Assembly: GCF_000142905.1 (NCBI RefSeq)
Contig: NW_013657678.1
Coordinates: 310,001 to 374,000 of the forward strand
Direction: 5' to 3'
DNA length: 64,000 nt
DNA from: Thecamonas trahens ATCC 50062
Taxonomy: Eukaryota; Protista; Apusomonadida
The translations under genes and the position numbers were made by a program. The notes beneath the pieces were generated by a model, which did not search any database, was not told the DNA's origin, and worked only from the letters and a program-made list of their open reading frames with translations. Positions 1 to 64,000 of this stretch are shown in pieces. Each line of letters begins with the position of its first letter. Position 1 is the first letter of the stretch.

Positions 1-110
1 CGACCTTTCTGTACGCAGGTCTCCCCCCTTCCCCCCTTCCCCCCTTCCCCCCGCCCCCCCCCCCTCCCCACCCCTCCCCACACACCCACCCTTGCACGTA
101 CTTTACGCCA

Positions 111-1463
111 ATGGCTGAGGTCCACCAGGGTGTGCGGACGGGAGTGGCCGTGTACGCGGCAAATAGTCCGTGCGAGGACATGCACCTGCAGACCGCGGTG
201 GGAGGCGGAAGCGTGGTGGCGGTGTTGGACGGACACGGTGGGGCGCGGGCGGTCGCCTTTGCCCGCAACAAGCTTGTGGCTGCGCTCGGCGAGGCGTTGG
301 ATGGCGTACCTCCCACTGGAGTAGGTGCGGCCATGCAAGGAGCTCTGCTGGCAGTTGATGATGCGCTGCTGGCCGAGATCAAGGCCAAGCCGTATCCGAC
401 CACCGAGGCCGAGTTTGACGACAAGATCGGCCTGATGGAGCAAGGCGCGTGCGCGTCGCTGGTGTGGATCCCGACGCACGGGCGCGGCGAGATGGCGGTG
501 GCACATCTGGGTGATACGCGAGTTGTGGCCGGCTCGCCATTGGGCGTTGCCCACGCTCTCTGCGAGGTGCACAACGCCGCAGAGCCTGCCGAGCGAGCCC
601 GGCTCCAGGCTGCGCTGCCAAAGGACAAGCGCCTGTTTAAGACATATCCGGGGGCAGAGCCGGGCTCACTCAAGTACTATGTCAAGGGCATTGTGCAGGT
701 GACCCGAGCGCTCGGCGACGGATATCTCAAGGACCGCGAGCTAGCTCGACTGCACAACAAAGCCGCGCCACAGTTCAAGGTCTCGCCGCTGCCCAAAGAG
801 GCTGCGCCGTACGTCTCGCCGCACGCACAAGTCGCGTCGCTCGTCATCGGGCGCGGAAGCAAGGACGAGCCCGCCTTTGTCGTTGTTGCCTCCGATGGGC
901 TCTGGGACCACATGACCGACGGTGAGGTGACTCGCTTTGTGGCGAGCCGGCTGACCGCTGCCGCCCTGGCCGGCCCGGCCCGCTCCCAGATCTCTGACGC
1001 CGCCCTCAACGCCACAGCACAGGCTCTCATTGATGCTGTCCTTGACAAAGTTGCCGCCGGCTTTGAGCTCACCCGTGCCGAGCTCGAAGCCAAAGTCGCC
1101 GGCGCTCGCGGCGACTCGGGTCGGCGATCCTACCACGACGACATCACCGTCATTGTGGCGCTCCTCCCGGTCCCGCCTCCTGCAGCTGTGCCAGCTGAAG
1201 CAAGCTCGCCCATGGTGCGCCAGCCATCGCGTCCGCTCATGCCCATCGCCGAGGTCGGCCGTGACTTTTCGGTCGTCAACACCACAGCCAAGATGCAGGC
1301 GCTCTCGTCGCCGCCTGTCGCGCCGGTTCGGTCCCGCCGCAAGCGGGCTCCGCCGACGTCGACTGCGCCCTGCTCAGTCGAGCAGAGCCAAGCCGCTGAG
1401 AGCTCGCCACTACAAACCCGGGCCCAGCGCAGGCTGAAGCGGCAAAAGCGGTTGGGCCGGTGA
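111..1463 (+). CDS. PP2C/PPM family protein phosphatase
   Basis: Motifs CED, VLDGHGG, HLGDTR, TRALGD, ASDGLWD and HDDITVIV; basic low-complexity C-tail. Confidence 0.9.
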   Translation: MAEVHQGVRTGVAVYAANSPCEDMHLQTAVGGGSVVAVLDGHGGARAVAFARNKLVAALGEALDGVPPTGVGAAMQGALLAVDDALLAEIKAKPYPTTEAEFDDKIGLMEQGACASLVWIPTHGRGEMAVAHLGDTRVVAGSPLGVAHALCEVHNAAEPAERARLQAALPKDKRLFKTYPGAEPGSLKYYVKGIVQVTRALGDGYLKDRELARLHNKAAPQFKVSPLPKEAAPYVSPHAQVASLVIGRGSKDEPAFVVVASDGLWDHMTDGEVTRFVASRLTAAALAGPARSQISDAALNATAQALIDAVLDKVAAGFELTRAELEAKVAGARGDSGRRSYHDDITVIVALLPVPPPAAVPAEASSPMVRQPSRPLMPIAEVGRDFSVVNTTAKMQALSSPPVAPVRSRRKRAPPTSTAPCSVEQSQAAESSPLQTRAQRRLKRQKRLGR

Positions 1464-1623
1464 GTGTGCCTCCGTCTAGCACGTTTGCGCCATGCACGTG
1501 CAGCCCAAAGTGAAAGACTGGAATAGAACACTCTCCGTTCACTCGACTAAGGCCAGGCAAGCCACATCTGCAGTCGCCTCATCCTGCACGGCTGCCGACT
1601 TGTTTCTGGCCTCCACCGGACTC

Positions 1624-3949
1624 ATGTTTGGAAGCGCAAAGGTGGCTCTGTCGCTCCACGCGGCTGCCGCGGCCGGTGATGCGGCAAGGGTGGAGTCGCT
1701 TTTGGAAGCCGGGGCGGACGCAGGAGCAGGCAACGATCGCGGGTGGACGCCGATGTACGTGGCGGCACACTACGGACATGTCCACATCATCAAGATCCTT
1801 GCGGGAAGTCCAATAGCCGATGTCAATGCGCCCAACTCTCGCGGATGGACGCCGCTGCATGTGGCGGTGGTCTGCGGGCATGACGATGTGGTGGACTGGC
1901 TGGTCAGCTGCGGCGGAGCCGATGTGGATGCCGTCTCGGTTGCCGGCGAAACGCCGCTGATCCTTGCCGCCAAGCACAATCGGACCAACATGATTGACAT
2001 TCTCCAGTCCAGTGGAAAGGAACCGCCAGCAGGCTGGCTCGCATCGGGCTCGGTGGCTGAGTTTGATGCTCCGCGCGCCAAGCTCCTCGCGCCGGTGCCT
2101 CGCGACGCCGATGGCGCCGTCGACGTGGCTGCCTGGGTGGTGAAGATGGACGATGAAGGGGTGTTTCAAGCCCATGCCCAACAGTGGACACTAATGCACC
2201 TGGCTGCAGCCACAGAGTCTCCAGTTATGGTCCTTTGGCTCGTCACCCACTGCCCGGAATTGATCAGCGTCGTGGACGGCAACGGCGCGACGCCGCTGCA
2301 CTTCGGCACTGCCTCCATCCGAGTTGTGCAGATCCTGCACAGTCATGGTGCGAGCTTGTGCCAGCTTGATGCCAATCGCCACAGTCCTGTGGACAAGGCA
2401 ATTGCGGGTAACCACGTGCCGTCGCTCAAGTGGATGGCGCGATGCGCTGGAAAGGCGAGTTGCACCAAGTGCGGCACCATCCTCCTGCACTCGCTTGTCA
2501 TGTCCGGCAATGTCGAGACGCTAATGTCTGTCATGCTAACGTACACCGCAGGCATGTTGTCGTGGTCTTCGCCAAACGGGCAATCACCGCTTCATCTAGC
2601 TGTCGCGCTCGGCAACACGGCGATGGTCGAGGCACTGCTGGCGACAGCTGTCGGTCCAACGGCGGCCGTTCCTACTCGCACTGCCGAGGCCGACGAAGAT
2701 GACAAAAGTGCCATCGCATGGAAGAAGGAGGAGGCCCTGCTGCGTGGCGGATGGTCCAAAGGCGTGCGGTTTGCAGCCGACGCCGCGGACATCGTCTTTT
2801 CATGGCTCTCGATGCTCAACGAGGACGGCGAGGCACCGCTACACATTGCAGCCGCCCTTGCGACCGACAACGATGGCCTGGAGAACACCATGCATGTTGT
2901 TACTATGCTCCAAGTTCTCCGTGATGCCGGTGCCGACAAGACTCTGCGGAACAGTCGTGGGCAGCTCATCCTCCACATTGCGGTGGAGCATGCGATCGCG
3001 GCCACGAGCAAGATCCTGGATGCGATCCCCGGGGTCCTCCCGGTTACCCTTTTCTGGAGTACGTTATGATGTTTAACGCCGACGCGAACGCATGCGACGG
3101 CAGCGGCTTGACCGCGCTTCAATGCGCAGCGACTGCAGGCGCGACAACGGTGATCCGAGTCCTGCTCAAGGGATGCAGCGTCGACGCGCGCGGAGCGGAC
3201 CACACCACTGCGCTTCACTGCGCAGCGGCTGGCAACCACGCCAATGCCGTGTGCATGCTTGTAGCCGAGGGTGCCGACACCGAGGCTCGTGACAGGCTGG
3301 GCGCTGTCCCGTTACACTACGCCGCTAAGGCATCTGCGCTCGAGTCTGTTGCCGCTCTCATCCGGTGCGGCGCCGACGTCGACGCGCGTAATGACCGGCT
3401 CGAGACTCCGCTCCATGTTGCGGCCAAAACGATGGTGCCAGCACCTTGGCGCGGCTTCTCCAAGCCGGTGGCTCATCCGGCTCACGGTCTCTCATCGGTG
3501 GCACCGTTGTCCATGCCGCGCTCGACTCGCCAGCTTGTGTAGCTGTGCTGCTCTCGCATGGTGCTGACCTGCGGGCGCGCGACGAGGCTGGGCGAACTCT
3601 CGCGCACTTGGCCGCCATGGTGGGCCGGCTGGATGTCATCGAAGTGCTGGCCGTTCACGATATTTGCCTTGTGGCCAAAGCCGGCGTCGACGAACTTGGC
3701 GCCACTCCGCAGCTCTACGCTTCGGCGTGCGGCGACGTGGCCATGGTGGCCTATCTCATCCTCTCCGGCGTAGACTCTACCCAGTTGGCATCTGATGTCG
3801 CCATCGGTAACCTCTGTATTCCTGAGACCATTGTGACCTTTCTCGCTTCCGTTGAGCTCTTGGGAGCTACCACCCGCGACGCTGTCATCGCAGCACTTCC
3901 CGAGGCCAGCGCCCGCGCCGTACTTGCCGGCGCTGCCCTCCCGCGCTGA
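1624..3949 (+). CDS. Multi-ankyrin-repeat protein split by two apparent 1-nt frameshifts (~3050, ~3428)
   Basis: GWTPLHxA-type ankyrin repeats continue across ORFs 1492-3069, 3066-3542 and 3446-3949. Adding one T at 3050-3053 and one A at 3426-3429 fuses them. Confidence 0.8.
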
Positions 3950-4216
3950 TATGCATACGCTGACAAACCGAGCATCAAAACATCCGGCCCAGACCAGCTG
4001 ACACCCCCCCCCCTCCTCCATCCCTTCCCTCGATCAAGCCATGTCATGATGACGTGCAGCAAGAGATGCGGACAGGCGGGCGCCGATGATGACATGGTGC
4101 CACATTGATTGTTGTTTGGCCAACAAACAACAGCCAGAGGAAGCGGACGACAAGGCGTCTCCTCGCACCCGCACCCACACCCGTTCAGCACCACACAACT
4201 CGGAAAACGGGACAAC

Positions 4217-6473
4217 ATGCTCCGTGCTACGACTCTTATGGCTGCCACCGCTCCGCTGCGGCGGCTTGTGCCTTCCCTCACCACGCGGTACGCACCCAGT
4301 GTCTTGGCCATCCCCCGCCCCATCCCCTCACCCCGTCTGCACCGTTCCTGGACGCGTCACTTGGATGGATTGGGTCGCGAACGGGTGGAGGGCGGGAGGG
4401 GGGGGGCGGGGGGTGGGAGGGGGGGGGTGGGAGGGGGGGACGGTCTGGGCGGTCTGAAGGGGGGAGGAAGGGGGAATCAGGTAGGGAACAGGCAGACTCA
4501 CGGCATGAGTGTGATGTAATGATTGGGGGAGTAGGGCTTTTGCGGGCGCTGTGGGCGTGAGTGAGGGCGCTGCAGGCGCTGAGGACGGCGCCGGCGGAGC
4601 AACGCAGGTGGCAAACATCCCTACCATTGGCATCGACCTGGGCACCACCAACTCGTGCGTGGCGGTGGTGGAGAACGGCGAGCCGCGAGTTCTGGAGAAC
4701 GAGGAGGGTAAGCGGACGACGCCGTCGGTGGTGGCCTTCCAGCCGGATGGCTCGCGGCTTGTGGGCGCGCCGGCCAAGCGCGGTGCGGTGACCAACCCGA
4801 AGAACACCATCTATGGGGCCAAGCGGCTTATCGGGCGGACGTTTGACGACCCGGCCATTGCCACGCTGCAGAAGATGGTCTCGTACGAGATCTGCCGCGC
4901 GCCCAACGGGACCGATGCCTGGGTGTCTGCCCAGGGCAAGCAGTACTCGCCGTCGCAGATCGGCTCATTTGTGCTGACCAAGATGCAGGAGACTGCAGCG
5001 CGCGTGCTCGGCGGCATGCCCAACAAGGCGGTTATCACCGTCCCGGCGTACTTTGACGACTCGCAGCGGCAGGCAACCAAGGATGCCGGCCGCATCTGCG
5101 GCTTTGACCAGATCCGGATCATCAACGAGCCGACGGCGGCGGCGCTCTCGTACGGCATCAACTCGACCGAGGCGCAGACCATTGCGGTGTACGATCTCGG
5201 CGGCGGTACCTTTGACATTTCGGTCCTCGAGGTCGACGACGGTGTGTTTGTGGTCAAGTCGACCGGCGGTGACTCGACGCTCGGCGGCGAGGACTGGGAC
5301 GAGACCATTCTGCAGCACATGCTGTCGACGTTCAAGTCGCAGACCGGCGTCGACCTCTCGGGCGACCAGATGTCGATCCAGCGGCTTCGCGAGGCGGCTG
5401 AGGAGGCGAAGCGCGCCCTCGACGCGTCGCCGTCGACGGACATCAACCTGCCGTTCATTACCCAGACCGACGGCGGCCCGCTGCACTTTGAGGCGACGCT
5501 GACGCGCGCCGAGCTGGAGAAGCTCACCGGCCCGCTCATCGACAAGACCCGGGCGCCGTCTGAGCAGGCGCTCCGCGACGCGCACATCTCGGCGGCCGAG
5601 GTGGACAAGGTCCTGCTTGTTGGTGGCATGACCCGCATGCCTAAGGTTGTCTCGACGGTGGCCGAGCTGTTTGGCAAGGACCCGTCCAAGGGCGTGAACC
5701 CGGACGAGGCCGTGGCTTCGGGCGCCGCCATTCAGGGCTCGATCCTCGACGGCGCCATCTCGGGCGTGGCCCTTGTCGACGTCACGCCGCTCTCGCTCGG
5801 CACCAACGTGGAGGGCGGGCTCTTTGCCCGCATCATCGAGCGGAACACGCCGATTCCGGTCTCCAAGACCAAGACCTTTACCACTGCACAGGACCACCAG
5901 ACGTACATTGTCGCCGACGTCCTGCAGGGCGACCGCGAGCTCGCCGCCGAGAACCGCAAGCTCGGCACGCTGCGCCTCGACGGCATCCCGCCCATGCGCA
6001 AGGGTGTGCCGCAGCTCGATGTTACCTTTGACCTCAACGCCGAGGGCATCCTCAAGGTCACCGCCACCGACCAGGCCACCGGTACCACCTCGGAGACCGT
6101 GGTCGAGACCAAGGGCGGCCTCACCGAGGCCGAGATCGAGCAGATGGTCCGTGAGGCCGAGATGTTTGCTGAGGAGGACAAGAAGCGCCGCGCCGCCATC
6201 GAGCTTCGCAACGAGGCTGAGTCGCTCGCTCACACCACCCGTGCCTCGGTCGAGGACAACGCCAAGCTCCTCACCGAGGCCAGCAAGACCAAGCTCCTCT
6301 CGCAGGTCGACGCCCTCGAGGCTGCGCTCGACGGCAAGGACGGCGATGCGCTCCGCGCCAAGATGGACGAGCTTAAGAACGAGGTCAACGACGCCTTTGA
6401 GGCCGCCTACAAGTCCAAGCAGGGCCCTGCCGCCGGCACCCCGCCGCCGGAGCAGCAGACCCCGCAGCAGTAA
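4217..6473 (+). CDS. Mitochondrial Hsp70 (DnaK-type), 2 exons (4217-4287, 4535-6473)
   Basis: GIDLGTTNSC, TVPAYF, DLGGGTFD, and mitochondrial/proteobacterial signatures DAWV and YSPSQIG. Exon 1 encodes an Arg-rich presequence MLRATTLMAATAPLRR. A GTACGC...TAG intron restores the frame. Confidence 0.9.
4288..4534 (+). other. Spliceosomal intron of mtHsp70
   Basis: GTACGC donor, GACTCAC branch-like motif ~4496, TAG acceptor; phase-2 junction is in frame. Confidence 0.85.
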
Positions 6474-6714
6474 ACAGCCCTAATGAGTCGGTCGACCCTA
6501 CCCCCCACTCCGAGCCGACCTGCCGTCACCCATCATCGCCCGCCGCCGCCCGCCGACCGCCGCGACATCCCACGCCCACCCCCCCCCCCCCCCCACCCCT
6601 CCGCTCCCCGCTCCCGACCCCTACCGCCTCCAATCTACCGGCACCCCACTCCACCACCCCCAGCCCTACCCCCCCGGCCCACCCCCCAGCCCCAGCCACC
6701 TCCTCCCCACACAT

Positions 6715-7656
6715 ATGTTTGCCCTCCGCCTCTGCACCCGCCAGCCCCGCCCCGCAGCCGCTGCGCTGTCGACCACGGCCCGGGCTGCGGTGGAGATCTT
6801 CGAGACGCCCGCAGGGAGCGGACGCGGCGCCGGCGGGCAGGTCGATGCCGTGGCCCTAGCTGCCCTGCCAGACGTGCCTGCCATGGTTGATGCCCTACAG
6901 GATGCCTTGGACTATGAGCCGGGCTTCCACCGCTGGCGCCGTGGCGGTGCCAGCAAGTTCCTCCCTCGTCTGGTTGACCCGGCCGCCCCCGCCGCCGCCA
7001 TGGCCGCCGCCGCCGCCTCGGCCGATGACGTCGCCGTCATCTTCTCAACCGCCCTGCCGCTGCTCAACCTTGCTGCTGCTGCCGAGTACGGCTCCGTCGC
7101 CGCCGTCCCTGCTCCGCTTCTGGATTCGGCTGCCACCGCCCGCCTCGTCGCCCTCGCCGTCGACGATGCCGCCCCGGGCGTCATCGCCGACGCCCTCGCC
7201 GCCCGCCCCACCACCCGCCTCTTCCCGGCCGCCGACGACTACAAGGCCCTGCTTACCGCTGCTGCTGACGCTGCCCCTGACACGCTCTCGCGCATTTATC
7301 CGTTTATGGCCCTGGATCACCCGCAGGCTCTCGACAACGACACCGCAACTGCCGTCGTCGCCGCTGCCGCCGCCGCTCCGACCTGGGCCGACGACGCCGC
7401 CTCCATCGCCGCCTCCCTCCCCGATGCTGACGCCGATGCCGATGCCGATGCTGCCCCGGCCGCTCCTGCCTCGGTCTCGCTCCCCAAGAGCCTTGCCACC
7501 GCAGTCCAGGTTGCCGCTGACGCCGCCGCCCTCGGCCTAGACACCGCGCCCGCGCTCGCCCGCGACATCCTCGACGCTGTGGCTCATGCGCCCGAGCTTG
7601 ATGCGCGAGTGGGCGACGCCCTCACCGCACAGATTGAGGCTGTGCTTGATCTGTAG
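6715..7656 (+). CDS. Hypothetical Ala-rich helical protein, probable mitochondrial presequence
   Basis: 313-aa ORF with host-like codon bias; N-terminus MFALRLCTRQPRPAAAALSTTAR is Arg-rich and acid-free. Confidence 0.6.
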   Translation: MFALRLCTRQPRPAAAALSTTARAAVEIFETPAGSGRGAGGQVDAVALAALPDVPAMVDALQDALDYEPGFHRWRRGGASKFLPRLVDPAAPAAAMAAAAASADDVAVIFSTALPLLNLAAAAEYGSVAAVPAPLLDSAATARLVALAVDDAAPGVIADALAARPTTRLFPAADDYKALLTAAADAAPDTLSRIYPFMALDHPQALDNDTATAVVAAAAAAPTWADDAASIAASLPDADADADADAAPAAPASVSLPKSLATAVQVAADAAALGLDTAPALARDILDAVAHAPELDARVGDALTAQIEAVLDL

Positions 7657-8039
7657 AGTGAACGACTGCTTGATGATGATGATAAGTGGGAGGAGGAGAT
7701 GGGTGGGGGAGGGGGTTTCTTCATGCTCTTCATGGTCAAGGGAAATCTCCCCAAGCCGACTGACGCAAGCAGTACGAGGCGGACACGTCGGAGCAGCCAC
7801 AGCAGGCACCCAGGAGAAATACTCCCCCGAGGCCCGACCGCCCACTGTCTGTCCCTCTGCTGCGCTAATAAAGCTGGGTTCTACACCTAGACACATGTAC
7901 ATCATTCAGCACATGCGTGTGTTGGAGGGGGGGGGGAAGGGAGGGAGGGGGGGGGGGGGGGAGGGGGGAGGGGGAGGTGGGGATGTCCGAGGGATGGCAG
8001 TGGTGGGCTCAAATGAGCCTCTCTTGCACCCACTGCACA

Positions 8040-8125
8040 CGCCACACCACGCGCACCACGCGCACCACACACACCACACACACCACACACACCACACACA
8101 ATACACACAATACACACAACATACA
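8040..8125 (+). repeat. Degenerate CA-rich microsatellite (CACCACACA-type)
   Basis: Directly visible. Confidence 0.7.
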
Positions 8126-8279
8126 CTTGCTCGCTTACAGAGCACAGGAACGCTAGCTCATCTCCATACATTTTCTTCTCAGTTCACATGAGTGGTCCTA
8201 CATCGAGAGTTGTGTCTGTGGTGACGGAGGACACGGTCAACTCGTTCAGTCCGGTGTGCTTGGTCGGCTCTTCGGGGCC

Positions 8280-11200
8280 TCACCTTGCCATCAAGGCGTG
8301 ATCAAGCAAGGCCCGGAACCGCCTAACCAACCAGGGCGGGAGCTCGGCGCGCACAACGGCAAAGGCCTGTCGTTGCGACTCGGGCACGTCGCCAAAGACT
8401 AGGATGGAGTGGGTGACAAAGTCGATGATGACCTCGAGTGCCGCCCGGTCTATCGCGTCGAGCTCCGGCTCGTCGCTAACGTCGCCAAAACATCGACAAC
8501 CGCCTGGAGCACCTCGAGCACCAGGTGGATGGTCAAGTTTCCATGCTTGGTCATCCGGTACACCGCTGGTCCCACAATCTGGCAAACAACGTGGACCTGT
8601 GAGATGGAGACAGCCGGCCGGATCGACCGCACAAACTCGGGCAGGCACTCGAGCATCATGGCATCTACGCCGAGAAGAAAGGCGTGCGCAAAGACAATGA
8701 GCGAGTCGCAATCCGACGGCCGCCAGAGCGAAAATGTTGTCGGTACATGCTGCAACGTTCCCTTCACCGCGTCAATCCACGCGTACAGCACCGGAACGTG
8801 GTACGCCGAGGGAAGCCGCGCAAGGAGCCCGGCCTTGGCCAGTCCGCGCCGCGCCTCGGTGTCTGCCAGCAGTAGCGCCGCGGCGTCGTCCGCTGCCAGC
8901 GGCAGTGCCAGCACCTGGATCGCCGCAGCCATAGCTAGCCGCGGTGCTGCAGCCTTAAACTCGCGATGCGAGGCGTACGGCAAGTCGTGTGGCCCGGCTG
9001 CGGGCGGGCCGTCACCTTGGCCCGGCAGGTGTGCCGTCAAGCTGTCCAGCACCCGTGTCAGGAAGCTCGTGCCATCAGCATTGACCATCTTCAGCTTTCT
9101 CGCCATCATCGATGCCGTATGGACCCCATCTTCGATGACGTACTCCACAAAGGCGGGGTCAAGGGCGTGCCCAAGCTCAGAGTCCGACTGGGCGCGCCGG
9201 CTGCCGCGCGGAAACGCAAACGTCCGGACCAATGCCCGCTTGACCTCGGGCGTCAGACCAGAAGACTCGGCGTGGTAGTGCAACAGATCGTGAAGCGTCT
9301 GCATCGGCCGTGGCACTGACGCCACCACAAAGTTCAACGGAGGCGCAAGGAGCACGCTTGTCACAAACTCGGGCGCGTCGGCCGCAATGAACCGCGAGAG
9401 CACAAGCTGCAGATACGGCGTGAGCCGCGACATTTCCGAGTGGTAGTAGGTCGGCAGCGCGTCGGGGCTGCGCCCCCGCTGCGGAAACCGCTCCTCGTAT
9501 GCTGCGAGCGCAGGCAGCATCCAAGATCCAAACACCGCACCCGGTGGCTCAGCCTCGGCTAGCCGCGCGTCGCACGAGCCAAACCAAAGCGAGGCCCGCG
9601 CACTCACCGCGCTCGAGGTCAGGAAGCCCTGAAGAAGCTGCAGCGCAATCGGGTTGGCATCGACCTCCAGTAGCGCCATAATCAGCTCGCCAGCATCCAC
9701 AAGCTGCCACTCAAACGCCATCGCGACCAACCGCGCCACCCCACGCTCGACAGCCTTGCTCGTCGCCCCAGCGTAAGAGTCGGAGATGTGTGAGACAGCA
9801 AAGGCCACCGCGTGAAACAGGGCACGCGTCACCATGTGCGGCTTGACAGCGTCGAGAACAACTCTCATGTTCACGACCAGCGCATCGCTGGCAGCCGTAA
9901 ACGCCGTCATCCAGAACCACGACAGCACGTCACGGAGGTAGAGCGGGCTTGACGCAGAGCTTGCGTCGCCAGCCTCTGTGCCCGCGCTCGAGCCCGACAT
10001 CGTCGCCGCCCACGCCGCCTCCTCTGCAGCGACCACTCGCTTGACCAGCGGTGAAGTAGCCGTCAGGACTGGCGACGCCCCACAGAGATGCTCGCTCAAT
10101 GAATGGGCCTGATCGTACGCCGAGACCTCCACCGCAGTTGGTGCAGCATCCTTCCACGACTTTGACCCCCAGAGGCTGGCGTGCGCCGCCTCGCTCACAT
10201 CGACCACGTCCATGGCAGCGAGGCCCGAGCCCGAGTCGAACTTGCCAGAGTTCGACTTTGACCCGCTTCTGTGCCCACGAGCAGCCTTGCCGCTCGCCGC
10301 GACTGTGCTGATGGCATCGACAAGTGGAGCCGGGAAGGCCATGAGCACGTGCTGCGGCCACTTGAGCGTCGCCGGCGACGCTTGGGCAATGGCCGTCACC
10401 ACGTCCGGAAGCTTGCCGAGCTTGCCACGAACCGCCACGCCTCGCACCGCCAGTGACATGGCCAGCGCCTGCATACTGGCCGAGTCGACTACCACCGTCT
10501 GCCGCGTCTTCAGCTGCGCCAGTGGACTCTCCAGGTTGTTGTGGAGAGGGAGAAGCACAAGTATGAGGTGCTGCACCGCAGCGTAGACAGCTCGCGAGCT
10601 GGTCTTGGTGAGATAATCCGAAAGGCCGACAAGAATGTCGCCCACGCTCTCATTATCAACCAGCCAGTTGACGAGCCGCGCCGAGAAGAGTTCCGAGAGC
10701 GCGACGGCCAGTCGCTTGCGCTCAGAGGCGGTCCGTAGCACAAAGTTGAACAAACTCCGAAGCGCGCATGCGTTGGGCGCCGAGTTGAGCAGCCGGGCCA
10801 GTGTGTCCAGCGCACCCGGCGGAAAGGCCTCGCGGCGCACAGCTTTCGGCGCAAGGTATGAAAACAGGAAACGCGCCATGTCCGACCGCGCCCGCAATGA
10901 CAACATGTGCACCACCGCGAGCGGGACTGGCGGGTCCAGGTTCGGCACGAGAGTGCCCGACGGCAGTGCCGGTGTCTCATTCACATCGTTCGAGCCGTAG
11001 CCGTGGCCTTGATACAGCAGCTCGATCATCCATCGCGCCACCTCATTCGGCGCGTAGAGTGTGACGACGCCGAGCGTGCAGATGTCGTCATCACGCCACT
11101 CGTTCACCGGCTTGGACCCCAGCTTGGCCACAACGTCTCGCGCTGACGACGACATCCGGGAATCGCGGTGCGATTCGATGTACCGACGCAAGACCACGTA

Positions 11201-12757
11201 CGTCAAAGTCAGCTTGGCCGGCGACGGTGCAAAGACATGCTTGGCTTGCGCGAGATGGAGAGCGTTCACAAGCTGCCGGCCCACAGCGCTTTCCGACACC
11301 TGGTTCGCAATCGACGGCGCCATCAAGACCTGGAGGACGAGATGGCCGAGCTCAGTCGGGATCGAGGCCTCGTCCGCGCCTGTGACAAACTCCTCAAACA
11401 GGGCGCAGAAGTCGACTACCCTGATGAGCTGCTTCTCCAGCATGGCGTAGATGAGGTCGGCGACGTCTGCCCACTCGCCGTAGTACGACGATGGCAGGTC
11501 TGCAGTCTTCAGCACCGGCTTGGCCGGCGCCGCGAGCCACTCGGACGGGATCGGAAGGAGAGTCGAGTTGGCGAGAGGATGCGGCTTGGCGCCAGTGGCC
11601 GGTCCACGGGCAACGAGCTCGGTCAGCCGCGTGCGGACGGCTCCGACGACGAGGTCACGGATGTGGCCCGCATCGTAGCCAACCTTCGGTAGGCTGCCCA
11701 GTGCCGAGCGCATCCTGTTGAGGGTAACACCCTGGTACAACATGCCGGCAAACGCAATCGGGTTGACGTACGGCGACGGCGAGACGTAGACAATGTGGTA
11801 CGCCGGATTGACGCGGGCGATGGTCAAAGCCGACGACGTGTCGTCGGCATAGCGAGTGACGCCGAGAAGCCCGGAAGCCACAGTCGGTGGAAGGAACGTC
11901 ATCAGCCGCTCGAGCGCAATGCGACGGAGCGCAAACTGTTCAGCAAAGGCCTCAAGCGTCCAGTGAAGCTGCGCCTTGCCAAGGATGTACGGCCGCAGCT
12001 GGACAATGACCGCGTAGTGCGGGATGAGAAAGCGTGGCGGCGCAACGAGCTCGTTGAGCAGATCGGCAGCAGCCTGGACCACACCCATGAATTGCCGCGG
12101 AAGTGCGGCCGGTGGCGGCGGAAGCAGGCTCTCAAGACACTTGAGAAGGAGGTCGAGGACGGTGGTGCAGGTGGCGAGCGAGGCCTCGTGCACATGGCTG
12201 CGAACGCAGGCCAGGACGGCGGAACAGGCGAGCGGCTCAACTGTCGCCGCGGTCTGGGCGCGATGACGCAAATGGTACAGCACACTCGGCAGGATGTCGT
12301 CGACGAGAAAGACTTGCCCCACCAGAGCCTCGAGCAGATCGGCCACAAGTCCGACCCGCGGGCGATGGCCGCCATCCCAGTGCAGCGCATCGAGAACAAC
12401 ATTGATAACAGCGTTGCGCTCCGGACGGGCCAGTCCGTCGACTAGCCGCGCCGCTGCCGCAGCAAACGCCTTGGCCAGCGCCGCCCGCCCGGTTGGCCCG
12501 CCGCCCCGCGAGCCGTGGGACAGCAGAGCATCTGGCCCGGCCTCTGCCCGTCCGCCTGCAGCAGAGGCAGACGACGTAGCCTGCCGTCCCACGCGCGAGG
12601 GCAGTTCTGCAGAGCTAGCCTCCCACATGGCCGAGTCTGTGGTGGCCAGCGCCGCAGCGTACGAGCCGTGGGTACCCTCTGCCGCCGTGGAGTATGCCCT
12701 CAGCGCCGACTTGAGGAGGTTGGCCATGCTCGCTGCCGGCCCGTCGTCCCCAGCCAT
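8280..12757 (-). CDS. MED23: Mediator subunit 23, with an apparent frameshift ~8488
   Basis: LPTYYHSEMSRLTPYLQLVLSRF, LHDLLHYH, REFKAAAPRLAMAAAIQVLAL and CQIVGP resemble MED23 C-terminal blocks. The terminal block (IIDFVTHSILVFGD) lies in ORF 8280-8711. Start may instead be 12796. Confidence 0.75.
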
Positions 12758-13031
12758 ACCCGAGGCCTCAAAGGGCGGAAACGCTTGGGTGCCCATGCAC
12801 ACGTGGAGGAGAGGGGTGGAGGTGGGGAGGGAGGGGGTGTGCCTCGGGGAGGGGGGGGGAGGGGGCTTGTTGCCGAACCTCCGGCGAGCCAGCCAGCCAG
12901 CCAGTTGGACACCATGGCCGGTCGCTGCCGATGTGCGCATGGGTGTTCATCGCAGCAGCACCAACAATGTCCACAACGGAAGTGTATGTTGCTACTGGTC
13001 TGTCTATGGCCATAGATGGGCTGCAGATGGC

Positions 13032-13132
13032 CCTACATCGCCGTACATCGCCGTGCATCGCAGCCGATCTGTACATCGCCGTGCATCGCAGCCGCTCTGT
13101 ACATCGCTGTACATCGCAGTCGATCTGTACAT
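13032..13132 (+). repeat. Tandem array of GTACATCGC-like units
   Basis: About 8 copies of (G)T[A/G]CATCGC with GATCT/GCTCT spacers in the MED23/ATG101 intergenic region. Confidence 0.85.
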
Positions 13133-13361
13133 GGCCAAACATCACAGCCAAATGCCCCCTCCTCCACTGCGGCCAACCCTCTACCAATCACTGCCCACCG
13201 CAAACGTTCCACCGCTGCTGCCCACCGCTGGTCAGGGACGCCGCGACAGGCCGATGTCACACTCGGTCACCCGACTCCACCCAACCACCCACACGCATAC
13301 ACACACACACACACACACATACACATACACGCATACCCTAGACTCAACTGGTTGCGCCGAT

Positions 13362-13997
13362 ATGGATACCCATGTTCGACATGGATTGTCGCTGGTGGTC
13401 GATGCCACTGAGGGCGACGTGTTTGGGAGTGAGGCCGTGACCAGGTTGGTGGAAGCTCTGCTGTTCCTTCGGGCACAACATGGCCAGACGGCGGCCATGG
13501 TCGCGCTCGACTGCCTGCCAAACATTACGCTGCCGCGCATGGCGAGCGGGACCTCATGTCACGATGGCGATGCAGCTTATTCGGGAAAACGAGAGCCCGA
13601 TAGTGTGCGGCTGGCGGGCGCCGTGGCCAAGTTGATGGAGAACGCGACGTCGCGGTCGGCGATTCTGACAGTCGAGCTGGTCGAGGTGGTGGGCCTTGGC
13701 GGTGATCCGTGCTACGAGGAGTGGACCATCAAAGTAGTGGACGTGGGCAGCAAGGATGCGGTATCGCTGCTGGAGGCTTGTGATGGGTCGGTGCGCCAGG
13801 CTGTGGAAGCCTCGCTCATGGCTGCCATCGACGAGCTCGAGGCCAAAGCCGCCGCCCTCCTCACGGCAGACCACGCGTATCTGCCCAAGTTGAAGGAGAG
13901 TGTGGTGCCTGGGCAAGCGGCAAAGTTTACGGTGGACGGGGGTAGCAGCATGTTTTCGCGGATCGTCAAGGCGCTTCGGCCGTCGAAGCAGGTGTGA
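13362..13997 (+). CDS. ATG101: ATG101-like HORMA-domain autophagy protein
   Basis: EAVTRLVEALLFLR, LDCLPNITLPR, CYEEWTIKV, HAYLPK and a C-terminal amphipathic helix follow the ATG101 motif order. Confidence 0.65.
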   Translation: MDTHVRHGLSLVVDATEGDVFGSEAVTRLVEALLFLRAQHGQTAAMVALDCLPNITLPRMASGTSCHDGDAAYSGKREPDSVRLAGAVAKLMENATSRSAILTVELVEVVGLGGDPCYEEWTIKVVDVGSKDAVSLLEACDGSVRQAVEASLMAAIDELEAKAAALLTADHAYLPKLKESVVPGQAAKFTVDGGSSMFSRIVKALRPSKQV

Positions 13998-14009
13998 GGC
14001 ATAGAACCC

Positions 14010-16508
14010 TCACGGGTGCGGCGGAGTCCGGCTCGACGGGGTCGCGAGGCCAGGAATGTCAAAGGTGGCCTTGTGGCGCGCAGCAGCTGATGCACTTGTG
14101 GTAGGGCGGGCTGTGATGGTGGATGCGGCTGCGGTTGGGGCGCGCGAGCGAGTGCCGACACCTGCGGCGGCAGCGGTCCGCATGTTCTGGCGCGATGAGT
14201 CCTCGAGGCGCTTGAGGCGGTTGTTCATGACCTTGATCTTGGTGTTGATCGACTCGAGGAAGCGCATGAGGGTGTTGTGCGAGTCCGAGATGGCGGCGGT
14301 GACGGCGGCAGGCTCGGCGTTAGCGGCGAGGCGGAGGATGTTGGGGTCAATCGGGGCAGGGCCTCCCTGATTCGGCTTGCGGATCTCAAGCTTGCGGAGG
14401 CCCGGGTCGCCGGATGAGCCCATGCGGGCCACACGCTTCTTGTAGTCTTCGAGGCGCTTCGAGATCTCCTCTCGATGCTCGATCTGCTCGCGCGAGAGCT
14501 TCTTGCCCGTCTCGGCCAGGCCCTGCTCGAGCTCCATAAAGTCTGACAGCGCCTCCTCGAGAAGAAGCTTCTCCTCGCGCAAGTCGGCGAGCCAGGCCTC
14601 GATCTCGTCGGCGTCGAGCTGGTTGTCTTCGTTCTCATCGTACTGGTCAAAGGCCTCAGCGGCCTCCTCGTCGTTAAGAGCGAGCTGCGTCAGGGCCTCG
14701 TCGCGCGAGATCATGCCGTCGAGATTGATGTCACCCTTGCCGGAGCGGATCTTCTCGATGAGCAGCGAGCGCTTGTGGTAGCGCTTGACAAGCATGGCGT
14801 CCTTCATAATGAGCATGGCTCGCTTGAGCTGAGCCCACGGCGAGAGCCGCTGCACCTTGCCGGAGAGCAGCTGCTCCACGCGCTGCTCGGCGTCGCGCCG
14901 TGCCGCGGCCTCGCGGACTGAGTCGAACGACGACGAGATAATGGCAATGAACACATTGAGGAGGACAAAGAAGACGAGCAGCATGTACGAGAAGAAGAAC
15001 AGCGGTGCAAGGTACCGGTTCGAGCGCTCGATCTGCGAGTAGTCAAACTCGCCGAGGATGGAGAGGACAAGCGACTCCATGGAGCGGAAGATGGTACGAA
15101 AGCCCTCTACGTCGGCCGAAAACATCATGTACCCAGCCTGGGCGTAGCCAAAGAAGATGATAAGGAACATGATCATGAAGAGTACCGTGTCGGCCGCGGC
15201 GCGGACAAGCGTCTCGGAGAGCTGGTGGATACGATCAAAATGGTTGAGGTACTTGAGCGTCTTGATCCAACAAAGGAGCATGTTGATGGCGTTGATGTTG
15301 ATCTCCTGTGTTGCCATCAGCGCCACGCCTTGCAGGTTAAAGTACGCCGCGTTCGACTTGAAATTGCCGGTGTCGAACATCTGCTCGAGGGTGATGGTCA
15401 TGATGATGCGGAAGATGATGACGACGACAAAGAGCGAGAGGTTGAGCACGTCGAGGTAGTTCCACATGTCGTCGACAAAGTACGCCCGCCATCCGCGGTG
15501 CTCGCCGGAAGCACTCGTCACCTTGCCGCGGCAAGCCTGAACGAGCTCGCCCACCTCCTCCACAACGTACATGAAGACCATGGCGCAGAGGAGGAGCTCG
15601 CAGACAAGCACAAAGTAGTCCATCGACGAGAGGTAGCGCAGGAGCTTGACGGTACGAAAGTGCGCAAATGGCACGACGCCACCAGCCTCGGGCAGCTCAA
15701 AGGCGATACGGATGACGCAGAAAAGGTTGAGGTTGGCGTTGTAGACCGAGAACTCGATGGCCAGCAGCCGGGTCTGCAAATCAACAAACTTGTTCTGCTT
15801 GAGGAACGAGATTTGCTGCGTAGCGTTGCCCTTGTCCTTGGCAAGATCCACGACAAAGCCGTCGTCGGGATAGAGAGAGAGCCGCCCATTGACGCCACCA
15901 AAGAGGGTCTGCCGGTCGGCCTGCCACACCCACTCGTTGCCCGGCGGGCCAAACGGGTCCTTGGAGACCACCGACGACTTGAACGAGTCGTAACAGTGTT
16001 CCACGATGCGCTTAAACTTATCTGCCACCGAGCACGTGTCCTTGCGGATGCGGACCTGGCGGATGCGCACAAGGCCGACGATCTGGTCGTAGCCGTAGAT
16101 GGCGCGCGAGAGCGAGTCCGGCACCGGGTCACCGGCGTAGTCGACAGTGGGGAAGAGGCCCTCAAGTAGCGGGCCCTCCATGTACTGGAACATCTCGTCG
16201 GTGGTGGCTACGTCCCAGAAGGTCTTGCGGATGTGCGAGGCCGAGGCCGGGAACTCTTCCTGGACGAGGATGTCGCGCAGTTGGGCCGACATGTAGTACG
16301 CCGACTCTGACGGCCGCGATCCGAACACAATGATGGTAAAGAGGGTGAGAAAGACAAAGTACCGCAGGGTTGAGAACGTCCACGACCGGATGTACAACAG
16401 CCGCGAGAGCGAGAGCCCCGTCGACGGCGCATCCTCATCGTCGTCTGACGAGTCCCCACCAAGCCGCACCACGGTGACCCTATCACGAATCTTCTTGAAC
16501 GTGTTCAT
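14010..16508 (-). CDS. PKD2: Polycystin-2 (TRPP) cation channel
   Basis: TOP domain (RIRQVR, FSVYNANLNLF), six TM helices, pore ILGEFDY, LLNVFIAII, EF-hands and coiled coil. Confidence 0.92.
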   Translation of the reverse strand: MNTFKKIRDRVTVVRLGGDSSDDDEDAPSTGLSLSRLLYIRSWTFSTLRYFVFLTLFTIIVFGSRPSESAYYMSAQLRDILVQEEFPASASHIRKTFWDVATTDEMFQYMEGPLLEGLFPTVDYAGDPVPDSLSRAIYGYDQIVGLVRIRQVRIRKDTCSVADKFKRIVEHCYDSFKSSVVSKDPFGPPGNEWVWQADRQTLFGGVNGRLSLYPDDGFVVDLAKDKGNATQQISFLKQNKFVDLQTRLLAIEFSVYNANLNLFCVIRIAFELPEAGGVVPFAHFRTVKLLRYLSSMDYFVLVCELLLCAMVFMYVVEEVGELVQACRGKVTSASGEHRGWRAYFVDDMWNYLDVLNLSLFVVVIIFRIIMTITLEQMFDTGNFKSNAAYFNLQGVALMATQEININAINMLLCWIKTLKYLNHFDRIHQLSETLVRAAADTVLFMIMFLIIFFGYAQAGYMMFSADVEGFRTIFRSMESLVLSILGEFDYSQIERSNRYLAPLFFFSYMLLVFFVLLNVFIAIISSSFDSVREAAARRDAEQRVEQLLSGKVQRLSPWAQLKRAMLIMKDAMLVKRYHKRSLLIEKIRSGKGDINLDGMISRDEALTQLALNDEEAAEAFDQYDENEDNQLDADEIEAWLADLREEKLLLEEALSDFMELEQGLAETGKKLSREQIEHREEISKRLEDYKKRVARMGSSGDPGLRKLEIRKPNQGGPAPIDPNILRLAANAEPAAVTAAISDSHNTLMRFLESINTKIKVMNNRLKRLEDSSRQNMRTAAAAGVGTRSRAPTAAASTITARPTTSASAAARHKATFDIPGLATPSSRTPPHP

Positions 16509-16580
16509 GGCGAGGTTGTGTGAGAGGCAGCGGAGGGGGGGGGGGGGGGAGGGGGGGGAGGGGATCGCGAGAGAGTGTGC

Positions 16581-16879
16581 NNNNNNNNNNNNNNNNNNNN
16601 NNNNNNNNNNNNNNNNNNNNNNNNNNNNNNNNNNNNNNNNNNNNNNNNNNNNNNNNNNNNNNNNNNNNNNNNNNNNNNNNNNNNNNNNNNNNNNNNNNNN
16701 NNNNNNNNNNNNNNNNNNNNNNNNNNNNNNNNNNNNNNNNNNNNNNNNNNNNNNNNNNNNNNNNNNNNNNNNNNNNNNNNNNNNNNNNNNNNNNNNNNNN
16801 NNNNNNNNNNNNNNNNNNNNNNNNNNNNNNNNNNNNNNNNNNNNNNNNNNNNNNNNNNNNNNNNNNNNNNNNNNNNNNN
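16581..16879. other. Assembly gap
   Basis: Run of N. Confidence 1.
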
Positions 16880-17037
16880 GGGGGGGGGCGGGACGACACC
16901 ACACATACACACACACACACACACACTTACACACACTCATCTCCCACAAACACCCTCCTCCTTCTCCTCCTCCACTTCTTATCCCCTCTCCCTTCCCTCT
17001 TCTACACCAACACCACCACGCACACATACCCCTTCTC

Positions 17038-17523
17038 ATGTCCGAGTTCGAGTCGTCGCTGCCGCTGGGGTGGTCGGCCCATACGTCGGCAAGCCATGGC
17101 AAGACGTACTACTTCAACGAGTTCACTGGGGAGACCCGGTGGCGGAGGCCGAAGCCTGCGGCACCGCTTAATCCGCATGCACCTAACGGCAAGGTCCGTG
17201 TCTCGCACATTCTCGCCAAGCACGCTGGCTCTCGTCGCGCTGTCGCCCGTGGCGAGCCCGTCACACGCTCGCTGGACGAGGCCAAGGAGCGCATCGCCCG
17301 CATCCGTGACGACATCGTTGCCAAGCGCATGACCTTCTTTGACGCCGCATACAAGTACTCGGACTGCTCATCCTCAAAGCGTGGCGGAGACGTCGGCGAG
17401 TTTGTCCGCCAGGGCCAGATGCAGGAGGCCTTTGCCAACGCCGCCTTTCAGCTCGAGCTGGGCGAGCTCTCAGACGTCGTTGTCTCAAAGTCAGGCGTCC
17501 ACATCATGGTCCGCACCGCATAA
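17038..17523 (+). CDS. PIN1: Pin1/Ess1 peptidyl-prolyl isomerase (WW + parvulin)
   Basis: LPLGW...YYFN..TGETRW WW domain; SHILAKH, SDCSS.KRGGD, MQEAF and SGVHI motifs. Confidence 0.93.
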   Translation: MSEFESSLPLGWSAHTSASHGKTYYFNEFTGETRWRRPKPAAPLNPHAPNGKVRVSHILAKHAGSRRAVARGEPVTRSLDEAKERIARIRDDIVAKRMTFFDAAYKYSDCSSSKRGGDVGEFVRQGQMQEAFANAAFQLELGELSDVVVSKSGVHIMVRTA

Positions 17524-17711
17524 ACAGCCCGCCACCCACAAAGTGCTTCCCACCAACCGCCGCCTGTCTGTCACCCATCACCGCCTATCTCATTCGTAGC
17601 CCCCCCCTCCCCCCATCCCTGGTGCTGCTGCCGACGAAGATCAGCACTGCCGTCCTTGGCTCCCCCCCACACACACACCCCAACCCCAACGCCACACCTC
17701 TCTTCCCTAGC

Positions 17712-18750
17712 ATGGCTACCCCTGTCCCGTGTCCGGCTTACGCAGGCCTTGTGGGGCATATGGGCGTGTCTGCAGCCATTGCCCTTGGGTGTAAGTGCTG
17801 TGGCGGAGGGGGTGAGGAGGGGGGGGGAGGGGAAGGGGGGGGGAGAGGGGGGGGAGGGAGGCGGTGACGGGCGCATGACTTGCCAGGCCAGCACACGGGT
17901 CACGCCCTGGTCACAGCCACCACAGCCACCACAGCCACCACAGCCACCACAGCCATCACAGCCACCACAGCCATCACCTACACCTACAACATTTCTCTCT
18001 CTCCCTCTCCCTCTCGCTTGCTTACTCACTTGCACTCATGCTCTTCCTCATCCCCCCCTCCTCCTCCCCCCCTCCTCCCCTCACAGGCCTCGGCTCCGCA
18101 TACGGCACTGCCAAGGCCGCATCGGGCATCGCCTCGGTCGGCGTTCACAACCCAGCATCGTCATGCGGGCACTCATTCCTGTCGTCATGGCTGGTATTGT
18201 CGGCATCTATGTACGCCCTTGTCCTGGCTCTTTCTCCTCCCTCTCTCCCTCCCTCCCTCCCTCCCCCCCTCCCTCCTCCCTCCCTCCCCCACACACACTC
18301 ACACAACCCCTCTCCCTTGTCGTCTTCTCCATCCCGCGCACACACATACATAGGGCCTCATTGTCGCTATCGTCCTCTCCTCCTCAAGTACGCTACGCCC
18401 ACCTCTTGCCCCCCCCACACACACACACACACAGACACACACACGCCCTCTCACTCACCTTTCTATCCGCTCGCACAGTGGAGCCTGATCAGTATCCCGC
18501 TGCCAATGCGTTCCTTGATCTCGGAGCAGGACTTGCCGTTGGCCTCTCTGGTATGGCCGCAGGCATGGCCATTGGTGTTGTTGGCGACTCGGGCGTCCGC
18601 GCTTTTGCCCAGCAGTCGCGCGTCTACGTCGCCATGATCCTCATCCTCATCTTTGCTGAAGCCCTTGGTCTCTACGGCCTCATTGTCGGCATCGTCATGA
18701 ACGGCCAAAAGCTCGGCACCGGCTCGTTCACATGCAATCACGGCTTGTAA
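17712..18750 (+). CDS. ATP6V0C: V-ATPase V0 proteolipid subunit c; exons 17712-17790, 18087-18210, 18354-18387, 18479-18750; apparent frameshift ~18152
   Basis: [23 protein letters not shown] and [16 protein letters not shown]; three GT-AG introns with ACTCAC motifs. Confidence 0.9.
17910..17978 (+). repeat. 9-bp tandem repeat (CCACAGCCA)n in V-ATPase intron 1
   Basis: About 7 copies visible. Confidence 0.85.
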
Positions 18751-18884
18751 ACCCCCCGTACATCATCCACTGTTTTACCAAGGATGTGCCCCGCGCCACG
18801 AGAGCGGTGGCGGTCGCTGATCACCCGTCCGTCCACCACCTCACCCTCATTCCCCATTCCTCACCATTCTCCCACACTCCATAC

Positions 18885-21800
18885 ATGCTCCCGCCACTAC
18901 GCCACCTCATTGACGCCCATGGAACAACAGCCCCGACTGTGCTGCAGCGGACTCTGGCTACCCTTGTCAAGTACCTGGATAACATCGCCTCGGCACCCAA
19001 CGACCTGCGCTTCCGTCGCATCAAGACAACCAATAGAGCCTTCTCCGCACGCATCGCTCCGTTTGGAGATGCGCTGGCCGTTCTGGCCTCTGCCGGCTTT
19101 GTCGCCCACTCGGATGATGCGCTTGTGCTGCCGTCGGATGCTCCACTCGAGCCTCTCCGTGCTGTTCTCGACGACGTCCGTGCTGCTCTGCCCATAGCCG
19201 CCGATCTCGTTGCCGCTGCAGCCGCCAGCGATGCAGCCGTCGCCGCGGCCATGCGTCAGCGGGCAGTAGACCGCAACGATCAAGCTCGCCGTCATGCTGA
19301 TCGCGTCCTGGCGGCGAAGACGCACTCACGCAAGCGGGCGTCGCTTGGCAGCACAGTACTTGTACCTGCTCCCCAGTCCTTTGCCGGCCTCGCCAACCAG
19401 GGCGCCACCTGCTACCTCAACGCCTACTTACAGACCCTCTTCCATTGCTGCGCCTTTCGTGCCCTCGTCTACGCCATTCCCTTTGCGGGCTCGAACTCAG
19501 TCATCGGTGCGCTGCAGCTCCTCTTCTGTGAACTCGAGACGAGCAGATCAGCCGAGGGCACCTCGCGTGCCTGTGTCTCTACTCGCGGCCTCACAGACGC
19601 CTTTGGCTGGTCGAGCGCCGAGCTCGCCACACAACACGACGTTCAGGAGCTCTCGCGGGTCCTTCTTGCAAACATCGAGGACAAGCTCGCTGGGACCGAG
19701 CTTGCTCCTGCCGTCGCCGATCTCTTTGCCGGTACCCTCACCACCACCCTCGCCTCGCTGCCTTTGGCTCCAGCCGGCGAGACCTTTGTCTCGTCTACTG
19801 ATGAACCGTTTTACGACCTCACTGTGCCAGTTGCCGGCCATGCCTCGCTCGAAGCTGCCCTCAGTGTGCTCTTTGCTCCAGAGACCATGGACGGGGACAA
19901 CCAGTACGCCGCGCCTGGCCTCGGCCTCCGCGACGCGACCAAGCGCACTCTCCCGTCGAAATTGCCGCAGCTGATCCAGTTCCAGCTTGCCCGCTTCGCC
20001 TACAACCCCACTGAGGGGCGAATGGCCAAGATCACGTCACGCTTTTCGTTTCCCGTGCAGCTGGACATGCCCTGCGCTGCTGCTCCGTCCCGCTCCTACA
20101 ACCTCTTTGCTGTCCTTGTCCACGCCGGTGGCTCGCCGGCCGGAGGTCACTACTATGCATTTATCCGCACAGGTGATAGCGACTCTGCTGAGAGTTGGAT
20201 CAAGTTCAACGATGCTGTTGTCACGCTTGCGGAGCCTGCTGAAGCTCTTGATGCCAACTTTGGCGGAGGCACGTCGTCGGCGTCGGCCTACATGCTGCTG
20301 TATGCGGCAGCCGACGCCGCTGATGTTCTCGGCGCGGTCCCTCCGCCACCAACTGCCCTGGTCGATGCCTTGGCGGACGCGAAGCTTGTCGCTGCTCACG
20401 CTGCAGCAGTTGCAGCCGCGCCCGAAGTCGTCGTTGTTGATCTCGAATCTCTGCATGCTCAACTGGTGGCAGTAGCTCCAGCTTGGAGCCCATCTGCGCT
20501 GTTTGCCACCGCACTCGTCAACGCAGCTGCAGCCTCGCCACGTGTGCCGCTTCTTCCAGCGCTTCTTGACGAGCTGCTTACCGCTGGCAGTCTTTGGGCG
20601 CTCGATCTGCACCGCTGCTGCTGGAATATGATTGCCGCTCCGTCGGCCACCTCCTCACGAGTTCCAACGGTCATCGTCCGCGGGTCAGGCACCGACTCTG
20701 GCCTTGTAGCTGTTCATCTGTTTAGCGTCACCGCGCGAGGCCCGCCGCGAGTCACGGATGCTTGGCTGGCAGACGCTAATCCAGACGAGCCATCTGTTGT
20801 TCATCGAATTGAGGCATGGTTGGCTGGCCAGCAGCTCGCCCAAGCTGCGGTTGCAGTGGCTGCTCCTGACGGCAAGATTCCCACCCTGGAGTGGGCTGCC
20901 AATCCGGAAGAAGGCTGGAAGGCAGCATGCGCTACAGTAGTAGGTGCCGCCAACGCTCTGCCGCCCACACTCGCTGTATTTGCTCTACCAGTGTCGGAGA
21001 GCGAGCCTCTTGGCGAAGCCATCGCCGAACTCAGCGCAGAGCTCACACGCGTCTCAGTCACGTTTGAGCCGCGCGATGCTGTTCGCTCCACTGCTACCCT
21101 TCGCCTCGGCCGAGAGACCACACTAGCGACTGCTGCGCATGCTCTTCACCTCGCGCTGGAGCTGGATGCCATGTCACAAGTGGTTCTTGTCGGTCTCAAC
21201 GCTGCCTCCGGTAAGCCGCGGAGTCGTCCATTCACCGAGCCCGACATGACGCTGGGCGACGCACTGGAGCGCGGTGCAGGCGTGGCGCGGCTGTTTTACG
21301 ACGTCCGTGCTGGCGACCGCATCGTCGAACTTGATCACGGTGCCCGCATGCTCGCGCGAGTCAGCCTCCCGGCACCACCGCGGCTTGTGGAGGTCCCGGG
21401 CCGAACAGCTGCTCAACTATTGGCTGCAGCAGGCCTTAACGGTCAAGCTGGCGTGGGGGTCGTCCAGGCCGGCGCGGTACTGCACATCTTTGCCGGCGCT
21501 GACGTGCTCACCACGCAGCTCAATGATGGCCGGTATCGCGGTGCCAAGCTGTGTCTGGTCCCAGTCGTCTGCCACCCCGATGTGACCCTTCCGCTCGATG
21601 CCCACGCCACCCGTTTCGCTGCCGTAATCCAGGTCGTTGCCCTTGGTGCACGATACGAACTCGTCGACGACGATTTCATGGCAGTTGCCCTCCCGCAGAG
21701 TTGCGGTGATGCCACTGTCGAAACTGTGTGCGATCTCGCAGGTGCCGGACCATCGGCGCAGTGTGTCACCTGGCCCTTGCCGCCGAACAAGCCGGAGCCG

Positions 21801-21929
21801 CTGGCGCGATCAGAGCGCGTTGCCGGAGCGCTGACGGTGATTGGTGTGGTGTTGCGGCATGTGGCAGACCACGGCGACAGCTCCAGACCGGCACGCGATC
21901 TCGCTGCACCACTCACAATCCACAACTAG
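18885..21929 (+). CDS. PUB domain + ubiquitin-specific protease (C19, USP7/47-like)
   Basis: PUB: LVKYLDNI..PNDLRFRRIKTTNRAF...SAGF. USP: GLANQGATCYLN, QHDVQE, GGHYYAFIR and WIKFND. Confidence 0.85.
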   Translation: MLPPLRHLIDAHGTTAPTVLQRTLATLVKYLDNIASAPNDLRFRRIKTTNRAFSARIAPFGDALAVLASAGFVAHSDDALVLPSDAPLEPLRAVLDDVRAALPIAADLVAAAAASDAAVAAAMRQRAVDRNDQARRHADRVLAAKTHSRKRASLGSTVLVPAPQSFAGLANQGATCYLNAYLQTLFHCCAFRALVYAIPFAGSNSVIGALQLLFCELETSRSAEGTSRACVSTRGLTDAFGWSSAELATQHDVQELSRVLLANIEDKLAGTELAPAVADLFAGTLTTTLASLPLAPAGETFVSSTDEPFYDLTVPVAGHASLEAALSVLFAPETMDGDNQYAAPGLGLRDATKRTLPSKLPQLIQFQLARFAYNPTEGRMAKITSRFSFPVQLDMPCAAAPSRSYNLFAVLVHAGGSPAGGHYYAFIRTGDSDSAESWIKFNDAVVTLAEPAEALDANFGGGTSSASAYMLLYAAADAADVLGAVPPPPTALVDALADAKLVAAHAAAVAAAPEVVVVDLESLHAQLVAVAPAWSPSALFATALVNAAAASPRVPLLPALLDELLTAGSLWALDLHRCCWNMIAAPSATSSRVPTVIVRGSGTDSGLVAVHLFSVTARGPPRVTDAWLADANPDEPSVVHRIEAWLAGQQLAQAAVAVAAPDGKIPTLEWAANPEEGWKAACATVVGAANALPPTLAVFALPVSESEPLGEAIAELSAELTRVSVTFEPRDAVRSTATLRLGRETTLATAAHALHLALELDAMSQVVLVGLNAASGKPRSRPFTEPDMTLGDALERGAGVARLFYDVRAGDRIVELDHGARMLARVSLPAPPRLVEVPGRTAAQLLAAAGLNGQAGVGVVQAGAVLHIFAGADVLTTQLNDGRYRGAKLCLVPVVCHPDVTLPLDAHATRFAAVIQVVALGARYELVDDDFMAVALPQSCGDATVETVCDLAGAGPSAQCVTWPLPPNKPEPLARSERVAGALTVIGVVLRHVADHGDSSRPARDLAAPLTIHN

Positions 21930-21963
21930 CTCGGCACGGTGCAACACTACTCTGGGATGGGAT

Positions 21964-24900
21964 TCATTGGGTTGACGCCGGTGGTGGCGGCGGGCGGGCG
22001 CGCTCGGCAGCCAGCATCTTCATGGTCACATCGTAGACAAGGGCACCCATGGCGGCGACGTCGTCGACGATCTCGACGTCGTCGCTCGGCTTGGTGGCGG
22101 TCTCGCCGGCCGCGGCAAGGCGCAGCGCAGCCGGCTTGATGGCGAGCTTGGCGTCGGGCGCGGCAGCGAGAAGCTGAGTAAACGCCGGCGCAAGCTCATA
22201 GCAGTCGGAAAAGAGCGCGGCGCGGCAAAAGACGTAGAGGCCGAGGCGGGCACGCGAGAGGGCAACGACCAGACGGCGGACATCGCGGACGTGGCCAATG
22301 GCGCGGGTCCTCACCAGCGAGAGCAGCACAAAGTCGGCCTGCTGACCCTGGAACTTATCAACGGTCGAGATGGCGGCCGGCATGCCGTACAGCGGGTTGT
22401 CGCCGCAACGGGCCCGGAAGACGTCTTCGAGCAGCGCACGCTGCCCGTTGTACGTGGTGAGGACGGCGATCTGGTCGCCGCGGTATCCGCACGCGCGCAT
22501 GAACATAAACACAGCGGCGGCGTACTCGGCCTCGCCGAGATTCTGGTAGTAGTGCGGCGACGGGGTCCTCTCGCCCTCACCCTGGTAGTCGTCGACGTTG
22601 ACGAGCTGGAAAGTGTGGGCAAAGCCTGGGTTAGGCGCCGCAAACCGCGAGTTGGCTGCCTCGACGTGCGGCAGGTCGCCGAGCTCTGGGTACCGCCACG
22701 AGAAGAGGGATCGCAGCTCGGGCCGCATCCGGCCCTGTGCGTTGAGGACGACAGCCGGAACGCCGAGCCGAATCAGCCGGGCAAACATCGACTGGTCGAG
22801 GTTGCCGGCCGAGGCCAGCAGCGGGTTCTTCACCACCGGCGGCAGCTGGTGATGGTCACCGATGAGGGTCACCCGCTTCAGCCGGTGGCCGTCGACCACG
22901 TCTGAGCTCTGCAGCATGAGTGGGATAAAGGTCTCGATCTCGAGGATCTGGCCGGCCTCTTCCATGACCACGTTGTCAAACTTGAACCGCAGCTCTTCCA
23001 CGAGCTCTGGCCACTTGAGAGCGGCATGGGTACAGGTCATGGCGATAATGCGGGCCTGCGCCATGACGAGGTGGTTTCCGCGGTCACGGTTCGACCGCAG
23101 CAACTCAAACGGCCGCGTCTCCTCGAGTTCGACGAACAAGTCGTCGATGTGGCCCAGACAGACGTCGACTTGCGCCAGGGCGGCTTCGGCTGTTGTCACA
23201 GGCGTGGCGTCGGCAAAGCTGCTGGCAAGGTCGACACCGTCAAAGAACGGCTTGAACGGCATGGCATCAAAGACCTCGCCGGCCGACTCGGCAGCCGCCA
23301 CGGCCTCGCGGAACTTAGCAACCGCTGGAGCGACCTTGAGAAGGTAGAACCGCGACGCGGCGTCGACCGAGTACGCGGCCTCGTCAGCACCGTTGGCGTC
23401 AGCCCCGCCGGCGCGTGCCAGCATTGCCACCCGCTCCAGGAGATACAGCCGCCGCTCGAGCATGTAGTCCACCCGCCCGTACTTGGAAAAGTCGGCAGCG
23501 AGGCCGAGGTCTTGGGTCCCGTGCCCAAGGCGGACGCAGTGCTTCTCGTCGATGTCGAGCTGGACAATCTTGGCAAACAGCTGGTTGAGTGCCTGGTTCG
23601 AGTGGGTGATGAGGAGCGTCCGCTGGCCCGGGTAGTTGTGGTACAGCGTGTTGACAATCTGGACGGCCACGTCGGTCTTTCCGGTTCCGGGCGGGCCAAC
23701 CACAACGTTGAGGCCTGGCGAGAGGCCGCCGCGGATGCCCTCGACCTGGCGCGGGGTGAACCGCACGGTGTTGGCCTTCCACACTCGCTCTTGCGGCCAC
23801 GGCGAGAGGATCGGGCGCGGGCGGGTGCGGATGGCGGCGGAGTTGGCGGCCTCGCCTGCGCCAAACTGCACCATGTACGGCGGCGGGCCTCGCTCGCCCG
23901 CCCATGTCACCTGCATGCCAAGCGCCTCCAGCACGCTCGTTGCATGCTCGGCGTCGAGAAAGGTGTCAACAAAGTCGAGCCAGCCACTTGCGTGTCCGCC
24001 GGCGGTTGCCTGCTCGGCCCACGGGGTGGCGAGGAGATTGGCGTAGTGGGCCGAGGCCGGCGAGCCAAAGCCGAGAAAGATCTCGTGAAGCCAGGCAGGA
24101 ACCGATGACGCTGCGTTCATCAGCGCGCGCATGGTGTGGAGGACGGCCCGAAAGTTGTTCTCCTTGGGGTGGCGCCGCATCAGAAAATTGAGGCGCGCGT
24201 ACTCTGCGGCGACAGCGTCGTCCGAACCGAGTCGCGCCACGTCGAGGTAGTACTGCGCGGCGTCGACTGCGAGGACGATGTTGCGAACGCCACCGGACGG
24301 GACCCTTCCCTCGCGGCCGGCATCCCAACGGTGCGGGTCAAACTGCGGGAGCGGCTCCTCAGCCTCGTCGGTGATGTTGAGCACCTCACCGCCGCGGATG
24401 AGGTTGACGCCACAGACCTCGCGAATGGGCGCGCGTGCCGGGTCCGGCCCTGGAGCTGCCGGGTTGTGAAACTGGTCCGCCGCCGGCTCGCAGGCGACGA
24501 GGAAGACAACCTCGCGCCGCCGGAGGCCATCCCACTCCTCGACCACGTCCGGGCGCAGGCCGTGGAGCGAGACGCTTAGCGTCACGCTCACTTTGCGCGG
24601 TGCATGCGAACCGAGCTTGGGCGGGAAGATGCGCCGGAGCCGAAGCGGCGCGCTCAGCGGGAGGCCCATCTTGGCCCACCCGGTGAAGGCTGTTGTGCCG
24701 TCAGGCGCCCGCCGCGGCTTGGCCAGCCGCAGTGTGTCCTCCAGATCATCGCGGATCTCCGAGTTGGCCTCGAGCCGGAACAGATGAAAGTTACGGAGCA
24801 AGTAGTCGTAGATCGAAAGGAACTGCAAGTTGAGCTTGGGCAGCGCCACCGAGCACGGCGTCCAAGTCAGCTTGTCGGTCTCTGAGCTGGAGCCGCCGGG

Positions 24901-26653
24901 GCGGGTGCTCGGCACACCGCGGTTCCTCTTGCCCTTACTCTTGCGGGCGCTTCCGCCAAACCCAATGTCGTACACTGGGTTGTACAAGTCGTCCTGAGTA
25001 GGCATGAGTGGGAGCTTGTTGATGGCCTCGAGCTGCGAGTCACGAGCGCCGTACTCAAACACCATGAGCGCCAGCAGAAGCTCCCGCCAGGCGTCGGCGT
25101 CGGCGTCAGTGACACCAGCGTGCATCTCGGCAAGGAGCGGCTCGTCGACAATGCGAAAGGTGAGGAGAACGTCGGCAATCTGGTCGTCGGTGAGCGGAAG
25201 GAGCGCGTCGCGGAGCGCAGCTTGCTTGGCAAAGGTGGCGTGATTGACAAGCGCAAGCTTGTGGATGTGCGGGGCCGATGAGAGTGCGGCGGCCGACTGC
25301 GCGGCTGCGATGCGGTCCGACGCGCGCGCCTCGGCCTGCAACGGCGTCAGGGCGGCACCAGTGTAGTCGTCGAGCTCAAAGCCAACGTAAAAGTCGAGCA
25401 GGTCGAGGAGCGAGGCCAGCTGCGGGAGAGCTGTGACAACCGGGAGCGCCCGAAGACGGACCGGGAGGAAAGAGGAGCGGACGTAGGTGTTGAAGAACCG
25501 CCTCGTCGGAAGCTGGCCAACCAGCTCGATGAGGAGGACGACAAAGTTTTCGACCAGGGCCTGGACAGCGACCGAGTCGGTGGCGCCGACTGCGGTCAGC
25601 ATGCCCAGCACGCCCTGCACAATGTCCGGGAGCCAGTTGGCGGCGCGAGCGAGCGCGGCGCGCTTGGCTGGCTTGCCCTTGGGCCCGAGCGTCTTGTTGA
25701 TCTTGGCCCAGACCTTGGCAAGGTGCGGGAGGGCGTCAAAGAGATTGTCAAGCGCCCGCGCCCGCGCCGGCGCTTGCACGCGGCTCCACAGCGGGAGCGA
25801 GACGAGAGGAAGAAACTCGGCGGAAATGAGGTCGTTCTCCAGCGAAGCCGTGACGTTGACAAAGAACTGCAGGTACCACACAACTTCGGCCGGCGCGAGC
25901 TGCGCCAGCCGGTCGGCCACGTCGAGCACGGCACTGAAGAAAGCCTTGAAGATCGCCGGCTCGCGCGAGGCAAAGACGGCAAAGGCCGGAAGGCCGAGCG
26001 AGGCCTTGAGGTTGACCATGACAATCATTGAGAACAGCATGCCGCGGCTCTCGGTCTCGCCGGGGCTGTATCCTGGCCAAAGATACTCTTCGAGGTACTG
26101 AGACAGCTCCAGCACCTTGGCCCTGCTCTTCCACTCGGCCGACACACCGCCGTTGGTCCCTGCCCGGCTCAGCAGCTGCTCGGCGTAGATGCGGTCGACG
26201 AGGGCGAGGTCAAACGCCGGCGGCTCATCCGCCCGCCACTGGCTCTTGGCCAGCACCGTCAGCTCGTCGGTCTCGATCTCTGCCAGCGTCAGCCCACCGC
26301 GCCGTTTCGGCTGGCCTTCTTCGTCACCTCTGCCCGCCTTCTGTCCGCCGAGCGGCGCTCTGCGCTTACGGCTTCCGCCGCCACCACGGCCACGCCCGCC
26401 GCGTCCGCCACGTCCGCCACGTCCGCCACGTCCGCCACGCCCGCCACGTCCGCCACGTCCGCCACGCCCGCCGCGTCCGCCACCACGTCCGTTCGACTCG
26501 CTTCTTCCCCTCCGCTTAGTACCTGGACCTACACACACGCATGCAGAAGGAGGGGGGGAGGAGGATGATGACGGTGTGAGCATGAGAAAGGGGGGAAGGG
26601 GAGGAGAGGGAAGGGGGGAGGGGAGCGGGGATGGCCAGTGACGTACCCGCCAT
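21964..26653 (-). CDS. AQR: Aquarius intron-binding RNA helicase; 7-nt first coding exon 26653-26647, intron 26646-26529
   Basis: LELSQYLE, LPKLNLQFL, GPPGTGKT, THSNQALN, MEEAGQILE and GDHHQLPP; N-terminal RGG repeat; GTACGT...TAG intron joins in frame. Confidence 0.93.
26385..26490 (-). repeat. (GGR)n RGG-box coding repeat in AQR
   Basis: 9-bp CCGCCACGT repeats on the + strand. Confidence 0.85.
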
Positions 26654-26696
26654 GGAGAAGGAGAGAGAGGGAGTAGTGTGTGGTGTGTGTATGTAT

Positions 26697-26748
26697 GGTG
26701 TGGGTGTGGGTGTGGGTGTGGGTGTGGGTGTGGGTGTGGGTGTGGGTG
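26697..26748 (+). repeat. (GGTGTG)n hexamer repeat
   Basis: About 8 copies directly upstream of AQR. Confidence 0.85.
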
Positions 26749-26783
26749 AGGGAGAGAGAGAGAGTGGTGGGTATGGTTGGTGT

Positions 26784-27380
26784 NNNNNNNNNNNNNNNNN
26801 NNNNNNNNNNNNNNNNNNNNNNNNNNNNNNNNNNNNNNNNNNNNNNNNNNNNNNNNNNNNNNNNNNNNNNNNNNNNNNNNNNNNNNNNNNNNNNNNNNNN
26901 NNNNNNNNNNNNNNNNNNNNNNNNNNNNNNNNNNNNNNNNNNNNNNNNNNNNNNNNNNNNNNNNNNNNNNNNNNNNNNNNNNNNNNNNNNNNNNNNNNNN
27001 NNNNNNNNNNNNNNNNNNNNNNNNNNNNNNNNNNNNNNNNNNNNNNNNNNNNNNNNNNNNNNNNNNNNNNNNNNNNNNNNNNNNNNNNNNNNNNNNNNNN
27101 NNNNNNNNNNNNNNNNNNNNNNNNNNNNNNNNNNNNNNNNNNNNNNNNNNNNNNNNNNNNNNNNNNNNNNNNNNNNNNNNNNNNNNNNNNNNNNNNNNNN
27201 NNNNNNNNNNNNNNNNNNNNNNNNNNNNNNNNNNNNNNNNNNNNNNNNNNNNNNNNNNNNNNNNNNNNNNNNNNNNNNNNNNNNNNNNNNNNNNNNNNNN
27301 NNNNNNNNNNNNNNNNNNNNNNNNNNNNNNNNNNNNNNNNNNNNNNNNNNNNNNNNNNNNNNNNNNNNNNNNNNNNNNNN
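26784..27380. other. Assembly gap
   Basis: Run of N; probably hides the first exon of SYF1. Confidence 1.
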
Positions 27381-27466
27381 GCCCCCCCCCCCCTCTTCTT
27401 CCGCGGATTCGGCCCCTCCCCCTCCCCCCCCCCCCCCCTTCCCTCCCCACTCACGCACACATGTAG

Positions 27467-30106
27467 GAAGAGGGCGACGTGGCATTTGAGGAGGATGTGG
27501 TGACAGAGCCGTACTCGCTTCGGGCGTGGCTTCGGTACCTCAAGCACAAGCGGTCTGCAGCAGCCGAGGCTCGCGACGCGCTGTATGAGCGGGCACTGGC
27601 GGCGCTGCCAGGGAGCTACAAGATGTGGCGGCGGTATCTGACGGAGCGGGTGCAGCGAGTGCGCAGCTTTCCGGTCACGGCCGACCAGTGGGCGGCGGTG
27701 GGCAATGTGTTTGAGCGGGCGTTGGTGTTTATGCACAAGATGCCGCGGATGTGGCTCTGCTACCTCGAGTTTCTCTTTGCCTGGCACGCTGTCTCGCGAG
27801 TCCGCCCCGTCACCGACCGCGCTCTGCAGGCGCTGCCGATCACGCAGCACGCGCGGATCTGGGAACCCGTGCTCGAGTACGTGTCGGGGCTTGCGGTGCC
27901 GATTCCGGCCACGGGCGTCTCGCTCTGGCGGCGGTATCTCAACATTGCGCCTGCACGGCGCGAGGACTATGTCGAGTACCTCATGGCGGTGGAGCACTAC
28001 GACGAGGCCGCCAAGGAGCTGGTTGTCCTGCTCGACACGGCCGCCAGCGACTCGGACGCCGCTGAGGCGATTACCAAGCCGCGTCACGAGCTCTGGCTCC
28101 TGCTCTGCTCGCTCATTTCCGAGCACGCGCCAGAGCTCAAGTCGATTCCGGTCGAGGCCATTCTGCGGACGGGCGTGACTCAGTTTAGCGACCAGGTCGG
28201 CACGTTGTGGACGTCGCTTGGTGACTACTTTATCCGCCTCGCCCAGTTTGACAAGGCCCGCGACGTGTACGAGGAGGGCATGGCGGCGGTGACGACCGTC
28301 CGCGACTTTACCCTTGTTTTCGACGCCTACGTCCAGTTTGAGGATGCCATGCTCTCGACCAAGCTGCAGATGCTGGATGAGGCCAGGGCAAAGGCTGAGG
28401 CGGGCGCCGGCGGTGGCAGCGGAAACGGCGCTCTCGACCGCGATCTTGTCGAGCTCGACGCCGACCTGCAGCTCCGGTTCGAGCGCTACCAACACCTTAT
28501 CGACCGGCGGCCGCTCCTGGTCAACGCTGTCCTGCTCCGGCAGAACCCGTCGAATGTCCACGAGTGGCTCAAGCGGGTCGAGTTGTACAAGGCGGCGCAG
28601 GATGGAGTCAACGTTGTCGACACCTACACTCGCGCGCTCGAGGCTGTCGAGCCGGCTACAGCTGCTGGCCCGCTCCACGAGCTCTGGATTGGCTTTGCCT
28701 CGTTCTACGAGCTTGCTGGGCAAGATGCAGATGCTGCGCGCGCCATTTACGAGAGGGCTGTGGCGGCGGATGCAGCTTCGGTCGACTCGCTCGTCGCCAT
28801 TTGGCTGGCCTACGCCGAGTTTGAGGGCCGGGTCGGGAGGTATGACGCCGCGCTGGCACTGCTGCAGCGGGCCACCACCATTCCCAAGCAATTTCTCTCG
28901 TCGGCGCGCCGGACTGGGCCGGCAGCAGTCTCGTACTACGACGACGGGCTCGCTCCGGCGCTCCGCCTCTTCAAGTCGTCCAAGCTCTGGGCGGCGTATG
29001 TCGACCTTGCCGAGGCGCTCGGCACGCTCGAATCGACGAAGGCCGTGTACGAGGAGATTCTCGAGCTCCGGGTCGCCACGCCCAAGCTCATTCTCAACTA
29101 CGCTGGCATGCTCCTCGACGCCGAGTACTTTGAGCAGGCCTTTGCCGTCTTTGAGCGTGGCATCGAGCTCTTTGGCTACCCGCACGTTCTTCCGCTGTGG
29201 CGCGCGTACCTCACTCACTTTGTCCGGCGCTACGGCGGCTCGGCGCTGATGCGGACCCGCCAGCTGTTTACCACCGCCCTCCAGGGCGCGCCGCGGCCGT
29301 ACGCCAAGGAGCTTTATCTCCAGGCCATTGCCTTTGAGGCCGAGCACGGATCGCACAAGCGCGAGTTTGACCTCTACGCCAAGGCAGTCGACGTTGTGCC
29401 GACCGCCGATGCCCAGGAGATCTACACCCGCTGGATCAAGGCGGCCGCTGGCGTCCACGGTGTCTCGGCGACTCGGCCCATCTACGAGCAGGCTATTGCC
29501 AAGCTCAATGACTCGGGCGCCCGCGCCATGTCGCTCAAGTATGCCCAGCTCGAGCTGGCCATGGGCGACCTCGTCCGCGCCCGCGCCCTCTACGCCCATG
29601 CCTCGCAGTTTTGCCCGCCCGACCGCGACAAGGCGTTCTGGGCCGAGTGGGAAAAGTTCGAGTCGAACCACGGCAACGAGGACACCTTCCGCGAGATGCT
29701 CCGCATCAAGCGCTCGGTCCGCGCCCAGTATCACTCGATTATTTCGGACGACGTCATTGCCGCCGTCGCCGCCGCCCGCAAAGACGCGCCGCCGTCGGCG
29801 CCGCCTTCGCGTAAGCGCGACCGTACCGAGCTCGACGCCGATGCGCCTGGTGCGGCCATGCCACCGCCAGCGTCCGAGGACGAGCCGGCTGCCAAGCGGC
29901 ATGTCTCGCTCGCCCCCGGTGCGTCGCGGGGCATCCAGTTTGTGGCCTCGTCGGCTTCGATCGCAGGCAATGTCGACGATGGTGTGCCGGCGCCCAACCC
30001 CGACGCCATTGCCATGGACGATTCCGACGACTCCGACTCGGACGGCGACGACGGCGATGAGCCGCCGATGCCGGTCGGTTCTGTTCCCGAGGGTGTGTTC
30101 TCGTGA
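27467..30106 (+). CDS. SYF1: Pre-mRNA splicing factor SYF1/XAB2 (HAT repeats), 5' exon in the gap
   Basis: LYERAL..LPGSYK.W, MHKMPR.W, VLLRQNP.NVHEW and HGNEDTFREMLRIKRSV; ACTCAC...TAG acceptor at 27466. Confidence 0.93.
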   Translation, partial: EEGDVAFEEDVVTEPYSLRAWLRYLKHKRSAAAEARDALYERALAALPGSYKMWRRYLTERVQRVRSFPVTADQWAAVGNVFERALVFMHKMPRMWLCYLEFLFAWHAVSRVRPVTDRALQALPITQHARIWEPVLEYVSGLAVPIPATGVSLWRRYLNIAPARREDYVEYLMAVEHYDEAAKELVVLLDTAASDSDAAEAITKPRHELWLLLCSLISEHAPELKSIPVEAILRTGVTQFSDQVGTLWTSLGDYFIRLAQFDKARDVYEEGMAAVTTVRDFTLVFDAYVQFEDAMLSTKLQMLDEARAKAEAGAGGGSGNGALDRDLVELDADLQLRFERYQHLIDRRPLLVNAVLLRQNPSNVHEWLKRVELYKAAQDGVNVVDTYTRALEAVEPATAAGPLHELWIGFASFYELAGQDADAARAIYERAVAADAASVDSLVAIWLAYAEFEGRVGRYDAALALLQRATTIPKQFLSSARRTGPAAVSYYDDGLAPALRLFKSSKLWAAYVDLAEALGTLESTKAVYEEILELRVATPKLILNYAGMLLDAEYFEQAFAVFERGIELFGYPHVLPLWRAYLTHFVRRYGGSALMRTRQLFTTALQGAPRPYAKELYLQAIAFEAEHGSHKREFDLYAKAVDVVPTADAQEIYTRWIKAAAGVHGVSATRPIYEQAIAKLNDSGARAMSLKYAQLELAMGDLVRARALYAHASQFCPPDRDKAFWAEWEKFESNHGNEDTFREMLRIKRSVRAQYHSIISDDVIAAVAAARKDAPPSAPPSRKRDRTELDADAPGAAMPPPASEDEPAAKRHVSLAPGASRGIQFVASSASIAGNVDDGVPAPNPDAIAMDDSDDSDSDGDDGDEPPMPVGSVPEGVFS

Positions 30107-30843
30107 CCGCGCCACCACAGCACGCATGCAAAGGACGATAATGAACGTTGCACACTCAGCCATGCATGTGTGTTAATCATTGGTGGCGGAAAGAGTATGG
30201 AAAGAAACTAGCCGCGCTTTATTGGAGCGCAGCCCATCGGTATTTTTTGATTGTTTCATCCGGTAGGCGAGGCAATTGCGTCGCACGGCTGCTTGTTGGG
30301 GAAAATGGTGGTGTCGAGCAGCCGCTGCATAGAGAAAAGCCACGCGAGTCATGACGGGGCGTGGGCTCGCTTCAGCGTAGAGCGCATACGCGTTGATGCG
30401 CGCGGCATCCAAAATCCAGTACAGGATGGCGTGCCATTACTTGCGCGGCCACGCCGACCGGCAAGCTCGTCCGTCGCAAGACGTCCTCGCACTCTTCCGT
30501 CCGGCAACTGTGTTCAACTCTGTCATGCTCTCCTTCCCGGTCCTCGGGGTCGTCAACGACAAGCTTTGCACCGTTCGTGCCCGCCGATCCGGAGGAGCGG
30601 CGGCACCTCGCGCGCCTCGCCCATGCTCCCAGGCGTCCGTCACCGCGACGGCAACTCGGGCATCCTTCAGGCGGGCGTCTACGTGTCGGGCGCCATCACG
30701 TGTGGGCGCGCCTCCCACCTCAAGCCTCAGGCCAAGCAGGCGTCGCGCAGCGTCGGCCGGTGACCTGGAAGTCAAACACCATCGAGTTGTTCACTTTGAG
30801 ACGCGCGACAACGCGTCCGAACGACCGTACTGTTAAGGGCTAA

Positions 30844-33564
30844 CTACGTCTGCGGCGGAGCGTCGGTGTCAAATGTGACCGAGTCCGTCGGAAGGACCGA
30901 GAACGTGAGCGAAAAGCGGTCGACGGCGGCGGCGCAGGTGACGTTGGCACACCGATAGACGTCGGTGGCAAAGAACCGTCGGAGGTAGCTGGAGCACATG
31001 GGGCAGGCCGATGGGACACCGTGGACGTAGTACTCGAGGCAGAGTGAGAGGATACGGGACCGCGGCCAGGTTCTTGCAGCCGGCACGTTAGAGAGGACCA
31101 GGAGCTGGGTCAGCTGCTCAGTGGAGAGGGTGGAGAGGACCTTGTAGGCAGCGCGCGCGCGCGGCGAGAGGGTCGAGACTTGGGTCACAGCGTTGATGGC
31201 AAAATACTCGAGCTGTGGCGCTGCAGAAATGGTCGCCGGGTTGACGGCCCGCACGTCGGCAGGCAGCATCGACGCCGAGAGCGCGACCAGGACCGGCAGG
31301 CCTATAACATGGAGGAGGAGCGACGGCGACACCATGATTCCGGTGATGTCGAGGATCTGCAGCCGGCGGCAAGATTGGACAATGTTGAGCAGCGGCTTCT
31401 GCGAGGTGAGCGAGTAGCAGCGCGAGAGACGGAGCGAGGCGAGCGAGCGGCCTAGGTCGGCGATGTGGCGCGCCACTGGCGGGGTGACTCCGAGCGAGCC
31501 GGAAAGGTCGAGCTTCTGCAGGCTGGGGCACGAGGTGATGACCCGGATGAGGTCTGCCGGCGCGTACCGCTTGGCTCCGCACAGTGTTGTTGCCGCCGAC
31601 AGCGAGAGCAGACCTGGGCAGTGGGTGGCGACCGAGCTGAGGCCCTTGCCGGTGATCTGCGAGCAGAACGAGATGTCGAGCGCCTTGAGTGTGGCGCCGA
31701 TGCCGACAAGCATCCTGTCCAGCGAGGCGTCGGTGACCCGGAAGAGCGACTGGATGTTGAGCTCGGTGATTTTCCAAGCCGGCGGCCCGCGGAGCTGGAG
31801 CTCGACGCGCGGGCACTTGGCCAGAAGCAGCGACGACGGGACAAACGTCGCACCGGGGAGCCTGAAGAAGCTCTCCAGCAGCTCATCGTCCAGTGCGCGC
31901 TGTGCCACAAGTGCCATGAACATGTTGCTCACAGCGAGGACGTCGCGTTCGGCGGCGGCTGGCGCCGGCCGATGAGTCTCGGTGGGAGCAAGCGAGCTGA
32001 CAACCTGGTGCGCCGCGTCGCGCGACTGTGGTGTGGCCAGCGCGTCGGCGAGCGCAATCCGGGCGAGCTCACGCAGCGACGACCCTGCCGGCGCTGCCGC
32101 CGCGGGCCTGTTCAACAGGCCCGGGGCTTGTGGAAAGGCGGCTGGACTGCCTGGCCCGCTCGGCGAGCGGACCGGCGACTTGACTCCGCCAGCGCCGCCG
32201 GCAGCAGCGATCGACAGCTGCGGCGCCGACGAGAGCGCGGTAAAGCTGGGCGCGGCCGGCGAGGTAGGGCGCGGGATAGCACTGGTGTTGCGCCCGACGT
32301 CCAGGTGGTGGTGTGACTCGGACGTGCGCCGAGCCAATGGCGACTTAGCGGCGGCGGCGGCGGCTGGCGGCTTGCGCTGCTCCCCGCTCCCGGCGACTGG
32401 CGAGCTCTGGCCGTGCGCGACCGGCGGCGGCGGCGGTGGCGCAATCGGGAGCATGTCAATTAGCGAGAGAGACGACCGCGAGCTGCGGTCGAGGTTAAAC
32501 ACCTTGTAGTTGACGACTTCGCACTTTGACACGCCACGGTTGCCCTCGCAATACGAGTTCCAGCGGAGCTCCTCCAGCGAGACATTGCGGTACTCAGGCA
32601 TGGCAGTGATGCACGTCAGGCGTTCGACGCGGCGGACCGGGGCAACCGGAACCTCGACCGGGGCGTAGGCAGCCTTGTCCGAGCCCACATCGTGCGAGCC
32701 GCGGCGCGAGGTCGGCGCGCTTCGGCCCTGGCGCTTCTTGAAATCCATCGAGGGCATGAACATGAGCGACTGGGTCGCAGCCCGCGGCGCGTTGGCCCGC
32801 CCGAACCGCATCGGCAGCGCCGATAGCGCACGGTCGACCATACCCAGGTCGGGCACACTCTGCGAGACAATCGCGAGATTGTGGGCAGACATGCCCGAGA
32901 GCACGTTGAACGACGAGCCTGACATCGGGTTGGCTTGCGAGATGCCGGCACCGCCAAGCGGGCTGCCGAGCGTACCGCCGAGCGAGCTTCCGAGCGGAGC
33001 TGCACCGAGGGACTCGAGCGACGACGAGCCAGCGGGCGGGCCGCCCGACGCCGAAGACGAGGTGCGGCGGCGCTTGGCCGGTGCCGGCGGCGACGGCGAG
33101 CTTTGCTGCGGCTGCTTCGGCGAGCCCGCCAGCAGCGGCTTGTTGTGCGGCGACGGCGAGGCCACGCCGTCGGCGTTGATGAACAGCCACTCCAGGAGGT
33201 CGTCGATACGCGGACCGGCAACCAGATACTCGTTGCCTTCGATCGAGAAGCGAAGGTGCAGGTTGGGCGTGTCGAGGTCGACCACCACGTCTGTGCGTGG
33301 GGCGCTGGGCAAGCCAAGGTGACCGGCACCTTTGAAACCACCCAGCGGACGTCCGCCGAGCTGTGGAAGCACGTTGTGCCCGTCCAGGGCAGAGGCCGGT
33401 GCCTCTGTAGGCCGGCGGTGGTCACGTCCCGGAGCGTCCAAAGTTGGCTGGCCAATATTGGACGCCGACCGCAGCAACTGGTGTGAGGACTTCATCTTCT
33501 CAGAGGAGAAGACAAAGCCATCCCGTCCAGACTCACCACCCTCGACCTTAGTACGCATGCTCAT
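30844..33564 (-). CDS. GLEBS-motif + AMN1/FBXL-type LRR + PADR1-like zinc-domain protein
   Basis: CITAMPEYRNVSLEELRWNSY (GLEBS-like); cysteine-containing LRRs (LDISFCSQIT, LDLSGS, LRLSRC); C-terminal CPMC...YRC...C. Start uncertain; a possible upstream exon is 33718-33686. Confidence 0.75.
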   Translation of the reverse strand: MSMRTKVEGGESGRDGFVFSSEKMKSSHQLLRSASNIGQPTLDAPGRDHRRPTEAPASALDGHNVLPQLGGRPLGGFKGAGHLGLPSAPRTDVVVDLDTPNLHLRFSIEGNEYLVAGPRIDDLLEWLFINADGVASPSPHNKPLLAGSPKQPQQSSPSPPAPAKRRRTSSSASGGPPAGSSSLESLGAAPLGSSLGGTLGSPLGGAGISQANPMSGSSFNVLSGMSAHNLAIVSQSVPDLGMVDRALSALPMRFGRANAPRAATQSLMFMPSMDFKKRQGRSAPTSRRGSHDVGSDKAAYAPVEVPVAPVRRVERLTCITAMPEYRNVSLEELRWNSYCEGNRGVSKCEVVNYKVFNLDRSSRSSLSLIDMLPIAPPPPPPVAHGQSSPVAGSGEQRKPPAAAAAAKSPLARRTSESHHHLDVGRNTSAIPRPTSPAAPSFTALSSAPQLSIAAAGGAGGVKSPVRSPSGPGSPAAFPQAPGLLNRPAAAAPAGSSLRELARIALADALATPQSRDAAHQVVSSLAPTETHRPAPAAAERDVLAVSNMFMALVAQRALDDELLESFFRLPGATFVPSSLLLAKCPRVELQLRGPPAWKITELNIQSLFRVTDASLDRMLVGIGATLKALDISFCSQITGKGLSSVATHCPGLLSLSAATTLCGAKRYAPADLIRVITSCPSLQKLDLSGSLGVTPPVARHIADLGRSLASLRLSRCYSLTSQKPLLNIVQSCRRLQILDITGIMVSPSLLLHVIGLPVLVALSASMLPADVRAVNPATISAAPQLEYFAINAVTQVSTLSPRARAAYKVLSTLSTEQLTQLLVLSNVPAARTWPRSRILSLCLEYYVHGVPSACPMCSSYLRRFFATDVYRCANVTCAAAVDRFSLTFSVLPTDSVTFDTDAPPQT

Positions 33565-33704
33565 CGTATTCTCCCACTCCCTGTAGGGTGTGGCAAAGCT
33601 AAGCAAGAGTGGTGTCCCCACCTCCGTCCCACTTTGTAGCCCTCCTGGTCTTTCTCGGCCACTTCCACTGTCGTCCGCCACTCACCTTGCCTGACTGACC
33701 AGCA

Positions 33705-33800
33705 AACGACTTGTCCATATTGATTGATTCCTGTCAATACCCTGTCCTGTCCAATATATTGCTTCAATCGTTGATAGTTGTTTGTCCAATCAATGCATGG
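33705..33800. promoter_or_regulatory. AT-rich island with repeated TGTCCAAT/CAAT motifs in a divergent promoter
   Basis: TGTCCAAT twice plus the variants TGTCCATA and TGTCAATA, between the LRR gene and PIGO. Confidence 0.4.
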
Positions 33801-34130
33801 CTTGCCATTTCCCCCTCCCCTACCCCCCCCCCCCCCCTTCCCCCCCTTGTCATTTTTGTTTTTTTTAGCCTCCACCACCTGGTTTACCCGCTCTCCTGTC
33901 CCGCACCGGCAACCCAGAGAAAACAAAAAAATCAGCCCCCCCCCCCACTGCCGGGCTCCCCCCCTCCCCCCCCCTTCAGTCCTGGCTGGCTGCCCGCGCT
34001 TCCCCGCGCTGCCAACTCAAACTCAAACGCGAGCGCCCTCCCCCTCCCCTTCCTCCCCTCTCCCCTTTCCACTCTCTATCACTGCGCACACGCTACCACA
34101 TCACTCAGACCAGTCTCGCCACTTTGCTGC

Positions 34131-37100
34131 ATGGCGGTCCGTGGCTACCCACACGTAGCGTTGCCGCTGGCCACTGTCCTTCTCCTCGCCGCCCTCTCGG
34201 CGTACCTCTTCTCCTCGGGCTTCCTCCTCTCACGGGTCACGGTCCCCACCACTGCGAGCATCGATCAGCAGCGTCCGCCCTGGGTCCCAGCTCCGGCTCC
34301 GGCTCCGGCTCCATCGAGCGCAGACTCGAGCTCCAATACGGACTCTCGCTCGTCAGCCACAGCGGCGCCGACGGTCCACGAGCCTAAGCGGATCGTGATG
34401 GTTGTCATCGACGCCCTCCGCTACGACTTTGCCTTTCCGCCGCCGCCGTCGTCGGACGAGTTCAATCCAGCGTTCCATGGCCGGCTGCCTGTGCTGGAAG
34501 ACATTGCCGGGCCTGGCGGGGCCGGATTGGCGGTGCGGCTGCAGGCGGATCCGCCGACAACCACCATGCAGCGGCTCAAGGCGCTGATGTCTGGCGGCCT
34601 GCCGGCATTCATCGAGATCGGGTCCAACTTTGACGCCCAGGCGCTTGACGAAGACTCGCTGCCGCTGCAAATGCTGGGCGGCGGGAAGCGTGTGGCGTTT
34701 ATGGGCGACGACACGTGGGGTGGCCTGTTTCCGGGCCTGCTCGGCGCCGAGCCCGCGCTCTTTGACTCGTTCAACGTCAAGGATCTCGACACGGTCGACG
34801 CCGGCATCGAGGCCCGCCTCTTCCCGCTGCTGGAGCAGCCTGCAGACGGTGACGCTTACGACGCCATCATTGCGCACTTTCTCGGCGTCGATCACGCGGG
34901 CCACACCTATGGGCCGAACCATCCGCGGATGTCGGACAAGCTCGATCAGATGAATACCGATATCGCCCGCGTTGTTGCCGCCCTTGCTGACGACGACCTG
35001 CTGGTGATCCTCGGCGACCACGGCATGACGTCTGACGGTGGGCACGGCGGTGCCACGCTTCTGGAGACCGGCTCGGTTCTGGTGGCGTACTCCCCGGCAC
35101 GCGCCTACTCTTGCCTGAGCACGGCGCTTCCGGCAGGCACCGTTGTTGATGCGTACCAGATCGACATGGTGCCCGCGCTGGCGACGCTGCTTGGCCTTCC
35201 GATTCCGTTTTCATCGATGGGTGTGGCCTTTGAGCCGCTCCTCTGTGCACTTCCGCTCTCCCGCCTCGAGACTGCCCGCTTTGCCAACGCGGCACAGATC
35301 TCGGGCTACCTGCACGCGTACGGCGCGACGCCGCGCGGTGCGGCGGTGGCTGCCAAGCTCTCTCCTCTCCTCGCCGAGCTCGATGCTGCGCTGGCGAGCA
35401 GCGGCGAGGGCCGGAGCCATGTGCTCCCGCCGCTGCTGCGGAGCCTCTCGGACGCTGCCCGCGATCATTTCACCACCTTTGACCTTGTGGCCATGGCCAG
35501 CGGCCTGGTGTGCGGTGTGCTGGCGCTCTGCTGGCTAATCGCCATTGCTGCGGTCGTCCGTGCACCGCAGGCCTCGTGCTCGCCGACAGCGCTCACCATC
35601 CACGCCAGCATTGCCGCTGCTGCGGTATTCTACGTTGTCTACCGAATGCCGCAGGGCATGGTGGGCGTGCCGAGCGTTGCAGACATGCTCGGCACCGCCG
35701 GGTCGGGAACGCGGATCTCGGTCGGCATCGCGGCTGGGTGCATGGCTGGCAGCCTGCTCGCAGCGTGGTACATGATGAGCGAGGTGTGCGGCGGAGTGGC
35801 CGAGCTTGCAGCCGGCATGCGGCTGGTCAACGGGCCATGGTACGGCGCCGGTGCGGTGTTTGTTGTCCTGGTTGCCGTGGCGCAGCTCTCCAACTCGTAC
35901 GTTGAGGCGCTCGCGTCGGTGGTCCGGTACCTCACGCTCACCGGCGTGCTCCTCTCGTGGCGGGCCGGCGCCAACGCCTACGTCGAGCTTGGGCAGCCGC
36001 TGCTGCCGGCCAAGGCATGGACCATTCCACTCAGCTCGTTGGCCGGCCCGCCGCTGTGGCATGTTGTGCACGTGCTGTGGCTTGCAGTGACGGTGCTGGC
36101 GAGCGGGTATTCAGTGTGCGCCCCGGAGCGGGCGAGCTGCGCCGGCTCATCGTACGAGGTGCCGCTGCTGCTGCAGCTCTCAGCGCCGCTGCTAGTCGGC
36201 CTCGGCGTTCACCGAATTGTGCGTGGGCGACGCAACGAGCTCGAGCGCGGCGAGGTGGTGGCCAAGTATCTTGTGCCGGGCATCGGCGGGCTCATCTCTG
36301 CGCACTGGACCCTACACGCGCTCTCGATCCTCCCGGTCTCGAACGAATCGCCAGTCGGCATCATGGCCAACGTCGCGCTGCCGCGTGCAGTGTACGGCCT
36401 CGCCTTTGCCGCACTGGCGCTTGTGGTGGGAACGCCCAAGTTTGCTTTGACCCAGCTAGTGCCTGCGCGCCGGGAGGGCGAGGATGCGCGTCTGCTGGTG
36501 GTCGGCTTCTCGACAGCGCTTGGCTCGACGCTCCTCTGCGCGTGGGCGGTGGTGGCGCTGGTAGCGTCGATGGTTCTCGGCTTCCGCGCCGGGTGGTGGC
36601 TGCTGCTGGTTGCGGCGTGGATGGCTGCAGCAAGCAAGGCAGCGCACATGCTGTCGGGCCTCCACGCCAAGGCCAAGGGCCTGTACCGACGCAAGGGCGT
36701 GCAGATCATGCACGACCGAGCGCGCGACTCGTTTGATGGGGTCAAGAAGCGGCCGGGCCTTGTGCGGAGCGCCGGACGAGCGGCCGACGTGCCGGGGCGG
36801 TTCTTTGGCTCGACGGCAGTGCTCTGGTCGCTCGGCTTGCTGCTCTTTTACTTTGCGTCGGGCGGTCGGTACGCCTTTGCCTCGCTCCGTGTCGACGCCG
36901 CCTTTGTCGGCTTTGTTCGGCTCGACTCGCAGGTTGTGGGCGGGGCGCTTGTGGCACTGGCAACGCTCGCCGCGCCGATCTTGTTTGCACTCGGCATGCC
37001 CATGGCTGTGGTCTGGTTTGAGAGCCACAAGCTCCAGCGCGACTACCACCGCGACGCGCTCCTGCGGCGGATCCGGTACCCTCTGGCAGCCGGCGCCATG

Positions 37101-37351
37101 GTCCCTCTCGTCTCGCTTGTCTTTCCGAGGCTTTCCTCATGGTCGAGAACCGGCACCTGATGGCGTTCCGTGTCTTTGCGCCCAAGTTTGCCTTTGATGC
37201 GGTGCTCGCTCTCTCGGTACTGGCTATCTCGCTCTGCGCGTGGCTCCTCACCAAGCGGATTGTCCGCTACCTGGCCGACGCCGTGGCGCCGCACAGCCAC
37301 ACCGACGGCAGCTCTGGCGAGAACATTGTTGAGGCGGCAGCGTCTTTGTGA
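34131..37351 (+). CDS. PIGO: GPI ethanolamine phosphate transferase 3 (PIG-O/Gpi13), apparent frameshift ~37123
   Basis: IDALRYDF, DPPTTTMQRLK, MGDDTW, HFLGVDHAGH and GDHGM; multi-TM C-half; RHLMAFRVFAPKF lies in the shifted frame. Confidence 0.9.
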
Positions 37352-37367
37352 GGTTTCGGCGCAATGG

Positions 37368-38637
37368 CTAGCGCCGGACTGAAGCCAGCGGAGGGAACGA
37401 GGCGTTCTTGGAGAGAACGACTGTGGCCCGCTCGTGCGAGATGTAGCCCTTCATGTATCCCTTGTAGATAAAGTTGGCGAGCAGGCACTCGGTCTCTGCG
37501 TCGTCGGCTGACTCGCCGGCAAAGGCGAGGGCGGCGGTAAAGCTCGCGATGGGAATCTTGTTTGAGGCGACGATGGCGTAGACTTTGCGGAAGAGGTTGC
37601 GATAGGTGACGATGCGGAGCTGCTCGAGCATGAGGTACACGCCTTTGGCAATGTAGTAGCGCTGGTGGGCGGCGAGGGCGGCGTTGAACTTGGCGACGTT
37701 GCCCGAGACAACGCCGTCGGCAAGGTCGACAAACTCGTCAAGGCCGTAAGTGGCAAGGAGCGCCGGCTTGGGCGACGAGCCGAGAAGCAGCCGGACCGGG
37801 ACGAGGAAGACCAGAATGCGAGCGAGGTTCCCGCGGGCGTTCGGTCGCACAGGTCAAAGGCCTCGCCGAGCAGATTCGACGCCTCCTCGTACTTGCCGTC
37901 AAAGAGAGCGAGGCGACCAGTAAAGTACTTGTACGTCACCTGCTGCGAGATGCGGAACTTGGTCATTACCTTGGCGAGCCTCGTCTCAACGCTCCGGATA
38001 ACGCCCTTGCAGTTGAGGAGCAGATTGAGCTTAAAGTAGGCAAAGAAGAGCTGGTTGACCACAAAGAGCGCGCCTTCCTTGCGCGAACCCTTGAAGGCCT
38101 CGCGGGCGTTGATGAGTGCGGCAAAGATCTTGCGTAGTGGCTCGGTGCACTGCCCGAGGTACTGCTCCATCCCGCCGCCGGCCACCACGGCCTCGTCCGC
38201 CGCCATGGCGCCGCGCCGCAGCTGGGCGCACATCATCTCGACCACAGGCACGATCCAGCCCTTTTCGCTCCGCAAGATCTTGTGCAGCGCCGAGTGCGCC
38301 TTGACCAGCTCCTCGTAGCTTGCCACCGGATCGCCAGCACTCCGTGCCACTGCTGCATCCACCACGCTGCACACCAGCTCGGCGTGGACCTCCGACGGCA
38401 GATTCGCCCGGCTGATGGCTCTCTTCTGTTTCAGTTTGGTCTCATGAGTGAGTGGTGCTGATCACTTGCCATCATTTCCCCTCCCTCTCCATGCCGCGTG
38501 CCACATACCATCTTTCCAGCCGTGCGCCCATCAATACCGTCCCAGTCGCCCATTGTCAGCGACAGAGCCTCGGCCAGCCCGGGCCCGTCATTGCGGGCAA
38601 AGGCCCTCTGGATTCGGGGGGCGAATTCCTTTTCCAT
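37368..38637 (-). CDS. PCID2: PCI-domain protein PCID2/Csn12-like; intron 38508-38426; apparent frameshift ~37843
   Basis: NQLFFAYFKLN, VTYKYFTGR, YRNLFRKV, ECLLANFIYKGYMKGYISHE and VLSK..FP. Confidence 0.88.
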
Positions 38638-38874
38638 TCGCTGTGGTATACGTGTGTGTGTGGAGGTGGGGGGGGGGGGGTACGTGTGTGCGTGTGTGCG
38701 TGTGTGTGTGCGTGTGTATTGTGGTGGTGGTGTGGGCGAGTGCGGTGCTCGGCTTGGTTCGATGCCGGTGCTGCCAGTCATGAGAGTCATTGGTTGGCAG
38801 GCGACAAGCCGAGTCGCTCGAACTGGTTCGGTCGGCGGGCGACGTGCGCAGGGCCATACCCTTCCCTGTCGTCC

Positions 38875-38926
38875 CACCACCACCACCACCACCACCACCA
38901 CCACCACCACCACCATCACCACCACC
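38875..38926 (+). repeat. (CAC)n microsatellite
   Basis: About 17 units upstream of epsilon-tubulin. Confidence 0.9.
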
Positions 38927-38993
38927 GCAAGCAGCCACTCGCACACCTCTCTCCACTCTCTACCTATTCCCACTCACTGCCCATCCCCACGCC

Positions 38994-40496
38994 ATGGTCC
39001 GCGAACTCATCACCATTCAGGTCGGACAGTGCGGGAACCAGGTCGGGTGCAGGTTCTGGGACTTGGCTCTGGCCGAGCACTCCAAGGCGGCGGAAGAGGC
39101 GGGCGGAGGGCGGGAGAGAGAGAGGGCAGGGCCAGTCTATGATGATGCGCTCTCGTCGTTCTTTACAAACGTTGACTCGAGGAGTGGGAGGCGGCTGGAC
39201 GTCGGGTCGCGGCTGGCGTCGCTGCGGGCGCGGGCTGTGCTGGTGGACATGGAGGAGGGCGTGGTCAACTCGATCGCCGCCTCGCCGCTGGGCGAGCTCT
39301 TTGAGGCCAAGCAGTTTATCACCGACCAGTCGGGATCGGGCAACAACTGGGCCCACGGCCACGCCATGTACGGCCCGCAGTACGCAGACGCGCTGGCCGA
39401 GTCGATCCGGGTTCAGGCCGAGGCCTGCGACTCGCTCCAATCGTTCTTTTCGCTCCACTCGATGGGTGGCGGAACTGGGTCGGGCCTTGGCACCTTTATC
39501 CTCAACCTCCTTGCTGATGAGTACCCGTCGGTCTACCGGTTCACGACTGCGGTCTTCCCGTCGCCGGATGACGATGTGGTGACTTCGCCGTACAACTCGG
39601 TCCTCGCCGCTGCGCAGCTTGTCGAGCACGCAGACTGCGTCCTCCCGCTGGAAAACGCGTCGCTACTCTCGATTCTCTCACGGATCGAGGTAGATCTTAC
39701 GCCGCGTGAGCGCGCGCGCCGCAAGGCTGACTCGGCGCTCACCGACGCGCCCGACTACGCGTCAGACTCGTCGGCGAGCTCGTCGGCATATGTGGCAGGA
39801 ACCGGCGGGGCGGTCAAGAAGAAAAAGGCGCGCGCCTTTGACAAGATGAACAACATTGCTGCCCGTCTCCTGCTCAACCTGACGGCATCGATGCGGTTCG
39901 AGGGCTCGCTCAACGTCGACCTCAACGAGGTGACGATGAACCTCGTCCCGTTCCCGCGCCTCCACTTTCTTCTCTCTTCGCTCACGCCGCTGTACTCGCT
40001 CGCTGATGTGGCACTTCCACCGCGGGCGCTCAATCAGATGTTTTCGGACGCCTTTGCGCCTGCTCACCAGCTGACGTCGGTCGACCCGCGTGTCGGCGCG
40101 TATCTGGCCTGCGGGCTCATGGTCCGCGGCGACGTGCTCATGTCGGACATCCGTCGCAACATCGACCGCATGAAGCCGCGCCTCAACTTTGCATACTGGA
40201 ATCAAGAAGGTTGGAAAGTGGGCCTCTGCGCCACGCCGCCCATCGGCCAGAAGCGCTCACTCCTCACCCTCGCCAACCACACTGGCATGGCCACTATGTT
40301 TGACGGCCTCCGCGCCCGCTTCCTCAAGCTCTACGCCCGCAAAGTCTACATCCACCACTACACCAAGTACATCGAGCAAGAGGCGTTTACCCAGGCGCTC
40401 GAGACCGTCGAGGCCATGATCTCTGACTACTCGGCGCTCGAGTCGGCCGCCCCGCCGCCGGTCTCGTCCGGCCTGCGGGTGGCATCGACGTTTTAA
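38994..40496 (+). CDS. TUBE1: Epsilon-tubulin
   Basis: RELITIQVGQCGNQ, RARAVLVDMEEGV, GSGNNWAHG, GGGTGSG, SMRFEGSLNVDLNE and WNQEGWKVGLC. Confidence 0.93.
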   Translation: MVRELITIQVGQCGNQVGCRFWDLALAEHSKAAEEAGGGRERERAGPVYDDALSSFFTNVDSRSGRRLDVGSRLASLRARAVLVDMEEGVVNSIAASPLGELFEAKQFITDQSGSGNNWAHGHAMYGPQYADALAESIRVQAEACDSLQSFFSLHSMGGGTGSGLGTFILNLLADEYPSVYRFTTAVFPSPDDDVVTSPYNSVLAAAQLVEHADCVLPLENASLLSILSRIEVDLTPRERARRKADSALTDAPDYASDSSASSSAYVAGTGGAVKKKKARAFDKMNNIAARLLLNLTASMRFEGSLNVDLNEVTMNLVPFPRLHFLLSSLTPLYSLADVALPPRALNQMFSDAFAPAHQLTSVDPRVGAYLACGLMVRGDVLMSDIRRNIDRMKPRLNFAYWNQEGWKVGLCATPPIGQKRSLLTLANHTGMATMFDGLRARFLKLYARKVYIHHYTKYIEQEAFTQALETVEAMISDYSALESAAPPPVSSGLRVASTF

Positions 40497-40529
40497 CGCC
40501 GGGCGAGCCGCTCACTCGCGTAGCGTGAC

Positions 40530-41312
40530 TCACCCGAGGTACGCGCGCATGTCACGGAGCCACGCCATGTAGTCGCGGTGGACCTGCTCCTCGAGGAATG
40601 CGTTGATTCGCCCGACAAGCGCCTCGTCGACGCCGCGGGCCTCGAGGTAGTCAAGCACCCCGTCCTCGATGTCGGCCTCGTGACCGACGCTCACGCTCAT
40701 CTCCTCCTGCGAGAACTCGTGGACCCGAAGCTTGCGGTCACCCTGCTGGCCGACCTTGAGCTTCTCCACCGCGTAGTCGCCCTTCTCCACCACACACTCG
40801 GCAACAAGCACGCCGCCGTTGGGCTTGGACAACTGGACCTTAAAGTTGCTCACTAGGTCCTCACCTGGATCCTCGCCCATCATCTGGCTCAGGACCTCGC
40901 CTTGCGGCGCACCGCCCTCGGCTGCAGTCATCGCCGCTCCGATGACGTCCACGTGCTCGCCATCGCCGCCAGCAGCCGCCTCTTCATCGTCAGCGAGCGC
41001 AAACTCGATCGAGAGCTCTTCGCCGGTCTCTAGCGCCTTGCGCAGTTCGTACACCGTGCTCCCGAGCACATCATCATCGTCACCACCGAGCGGCTCGTGG
41101 ATGTAAAGCTCAAAGCCAGCATCCTCAAACTCCCGCTGCGTCGCATGCTCATCAAGCGACCCGCTCTCGCTCAGCTCCTTCTCCAGCGCCTCCTCCAGCG
41201 CCACGCCCGACTCACAGCGGACGCCCGTCCACGCCGGAAGCACGCCTGCTGTCGCCGCTGCCGCCCACCGCATTGTCACTGCCTGCAATGCTCCACTTCC
41301 TAGACGCAACAT
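40530..41312 (-). CDS. MAM33: MAM33/p32 (C1QBP) family mitochondrial acidic matrix protein
   Basis: Presequence, very acidic body, C-terminal DYLEARGVDE...E..HRDYMAWL. Confidence 0.8.
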   Translation of the reverse strand: MLRLGSGALQAVTMRWAAAATAGVLPAWTGVRCESGVALEEALEKELSESGSLDEHATQREFEDAGFELYIHEPLGGDDDDVLGSTVYELRKALETGEELSIEFALADDEEAAAGGDGEHVDVIGAAMTAAEGGAPQGEVLSQMMGEDPGEDLVSNFKVQLSKPNGGVLVAECVVEKGDYAVEKLKVGQQGDRKLRVHEFSQEEMSVSVGHEADIEDGVLDYLEARGVDEALVGRINAFLEEQVHRDYMAWLRDMRAYLG

Positions 41313-41968
41313 CTTCACCCAGTGTGACTTGTAGAGTTGTGTGTTGTGTGTCGAAGCGTATGTTGGTGTATGTGTGTGTGTGTGTGTGTGGGGGGGGGGG
41401 GGGGTGAGCTTGAGTCGGACGGGGTCGCTCTGGGACGTGTTCGTTCGTTCTCGGGCGACCCATTGAACGCGACATGGACATACCATGCCGCCTGCCAGTG
41501 GCCTGCCAGGAGCTTGTCAGTAGCCAGACCAGCACGCCTTGGGCACCTGCAAATGTGCTGCATCGGCGAATTTCATTTGCATTGTGTTGATGTGGCGGGC
41601 AAGATCGATCTGATGTAGTTTGGAGTAGTCGCGCGTTGCTGGGGTGCTTGTCTACCCCCGAGCACAGCTGCCTGAGCAGTGTCCGGATGAGGTTACCCGA
41701 TGGAGCGAGAGAGAGACAGGGATCGTTGTGGGAGACGGATTAACATGCAGAATCCACCACCGCCGCTACCACCACCACCTACCACCACCGACTCTGCCTG
41801 ATCAAATCACCCCCCCTCCCTGCTACTCTACCTCTGCCGCACTCACTGCAGCCAACTTTGCCCGATCCGGCCCGATCCAAGCCTCCTCCTCCTCACTCCC
41901 CCCCTCTCCCCTCCCCCCCCCTCTTCCTCCTCTTCACCCACTACCTCTCCCACCTCCATCTCGTACAC

Positions 41969-42673
41969 ATGTCAGGGCTTGTGCGCGCGGTGCGGCTGGG
42001 TGTGCGTGCCGGAGCAAACGTGGCTCGGGCCACAGGGCCCGTCCGTGGTGGCGGGACCCAGGCGCCGCGTATGGGCCGCGCCGCCCGTGGCTTGTTTGCC
42101 GGCAAGACCGTCCGCTTTGGCAACCATGTCTCCTTCTCCCAGCGCAAGTACGTTCACTTTCCCATGATAGTATGTATATGCATGGCATAGAGAGGATATA
42201 TGGAGGGGGATGATGCTGTGCTGCCGCTCAGAGCGGCGAGGATCCTTCTGTGCGGCTGGCCGATGCGTCTGCTCGGGAGGAGTACTCGCCATCCCTCGAC
42301 CGTGGACACGGCGCAGTAGGGGGGATGCGGACAGAGCTCACCGGGGGGCCTGTGGATGTGAGAGGACGACAGGACTCGGCGTAAGTGGGAGCCGAATGTT
42401 CAGCGGGCGTCGGCCCACTCGGAGCTGCTAGGCCGCCCGCTGCGGGCAAGGATGACCACCTACGCCCTGCGTTGCATCGACAAGGCCGGCGGCATCGACG
42501 CCTATCTCCTTGCCATGCCGGCCAAGCAACTGGCTGCCGATCCGTTTGCTGCCAAGGCCCGCGCCAACATTGTCCGCAAGCTCGAGCGCATCCTCCCCGA
42601 GGGTGCCACCCTTGGTGATGTTGCTGCCGCAGAGGCCGCCGTCGTCGCCAAGTACGCCACCCGCCGGGGCTGA
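41969..42673 (+). CDS. MRPL28: Mitochondrial ribosomal protein bL28m; exons 41969-42147 and 42373-42673
   Basis: GLFAGKTVRFGNHVS...KTRRKWEPNVQ...TTYALRCIDKAGGIDAYLL; GTACGT...CAG intron. Confidence 0.88.
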
Positions 42674-43124
42674 CTCGGCCGGTGAGACGCTGCAACATAC
42701 ACGCCATGCCACGCCACGCTAGCGCGCGCGACCACATGCAGCAGATGATAAAACCAACACAATCCCACGATATGATCCCATCCTACCTCCTCCCTCCCTC
42801 GGCCTCCAGTTCGGCCTCTCCCCTCTCCCTCCCCCGCTCACCATCCTCCCCGGTCCGGTCTCCCCTCCCCCTCCCCCTCCCCCCTCTACTATACCCTCAC
42901 TCCCTTTCCTTTCCCTTTGATCCCCGTGTCCATCCCCCTGATCCCCATTCCCCTCCCCGATTCCCCCTCCCTCCCCCCCCCCCCCCCCCCTCCCTTCCCC
43001 ACCGCCACCGCCAACCACCACCCAACGATGACGCGCGACCGACGGACGGACTGCCGTTTGCGGCGCCTCAACTTGTAGCTCTTGGAGGCTCTCCTCTTAC
43101 CACCTGACATCGACGACGACCGAC

Positions 43125-45557
43125 ATGCTGTCCCGTACATGGCTGACCACTCGCACTGCTACGGCAGCTGCGCGCTATGCCTCGTCAGCAGCATCGAAAC
43201 GTATGTGGCGTGTGTGTGTTGGGGGAGGTCCGGGGAGAGGGGGGGGGAGGGGGGGGAGGGGGGGTGGTTGGCTGACGGGCCAAAAACTGGAAGTGACAAA
43301 GTGCAACCCCTTGGGTGGGGGAAGGGGGGAGGGGGAGGGGGGGAGGGGGGGGAGGGAGGCAGTTGTTGGGAGAGGGCATGGAAGGGTGGTGCATACTCAT
43401 GCAAGGGTGGTTGCAGCGTTTGACAAGATCCTTGTGGCCAACCGGGGAGAGATTGCCTGCCGTGTCTTTGCCTCGGCTAAGAAGCTGGGGATGAAGACGG
43501 TGGCAGTGTACTCGGAGGCTGATGCGCATGCTAAGCACACCAAGATGGCGGATGAGGCTGTGTGCGTCGGCCCTGCAGCATCGGCGGACTCGTACCTTGT
43601 TATCGACAACATTCTGGAGGCTGTGCGGATGACGGGCGCACAGGCTGTGCACCCGGGCTACGGATTCCTCTCCGAGAACGCGGCGTTCTCGCAGGCGCTG
43701 GAGGACGAGGGCGTGGCGTTTGTGGGCCCGCCTCCCGGAGCGATCACCTCGATGGGGTACAAGATCGAGTCGAAGCGGATTGCGCAGGAGGCCGGTGTGT
43801 CGACGGTCCCGGGCTTTGCCGGCGTTGTCGGCTCTGCTGAGGAGGCCGTCAAGATTGCGGCAGACATTGGGTTCCCGGTCATGGTCAAGGCCGACGCCGG
43901 CGGTGGCGGCAAGGGCATGCGTGTGGCGTGGAACGAGTCCGAGGTTGCCGAGGCGTTCCGGGCGTCGACGGAGGAGGCTGCAGGCGCGTTCAACAACGCC
44001 GACTTGCTTGTGGAGAAGTTTATCCACGAGTCGCCGCGGCACATTGAGATCCAGCTCATTGCTGACAAGCACGGCAACGCGGTGTACCTCAACGAGCGCG
44101 AGTGCTCGCTGCAGCGGCGGAACCAGAAGGTAGTGGAGGAGGCGCCGTCTGTGGTGCTCACGCCCGAGGTGCGGCGGGCCATGGGCGAACAGGCCGTGGC
44201 GCTGGCCAAGGCGGTCGACTACTCGTCGGCTGGCACGGTCGAGTTCCTTGTCGACGCCAACCTCGACTTTTACTTCCTCGAGATGAACACGCGGCTCCAG
44301 GTCGAGCACCCGGTGACCGAGCTCATCACCGGTGTCGACCTTGTGGAGGAGATGTTCCGGGTTGCTGCTGGCGAGAAGCTCTCGATCACCCAGGACGAGG
44401 TCAAGATCAATGGCTGGTCGTTCGAGTCGCGTGTCTACGCTGAGAACCCCTACCGCGACTTTCTGCCGTCGACTGGGCGGCTGACCAAGTACGTCGAGCC
44501 GGGCGCAGACGACCCCAACGTCCGTTGCGACTCGGGCATTCTCCCCGGCTCGGAGATTTCGATCTACTACGACCCGCTCATCTGCAAGCTGGTGACCCAC
44601 GGCCCGACTCGCGAGGCCGCGGCCAACACCATGAAGCGTGCGCTCGACGAGTACGTCATCCGCGGCGTCGGGCACAACGTTCCGTTCCTCCGCGAGGTCT
44701 TTGAGAACGACGAGTTCAATGCCGGCAACCTGACCACCAACTTTATCCCGGAGCACTTCCCCGACGGCTTCCACGGCCACCAGCTGTCGCCGCGCGAGAA
44801 GCACGAGCTCCTGGCCTCGGCCGTTGCCGTCCACCACTCCAAGCTGGTGCGCGCCGCGTCGATCGACGTTGCCGACCAGGTCTCGTCGTTTGAGCGCCCC
44901 GACGGCGGTGACTTTGTGGTCACGATCGACGGCGAGGAGTTCCACGCCGGCATCATTCAGGGTTCGGACGACGCACCCGCAGTGGTTGTCCTCGGCGAGG
45001 CCGGCTTTGACCTCAACGCCCTCTCGGACGACGAGCTCGCCGCTGGCGCCGCCGACGGCTCGCTGCCGGTCACCACGTACCTCTTTGACTACGACTACAC
45101 CCATGGCACGGATCTTCTCCGCGGCTCGCTCTCGTCGACGGCCGAGGCCCTCGCCGACGACGCCGACGCCAGCGCCGATGACTTTGCCGACGATGTCGAC
45201 TCGGAGGTGATTGTCCAGGTTGTCGGCTCGGACGCCGAGACCTATCAGCTCCAGCACGTCGGCACCGTGTACGATGTCAAGATCGAGACGCCGCGCGTCC
45301 ACGAGCTCCGCCAGTACCTTCCGGCCAAGCCCAAGCCTGACCTCTCCAAGTTTGTTCTTTGCCCCATGCCTGGCCAGGTCATCAACGTCCTCGTCCAGCC
45401 GGGCGAGAAGGTTGCCGCCGGCCAGCCAGTTGCCGTCATCGAGGCCATGAAGATGCAGAACCAGCTCCTTGCCGAGACTGACGGCGTTGTCAAGGCCATC
45501 AACTACGACGAGGGTGCTTCGGTGGCTGCCGACGACCTCCTCATCGAGTTTGAGTAA
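43125..45557 (+). CDS. PCCA: Propionyl-CoA carboxylase alpha chain (mitochondrial); intron 43201-43416
   Basis: ILVANRGEIA, HPGYGFLSEN, GGGGKGMR, ERECS.QRRNQK, EMNTRLQVEHPVTE and biotin-site EAMKMQN. Confidence 0.88.
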   Translation: MLSRTWLTTRTATAAARYASSAASKRMWRVCVGGGPGRGGGRGGRGGGWLTGQKLEVTKCNPLGGGRGEGEGGRGGREAVVGRGHGRVVHTHARVVAAFDKILVANRGEIACRVFASAKKLGMKTVAVYSEADAHAKHTKMADEAVCVGPAASADSYLVIDNILEAVRMTGAQAVHPGYGFLSENAAFSQALEDEGVAFVGPPPGAITSMGYKIESKRIAQEAGVSTVPGFAGVVGSAEEAVKIAADIGFPVMVKADAGGGGKGMRVAWNESEVAEAFRASTEEAAGAFNNADLLVEKFIHESPRHIEIQLIADKHGNAVYLNERECSLQRRNQKVVEEAPSVVLTPEVRRAMGEQAVALAKAVDYSSAGTVEFLVDANLDFYFLEMNTRLQVEHPVTELITGVDLVEEMFRVAAGEKLSITQDEVKINGWSFESRVYAENPYRDFLPSTGRLTKYVEPGADDPNVRCDSGILPGSEISIYYDPLICKLVTHGPTREAAANTMKRALDEYVIRGVGHNVPFLREVFENDEFNAGNLTTNFIPEHFPDGFHGHQLSPREKHELLASAVAVHHSKLVRAASIDVADQVSSFERPDGGDFVVTIDGEEFHAGIIQGSDDAPAVVVLGEAGFDLNALSDDELAAGAADGSLPVTTYLFDYDYTHGTDLLRGSLSSTAEALADDADASADDFADDVDSEVIVQVVGSDAETYQLQHVGTVYDVKIETPRVHELRQYLPAKPKPDLSKFVLCPMPGQVINVLVQPGEKVAAGQPVAVIEAMKMQNQLLAETDGVVKAINYDEGASVAADDLLIEFE

Positions 45558-45603
45558 ACGCTACCGCGTCTACGCTCTCTCTGCGCTTGGCAGTACACTC
45601 GAT

Positions 45604-47133
45604 TTATGCGTGGTGTGCCGCGGGTGCGCTGCCTGGTGCCGGGATGACGGGGGGGACATGGTCAGACGGCGACACGTCGCTGATCATCATCATGCGCGGC
45701 CGCGACGTGGCCGACGAGGCTGAGCTCTGGACGCCCGAGCTGACACCCCACATGTCGAGCGGAAAGAGGTCATCAGTATCGACCGCGACCGAGAGTGAGA
45801 GACCCGCCGAGGCCTGGGTGGCGGTCGACGTCGTGTGGACCGAACCGTGGTCGGTGGCAGTCGAGACCTGGAGCGGACGGGTGAGCGAGCCCGAGGCCAT
45901 GAAGTCGACGGCGGTGCCGACGCCGACCGACTTGGACCGCGACCGCGAGGAGAACCGCGGCGGCATAGGCCAGTCAAAGTGGGCCGTAACCGGTGGCGTG
46001 ACCAGGTTTGAGAACGACGGCGGCATGGCGAGCGGAACGGTCGACGGTCCAGCGACGGAGCCGCTCACGGTGCCGATGGGCATGGTGCCGAACGAGGCGC
46101 TGCTGGTGAGGTTCATGCTTGTGACGAGCGAGACGCGGTCGCAGAGATTGCGGATCAAGGCCTCCAGCGACTCGAGCCGCTCAGAGATGGCGCGCACATC
46201 GGCAAGGGTGGCCGGCGTGGCTGGGCCGCGCTCGTCACCCGAGCCCGCGTTTGTGGTCGCTGCGCTTCCACCGCGCGAACCCATGGTTGGGGTGGTGGCA
46301 TCGGCAGCAAGGGTCCGCCCGCGCTTGGTGGCACGGGCCGAGTCCTCCTCCGACGATTCGGCTGAGTTACGCCGCTTGCGGCTGGCGTCGGCGACAGTCT
46401 CGGCTGAGTTAGGGAGCGGCGGGAGCGAAAGCGGCGGCTCGGCGGCGAGCTCCAGGTTCGACCGCGAGTCCGGGTTAAGCGGGTGGTTATGGCCCCCGTA
46501 AAAGTGGACGAGAAGAAAGACAATGCACCCGGTCGGCGTTTCCTCGACGGCGTGCGGGTAGTTGGTGAGGATGTAGTCGAGAAGACCCTTGCGTCGCTCG
46601 GCAGCCCGGTTGCGCCGCTTGCGTGGCTTGCCGGAGCCAGCCACCTCGCTTTCGCCCTCGTTGGTTGGTGAGGGCTCGGCCGATGGCGGGGCGGTAATGA
46701 CTGCCCGGGAGCCGCCGGCGGCTGATGCCGTCGGCACGCCCGCCTCGGCCATGAACCGTGTAAGCGGATCAACAGGCGGGCGGGCGAGGTCCGACATACA
46801 CGCGCCGCGCGATGGCGGATGCGTCGTCGGGTTAGCACACACCGTCCCATCCTTTCGCATGTCAAAGTAGGTGATGCGGAGGACGGCCGGACACTTGCTC
46901 GACTTGCCTGCGCACGAGTAGACTCGCGTCGAGCATCGCCCGCGCTTGCGGTTGCGATGCCAGACCACCCGCGGGAGCATGAGGCCTTCAAAGTGATGCG
47001 CGGCTCTGCGGACAACTGCTCCGACCCGTGCCGGCGGTGCCAGGCAGTACCATTGCACGCCCTTGGCCGTCAGACTCCGGATCGTCTCGTCATTACCGGC
47101 AAGGCCTCCCGACGGCCGTCCAGCAGTCTGCAT
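45604..47133 (-). CDS. WRKY/GCM1-fold zinc-finger protein with a long insertion; putative transcription factor
   Basis: W...RVYSC-x6-CPA, then ~133 aa later FYGGHNHP; NLS-like KPRKRR; coiled coil; S/T-rich tail. Confidence 0.6.
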   Translation of the reverse strand: MQTAGRPSGGLAGNDETIRSLTAKGVQWYCLAPPARVGAVVRRAAHHFEGLMLPRVVWHRNRKRGRCSTRVYSCAGKSSKCPAVLRITYFDMRKDGTVCANPTTHPPSRGACMSDLARPPVDPLTRFMAEAGVPTASAAGGSRAVITAPPSAEPSPTNEGESEVAGSGKPRKRRNRAAERRKGLLDYILTNYPHAVEETPTGCIVFLLVHFYGGHNHPLNPDSRSNLELAAEPPLSLPPLPNSAETVADASRKRRNSAESSEEDSARATKRGRTLAADATTPTMGSRGGSAATTNAGSGDERGPATPATLADVRAISERLESLEALIRNLCDRVSLVTSMNLTSSASFGTMPIGTVSGSVAGPSTVPLAMPPSFSNLVTPPVTAHFDWPMPPRFSSRSRSKSVGVGTAVDFMASGSLTRPLQVSTATDHGSVHTTSTATQASAGLSLSVAVDTDDLFPLDMWGVSSGVQSSASSATSRPRMMMISDVSPSDHVPPVIPAPGSAPAAHHA

Positions 47134-47649
47134 GGTTTGGCGAGACAAGGTGACGGGAGGGTGAGGAGGTAGAAGGGGGTGGGGGGGGGGGGGGGGGGCG
47201 GGGGAGGGGGGGTCGAGGGAGAGGAGGGATAAAGATAGAGTGAGAGGCAATCCTAGGCTCCCGTGGTATTGTGTGCTTCGGCTGGAAGCCGTGTGCACAA
47301 AAGGGTGGTATGCTGAGGTGGGTGTGGCGTGTTGTGCATAAAGACGTGGTGGCCACGGTGTGGTCAGCGGGCTGGATGTCGCTGAAGTGGTACCAACCTG
47401 GCTCTGTCTCGTGCCATGCTTGCATCTCCCTCCTCACTCCTTTCGCAGTCTCGATCTCATACCGCGACTTGCCCCGTCCCGAAAGCTGCAACACCATCGG
47501 ATCGGTACGGCAGCCGTGAGTGTTGAGTTTTACATTAGCTTGCCACAGCTGTAGTCGCTGCTGACCCGGCCTTCAAGGAACGGGTGCGGCGGGAACAGAG
47601 GGGAGGGGGGGGGGGGCTGATTCTGGGTCTACCGACCCCCTGACGGCGG

Positions 47650-50353
47650 CTAGGTCGATGATGAGCCAGCTGGCGACGACTCTGCTGACGACGACCCCAC
47701 CGCCGCCCGAGCCGGTGATCCATCGGGCGAGAGCGGAGGAGAGTCAGTTGCCAAGACGGTCTTCTCCCGCCCAAGGCACCACAAGCGAACGTTCTCCTTC
47801 GAGCTAAGCTCCTCAATGGCAACTGCCAAAGCTGACCTCGCCGACGAGGCATCGTCCACATTCACCAGGGTCTCGGTCACCTTTTTCCAGACCGTCCGAT
47901 TGTCCTTTGAATCGCAGGAGTACAGCTTCATGACCCCGCCCGCGCCCACAACGTCGTGCCACGCGTAGCCAGTAGGGGTCTCGTTTTTGGCCACAGCATC
48001 CATGACCGACTCGACACGCATGCCGTCGGTGACCCAATTGAACCCAACCGGATACACAGCCTCTCCAGACACGCCGGCCAGATCCCAGTCGATGACGTGT
48101 GTCTTCCCGTCGGCCCCAAACACCAAGTTGGCGTCGCGGATGTCGAGGTGGGCCACTCCGTCGTTGTCCATGCATTGGAGAGTTTTGAACAGCGACACAA
48201 AGTGCGCCACCGTCACGTAAGCCACTGCAGGCACCAGACGCTGCAGGCACCAGAACGCATGACACTGCAGGCACCAGACGCATGACTAATCCGTATTCGC
48301 GGTACCAGCGTCCGTCGCTGCCCAGCACCCGCTTGCCAGGCATACCTCCGCTGTTGGCTGCAGCACGGAGATCATCGCAGGCTGCCTGCATCGCCCAAAT
48401 GTCGTTGTCGGTTCCCTGCTGCTCTGATATCAGGTTCTCCAAGCTCGCCAGCAGCTCGTCCCGGTCCGACGGCAGCGCTTCTCTGCTTGCACCCNNNNNN
48501 NNNNNNNNNNNNNNNNNNNNNNNNNNNNNNNNNNNNNNNNNNNNNNNNNNNNNNNNNNNNNNNNNNNNNNNNNNNNNNNNNNNNNNNNNNNNNNNNNNNN
48601 NNNNNNNNNNNNNNNNNNNNNNNNNNNNNNNNNNNNNNNNNNNNNNNNNNNNNNNNNNNNNNNNNNNNNNNNNNNNNNNNNNNNNNNNNNNNNNNNNNNN
48701 NNNNNNNNNNNNNNNNNNNNNNNNNNNNNNNNNNNNNNNNNNNNNNNNNNNNNNNNNNNNNNNNNNNNNNNNNNNNNNNNNNNNNNNNNNNNNNNNNNNN
48801 NNNNNNNNNNNNNNNNNNNNNNNNNNNNNNNNNNNNNNNNNNNNNNNNNNNNNNNNNNNNNNNNNNNNNNNNNNNNNNNNNNNNNNNNNNNNNNNNNNNN
48901 NNNNNTCAACAGGCTCATCGTCGGTGGCCTTGGCCTTAAGCGCGCGGCACTTTTCAGCCTGGAGCACATAGCCGTCGACTGCCATTTTCGTCCGCACCTG
49001 CAGAGCCTTGTTGGCCCGCGTCGGGTACTCGGACCGCAGCGCCACGAGCGCCATTGTGTGTGGAAAGCCCGCTGAGGCCCGCGTGAGGTTGTGCGCGTAG
49101 CCGTAGGCCTGCTTCCTCTTGTGCATGGTGATCGGACACTGGGCCGATTTGGGATCGAATCCAGGCTCCCACAGTCCCAATGGCAGCACCATCTCGTTCT
49201 CCTCAAACGTAAACAGCACATCCACCTTGGTGCTGAGCTGGGTGTCAACTGGTCTCACCCCGTCCCAACCTTGCCCATGTGAGACCGCAATCTCCCGCCC
49301 AATGTTCATCCGGGCTGCGCTGCTGTACAGCCCGGACGTCTGCGGCTCGTGGCTACGTGACGAAGAGCTTGCGGTTCGCTTCGCACGTGCACGGTCCGTG
49401 TGGCTCGGGTTGGTCTTGACAGGTGACGCCACAGAGAATGTGCTTTGAGAGCTGGACGAGTGGAACCCAGCCCGTGTCCCTTGCTGGTTGGCAAAGACGT
49501 GACCCAGACCCTCGCACACTCGATGAGTCAACGATGACTCGAGCGCTGCCACGCCAACCGAGCCTCTGTAGAACGACTGGACCTTGTGGTTGTTGCTGAG
49601 CCCCCGAAACAGCGGTAAGGTAGCCTTGATGAGCTCGTGGCAGACTACGGTGCTTCCGATCGTGTTCGCCTTACGCAGGCCAGATGCCACAAAGCCTGTC
49701 CACGCATCCGGGATGTCATCCAGATGCTGCACTTCCAGTGAGGCCGTGCCGCTGGTCCCAAGAGAGAGCAAACCCATCACCACTTCACCCATCAGCATTG
49801 GCGCAAGAAGAAGCTCGGGCGAGGCAACCCAGCGGCTACCGGTCGGCACAACGCCCGCAAAGTGTTTGGCCCGCACTGGCTTCAAGTACGGCACCTCGAG
49901 TCTCGACGTCGGGGACACCTGTGACATCGCCTTGAGCTCCGCAATCTCGGCATCCTTGTCCGCAATCTCGGCATCCTTGTCCGCAATCTCGGCATCCTTG
50001 TCCGCAATCTGCGCTTCCAGCTCAGCCTTGGCCTGAGCCTCCCGCGCTGCAGTAGTGAGCATGAAGTCCACAAATCCAGCCACGGACAGGCTGGCCGCAA
50101 AGTTGTGACTCAGACACGAGCTGGCAACCTCAATCCAATCATCCCTAGACAGGGTCACTCCCTCGACCTCCGAAGCCGCCCGCTTCTCACAAAACGCCAC
50201 CAGAGCATCCTTGACCGTGTCGATCTCCTCCGTCTCGGCAGTCACGCCACAGTCTGCCGCAAGCATAGCTTGCCAAAGAGAAGGGGAGAGCCCACGCAAA
50301 CCTGCAGCCTGCAGCTTGTCTAGCGAGTCCCGATTCGGCGCATCAGCACTCAT
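47650..50353 (-). CDS. Crinkler-like coiled-coil + restriction-endonuclease-fold + protein kinase gene (gap-spanning, frameshifted)
   Basis: IADKDAE heptad repeat; KVDVLF...LWE...KRKQAYGY nuclease-like motif; kinase HLDIRDANLVF, IDWDLA and HDV. Confidence 0.6.
48495..48905. other. Assembly gap
   Basis: Run of N. Confidence 1.
49939..50010 (-). repeat. 21-bp coding tandem repeat (IADKDAE) x3
   Basis: CCGCAATCTCGGCATCCTTGT repeated three times on the + strand. Confidence 0.9.
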
Positions 50354-51036
50354 CCCGACTAGTATGTTCGCGAGGTGAGTGTGCGACGTCGAGCGCGTGC
50401 GCTCCGGAAAAGGTCGTGAACCACATTCGCCGGCCTTGTGACAGCTACCACGATCGATCGCCATTCGGGTCAAAGCCCCACGCCCGGCCCGGCTGGCCAT
50501 GAGCCACGACATTGAAGCTATGCGCTGCGCTGCATATGTATGGGAGGATGACAGCACATGCAAGGGTATGCGTATGAAAGGGGAGGAGGAGGAGGGGGGA
50601 GGGGGGGTAGAATGTAGAACGGCTTGCCCACGCTCTCGCGCTTGGCGCGGTGTGCCATGCGCCCTCGTCCCACTCTAGGGATGCGTTGCACTACGTTGCG
50701 CCGCACCCTCCGCTATGGGTTGCTTACTCTGGGATGGAGCCCCCTTCGCAGCGAGGGAAGTGCTGGTGGTGCTGGCGCTGGTGCCGCCGGCCAAAGACAG
50801 AACGAGCCGCCAGGGGAGTCCGCCACTCGCTCCGGCTGCTGTTCAACTCGTTCGGCCTCGACACGAGGCCACAGCGGACGGTGTCGGTGGCATAACAGGC
50901 GGGTGCAGGACACTTGACCGACAAAGTCAAGGTTGCGGCTTGTGGAACGTGGGAAGAGGGCCAGAAGGTGCTTCGCGCTCAAAGGCGGTCAAGCAGATCA
51001 AGCAGGTCGAGCCAGTCGAGCACGACAGGCGGCGAC

Positions 51037-52092
51037 ATGGCGGCGATGGACGAGGCGATGGTCAAGATGGCGGCAGAGCCACCGACAATGGCAGAGACCG
51101 CCGGGGGAGGTGACGGCGTGGGAGGGGCGAACGGCGGTCACGGCGAGCATGAGTCAGACTCGGAGTGGATCCAGCTCAACGTGGGTGGAACGATGTTTGC
51201 GACGACGAGGACAACGCTGCGGATGGAGCCGTCGTCGATGCTGGCGGCGCTGGCGTCGGGCGAGTGGGTGTCGACCAAGGACGAGACCGGAGCCATTCTG
51301 CTGGATCGAGATCCAGCGTTCTTTGGGCCGATTCTCAACTACCTCCGCATGGGTAAGCTCATTGTCTCGCCCAGCATATCGTACAAGGGCGTTCTAGAAG
51401 AGGCCAAGTTCTTCGACCTTCCGTCGCTGGTAGCGCTGCTCTCGCCGTTGAGCGAGTCAAAGGGCGAGGCGCAGCGCAAGCATGTGACGACGTACACGAC
51501 GATCAAGCACACAACGCGATCACACGATTCCCAGTTTCAGTACTCGGTGTACCCCATTCTGGTCAAGGGTCCGATCGAGCCGGCAGCCATGTCGTTTCTC
51601 AATGGCGGCACATACCCGCCAGCGGTGCGGGTCTTTCCGGCGTCGACAGTGTACGGCGATCCGCGCGAGGGCTGGTACATCAAGAACCACTCGCTGGCTG
51701 ACGTGTTCAACACGGCGGCCGCGTGGGGCTGGGAGCTGATGACGTCTTCGGGTGATGGGTCTGGCGGCTCGTGGGGTCAAGAATCGTCGCACATCTTTGT
51801 TTTTCGCAAGGTCATCAGCGTGGGAGCCGATCCGCATGTGGCAGCTGCTGTGGCAGCTGCACACGCAGCCGAGCCGCCAACAAGCCCATCACACCACGAG
51901 CGGACGTGGTCAAGCGGCTCGGCGAGCTCAGCGCGGGCACGCGGGGAAAGGCAAAGCCCTGCACGTCCGGCGCGGTCGCGGCGTGCGGGACAGCTGGCCG
52001 TCTCGTCGCGGCCAATCACCGGGGTAGAAGTTGTGTCCATCACAGACGAGACGCACACCGAGCCCGAGCTGGACTCGTCGTCGTCATCATAA
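51037..52092 (+). CDS. KCTD-type BTB/T1 domain protein
   Basis: IQLNVGGT.F.TTR.TL, LDRDP..F..ILNYLR and LEEAKFF; C-terminal GWEL...HIFVFRK domain. Confidence 0.85.
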   Translation: MAAMDEAMVKMAAEPPTMAETAGGGDGVGGANGGHGEHESDSEWIQLNVGGTMFATTRTTLRMEPSSMLAALASGEWVSTKDETGAILLDRDPAFFGPILNYLRMGKLIVSPSISYKGVLEEAKFFDLPSLVALLSPLSESKGEAQRKHVTTYTTIKHTTRSHDSQFQYSVYPILVKGPIEPAAMSFLNGGTYPPAVRVFPASTVYGDPREGWYIKNHSLADVFNTAAAWGWELMTSSGDGSGGSWGQESSHIFVFRKVISVGADPHVAAAVAAAHAAEPPTSPSHHERTWSSGSASSARARGERQSPARPARSRRAGQLAVSSRPITGVEVVSITDETHTEPELDSSSSS

Positions 52093-52117
52093 GACATGGC
52101 ATGGGGGGCATGATGAT

Positions 52118-53568
52118 TTAGGGAGCCGGAATCGGCGCAATGCCCTTGCGATCCTCCTCTTGGGCGATGACCCAGTCTGCGCCTGCTTCTTTGCGCAGGT
52201 GGCGAATCTCCTTGGCGGTGTACGAGCGACCATCGTAGTGCCCGCCAAAGGTAACGTTGAGGTTCTTGCGCGAGCCGCCGCGCTGGAGAACAACCGGCTC
52301 GGACTCACCGGGGAAGGCCTCGGCCATGACTCGGTCAAAGTCTTCATGGTCGTTGGTCTGCATGGCGCCGATGGATAGGATGGCGTCTCCGGTTTTGAGA
52401 CCGGCGGCCTTGGCAGCCTTACCCGGCAGTACGTCGGTGACGGCGACGCCGTCCTCGTCGACCGAGTTGGAAACAACAATGCCAAGGGTAGGACGCATCG
52501 AAGTGAGAACGCGGCGCGCCTCGGCAACGCGCTCAGTCTTTCCGGGCTTTGACGACCGCTGCGTGGTCGGCGCCGGCACAATCGGGAGGTTGACGCCGTC
52601 GTCCGACTCGGACTCGATTCGAGTGGTCCGGGTCTGGCGGCGCGCGGGCATACGGTAGAGGAAGAAGAGGCACGCGGCAGCCGCAATGAGGAAGGCAGCA
52701 ACAAGAGCGTCAAAAACGCATGTGGCGATATACTGCGGGCCCTTGCACGAGTACGTGGCGAGTGAGCACAGACGATCGCGGGCGTCGCGGACGTCGACCG
52801 AGTCGATGACTGTTGCCGCCACCGCCAGAAAGCCGGTAAAGAGGAGAAGGACTGCCAGCGGGAAAGCCAAGGCCTTGTTTCCACGCCAAACGCTTACCAT
52901 GCCGGCCATCGTGAGCATAATCGCCAACAGCGACGTTCCGTACCGCAGCCGCTGGTTGACTAGGGCCCAGCCGCCGACCTCGATGACGTTACCATCGGCC
53001 TTTGCCTTGAGATCCACAGGTCGATCAAACTCGAACCCATCATACTGCGAAAGAGTCAGACTCAGCAGCACCACACCACATGCCTGTATCGGGGCCAGAA
53101 GAAAGTGATGACGACCCGGTAATGCGCGTTTGGTGTTCTGTGTGAGTCTCGGGGTGACGTTTCGGCTACCGAACAAAGATGGCAAATGAACAAACGGCAG
53201 CAACCAAGGGGAGGAGGGGAGAAAGGGGGGGGGGGGGGGGGGCCTACCCAGGTGAAGCACAGCACAATTAGAGTGGGAAGCTGCAGTGCGCGCTTTCCAT
53301 AGTATGTCTCAAAGTATGTAGAGGAGTGTGAGTGGACGAGTGGTCGGTAGGGTGTCGACAGGTGGGTTGCGGTTGAGGGCGAAGCGGCACGACTTGGCGG
53401 AGGTGCGGGCGACTGGCTGGGTGCAGAGCGATTGGAAAAGGCGGATGGGTTGAGAGTTTGACACGGGTCCTTGTCTGCAGTAGTGATGAGTTGGCCACAA
53501 CAGTTGCCACGCGCTTGAGATTGGATCAAGTCGTGTGAGTCCGCCGAGAGCAGTAGCCACACCACCAT
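52118..53568 (-). CDS. Multi-pass membrane protein with C-terminal PDZ domain; intron 53247-53045; start uncertain
   Basis: Several hydrophobic helices; LGIVV...VTDVLPGKAAKAAGLKTGDAILSI PDZ; phase-0 GT-AG intron. Confidence 0.65.
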
Positions 53569-53701
53569 GCGGCTAGGCTCGCTCAATGGCCGACGAGAAA
53601 TCCTCCGAATGGAGGACAGACACCATCAGGTCCCTGCATAGCTGTGTTGCGGCGGGAGCCATGAGAAAAATAGCGGTAGCCGTGGAGCCACCATGCGCAG
53701 C

Positions 53702-53747
53702 GGGCGCGATTGGGCGCAGCGGGCGCGATTGGGCGGGCGCGATTGGG
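53702..53747. promoter_or_regulatory. Three copies of GGGCGCGATTGGG (CCAAT box on the minus strand)
   Basis: Exact 13-mers at 53702, 53721 and 53735 in a divergent intergenic region. Confidence 0.55.
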
Positions 53748-53858
53748 TGCGGTGGGCTCAATAGGGCGGACAGAACACCGCTAGGCCACTTCTGCTCCGA
53801 CTGCGTAGCCTGTTTGGTTGTCTGCTCTACGCGGTCACCTGACTCGCACTCGAGCGAC

Positions 53859-55901
53859 ATGGCCAACAATACGGAACAAAGGCAGGGCCCTCCTGGTCTC
53901 AAGAGACACTCGCTGACGTGGGTGGGTGGGGAGGAGGGGATGGTATGCGTGTTTGGTGGCGATAACTCGCGGGCGGCAGAGGACTACATGTGGGTGGTTG
54001 GGGTTCATGCAGCTGCTGATGGTGGCTGGTTGAGCATTAGAGGCCGTGGGAGGGAGGCCGAGCCCGACCACAAGCCGAGCAGTCGCTACTTTCACACTGC
54101 AAGCTATGTGGCGGATGCCCGCGTCATCATTGTCTTTGGCGGCTTTGCAGCCGGCGCTAATCTCAACGATGTCTACGCCTTTGATGTAGAGACGCGCGAG
54201 TGGATCGATGCCAGCGTGGAGGACGATCCCATTGCTGGCCGGCCGGACAGCCGCTCGGGGCACGCGGCGACAGTTGTTGGAGGCAATGCGGTCGTTGTGT
54301 TTGGTGGCTTCTCGGGCACAACGCGCCTGGCAGACACGTGGCGCCTGGCGGTGGCGAGGACCGAAGGTCCGGGATCCGACGTGCGCCTGGTGTGGAAGAA
54401 GCTACTCGACAACGGCGGCGGCTCTGGCCCGCCGCCGACATGCAACACAGATGTAGCATACGATCCCGAGTCTGATGTTGTGTACCTCTTTTCGGGCCAT
54501 GCGGGTGTGGCGTCGTCGGCAACGTTGTATGCGCTCGACGGTGCCAGCCGCGATGCACCGGCGTGGCGACGTGTGGCTACCTGTGGCATGGAGGTTGAGC
54601 GCCGGACCGGCCATACACTCCACTGGTATAATGGTGCTGTTTATGTCTTTGGCGGCGAGTCCAGTGCCCAGCTCTGTGCGACTCTTCTCCGTTGTGACGT
54701 GGCCGAGGGCCGATGGGAGGTGGTCGACACAACGCCGGTGAACTCCCGTTGCTTCCATGCCGCCGACGTCGATAGTTCCACAGGAACTCTCCTGGCTATG
54801 GGAGGAACTATGGTGGACGGGCTAGATCAAGGGCTGGTCCGGGTTCATCTCCCGCCACTGCCACACAAGCTCTCGCTGGCGGATGATCTCGACACAGCGT
54901 TTGCCGCACTTGCCCCAGAAGCGCGGAATGAAACTCCTTTTGGAGTTCCTATGGCTCTGAGCGGCGGTGTTACGCCGGCATCTGCCTCTGGGTGGCCTGC
55001 TCGTTGCTCTCTTGTGGGCACGATTCTTGCTGAGTACATTGCAGTTGGGGCGAGCAAGACGCTGCATGCTGATGACGGACGGGTGTCCGTCATTGACGCT
55101 GCACGGGTGTACTCAAGTGCTCTGGATGCAGGCCTCGACGCCTTTGCCAACCATGTGGCAGTCACATGCCTCTTAGATCCGCCTGGGGCATGGGACGAGC
55201 TCTTGGCTTCGTCCGAGCTGGGCAGCCTCGGACCCACTGCACTTGCCGGCCTCATGCGAGCCCATGCCTCACGGCCTCCTGTCTTCGGCCAGCAGGCACT
55301 GAGGATTGACCGAATGAGGCAACAGTTGGAACACGCTGCCGAAACCGGCGACTACGACCTTGTGGCCAACGATGGGACTCGGATTCGGGTCCACACCTTT
55401 GTGCTCTGTGCGCGCTCGCCGATGTGTGCTGCCCTCATTGGTGGGGCCGGCTTGCTCATGGCCGAGGGTGCAAGCGACGATTGGCAGGTTCGACTTGGCG
55501 AAGCAGCTGAGCCGCTTACGGCTACCGCGCTCCAGGCGCTTGTCGAGTTCATATACACCGGCTCTGTTGATCTTGTTCTTGCCGATGCTACTGTTGCTGC
55601 CTCGCTCGTTCAAGCTCATGCCTACCTTGGTTTCCGGTCTGAGGTTCTTCCGAGCGCTGTCCAAGCGTCAATGGACGGCATTGGAAGCGGCTTGAGTGCG
55701 CTTGTTGCCGCCATCGACGCTGCTAAGCGAGCTGGGGGGCCTCAGATTGTTGACGGGCTTCTGGCACAGATTGCTGCTGTGGTAACAGGATCAGCTGACC
55801 CGCGCAGTCTCAGACCTGAACTTGAGCGACTGGATGCAGAAGAACTTGTCTCCCTTGTCTACGCTGTGGCAGACATGGCGGATGGTAATACCGATGAATA
55901 A
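53859..55901 (+). CDS. Kelch-repeat + BTB protein (LZTR1-like Cul3 adaptor)
   Basis: Kelch repeats R.FHTA/RSGH...VFGG; BTB motifs RVHTFVLCARS and LVEFIYTG. Confidence 0.8.
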   Translation: MANNTEQRQGPPGLKRHSLTWVGGEEGMVCVFGGDNSRAAEDYMWVVGVHAAADGGWLSIRGRGREAEPDHKPSSRYFHTASYVADARVIIVFGGFAAGANLNDVYAFDVETREWIDASVEDDPIAGRPDSRSGHAATVVGGNAVVVFGGFSGTTRLADTWRLAVARTEGPGSDVRLVWKKLLDNGGGSGPPPTCNTDVAYDPESDVVYLFSGHAGVASSATLYALDGASRDAPAWRRVATCGMEVERRTGHTLHWYNGAVYVFGGESSAQLCATLLRCDVAEGRWEVVDTTPVNSRCFHAADVDSSTGTLLAMGGTMVDGLDQGLVRVHLPPLPHKLSLADDLDTAFAALAPEARNETPFGVPMALSGGVTPASASGWPARCSLVGTILAEYIAVGASKTLHADDGRVSVIDAARVYSSALDAGLDAFANHVAVTCLLDPPGAWDELLASSELGSLGPTALAGLMRAHASRPPVFGQQALRIDRMRQQLEHAAETGDYDLVANDGTRIRVHTFVLCARSPMCAALIGGAGLLMAEGASDDWQVRLGEAAEPLTATALQALVEFIYTGSVDLVLADATVAASLVQAHAYLGFRSEVLPSAVQASMDGIGSGLSALVAAIDAAKRAGGPQIVDGLLAQIAAVVTGSADPRSLRPELERLDAEELVSLVYAVADMADGNTDE

Positions 55902-56159
55902 CAAAGAGGGACCTGCATGCCAGCACTGCAGAACAGATGCTGGATCTTGTTTGCTCTGTTGATCGTTGCAGGAGACATGGTGTAGTGTGAGCTCGTCAGT
56001 GGCGTGAATTGTGAGCTACGATCCGCGAACGGCTCCCGTTCGGTGTGCGAAGCGGTCTACACCTGTGGCGTGCATCACCACCACGGCACTCTTCCGCACA
56101 CCAAGGGCTTGCCTGCCTGTGGATTCTTTTGGGCAGGAGGGTGGTGAGGAAGAAGGGGA

Positions 56160-58618
56160 ATGACTCGTTTGCTGTCGCGGCTACGAGCTGTGGGCCGCAA
56201 ACGGAGGGAGACCCGGTCCGGGTCGTGGCAGGACGATGCCGACAGCTCTGCATGCAATTGGTGTGGGGTAGCGTTTTCGCTCTTTACTCGGAGACACCAT
56301 TGCAGAGTTTGCGGGCTCATCTTCTGCTCGGCATGCTCAAAGCACTCGTTGCCACTGGCAGAGCATCCGGATGCGCAGGGAACGTTTCTCGGCTTTCAGG
56401 AGGCAACAGCCGAGCAGAGGGTAGAGCTCGACTTTGCGCTCCGCCGCTGTTGCTCCGCGTGCTGGCTCAACGACGCGGCTGGGCTTGTGAAGCGGAGCCG
56501 CGCGCTCGGGGAGAGCATGCATGGAAAAGCAGAAAGAGGCAAGGACGACGAGGCAGGTCCGTCAGGTGCTGCTGGCACATCGCACGATGGCGGCGAGGGG
56601 GATGTCGCTGATGACGAGGCGGTCCCACGATGGCGGGTTTGGGCCGGGGTCTCGCTCCGGCGGTTCACTTACTCGATGCCGTATGGATTGAGTCAATCTG
56701 CCGGCGGGTGTATGGTGGTGGTGTGGAGTGAGGACGGAGAGGAGATGGCACGGACAGAGGTCCAGCCGCTGGGAGGGATGGTCAGGTTTGCTGTTGCACT
56801 ACGGCTGGAGGTGAGCGGCGAGGACGAGACGCTAGTGCGGATCGGGGTATACGCAGCTGAAGGTGAGCGGATGACGCCACCGGACCCAAACGCCCTGCTC
56901 GCTGAAGCAGAGTTTGTGCTTGTACCGAGCCAGCTGGTGGCCGGGACGACTGTCACAGCACCTGCAGTGGCACGCATCGGTGGCGAGAGTTGCGGCCAGG
57001 TGGAGTCGTCGTGTGTCCTCAGCATCGACGACATCAAGGAAGTGGTGGTGGGCACAGGGCGGGTGGAGCGGCGGTACTTTTGCGGACGGCATCGTCCGGT
57101 GTACTCCACATCACCGAGTCGCTCGTTGTCTCCCAGTACTGCTTTGACATCCCATTCCAGCTGGCTCTGCTCCTTTTGGACGAGGCCGTGAGTGCGTTTG
57201 AATTGGAGATCGACGGTGCGGTCAAGGTCATCAACGGAGCAGTCGCCAGTCGTGGCGAGCTTCCAGCCGGAGTTGTTGAGCGAGTGCAGGCGACACGTGA
57301 CCGCGTGCTCACACTCGCCAACTACCTGGAGCAAGGGCAGAAGCATCCCCTTCAGACCAGCGTCCAGTTCAAACCGTCGACGCTTAAGAGTGCCCCAGAG
57401 CTTGCACTTGTGCCAACCAACCTGCACGTGCAGAGCATGGAAGTGGTCAGCGACGATGGGGGGTGCGAAACGACGGTGACAACAACGGTCGGGGCCTTTG
57501 CCGCCCACATCTATGGATTCAAGACTGGTGGTATCCGGCAAATGCTGGAGGGAACGCCCAAGGCAGTGACGCGGCTACGGGTGGCAAGCCGTCGTGATGT
57601 GGCGTGGTCTCAGGCTTTGACGGCAGCGATCACCTCGTTTGCCCAGCATCTCGAGTGGGCTGTGGCAAAGAACTCTGGTGCGATGGGCCTGGCGGCGCTT
57701 CAGCAGCTGGAAGCACTTGGATTTCTGTTCCAAGTTGAGTCGCTGCTCTCAACACAAGGCAAGGAGCTGGGTATGCTCGGTGACATGGACGATGCGATCC
57801 GGGCGCTTGCCGGCGTCACGTTTGTGGTGCAGCTTAAGGGCGTGAGTGCAAGTGTCGAGGAGCGCTGCAGAGGTCAGGGAGGTGCTGTCGTTCTCGAGGT
57901 GAGCCGCAGCTGTGGTGGATCGAGCCTGGGCCGGAGTGAGCCACGGGTTGGACTTAATCTTGACGTTGTACTCCAGATTGAGGTTGACGCAAGAGTCCTG
58001 GGCGGCATCGGTGGTGGGCTCGAGGCTGGCGGAGGGGTGCTCCGGGTTGAGACAGTGCCTGTGCTCTTTACGCAGGGAATCAACGAGATGCAGACAATGG
58101 CCAACTTGCTCGGCGGCTCTAAGCTACAAGAAGATATCAATGCCGAGTCGCTGTCGCGGCTCCAGTCGTTCTACTCCCGGTGGGTCAAGTACCACTTTGG
58201 CGGCGAAGCGACAAGTGTTGCAATGAGGGTCCTTCCGGAGCTGAGCGAGATCAACGCGAGCATGCAAGGGCTGGCAGACGAAGTGCAGTCGTCGCGGTCG
58301 GAAAAGAACGCCCAGATTCTGACTCGGGCGGCGGATTTGACTCGGACACTGCTAGGTGGCCGAGTCACGGTGTGCAAGTCTGCCAAGGACCGGACTTCCA
58401 TGTCTGTGACGTTCGAGCAGTCACGAGTCCTTCAGCAGAAGCACGCGCTCGTGGACGGAGTCACACCCGAGACGCTGATGCGGGCTCATGGGGTCCGTCG
58501 CGACAACGCCTTCCTCAACATCGGGCGGCACTCTTATGCGTTTAATGCGTTGCAAACGTTCCTGCTCCCGTCGGCGTACAAGCCACCGTCAGGGACAGGC
58601 GGAGCGCTGGTGTCGTGA
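56160..58618 (+). CDS. FYVE + C2 + inositol polyphosphate 4-phosphatase, apparent frameshift ~57079
   Basis: WQDD, RRHHCRVCG (FYVE); RTEV C2-like segment; VPTNLHVQ, GAFAAH, ESLLS..GKE.GML.D, LFTQGINE.QT and catalytic CKSAKDRT. Confidence 0.85.
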
Positions 58619-58632
58619 GCCGCAGTCTCAGT

Positions 58633-59562
58633 TCATGCCGGCAGGTAGGCAAGTGTTGTCTCGATGGCAAAGTGGTCAGACGGCCAATGATCGTGGTAGG
58701 GGGCGTCGCGGCCTGCGCGATCCGGTGGCGAGACGTCGAGCTGGCCTGGTGTCCAACGCGGGGAACAAGCGATGTACATGTGATCGATGGTCTTCTGAAT
58801 GGGTCCCGAGTCTGAGCGCGAGTTGTGCTGGGTAAAGGTGATGGCAATGTCGTCTCCGGTTAGCCGGGTCAGCCCAAGCGGGGCGAGGGCGGCGTCCAGG
58901 CCGTCGATGCGGGCGAGGGAGTGGTTAAAGTCGCCGGCGATGACGAATGTGGTCTTGTCTTCGGCATCTGTGGGATGAAGCGCAATAGCGGCGTTGTGCA
59001 TAGCAGAGGCTAGCTCAACTAGTTGAGCAGCGCGGACGTCTGAGCGGCGAGGATTTCCCTCGAGATGCGTTGCGGCGATGGCGAGGATGCCTGCGTCGGC
59101 GGGGGCATGGGCGACAGTGAAGAGGCCGACAAGCGCCATGCGCGGCGTCCGGGTAGCAGCTGTAAAGTGAACAGGAATGATGCCATAGGTCGACTCATCG
59201 ACAAGATCGAGGACGTCAGCCTTCCACAGGAGGGCGGCACCGTCAGGCTTGCCACGGCGGAGAGCGACAGCGGCGCAATAGCTAGTCTGGCCGATCGAGA
59301 TGGAGAAGACAGCGTTCTCGGCCACAGCGTCGGGATCGGACCCACCCACTGTAGCAAGGAAGCGAACAAACGGAAGAGTAGCCTCAAGTAGGGCGATGAC
59401 GTCCGCGGCGAGATCGCCGGCAAGTAGGTCTGCGATCCGTTGCCAACGCTCTGTTGCCGCGGTGTCGGACTCGTGGCTCCCCGAGTCTGTGTTGAACCGT
59501 GAGTACTCGGAGGCAAGGACGTTGAAGGAGACGATGCGGATGTTGTGCGATGGAAGGGCCAT
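58633..59562 (-). CDS. EEP-family hydrolase (CCR4/nocturnin/Angel-like)
   Basis: SFNVLA, DVIALLE, THL, AGDFN, IDHMY and PSDHF. Confidence 0.85.
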   Translation of the reverse strand: MALPSHNIRIVSFNVLASEYSRFNTDSGSHESDTAATERWQRIADLLAGDLAADVIALLEATLPFVRFLATVGGSDPDAVAENAVFSISIGQTSYCAAVALRRGKPDGAALLWKADVLDLVDESTYGIIPVHFTAATRTPRMALVGLFTVAHAPADAGILAIAATHLEGNPRRSDVRAAQLVELASAMHNAAIALHPTDAEDKTTFVIAGDFNHSLARIDGLDAALAPLGLTRLTGDDIAITFTQHNSRSDSGPIQKTIDHMYIACSPRWTPGQLDVSPPDRAGRDAPYHDHWPSDHFAIETTLAYLPA

Positions 59563-59993
59563 AATGGTGATGGTAATGTGAAGGTTGGTAGTGGCGCGGG
59601 AAGAGATGTGCACTGGTGGCCTGCTTTTGTACGAGCCGCTCAGCCCACCGGTGTCCAGCGTTCTGTTGGAGGAGGGAGAGAGGGGGAGGGGGGGGGACAT
59701 TGGCTGTGGCAGTGGCAGGGGAGGAGGTTAGTTGATAGCCACAGTTATCTGCAGACACACACCTCTGACAGAGGTGATGTCCGAGGTATGGGCAACAAGA
59801 GGAGGGGGAGTTGAGGGGGGAGGGGGGAGGGAGCGGGGCGGGAGGGAGTGGTACGGGGTGCGGGTACGGGGGGGGGGGCGCGGTGAGGCTTTGTGTCCAA
59901 GGACCGATACCAACCAAGCCTCACGAGTACGACGGGCGACTTGGGGGAGGGTGTGTCCGTGTACAGGAAGGTGGACGCGGACAGGCCGACAAG

Positions 59994-62212
59994 ATGGAGC
60001 AGGGAGATACAGCTGAGGTTGTTGTGGAAGAGGCCGGCGATCAGGCCGAGCCAGAGACGGAGGAGCTGAAGCAGAAACTGAATGCGGAGACGGCGGAGAT
60101 GTGGAGGGGGAGGAGGAGGAGGAGCGCAAGGCGGCACTGGAGGTTGCCGAGGGCGCACCCGCGGCTGCGGTGGTGACCTCGGATGGAGTGATGCTTGAGG
60201 GAGTGGACATGGGTGTTGGTGGAGTTGATCCGTTTGCCCTCAAGGTGGACGAGTTGGATGCGTCTGTGGGCGACGCCGAGGCTGCGAGTGGCGACGACGA
60301 CGGCGGGGCCACGGAGAGCGGGCGGGTGCGAAGCCGCTCCGAGTCGAGCTCAGCGGGATGGGGCGACGAGGGTGGCGAGGAGGACGTGGACGAGGTGGAA
60401 GACGAGGCCGAGGCGGAAGTCGAGGACGATCCGCGAATGGCGCTGCTGACGCGGGTCATTGATCTCGACCGGCCTGTGGCGACCAACGAGGCTGTCGAGT
60501 TCTTCTTCCAGGAGGGCATGGCGGAGAACCTCATGTCATTTGTGCATCGGTGTGGACAAGGAGGGCGAGATCGACAGCAGCGCAGCAGTTCGGGACGGTC
60601 AAGCGTACGTGTGCGGAGCGAGAGTGTTGGCTCGAGCTCTGCGGGCGGCGCGGGACGAGTGACGCTCCGAGGAGCGCACACTGAGGCGTACCGAGCACGC
60701 GAATGGACAGCTGAGGATCCGATGCGGCGATCGTTCCGGGTTGTTTCGCTGTTGGTCAACCCGACCGGGGCGATGACGCGGTTTATGAAGGTCAAGCTCG
60801 ATGTTCTCATCCACGAGCTGTTTCGGGTGTTTGAGGCGGACTCTGAGGGCAACTTTAACCACTTTAACTGCGTGCTTGTGCACATGTTGCGACTGTACCC
60901 GGACCGGGTGCTGCAGGCTGTGACGAGCGCGGGGTATTTGCTCCGGATGCTGCCGTATGTGCACGTGCCTGTTGTGTCAACGTCGATGGTGTACCTATTG
61001 ACAACGACGGGTTCGGGAGATCTGCAGCATCGACTGTATGCGTCGTTTGTGTCTTCTGGGGGAGTTCAAGCGCTGCATGACATGCTACTGGGGCTGGACG
61101 ACGTGGCGGACATTGAGCCTGCAGCGGAGTTTCTGACTCGGTGCACGTCTGCACTTGCGGCGGAGGAGCCTGCCGAGCTTCTGTGGTCGTCGCTGGCGCA
61201 GCAGAGCGGGCTCATTGCTGGCGCTGTAGCGGTGATGGCTGGCCTGCATCCCGACGAATTGGACTTTGAGCGGCTGGCGCGGTCCGGGACAGAGCTGGGA
61301 GGTTACGAGCCGAGCGAGTGCTCACCGGCGACGCACATGTATTCGCTGGCGTCGCGACGGGCACTGGGTAACCTTGTTACTGCACTTCTTGAGGGATCCA
61401 TGCGTGTGATGACGGCGCCATCACCGCTGGCGTTGATGGGGTTTTCAGACCCGGACGCACCGCCGCCAGTTTCACGGATGGCCTGCATGCTCCACTCGCT
61501 CTGCACTCAGCTTGTAGAGCTTGTGCCTGAGCTTGAGCGCGGGTTCGTCAACACGCCGCTGGGCGGGCCGCGCAAGTACTCTGCTTACACGGTCGACGCC
61601 ACGTTCTCGGAGCTGCACATGGACATTGTGCTTATTCTCGCCAACTTGGTGTCGATGGTCCCAGAGCGAGTGCTTGACAAGTTGACGCCACTGTTCTGGC
61701 GGGTGGCGTCGAAGCACTTTCTGGCTCACCCGCACAACAACGTGTACCACGCGCGGTTCTTCCGCATCTTTACCGGCATCCTCACCTCGTCATACTACCA
61801 AGACGAGACGCTTGGAGCGCTGCTGGGCGGCTCGGGCGGCTTTCTCGATGCCATGATCGAGCATTATGTCAGCGGTGGCAAGACGTCCGCTCGTGGCTTC
61901 ATCGTGACGATGCTCAATGTGCTCCGGCTCAAGGCTGACTCGCAGCCCGCCGACGCGCCTCTGCCGTCGCTGCTCGCCACCTCAGATGCGTACTGCGAGT
62001 TCTTGCCGACGCTGGAGAGCGTGACGCGGGCGTACACGCTGCGTGCGTTCCCCGACATTGCGCGCGTGGCGCCGCATGTCTATCCCGGCATTTCGCCCTC
62101 GACGGTGACGTACACGGCCGATGGGCACGAGCTCGGCTCGTCATTTGCCTCGTTGCTCAAGATGGATCGCGCCAAGCCGCATCCACAGCGGGCTCATCTT
62201 CGCAAGCGGTAG
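59994..62212 (+). CDS. SAPS-domain (SIT4/PP6-associated) protein, apparent frameshift ~60098
   Basis: Helical protein with FL.HPHNNVYH, similar to the SAPS WNNFLH motif; acidic N-terminus. Confidence 0.65.
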
Positions 62213-62471
62213 GCGGGAGGCTAGGCGGTGACGATAGACCAGGTGTGGTGGTAAACGCGTCCATAGCCGAGTTTGCAGCCATGGCCGACTCTATGCGGGC
62301 GGCGAGGTCGGGAGCGCCGGTGGCGAGGGCGGTGACAAGGGCCTGCATCTCGGAGCCGACCAGCGTCGTCATGTCCTGGAGCGAGCTGTGAAGGGCAAGC
62401 ATTTGCTCTGCTAGCGCATCCTTTTCTGCGCGAAGCTCGGCCAGCCGCGCACGGACGTCGCTGTTGTCCAT
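62157..62471 (-). CDS. Small coiled-coil hypothetical protein
   Basis: MDNSDVRARLAELRAEKDALAEQMLAL heptads; overlaps the SAPS 3' end by 56 bp. Confidence 0.45.
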   Translation of the reverse strand: MDNSDVRARLAELRAEKDALAEQMLALHSSLQDMTTLVGSEMQALVTALATGAPDLAARIESAMAANSAMDAFTTTPGLSSPPSLPPTACEDEPAVDAAWRDPS

Positions 62472-62629
62472 GTAAGGACTGGAAGAGAAGAGTGCAAGGC
62501 TCTGGGACGATCGCGCCGCGGCTGGGGTGAGCGACCGGGGACGGGGGGGTCGAGACACACTGCTCGCGGTAGACGGCAAGAAGAGCGAACTGGTTGCACT
62601 TTGTGGTTGGCGGGAGCTTACTAGCTAGT

Positions 62630-63454
62630 ATGAGCAGTGCAGACGATACCGTGGTGGCGGGAGACCTGGGTGCTGGTCAGGAGCCGGTGCAGCTTTCGGA
62701 GGCAGGGGAGGCGGAGGTTGGAGCTGGTGTGGTGGGGTCGGGCAGGGGCAAGGGCAAGGGTAAGAGCAAGGGCAAGGGCAAGGGCAAGGGCAAGGGCAAG
62801 GGCAAGGGCAAGGGCAAGGGCAAGGGAAAGGGCAAGGGCAAGTCGGACAAGGCCAAGGCGGGCAAGGCCGCAGATGAGAATGCTACATCAGCGCCAGCGG
62901 CGGCCGAGCCCGAAGCCGAGGTGCAGATAGCGGTTGGTACAGAGACTGGCAAGGTCGCTGCTGCAGACCAGGGCAAGGGCAAGGGCAAGGGCAAGGGCAA
63001 GGGCAAGGGCAAGGGCAAGGGCAAGGGCAAGTCAGGGAAGAGCAAGGCGGGAAAGACCAAGGACAGCAGGGCAAGGAAGACCGACAAGGCGGAAGCGGCG
63101 GGGAGAGATGGTAAGGAGAGCAAGACGCGCGAGGGCAAGGCACGCAAGGTGCGCAAGGCGCACAAGGGCAAGCGCCGACGGCGGACTAAGGCTTCTGAGC
63201 CGTCGCCGGAGGAGGTGCAGCGGCAACTGGTGGAGTATGTGCGCGGATGCGTGGCTCGAGTCGTCAAGATCCCGGCCGATATGTTCAAGGGCGAGGCGCT
63301 GCGGGTGCTAACCCGGGCTCAGAAGAGCGCGAGTGCGTTTGCCGAGTGCACGCGGGCGCCGCTGCTCAAGCTCGACGTGCTGCAGAGCGTGTCGGATACG
63401 CTGTATGCGGTGGAGAAGCTCATGTTTGATGTGGAAACTCGTTCTGGACGCTAG
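62630..63454 (+). CDS. Basic (GK)n-repeat protein with a candidate histone H2B-like fold
   Basis: Two (AAGGGC)n blocks and a Lys/Arg-rich tail; the C-terminal helices align by eye to H2B alpha1-alpha3. Confidence 0.55.
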   Translation: MSSADDTVVAGDLGAGQEPVQLSEAGEAEVGAGVVGSGRGKGKGKSKGKGKGKGKGKGKGKGKGKGKGKGKSDKAKAGKAADENATSAPAAAEPEAEVQIAVGTETGKVAAADQGKGKGKGKGKGKGKGKGKGKSGKSKAGKTKDSRARKTDKAEAAGRDGKESKTREGKARKVRKAHKGKRRRRTKASEPSPEEVQRQLVEYVRGCVARVVKIPADMFKGEALRVLTRAQKSASAFAECTRAPLLKLDVLQSVSDTLYAVEKLMFDVETRSGR

Positions 63455-63642
63455 CTAAGGACGCGTTCAACAAGGTGGACATGGCGCTGGACGGAACACT
63501 GATGGCGATCGCGCTCGCCAATGCCATAATGCCGCGCGAGCACGCGATTGTAAGCACACTGCAGGGCGGAGGTAGTGCAGGAAGCAGCGGAGGACCCAGC
63601 GGCGGCGGCGACGGCGATGAGGCCGAGGCTACGGCGTAGAAA

Positions 63643-64000
63643 CTAAAGTGCTGCCCGCTCCTCCTCATCGGCAGAGCCGTTGGTCTTGCGGGCGACAAAG
63701 AATATCGAGTTGTACTCGACTCGCATGAGCGACGGCAGAGCCGAGCCGGCGTAAGTCGACGGCACATGCTCGACGCGTTCGAGGGCAAAGCCGGCTTCGG
63801 TGATGAGAAGCTCGACCTCGTCCCAGGCGAGCTCAACAGACATGTAGTTGGGCATGTCGGCAAAGTGGTAGAGGAGAGGCCCGATATTGACCCAGATGGC
63901 GCCCGGCGCGAGCATGTGGCTGATGGTGTCGAGGTACGCGCAGAGGTTGCGGGCGGTGTCGATGAAGAAGCAGGTGGCAAGCACGTCCCAGGCGCCGGCA
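63643..64000 (-). CDS. CARNMT1: Carnosine N-methyltransferase (N2227 family), 3' part only
   Basis: [22 protein letters not shown] and SVEL; truncated by the window edge. Confidence 0.85.

Follow-up and report, generated by a model that had tools for sequence, protein, structure and literature searches.

Can a protein that is not a nucleoporin carry the Rae1-binding GLEBS motif of Nup98, and what would such a protein do with it? To our knowledge, GLEBS peptides are the sole known handles for Rae1/Bub3-class propellers, and few carriers of them are known. This question is raised by a minus-strand gene of the marine flagellate Thecamonas trahens located in a 64,000-nt stretch of contig NW_013657678.1 (hereafter the window), for which a sequence-only reading had proposed a new combination of a GLEBS motif, an LRR solenoid and a PARP1 Zn3 (PADR1)-like domain in an adaptor protein. 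The computational analysis described here partly supports that interpretation.

One intronless reading frame covers the motif and the solenoid

The ORF list places the gene in a minus-strand frame at 30844..33681, whose first ATG, at 33564, yields a 906-aa product that is 100% identical to a deposited T. trahens protein (P0001; NCBI, UniRef, EukProt). ORF list and deposited protein thus agree with the sequence-only reading, which had the coordinates (30844-33564) and the quoted peptides right. GC3 is low in codons 1-61, but from about codon 62 onwards, the GLEBS motif included, it amounts to 0.72-0.90 as far as the stop, as compared to 0.58-0.62 in the flanks; this coding-type composition from the motif to the stop therefore puts motif and LRR in one translated frame. 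At E ≤ 10, the Pfam families found in the whole protein are GLEBS, two LRR families and a weakly matched ligase zinc finger. The features of the gene and its product are collected in Table 1.

Table 1. Features of the gene and its product in the window (all on the minus strand)
Feature	Window positions	Strand	Basis or remarks
Complete intronless CDS	30844..33564	-	906 codons + TAG stop at 30844-30846
N-terminal Ser/Pro/Ala/Gly-rich region, aa 1-311	32632..33564	-	No Pfam family at E ≤ 10
K-R-R-R basic cluster, aa 164-167	33064..33075	-	The protein's only run of at least 4 K/R
GLEBS motif	32551..32631	-	Predicted Rae1 contacts aa 312-338; PF21240, BLASTP, complex model
Pro/Ala/Ser-rich linker, aa 352-556	31897..32511	-	No Pfam match
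FBXL-type (LRR_FBXL15-like) LRR solenoid, aa 597-795, ~eight repeats	31180..31776	-	phmmer, AF2, Foldseek, PF25372
PADR1-like domain, aa 809-892	30889..31140	-	hhalign, Smith-Waterman, ESM Atlas, VIA
Zinc-ribbon core, aa 849-880	30925..31020	-	G-V-P-x-x-C854-P-x-C857, 14 residues, C872, 4 residues, C877

The first 311 residues are probably disordered, and the basic cluster within them resembles a monopartite nuclear localisation signal, a putative assignment made from its residues. This N-terminal region also contains a short, possibly ordered element at aa ~97-127, whose similarity to aa 50-76 of the relative P0043 (see below) was not significant (P 0.09). Further downstream, AF2 returned pLDDT values below 50 across aa 538-595.

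A Nup98-type GLEBS motif in a protein without nucleoporin features

The peptide that the sequence-only reading had singled out as GLEBS corresponds to aa 316-344 (window 32533-32619). The Pfam model of the Nup98 motif (PF21240, Nup98_GLEBS; curated gathering cut-off of 27 bits) recognised it with 28.7 bits in the whole protein and 32.3 bits in a 107-aa piece, the matched core being aa 317-338 (32551-32616). A six-frame scan of the 28.7 Mb genome with the same model scored this site at 33.4 bits (E 1.9e-6) and uncovered only one other site of that level, which belongs to an FG-repeat Nup98-like gene on another contig. BLASTP between the motif and the GLEBS of the Nup98-like gene gave an E value of 4e-6, with 44% of 27 aligned residues identical, and an own-genome search with the GLEBS piece found no paralogues. 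Both absences on which the claim of a non-nucleoporin had been built were also borne out: the sequence is devoid of FG/GLFG repeats, and no autoproteolytic domain family was found by Pfam at E ≤ 10.

All residue classes of the C-terminal arm are kept, including the aromatic Tyr and the two key glutamates, E331 and E332, within S-L-E-E-L-R-W. In Nup98, glutamates E201/E202 form salt bridges with R172/R216 of Rae1 (PMC3783196). The Pfam model was matched only at its positions 18-39 of 39, leaving the N-terminal arm unmatched, and the genome's own Nup98-like gene likewise matches only positions 18-39; the missing match may reflect the lineage rather than a loss of function.

Predicted docking on Rae1-family propellers

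The T. trahens genome encodes an intact, intronless Rae1 (C10:206462-207463; E 2.6e-81 to 3MMY_A), in which R145 and R192 align with R172 and R216 of the human protein. As the sequence-only reading had suggested, we modelled the motif with this Rae1. The complex of aa 285-360 with Rae1 scored 0.95 in three runs, against 0.02 for the best of three controls, but a like complex has already been solved, and the score shows likeness, not binding. Of 78 solved complexes, 51 attain the mark of the tool, as do 2 of 108 mismatched pairs. Agreement between the runs covered at least 91% of the contacts, with a partner pLDDT of 60, and in the modelled interface, formed by aa 312-338, E332 touches Rae1 R145. 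The high value may arise because the model had learnt the Rae1-Nup98 complex already solved, and scores of this kind cannot separate Rae1 from close cousins within the family.

The physiological partner could be another propeller, that is, the second Rae1 paralogue or Bub3, which would imply a spindle, kinetochore or checkpoint role instead of one in mRNA export. Indeed, the genome contains a second Rae1-type propeller (C24:120125-121027), 45% identical to the first and nearly as close to human Rae1 (268 versus 276.7 bits), so that two Rae1 paralogues accompany the two Pfam-level GLEBS motifs, and on C7 it encodes Bub3 as well, a protein that binds the GLEBS motifs of Bub1, BubR1 and BuGZ (PMC4337726, PMC9203020); the complex score, for its part, cannot discriminate among family members as binders. 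However, the motif fits the Pfam model of the Nup98 type and is similar to the GLEBS of the Nup98-like gene, and the sole pair modelled, that with C10, is the one that scored 0.95. On balance, we consider a partner other than C10 unlikely, although with an appreciable chance of being correct.

An FBXL-type solenoid without a detectable F-box

The structured C-terminal half begins with leucine-rich repeats, which the sequence-only reading had ascribed to the AMN1/FBXL type. Searches by sequence and by fold concurred: phmmer against the PDB matched FBXL17 (5.6e-11), FBXL2 (2.1e-10) and SKP2 (7e-6), the AF2 model of the LRR (pLDDT 70-95) retrieved FBXL2 by Foldseek (E 5.1e-9), and the precomputed Pfam assignment is PF25372, named LRR_FBXL15. 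TIR1 and Rad7 are also among the relatives by sequence and fold.

With the SCF receptors FBXL2, FBXL17, SKP2 and TIR1 (besides Rad7) as its nearest LRR relatives, and with PDB alignments beginning at W597, where FBXL proteins leave the F-box, the protein could be the substrate receptor of a cullin-RING ligase with a degenerate F-box or BC-box. Its GLEBS would then recruit Rae1 as a substrate or co-receptor, or tether the ligase to Rae1 complexes. Against this, no F-box, F-box-like or SOCS family was found by Pfam at E ≤ 10 in the whole protein, aa 538-596 are modelled with pLDDT values below 50 and show no conservation in P0043, and the HMMER alignments that reach aa 561-596 match it to LRR units of the hits rather than to their F-boxes. 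An F-box ahead of the LRR was consequently rejected on current evidence, and a ligase receptor seems to us decidedly improbable.

A divergent PADR1-like module at the C terminus

The domain that follows the LRR appears to consist of a three-helix N-subdomain (aa ~801-848) and a Cys4 zinc ribbon. It had been likened to PARP1 Zn3, and this likeness stood in profile and pairwise sequence comparisons but not in Pfam, where both PADR1 models (PF21728 and PF08063) failed to match P0001, its C-terminal piece, P0003 (the second relative described below) or P0043 at E ≤ 10. With hhalign, profile A3 aligned to the PADR1 of T. trahens PARP1 at 93.3% (E 2.8e-7) over 80 columns, that is, the whole domain; the target was this single PADR1, which itself obtains 51.7 + 30.7 Pfam bits. 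Smith-Waterman comparison with the same PARP1 domain gave a score of 54, compared with 23.9 ± 4.2 for shuffled sequences, only 1 of 3000 of which reached it. Across the family, the Gumbel P values of its three members were 5e-5, 2e-8 and 9e-6. The G-V-P-x-x-C-P-x-C signature is invariant in these three proteins and common to the genome's own PARP1, whereas the positions of the third and fourth Cys vary among them.

Structural comparisons were of mixed strength. The top three neighbours of the ESM Atlas structure were all PADR1 clusters (TM 0.59, 0.55 and 0.48). VIA superposed 65 residues on 2riq at an rmsd of 5.7 and Z 4.6, level with a LEM domain (Z 4.8) and with all values below 5, and Foldseek on the domain model placed 2riq at E 6.2, with nothing at E ≤ 0.001. 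AF2 models of the C-terminal half and of the domain alone, both built on 3-sequence alignments, showed confident helices and a zinc ribbon with pLDDT below 50. None of the PDB sequence searches, run with the P0001 piece, the P0003 piece and profiles A2 and A3, reached human PARP1; the A2 search was swamped by the P0043 LRR. The Pfam C4 finger DNA_ligase_ZBD matched the C-terminal piece weakly (E 0.024). Within the genome, a scan with PF08063 found PARP1 alone, and an own-genome search with the C-terminal domain found no paralogues. According to the literature, PADR1 is confined to PARPs (PMC2964712), apart from exceptions in Tetrahymena (PMC6502085).

A small family with the GLEBS motif in one member

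An exhaustive search of 1.84 billion representatives identified two other proteins that join an LRR to a PADR1-like domain, with identities to the T. trahens protein of 42% and 29%: P0003, a metatranscriptome fragment, and P0043, a 767-aa transcript (EukProt c11187_g1_i1) and the only full-length relative. In that same collection, no other protein showed all three parts. The search thus upheld the sequence-only reading in regarding the combination as undescribed and, judged by sequence comparison, the association of GLEBS, FBXL-type LRR and PADR1-like domain is rare. Non-nucleoporin GLEBS proteins as a kind are nonetheless already known, with Bub1, BubR1 and BuGZ/ZNF207 as examples (PMC4337726, PMC9203020). 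Apart from the protein itself, a word-index protein search with aa 300-906 yielded nothing but a weak match to an F-box protein of Tremella. The single locus produced by a metagenome scan with alignment A1 (L014) was discarded because it encodes a common LRR protein that lacks the zinc module.

No GLEBS was detected in P0043, in which the similarity of the candidate stretch was not significant (P 0.15), and the motif is therefore not a conserved feature of the LRR-PADR1-like family. The triple layout is documented in Thecamonas only and, as far as these sequences tell, may be specific to one lineage. These findings, along with the unalignable N-terminal half of P0043 and the fast-evolving, low-complexity surroundings of the motif, are what would be anticipated if the GLEBS-like peptide were a recent lineage-specific gain or a convergence without binding role, the conserved unit being the LRR plus the PADR1-like module. 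However, a genome-wide E value of 1.9e-6 with just two sites in 28.7 Mb, a C-terminal arm with every residue class kept, both glutamates and the Tyr included, and the complex score of 0.95 versus 0.02 (for a like complex already solved) all argue against a peptide without binding role, which we regard as quite improbable.

Discussion

Our favoured reading, at somewhat better than even chances, is that the product of this gene is a non-nucleoporin adaptor which is probably nuclear and uses its GLEBS motif to dock on a propeller of the Rae1 family. The long, probably disordered N-terminal half bears the single Nup98-type GLEBS, which is predicted to lie across the top face of the WD40 propeller with E331/E332 facing two conserved arginines. 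Docking in this manner would exclude Nup98 from the same propeller, and the protein would therefore define a second Rae1 pool away from the pore, in a putative parallel to the sharing of Bub3 among Bub1, BubR1 and BuGZ. In the structured C-terminal half, the FBXL-type solenoid would provide a protein-binding surface, capped by what appears to be a divergent PADR1 (PARP1 Zn3-type) module made of helices and a zinc ribbon. The comparisons above establish the motif, the LRR fold, the homologies and how rare the family is. We infer that Rae1 is bound in cells, that the protein is nuclear (as K-R-R-R suggests) and that the LRR and the zinc module have partners of their own. Substrate binding by the LRR and a DNA-damage role of the zinc domain, both put forward in the sequence-only reading, are putative.

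This adaptor scheme can be extended to two parallel Rae1 systems, in which Nup98 would hold one paralogue at the pore and the LRR-PADR1 protein the other in the nucleoplasm, with a GLEBS closer to the canonical one than the pore's own. A portable, non-PARP PADR1 would then couple Rae1-bound cargo (an mRNP or a spindle factor) to a chromatin, DNA-lesion or PARP-related partner. We deem the extended scheme rather unlikely.

If the adaptor assignment is true, a Nup98-type GLEBS outside the pore would be direct evidence for pore-independent Rae1 adaptors in a free-living protist that branches close to the root of the opisthokont lineage, and would form a parallel to the shared Bub3 of animals and fungi. 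Fusion of a divergent PADR1-like domain to an LRR in at least three organisms offers a new context for the role of the domain itself, which in PARP1 is mainly an interdomain contact module that also makes DNA-backbone contacts. The family is tiny, its GLEBS has been seen in one species, and we know of no established genetics for T. trahens.

Comparison with known systems

The motif resembles the GLEBS of Nup98/Nup116 in the hydrophobic pattern of its C-terminal arm, its two glutamates, its terminal Tyr and its disordered surroundings, as well as in its predicted position on the top face of Rae1, beside two conserved arginines (PMC3783196). Unlike Nup98/Nup116, its host is an LRR and zinc-module protein without FG/GLFG repeats or an autoproteolytic domain. 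BuGZ/ZNF207, Bub1 and BubR1/Mad3 similarly carry a GLEBS in a disordered region, by which a Rae1/Bub3-class propeller is tethered to a protein with other domains, and BuGZ likewise pairs it with zinc fingers (PMC9203020, PMC4602037, PMC4337726). However, BuGZ, Bub1 and BubR1 bind Bub3 through motifs that differ from the Nup98-type model matched here, and these proteins (BubR1/Mad3 included) have neither LRRs nor PADR1 and bear no sequence relation to the T. trahens protein beyond the motif.

At the C terminus, the likeness to PARP1 Zn3 (PF21728 + PF08063; 2riq) lies in a predicted helical subdomain followed by a putative Cys4 ribbon with a G-V-P-x-x-C-P-x-C first knuckle. The Cys spacing is C-x2-C-x14-C-x4-C here versus C-x2-C-x12-C-x9-C in the genome's PARP1, the second knuckle being short (C-x4-C) and without the Trp found in that PARP1 and in P0003, and the host protein, unlike PARPs, lacks zf-PARP, WGR and catalytic domains. 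The solenoid is of the same LRR subtype, by sequence and by fold, as those of FBXL2, FBXL17, SKP2 and the LRR_FBXL15 family, in a protein that differs from FBXL proteins in having no detected F-box or SOCS/BC-box. Rad7/Rhp7, which act in DNA repair, offer a lead in that they also join an FBXL-type LRR to a zinc module; in Rhp7 this module is an N-terminal treble clef, whereas that of the T. trahens protein is C-terminal and PADR1-like.

A single reading frame encodes P0001

The sequence-only reading had described one ORF fusing a GLEBS motif, an LRR solenoid and a zinc module, and this was confirmed. Translation from the ATG at 33564 yields 906 residues identical to the protein deposited as P0001 in NCBI, UniRef and EukProt. 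GC3 ranges from 0.72 to 0.90 between approximately codon 62 and the stop, as against 0.58-0.62 in the flanking DNA, a contrast that places the GLEBS, the long linker and the LRR in one translated frame and excludes chance extension of the ORF. Codons 1-61 (window positions 33384-33564), with a GC3 of merely 0.58-0.66, are the sole atypical stretch; judging from this composition, either translation may begin further in, at M24, or the 5' end itself may be atypical. The deposited gene model begins at 33564.

The adjoining ORFs of the window gave no hint of a functional cluster around the gene. Immediately upstream of the SYF1-like neighbour, a run of N (X in the ORF translation) lies at ~26.5-27.5 kb; window GC drops to 0.465 at 26-28 kb and 0.483 at 48-50 kb, in both cases probably due to assembly gaps.

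Location of the target gene, its neighbours and the GLEBS- and propeller-encoding genes (G000, genome assembly; C, contig)
Feature	Coordinates	Strand	Remarks
Target ORF (P0001)	30844..33681	-	first ATG 33564, intronless
SYF1-like gene	27479..30106	+	neighbour of target gene
Long ORF	33711..37160	+	neighbour of target gene on other side
Nup98-like gene (L002)	ORF 877..1953 of L002; GLEBS at G000:C54:279424-279489	-	FG repeats + GLEBS
Rae1 (first)	G000:C10:206462-207463	+	276.7 bits to human Rae1
Rae1-type paralogue	G000:C24:120125-121027	-	268 bits to human Rae1; 45% identical to first
Bub3	G000:C7:425406-426242	-	third Rae1/Bub3-class propeller

P0001 carries a Nup98-type GLEBS motif

The Pfam model Nup98_GLEBS, whose curated cut-off is 27 bits, matches residues 317-338 with 28.7 bits in the whole protein and 32.3 bits in the isolated piece. 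When all six frames of the entire 28.7-Mb genome were scanned with this model, exactly two sites came up, that of the target gene (33.4 bits, E 1.9e-6) and another on contig 54 (30.4 bits) within an ORF rich in G-F-G-type repeats, which its sequence identifies as the Nup98-like nucleoporin of Thecamonas. The two motifs share 44% identity across 27 residues (BLASTP E 4e-6). PMC3783196, which cites the Rae1-Nup98 crystal structure, states that the interface relies on a pair of conserved salt bridges linking Nup98 E201/E202 to Rae1 R172/R216; both glutamates are retained in P0001 as E331 and E332. The proposed GLEBS thus held, and so did the non-nucleoporin character assigned to the protein, as FG repeats are absent from its sequence and no autoprotease family appears among the Pfam families at E<=10. 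The higher of the two genomic GLEBS scores belongs to the LRR protein rather than to the Nup98-like gene, whose own motif reads S-A-L-E-L-R-W, with one of the two canonical glutamates left.

Thecamonas Rae1, located with a degenerate sequence pattern and then checked against PDB 3MMY_A, aligns with the latter end to end (E 2.6e-81). Its intronless gene in this assembly is identical letter for letter to XP_013760589.1 of strain ATCC 50062, and R145 and R192 are the two conserved salt-bridge arginines. For Rae1 with P0001 residues 285-360, complex prediction returned a score of 0.95 in each of three runs (best of three controls, 0.02). This passes a mark that 51 of 78 solved complexes attain, compared with 2 of 108 mismatched pairs; between runs, at least 91% of the contacts agree, with a partner pLDDT of 60. 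In the model, residues 312-338 run across the propeller's top face and bring E332 beside Rae1 R145. Because a like complex is already solved, this pass indicates likeness to a GLEBS and not binding, and the prediction cannot tell Rae1 from close cousins. With two Rae1-type propellers and Bub3, the genome offers three candidate partners, and since it holds exactly two Pfam-level GLEBS motifs, a one-to-one pairing with the Rae1-type propellers is conceivable.

The LRR solenoid is of the FBXL type

Residues 597-795 match FBXL17, FBXL2 and SKP2 in a PDB sequence search (5.6e-11 to 1e-5), and their AF2 model (pLDDT 70-95, ~eight strands) retrieved FBXL2, FBXL17, SKP2, TIR1, KDM2B and Rad7 with Foldseek, bearing out the LRR call; the precomputed family is LRR_FBXL15 (PF25372). 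No F-box family was found in P0001 by Pfam at E<=10. Nor did an F-box show up in residues 538-596, ahead of the LRR: model confidence is low, the segment is not conserved, and the HMMER alignments that reach it match it to LRR units, not to the F-boxes, of the hits.

Relatives sharing the LRR and C-terminal domain

A HMMER search with full-length P0001 read all 1.84 billion cluster representatives. Some 1280 matches cover the LRR only; just two include the C-terminal domain. P0003, a 317-aa metatranscriptome fragment from a 1007-base JGI contig with its N-terminus truncated at the contig end, is 42% identical across P0001 residues 594-895; P0043, whose 767-aa ORF is complete and comes from a EukProt transcriptome, has a long disordered N-half and is 29% identical across residues 558-886. 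The metagenome scan yielded no further relatives, and searches of the Thecamonas genome no paralogues. By these alignments, the two relatives make the LRR plus PADR1-like arrangement a small conserved family. P0043 has neither a Pfam GLEBS match nor significant similarity to the P0001 motif; within the family, sequence documents the GLEBS so far in the Thecamonas member only. Near the N-terminus, a short hydrophobic element of P0001 (residues 97-127, window 33184-33276) resembles residues 50-76 of P0043 in the pattern L-x-F ... G-x-E ... L-L-x-W; their alignment is not significant (P 0.09).

The C-terminal domain is probably derived from PADR1

Neither Pfam PADR1 model matches P0001, P0003 or P0043, and a genome scan with PF08063 found the PARP1 gene on contig 37 alone, missing the P0001 domain, whose best lead in Pfam is DNA_ligase_ZBD, a generic C4 finger (E 0.024). 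By sequence, it lies outside the Pfam PADR1 family as defined. Local alignment to the PADR1 of Thecamonas PARP1 (itself 51.7 + 30.7 Pfam bits) scored 54 for P0001, 80 for P0003 and 64 for P0043, against ~24±4 for composition-preserving shuffles (Gumbel P 5e-5, 2e-8 and 9e-6, respectively), all three in one register anchored at G-V-P-x-x-C-P-x-C. An hhalign comparison of the two-sequence family profile with the same PADR1 gave a probability of 93.3% (E 2.8e-7) over 80 columns that span helical subdomain and ribbon alike; with a three-sequence profile, which was noisier, the probability was 82.7%. The three nearest structural neighbours of the ESM Atlas model of residues 789-902 are PADR1-bearing clusters (TM 0.59, 0.55 for a plant PARP, and 0.48). 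VIA-align of a low-confidence AF2 model placed human PARP1 Zn3 (2riq; Z 4.6, rmsd 5.7 over 65 residues) in a tie for best with a LEM domain (Z 4.8), too weak to count alone. P0001 differs from Thecamonas PARP1 PADR1 in cysteine spacing (x2/x14/x4 versus x2/x12/x9) and lacks the second-knuckle Trp, which P0003 retains. The suggested PARP1 Zn3 likeness therefore stood in the profile alignment and structural neighbours, but not in the Pfam models; on alignments and models together, homology to PADR1 is likely.

Proposed role and comparison with known systems

The domain calls of the sequence-only reading were largely right. We infer a function from sequence and models, and lean slightly towards P0001 as a candidate nuclear adaptor: its GLEBS, taken as true, would dock on a Rae1-family propeller, and the LRR surface and PADR1-derived zinc module would be presented to further partners.

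Non-nucleoporin GLEBS motifs are established in Bub1, BubR1 and BuGZ/ZNF207, every one Bub3-binding (PMC4337726, PMC9203020, PMC4602037). The metagenomic family P0049 bears three tandem Nup98-type GLEBS motifs (75.6 bits) on a different scaffold; P0049 and its cluster members P0152-P0158 (JGI/ENA metagenomes) are ~550 aa long, with an FG-like stretch and a globular N-terminal part that matches no Pfam family, and by sequence look like another non-nucleoporin GLEBS carrier. PADR1 was reported as confined to clade-1 PARPs (PMC2964712), and non-PARP copies are recorded in Tetrahymena (PMC6502085). Our literature search found no paper uniting GLEBS, LRR and PADR1, in agreement with the claimed novelty; P0001 is a genuine and rare fusion, hitherto undescribed and known in one species. 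Rad7 (PDB 5zb2_A) has the top query TM-score among the LRR fold matches (0.46), and Rad7/Rhp7 DNA-repair proteins, with a zinc treble clef and LRR_FBXL15, are among the language-model neighbours of residues 285-906 (0.84-0.85; a lead only). Rad7/Rhp7 likewise joins an LRR_FBXL15-type LRR to a zinc module, a second such case.
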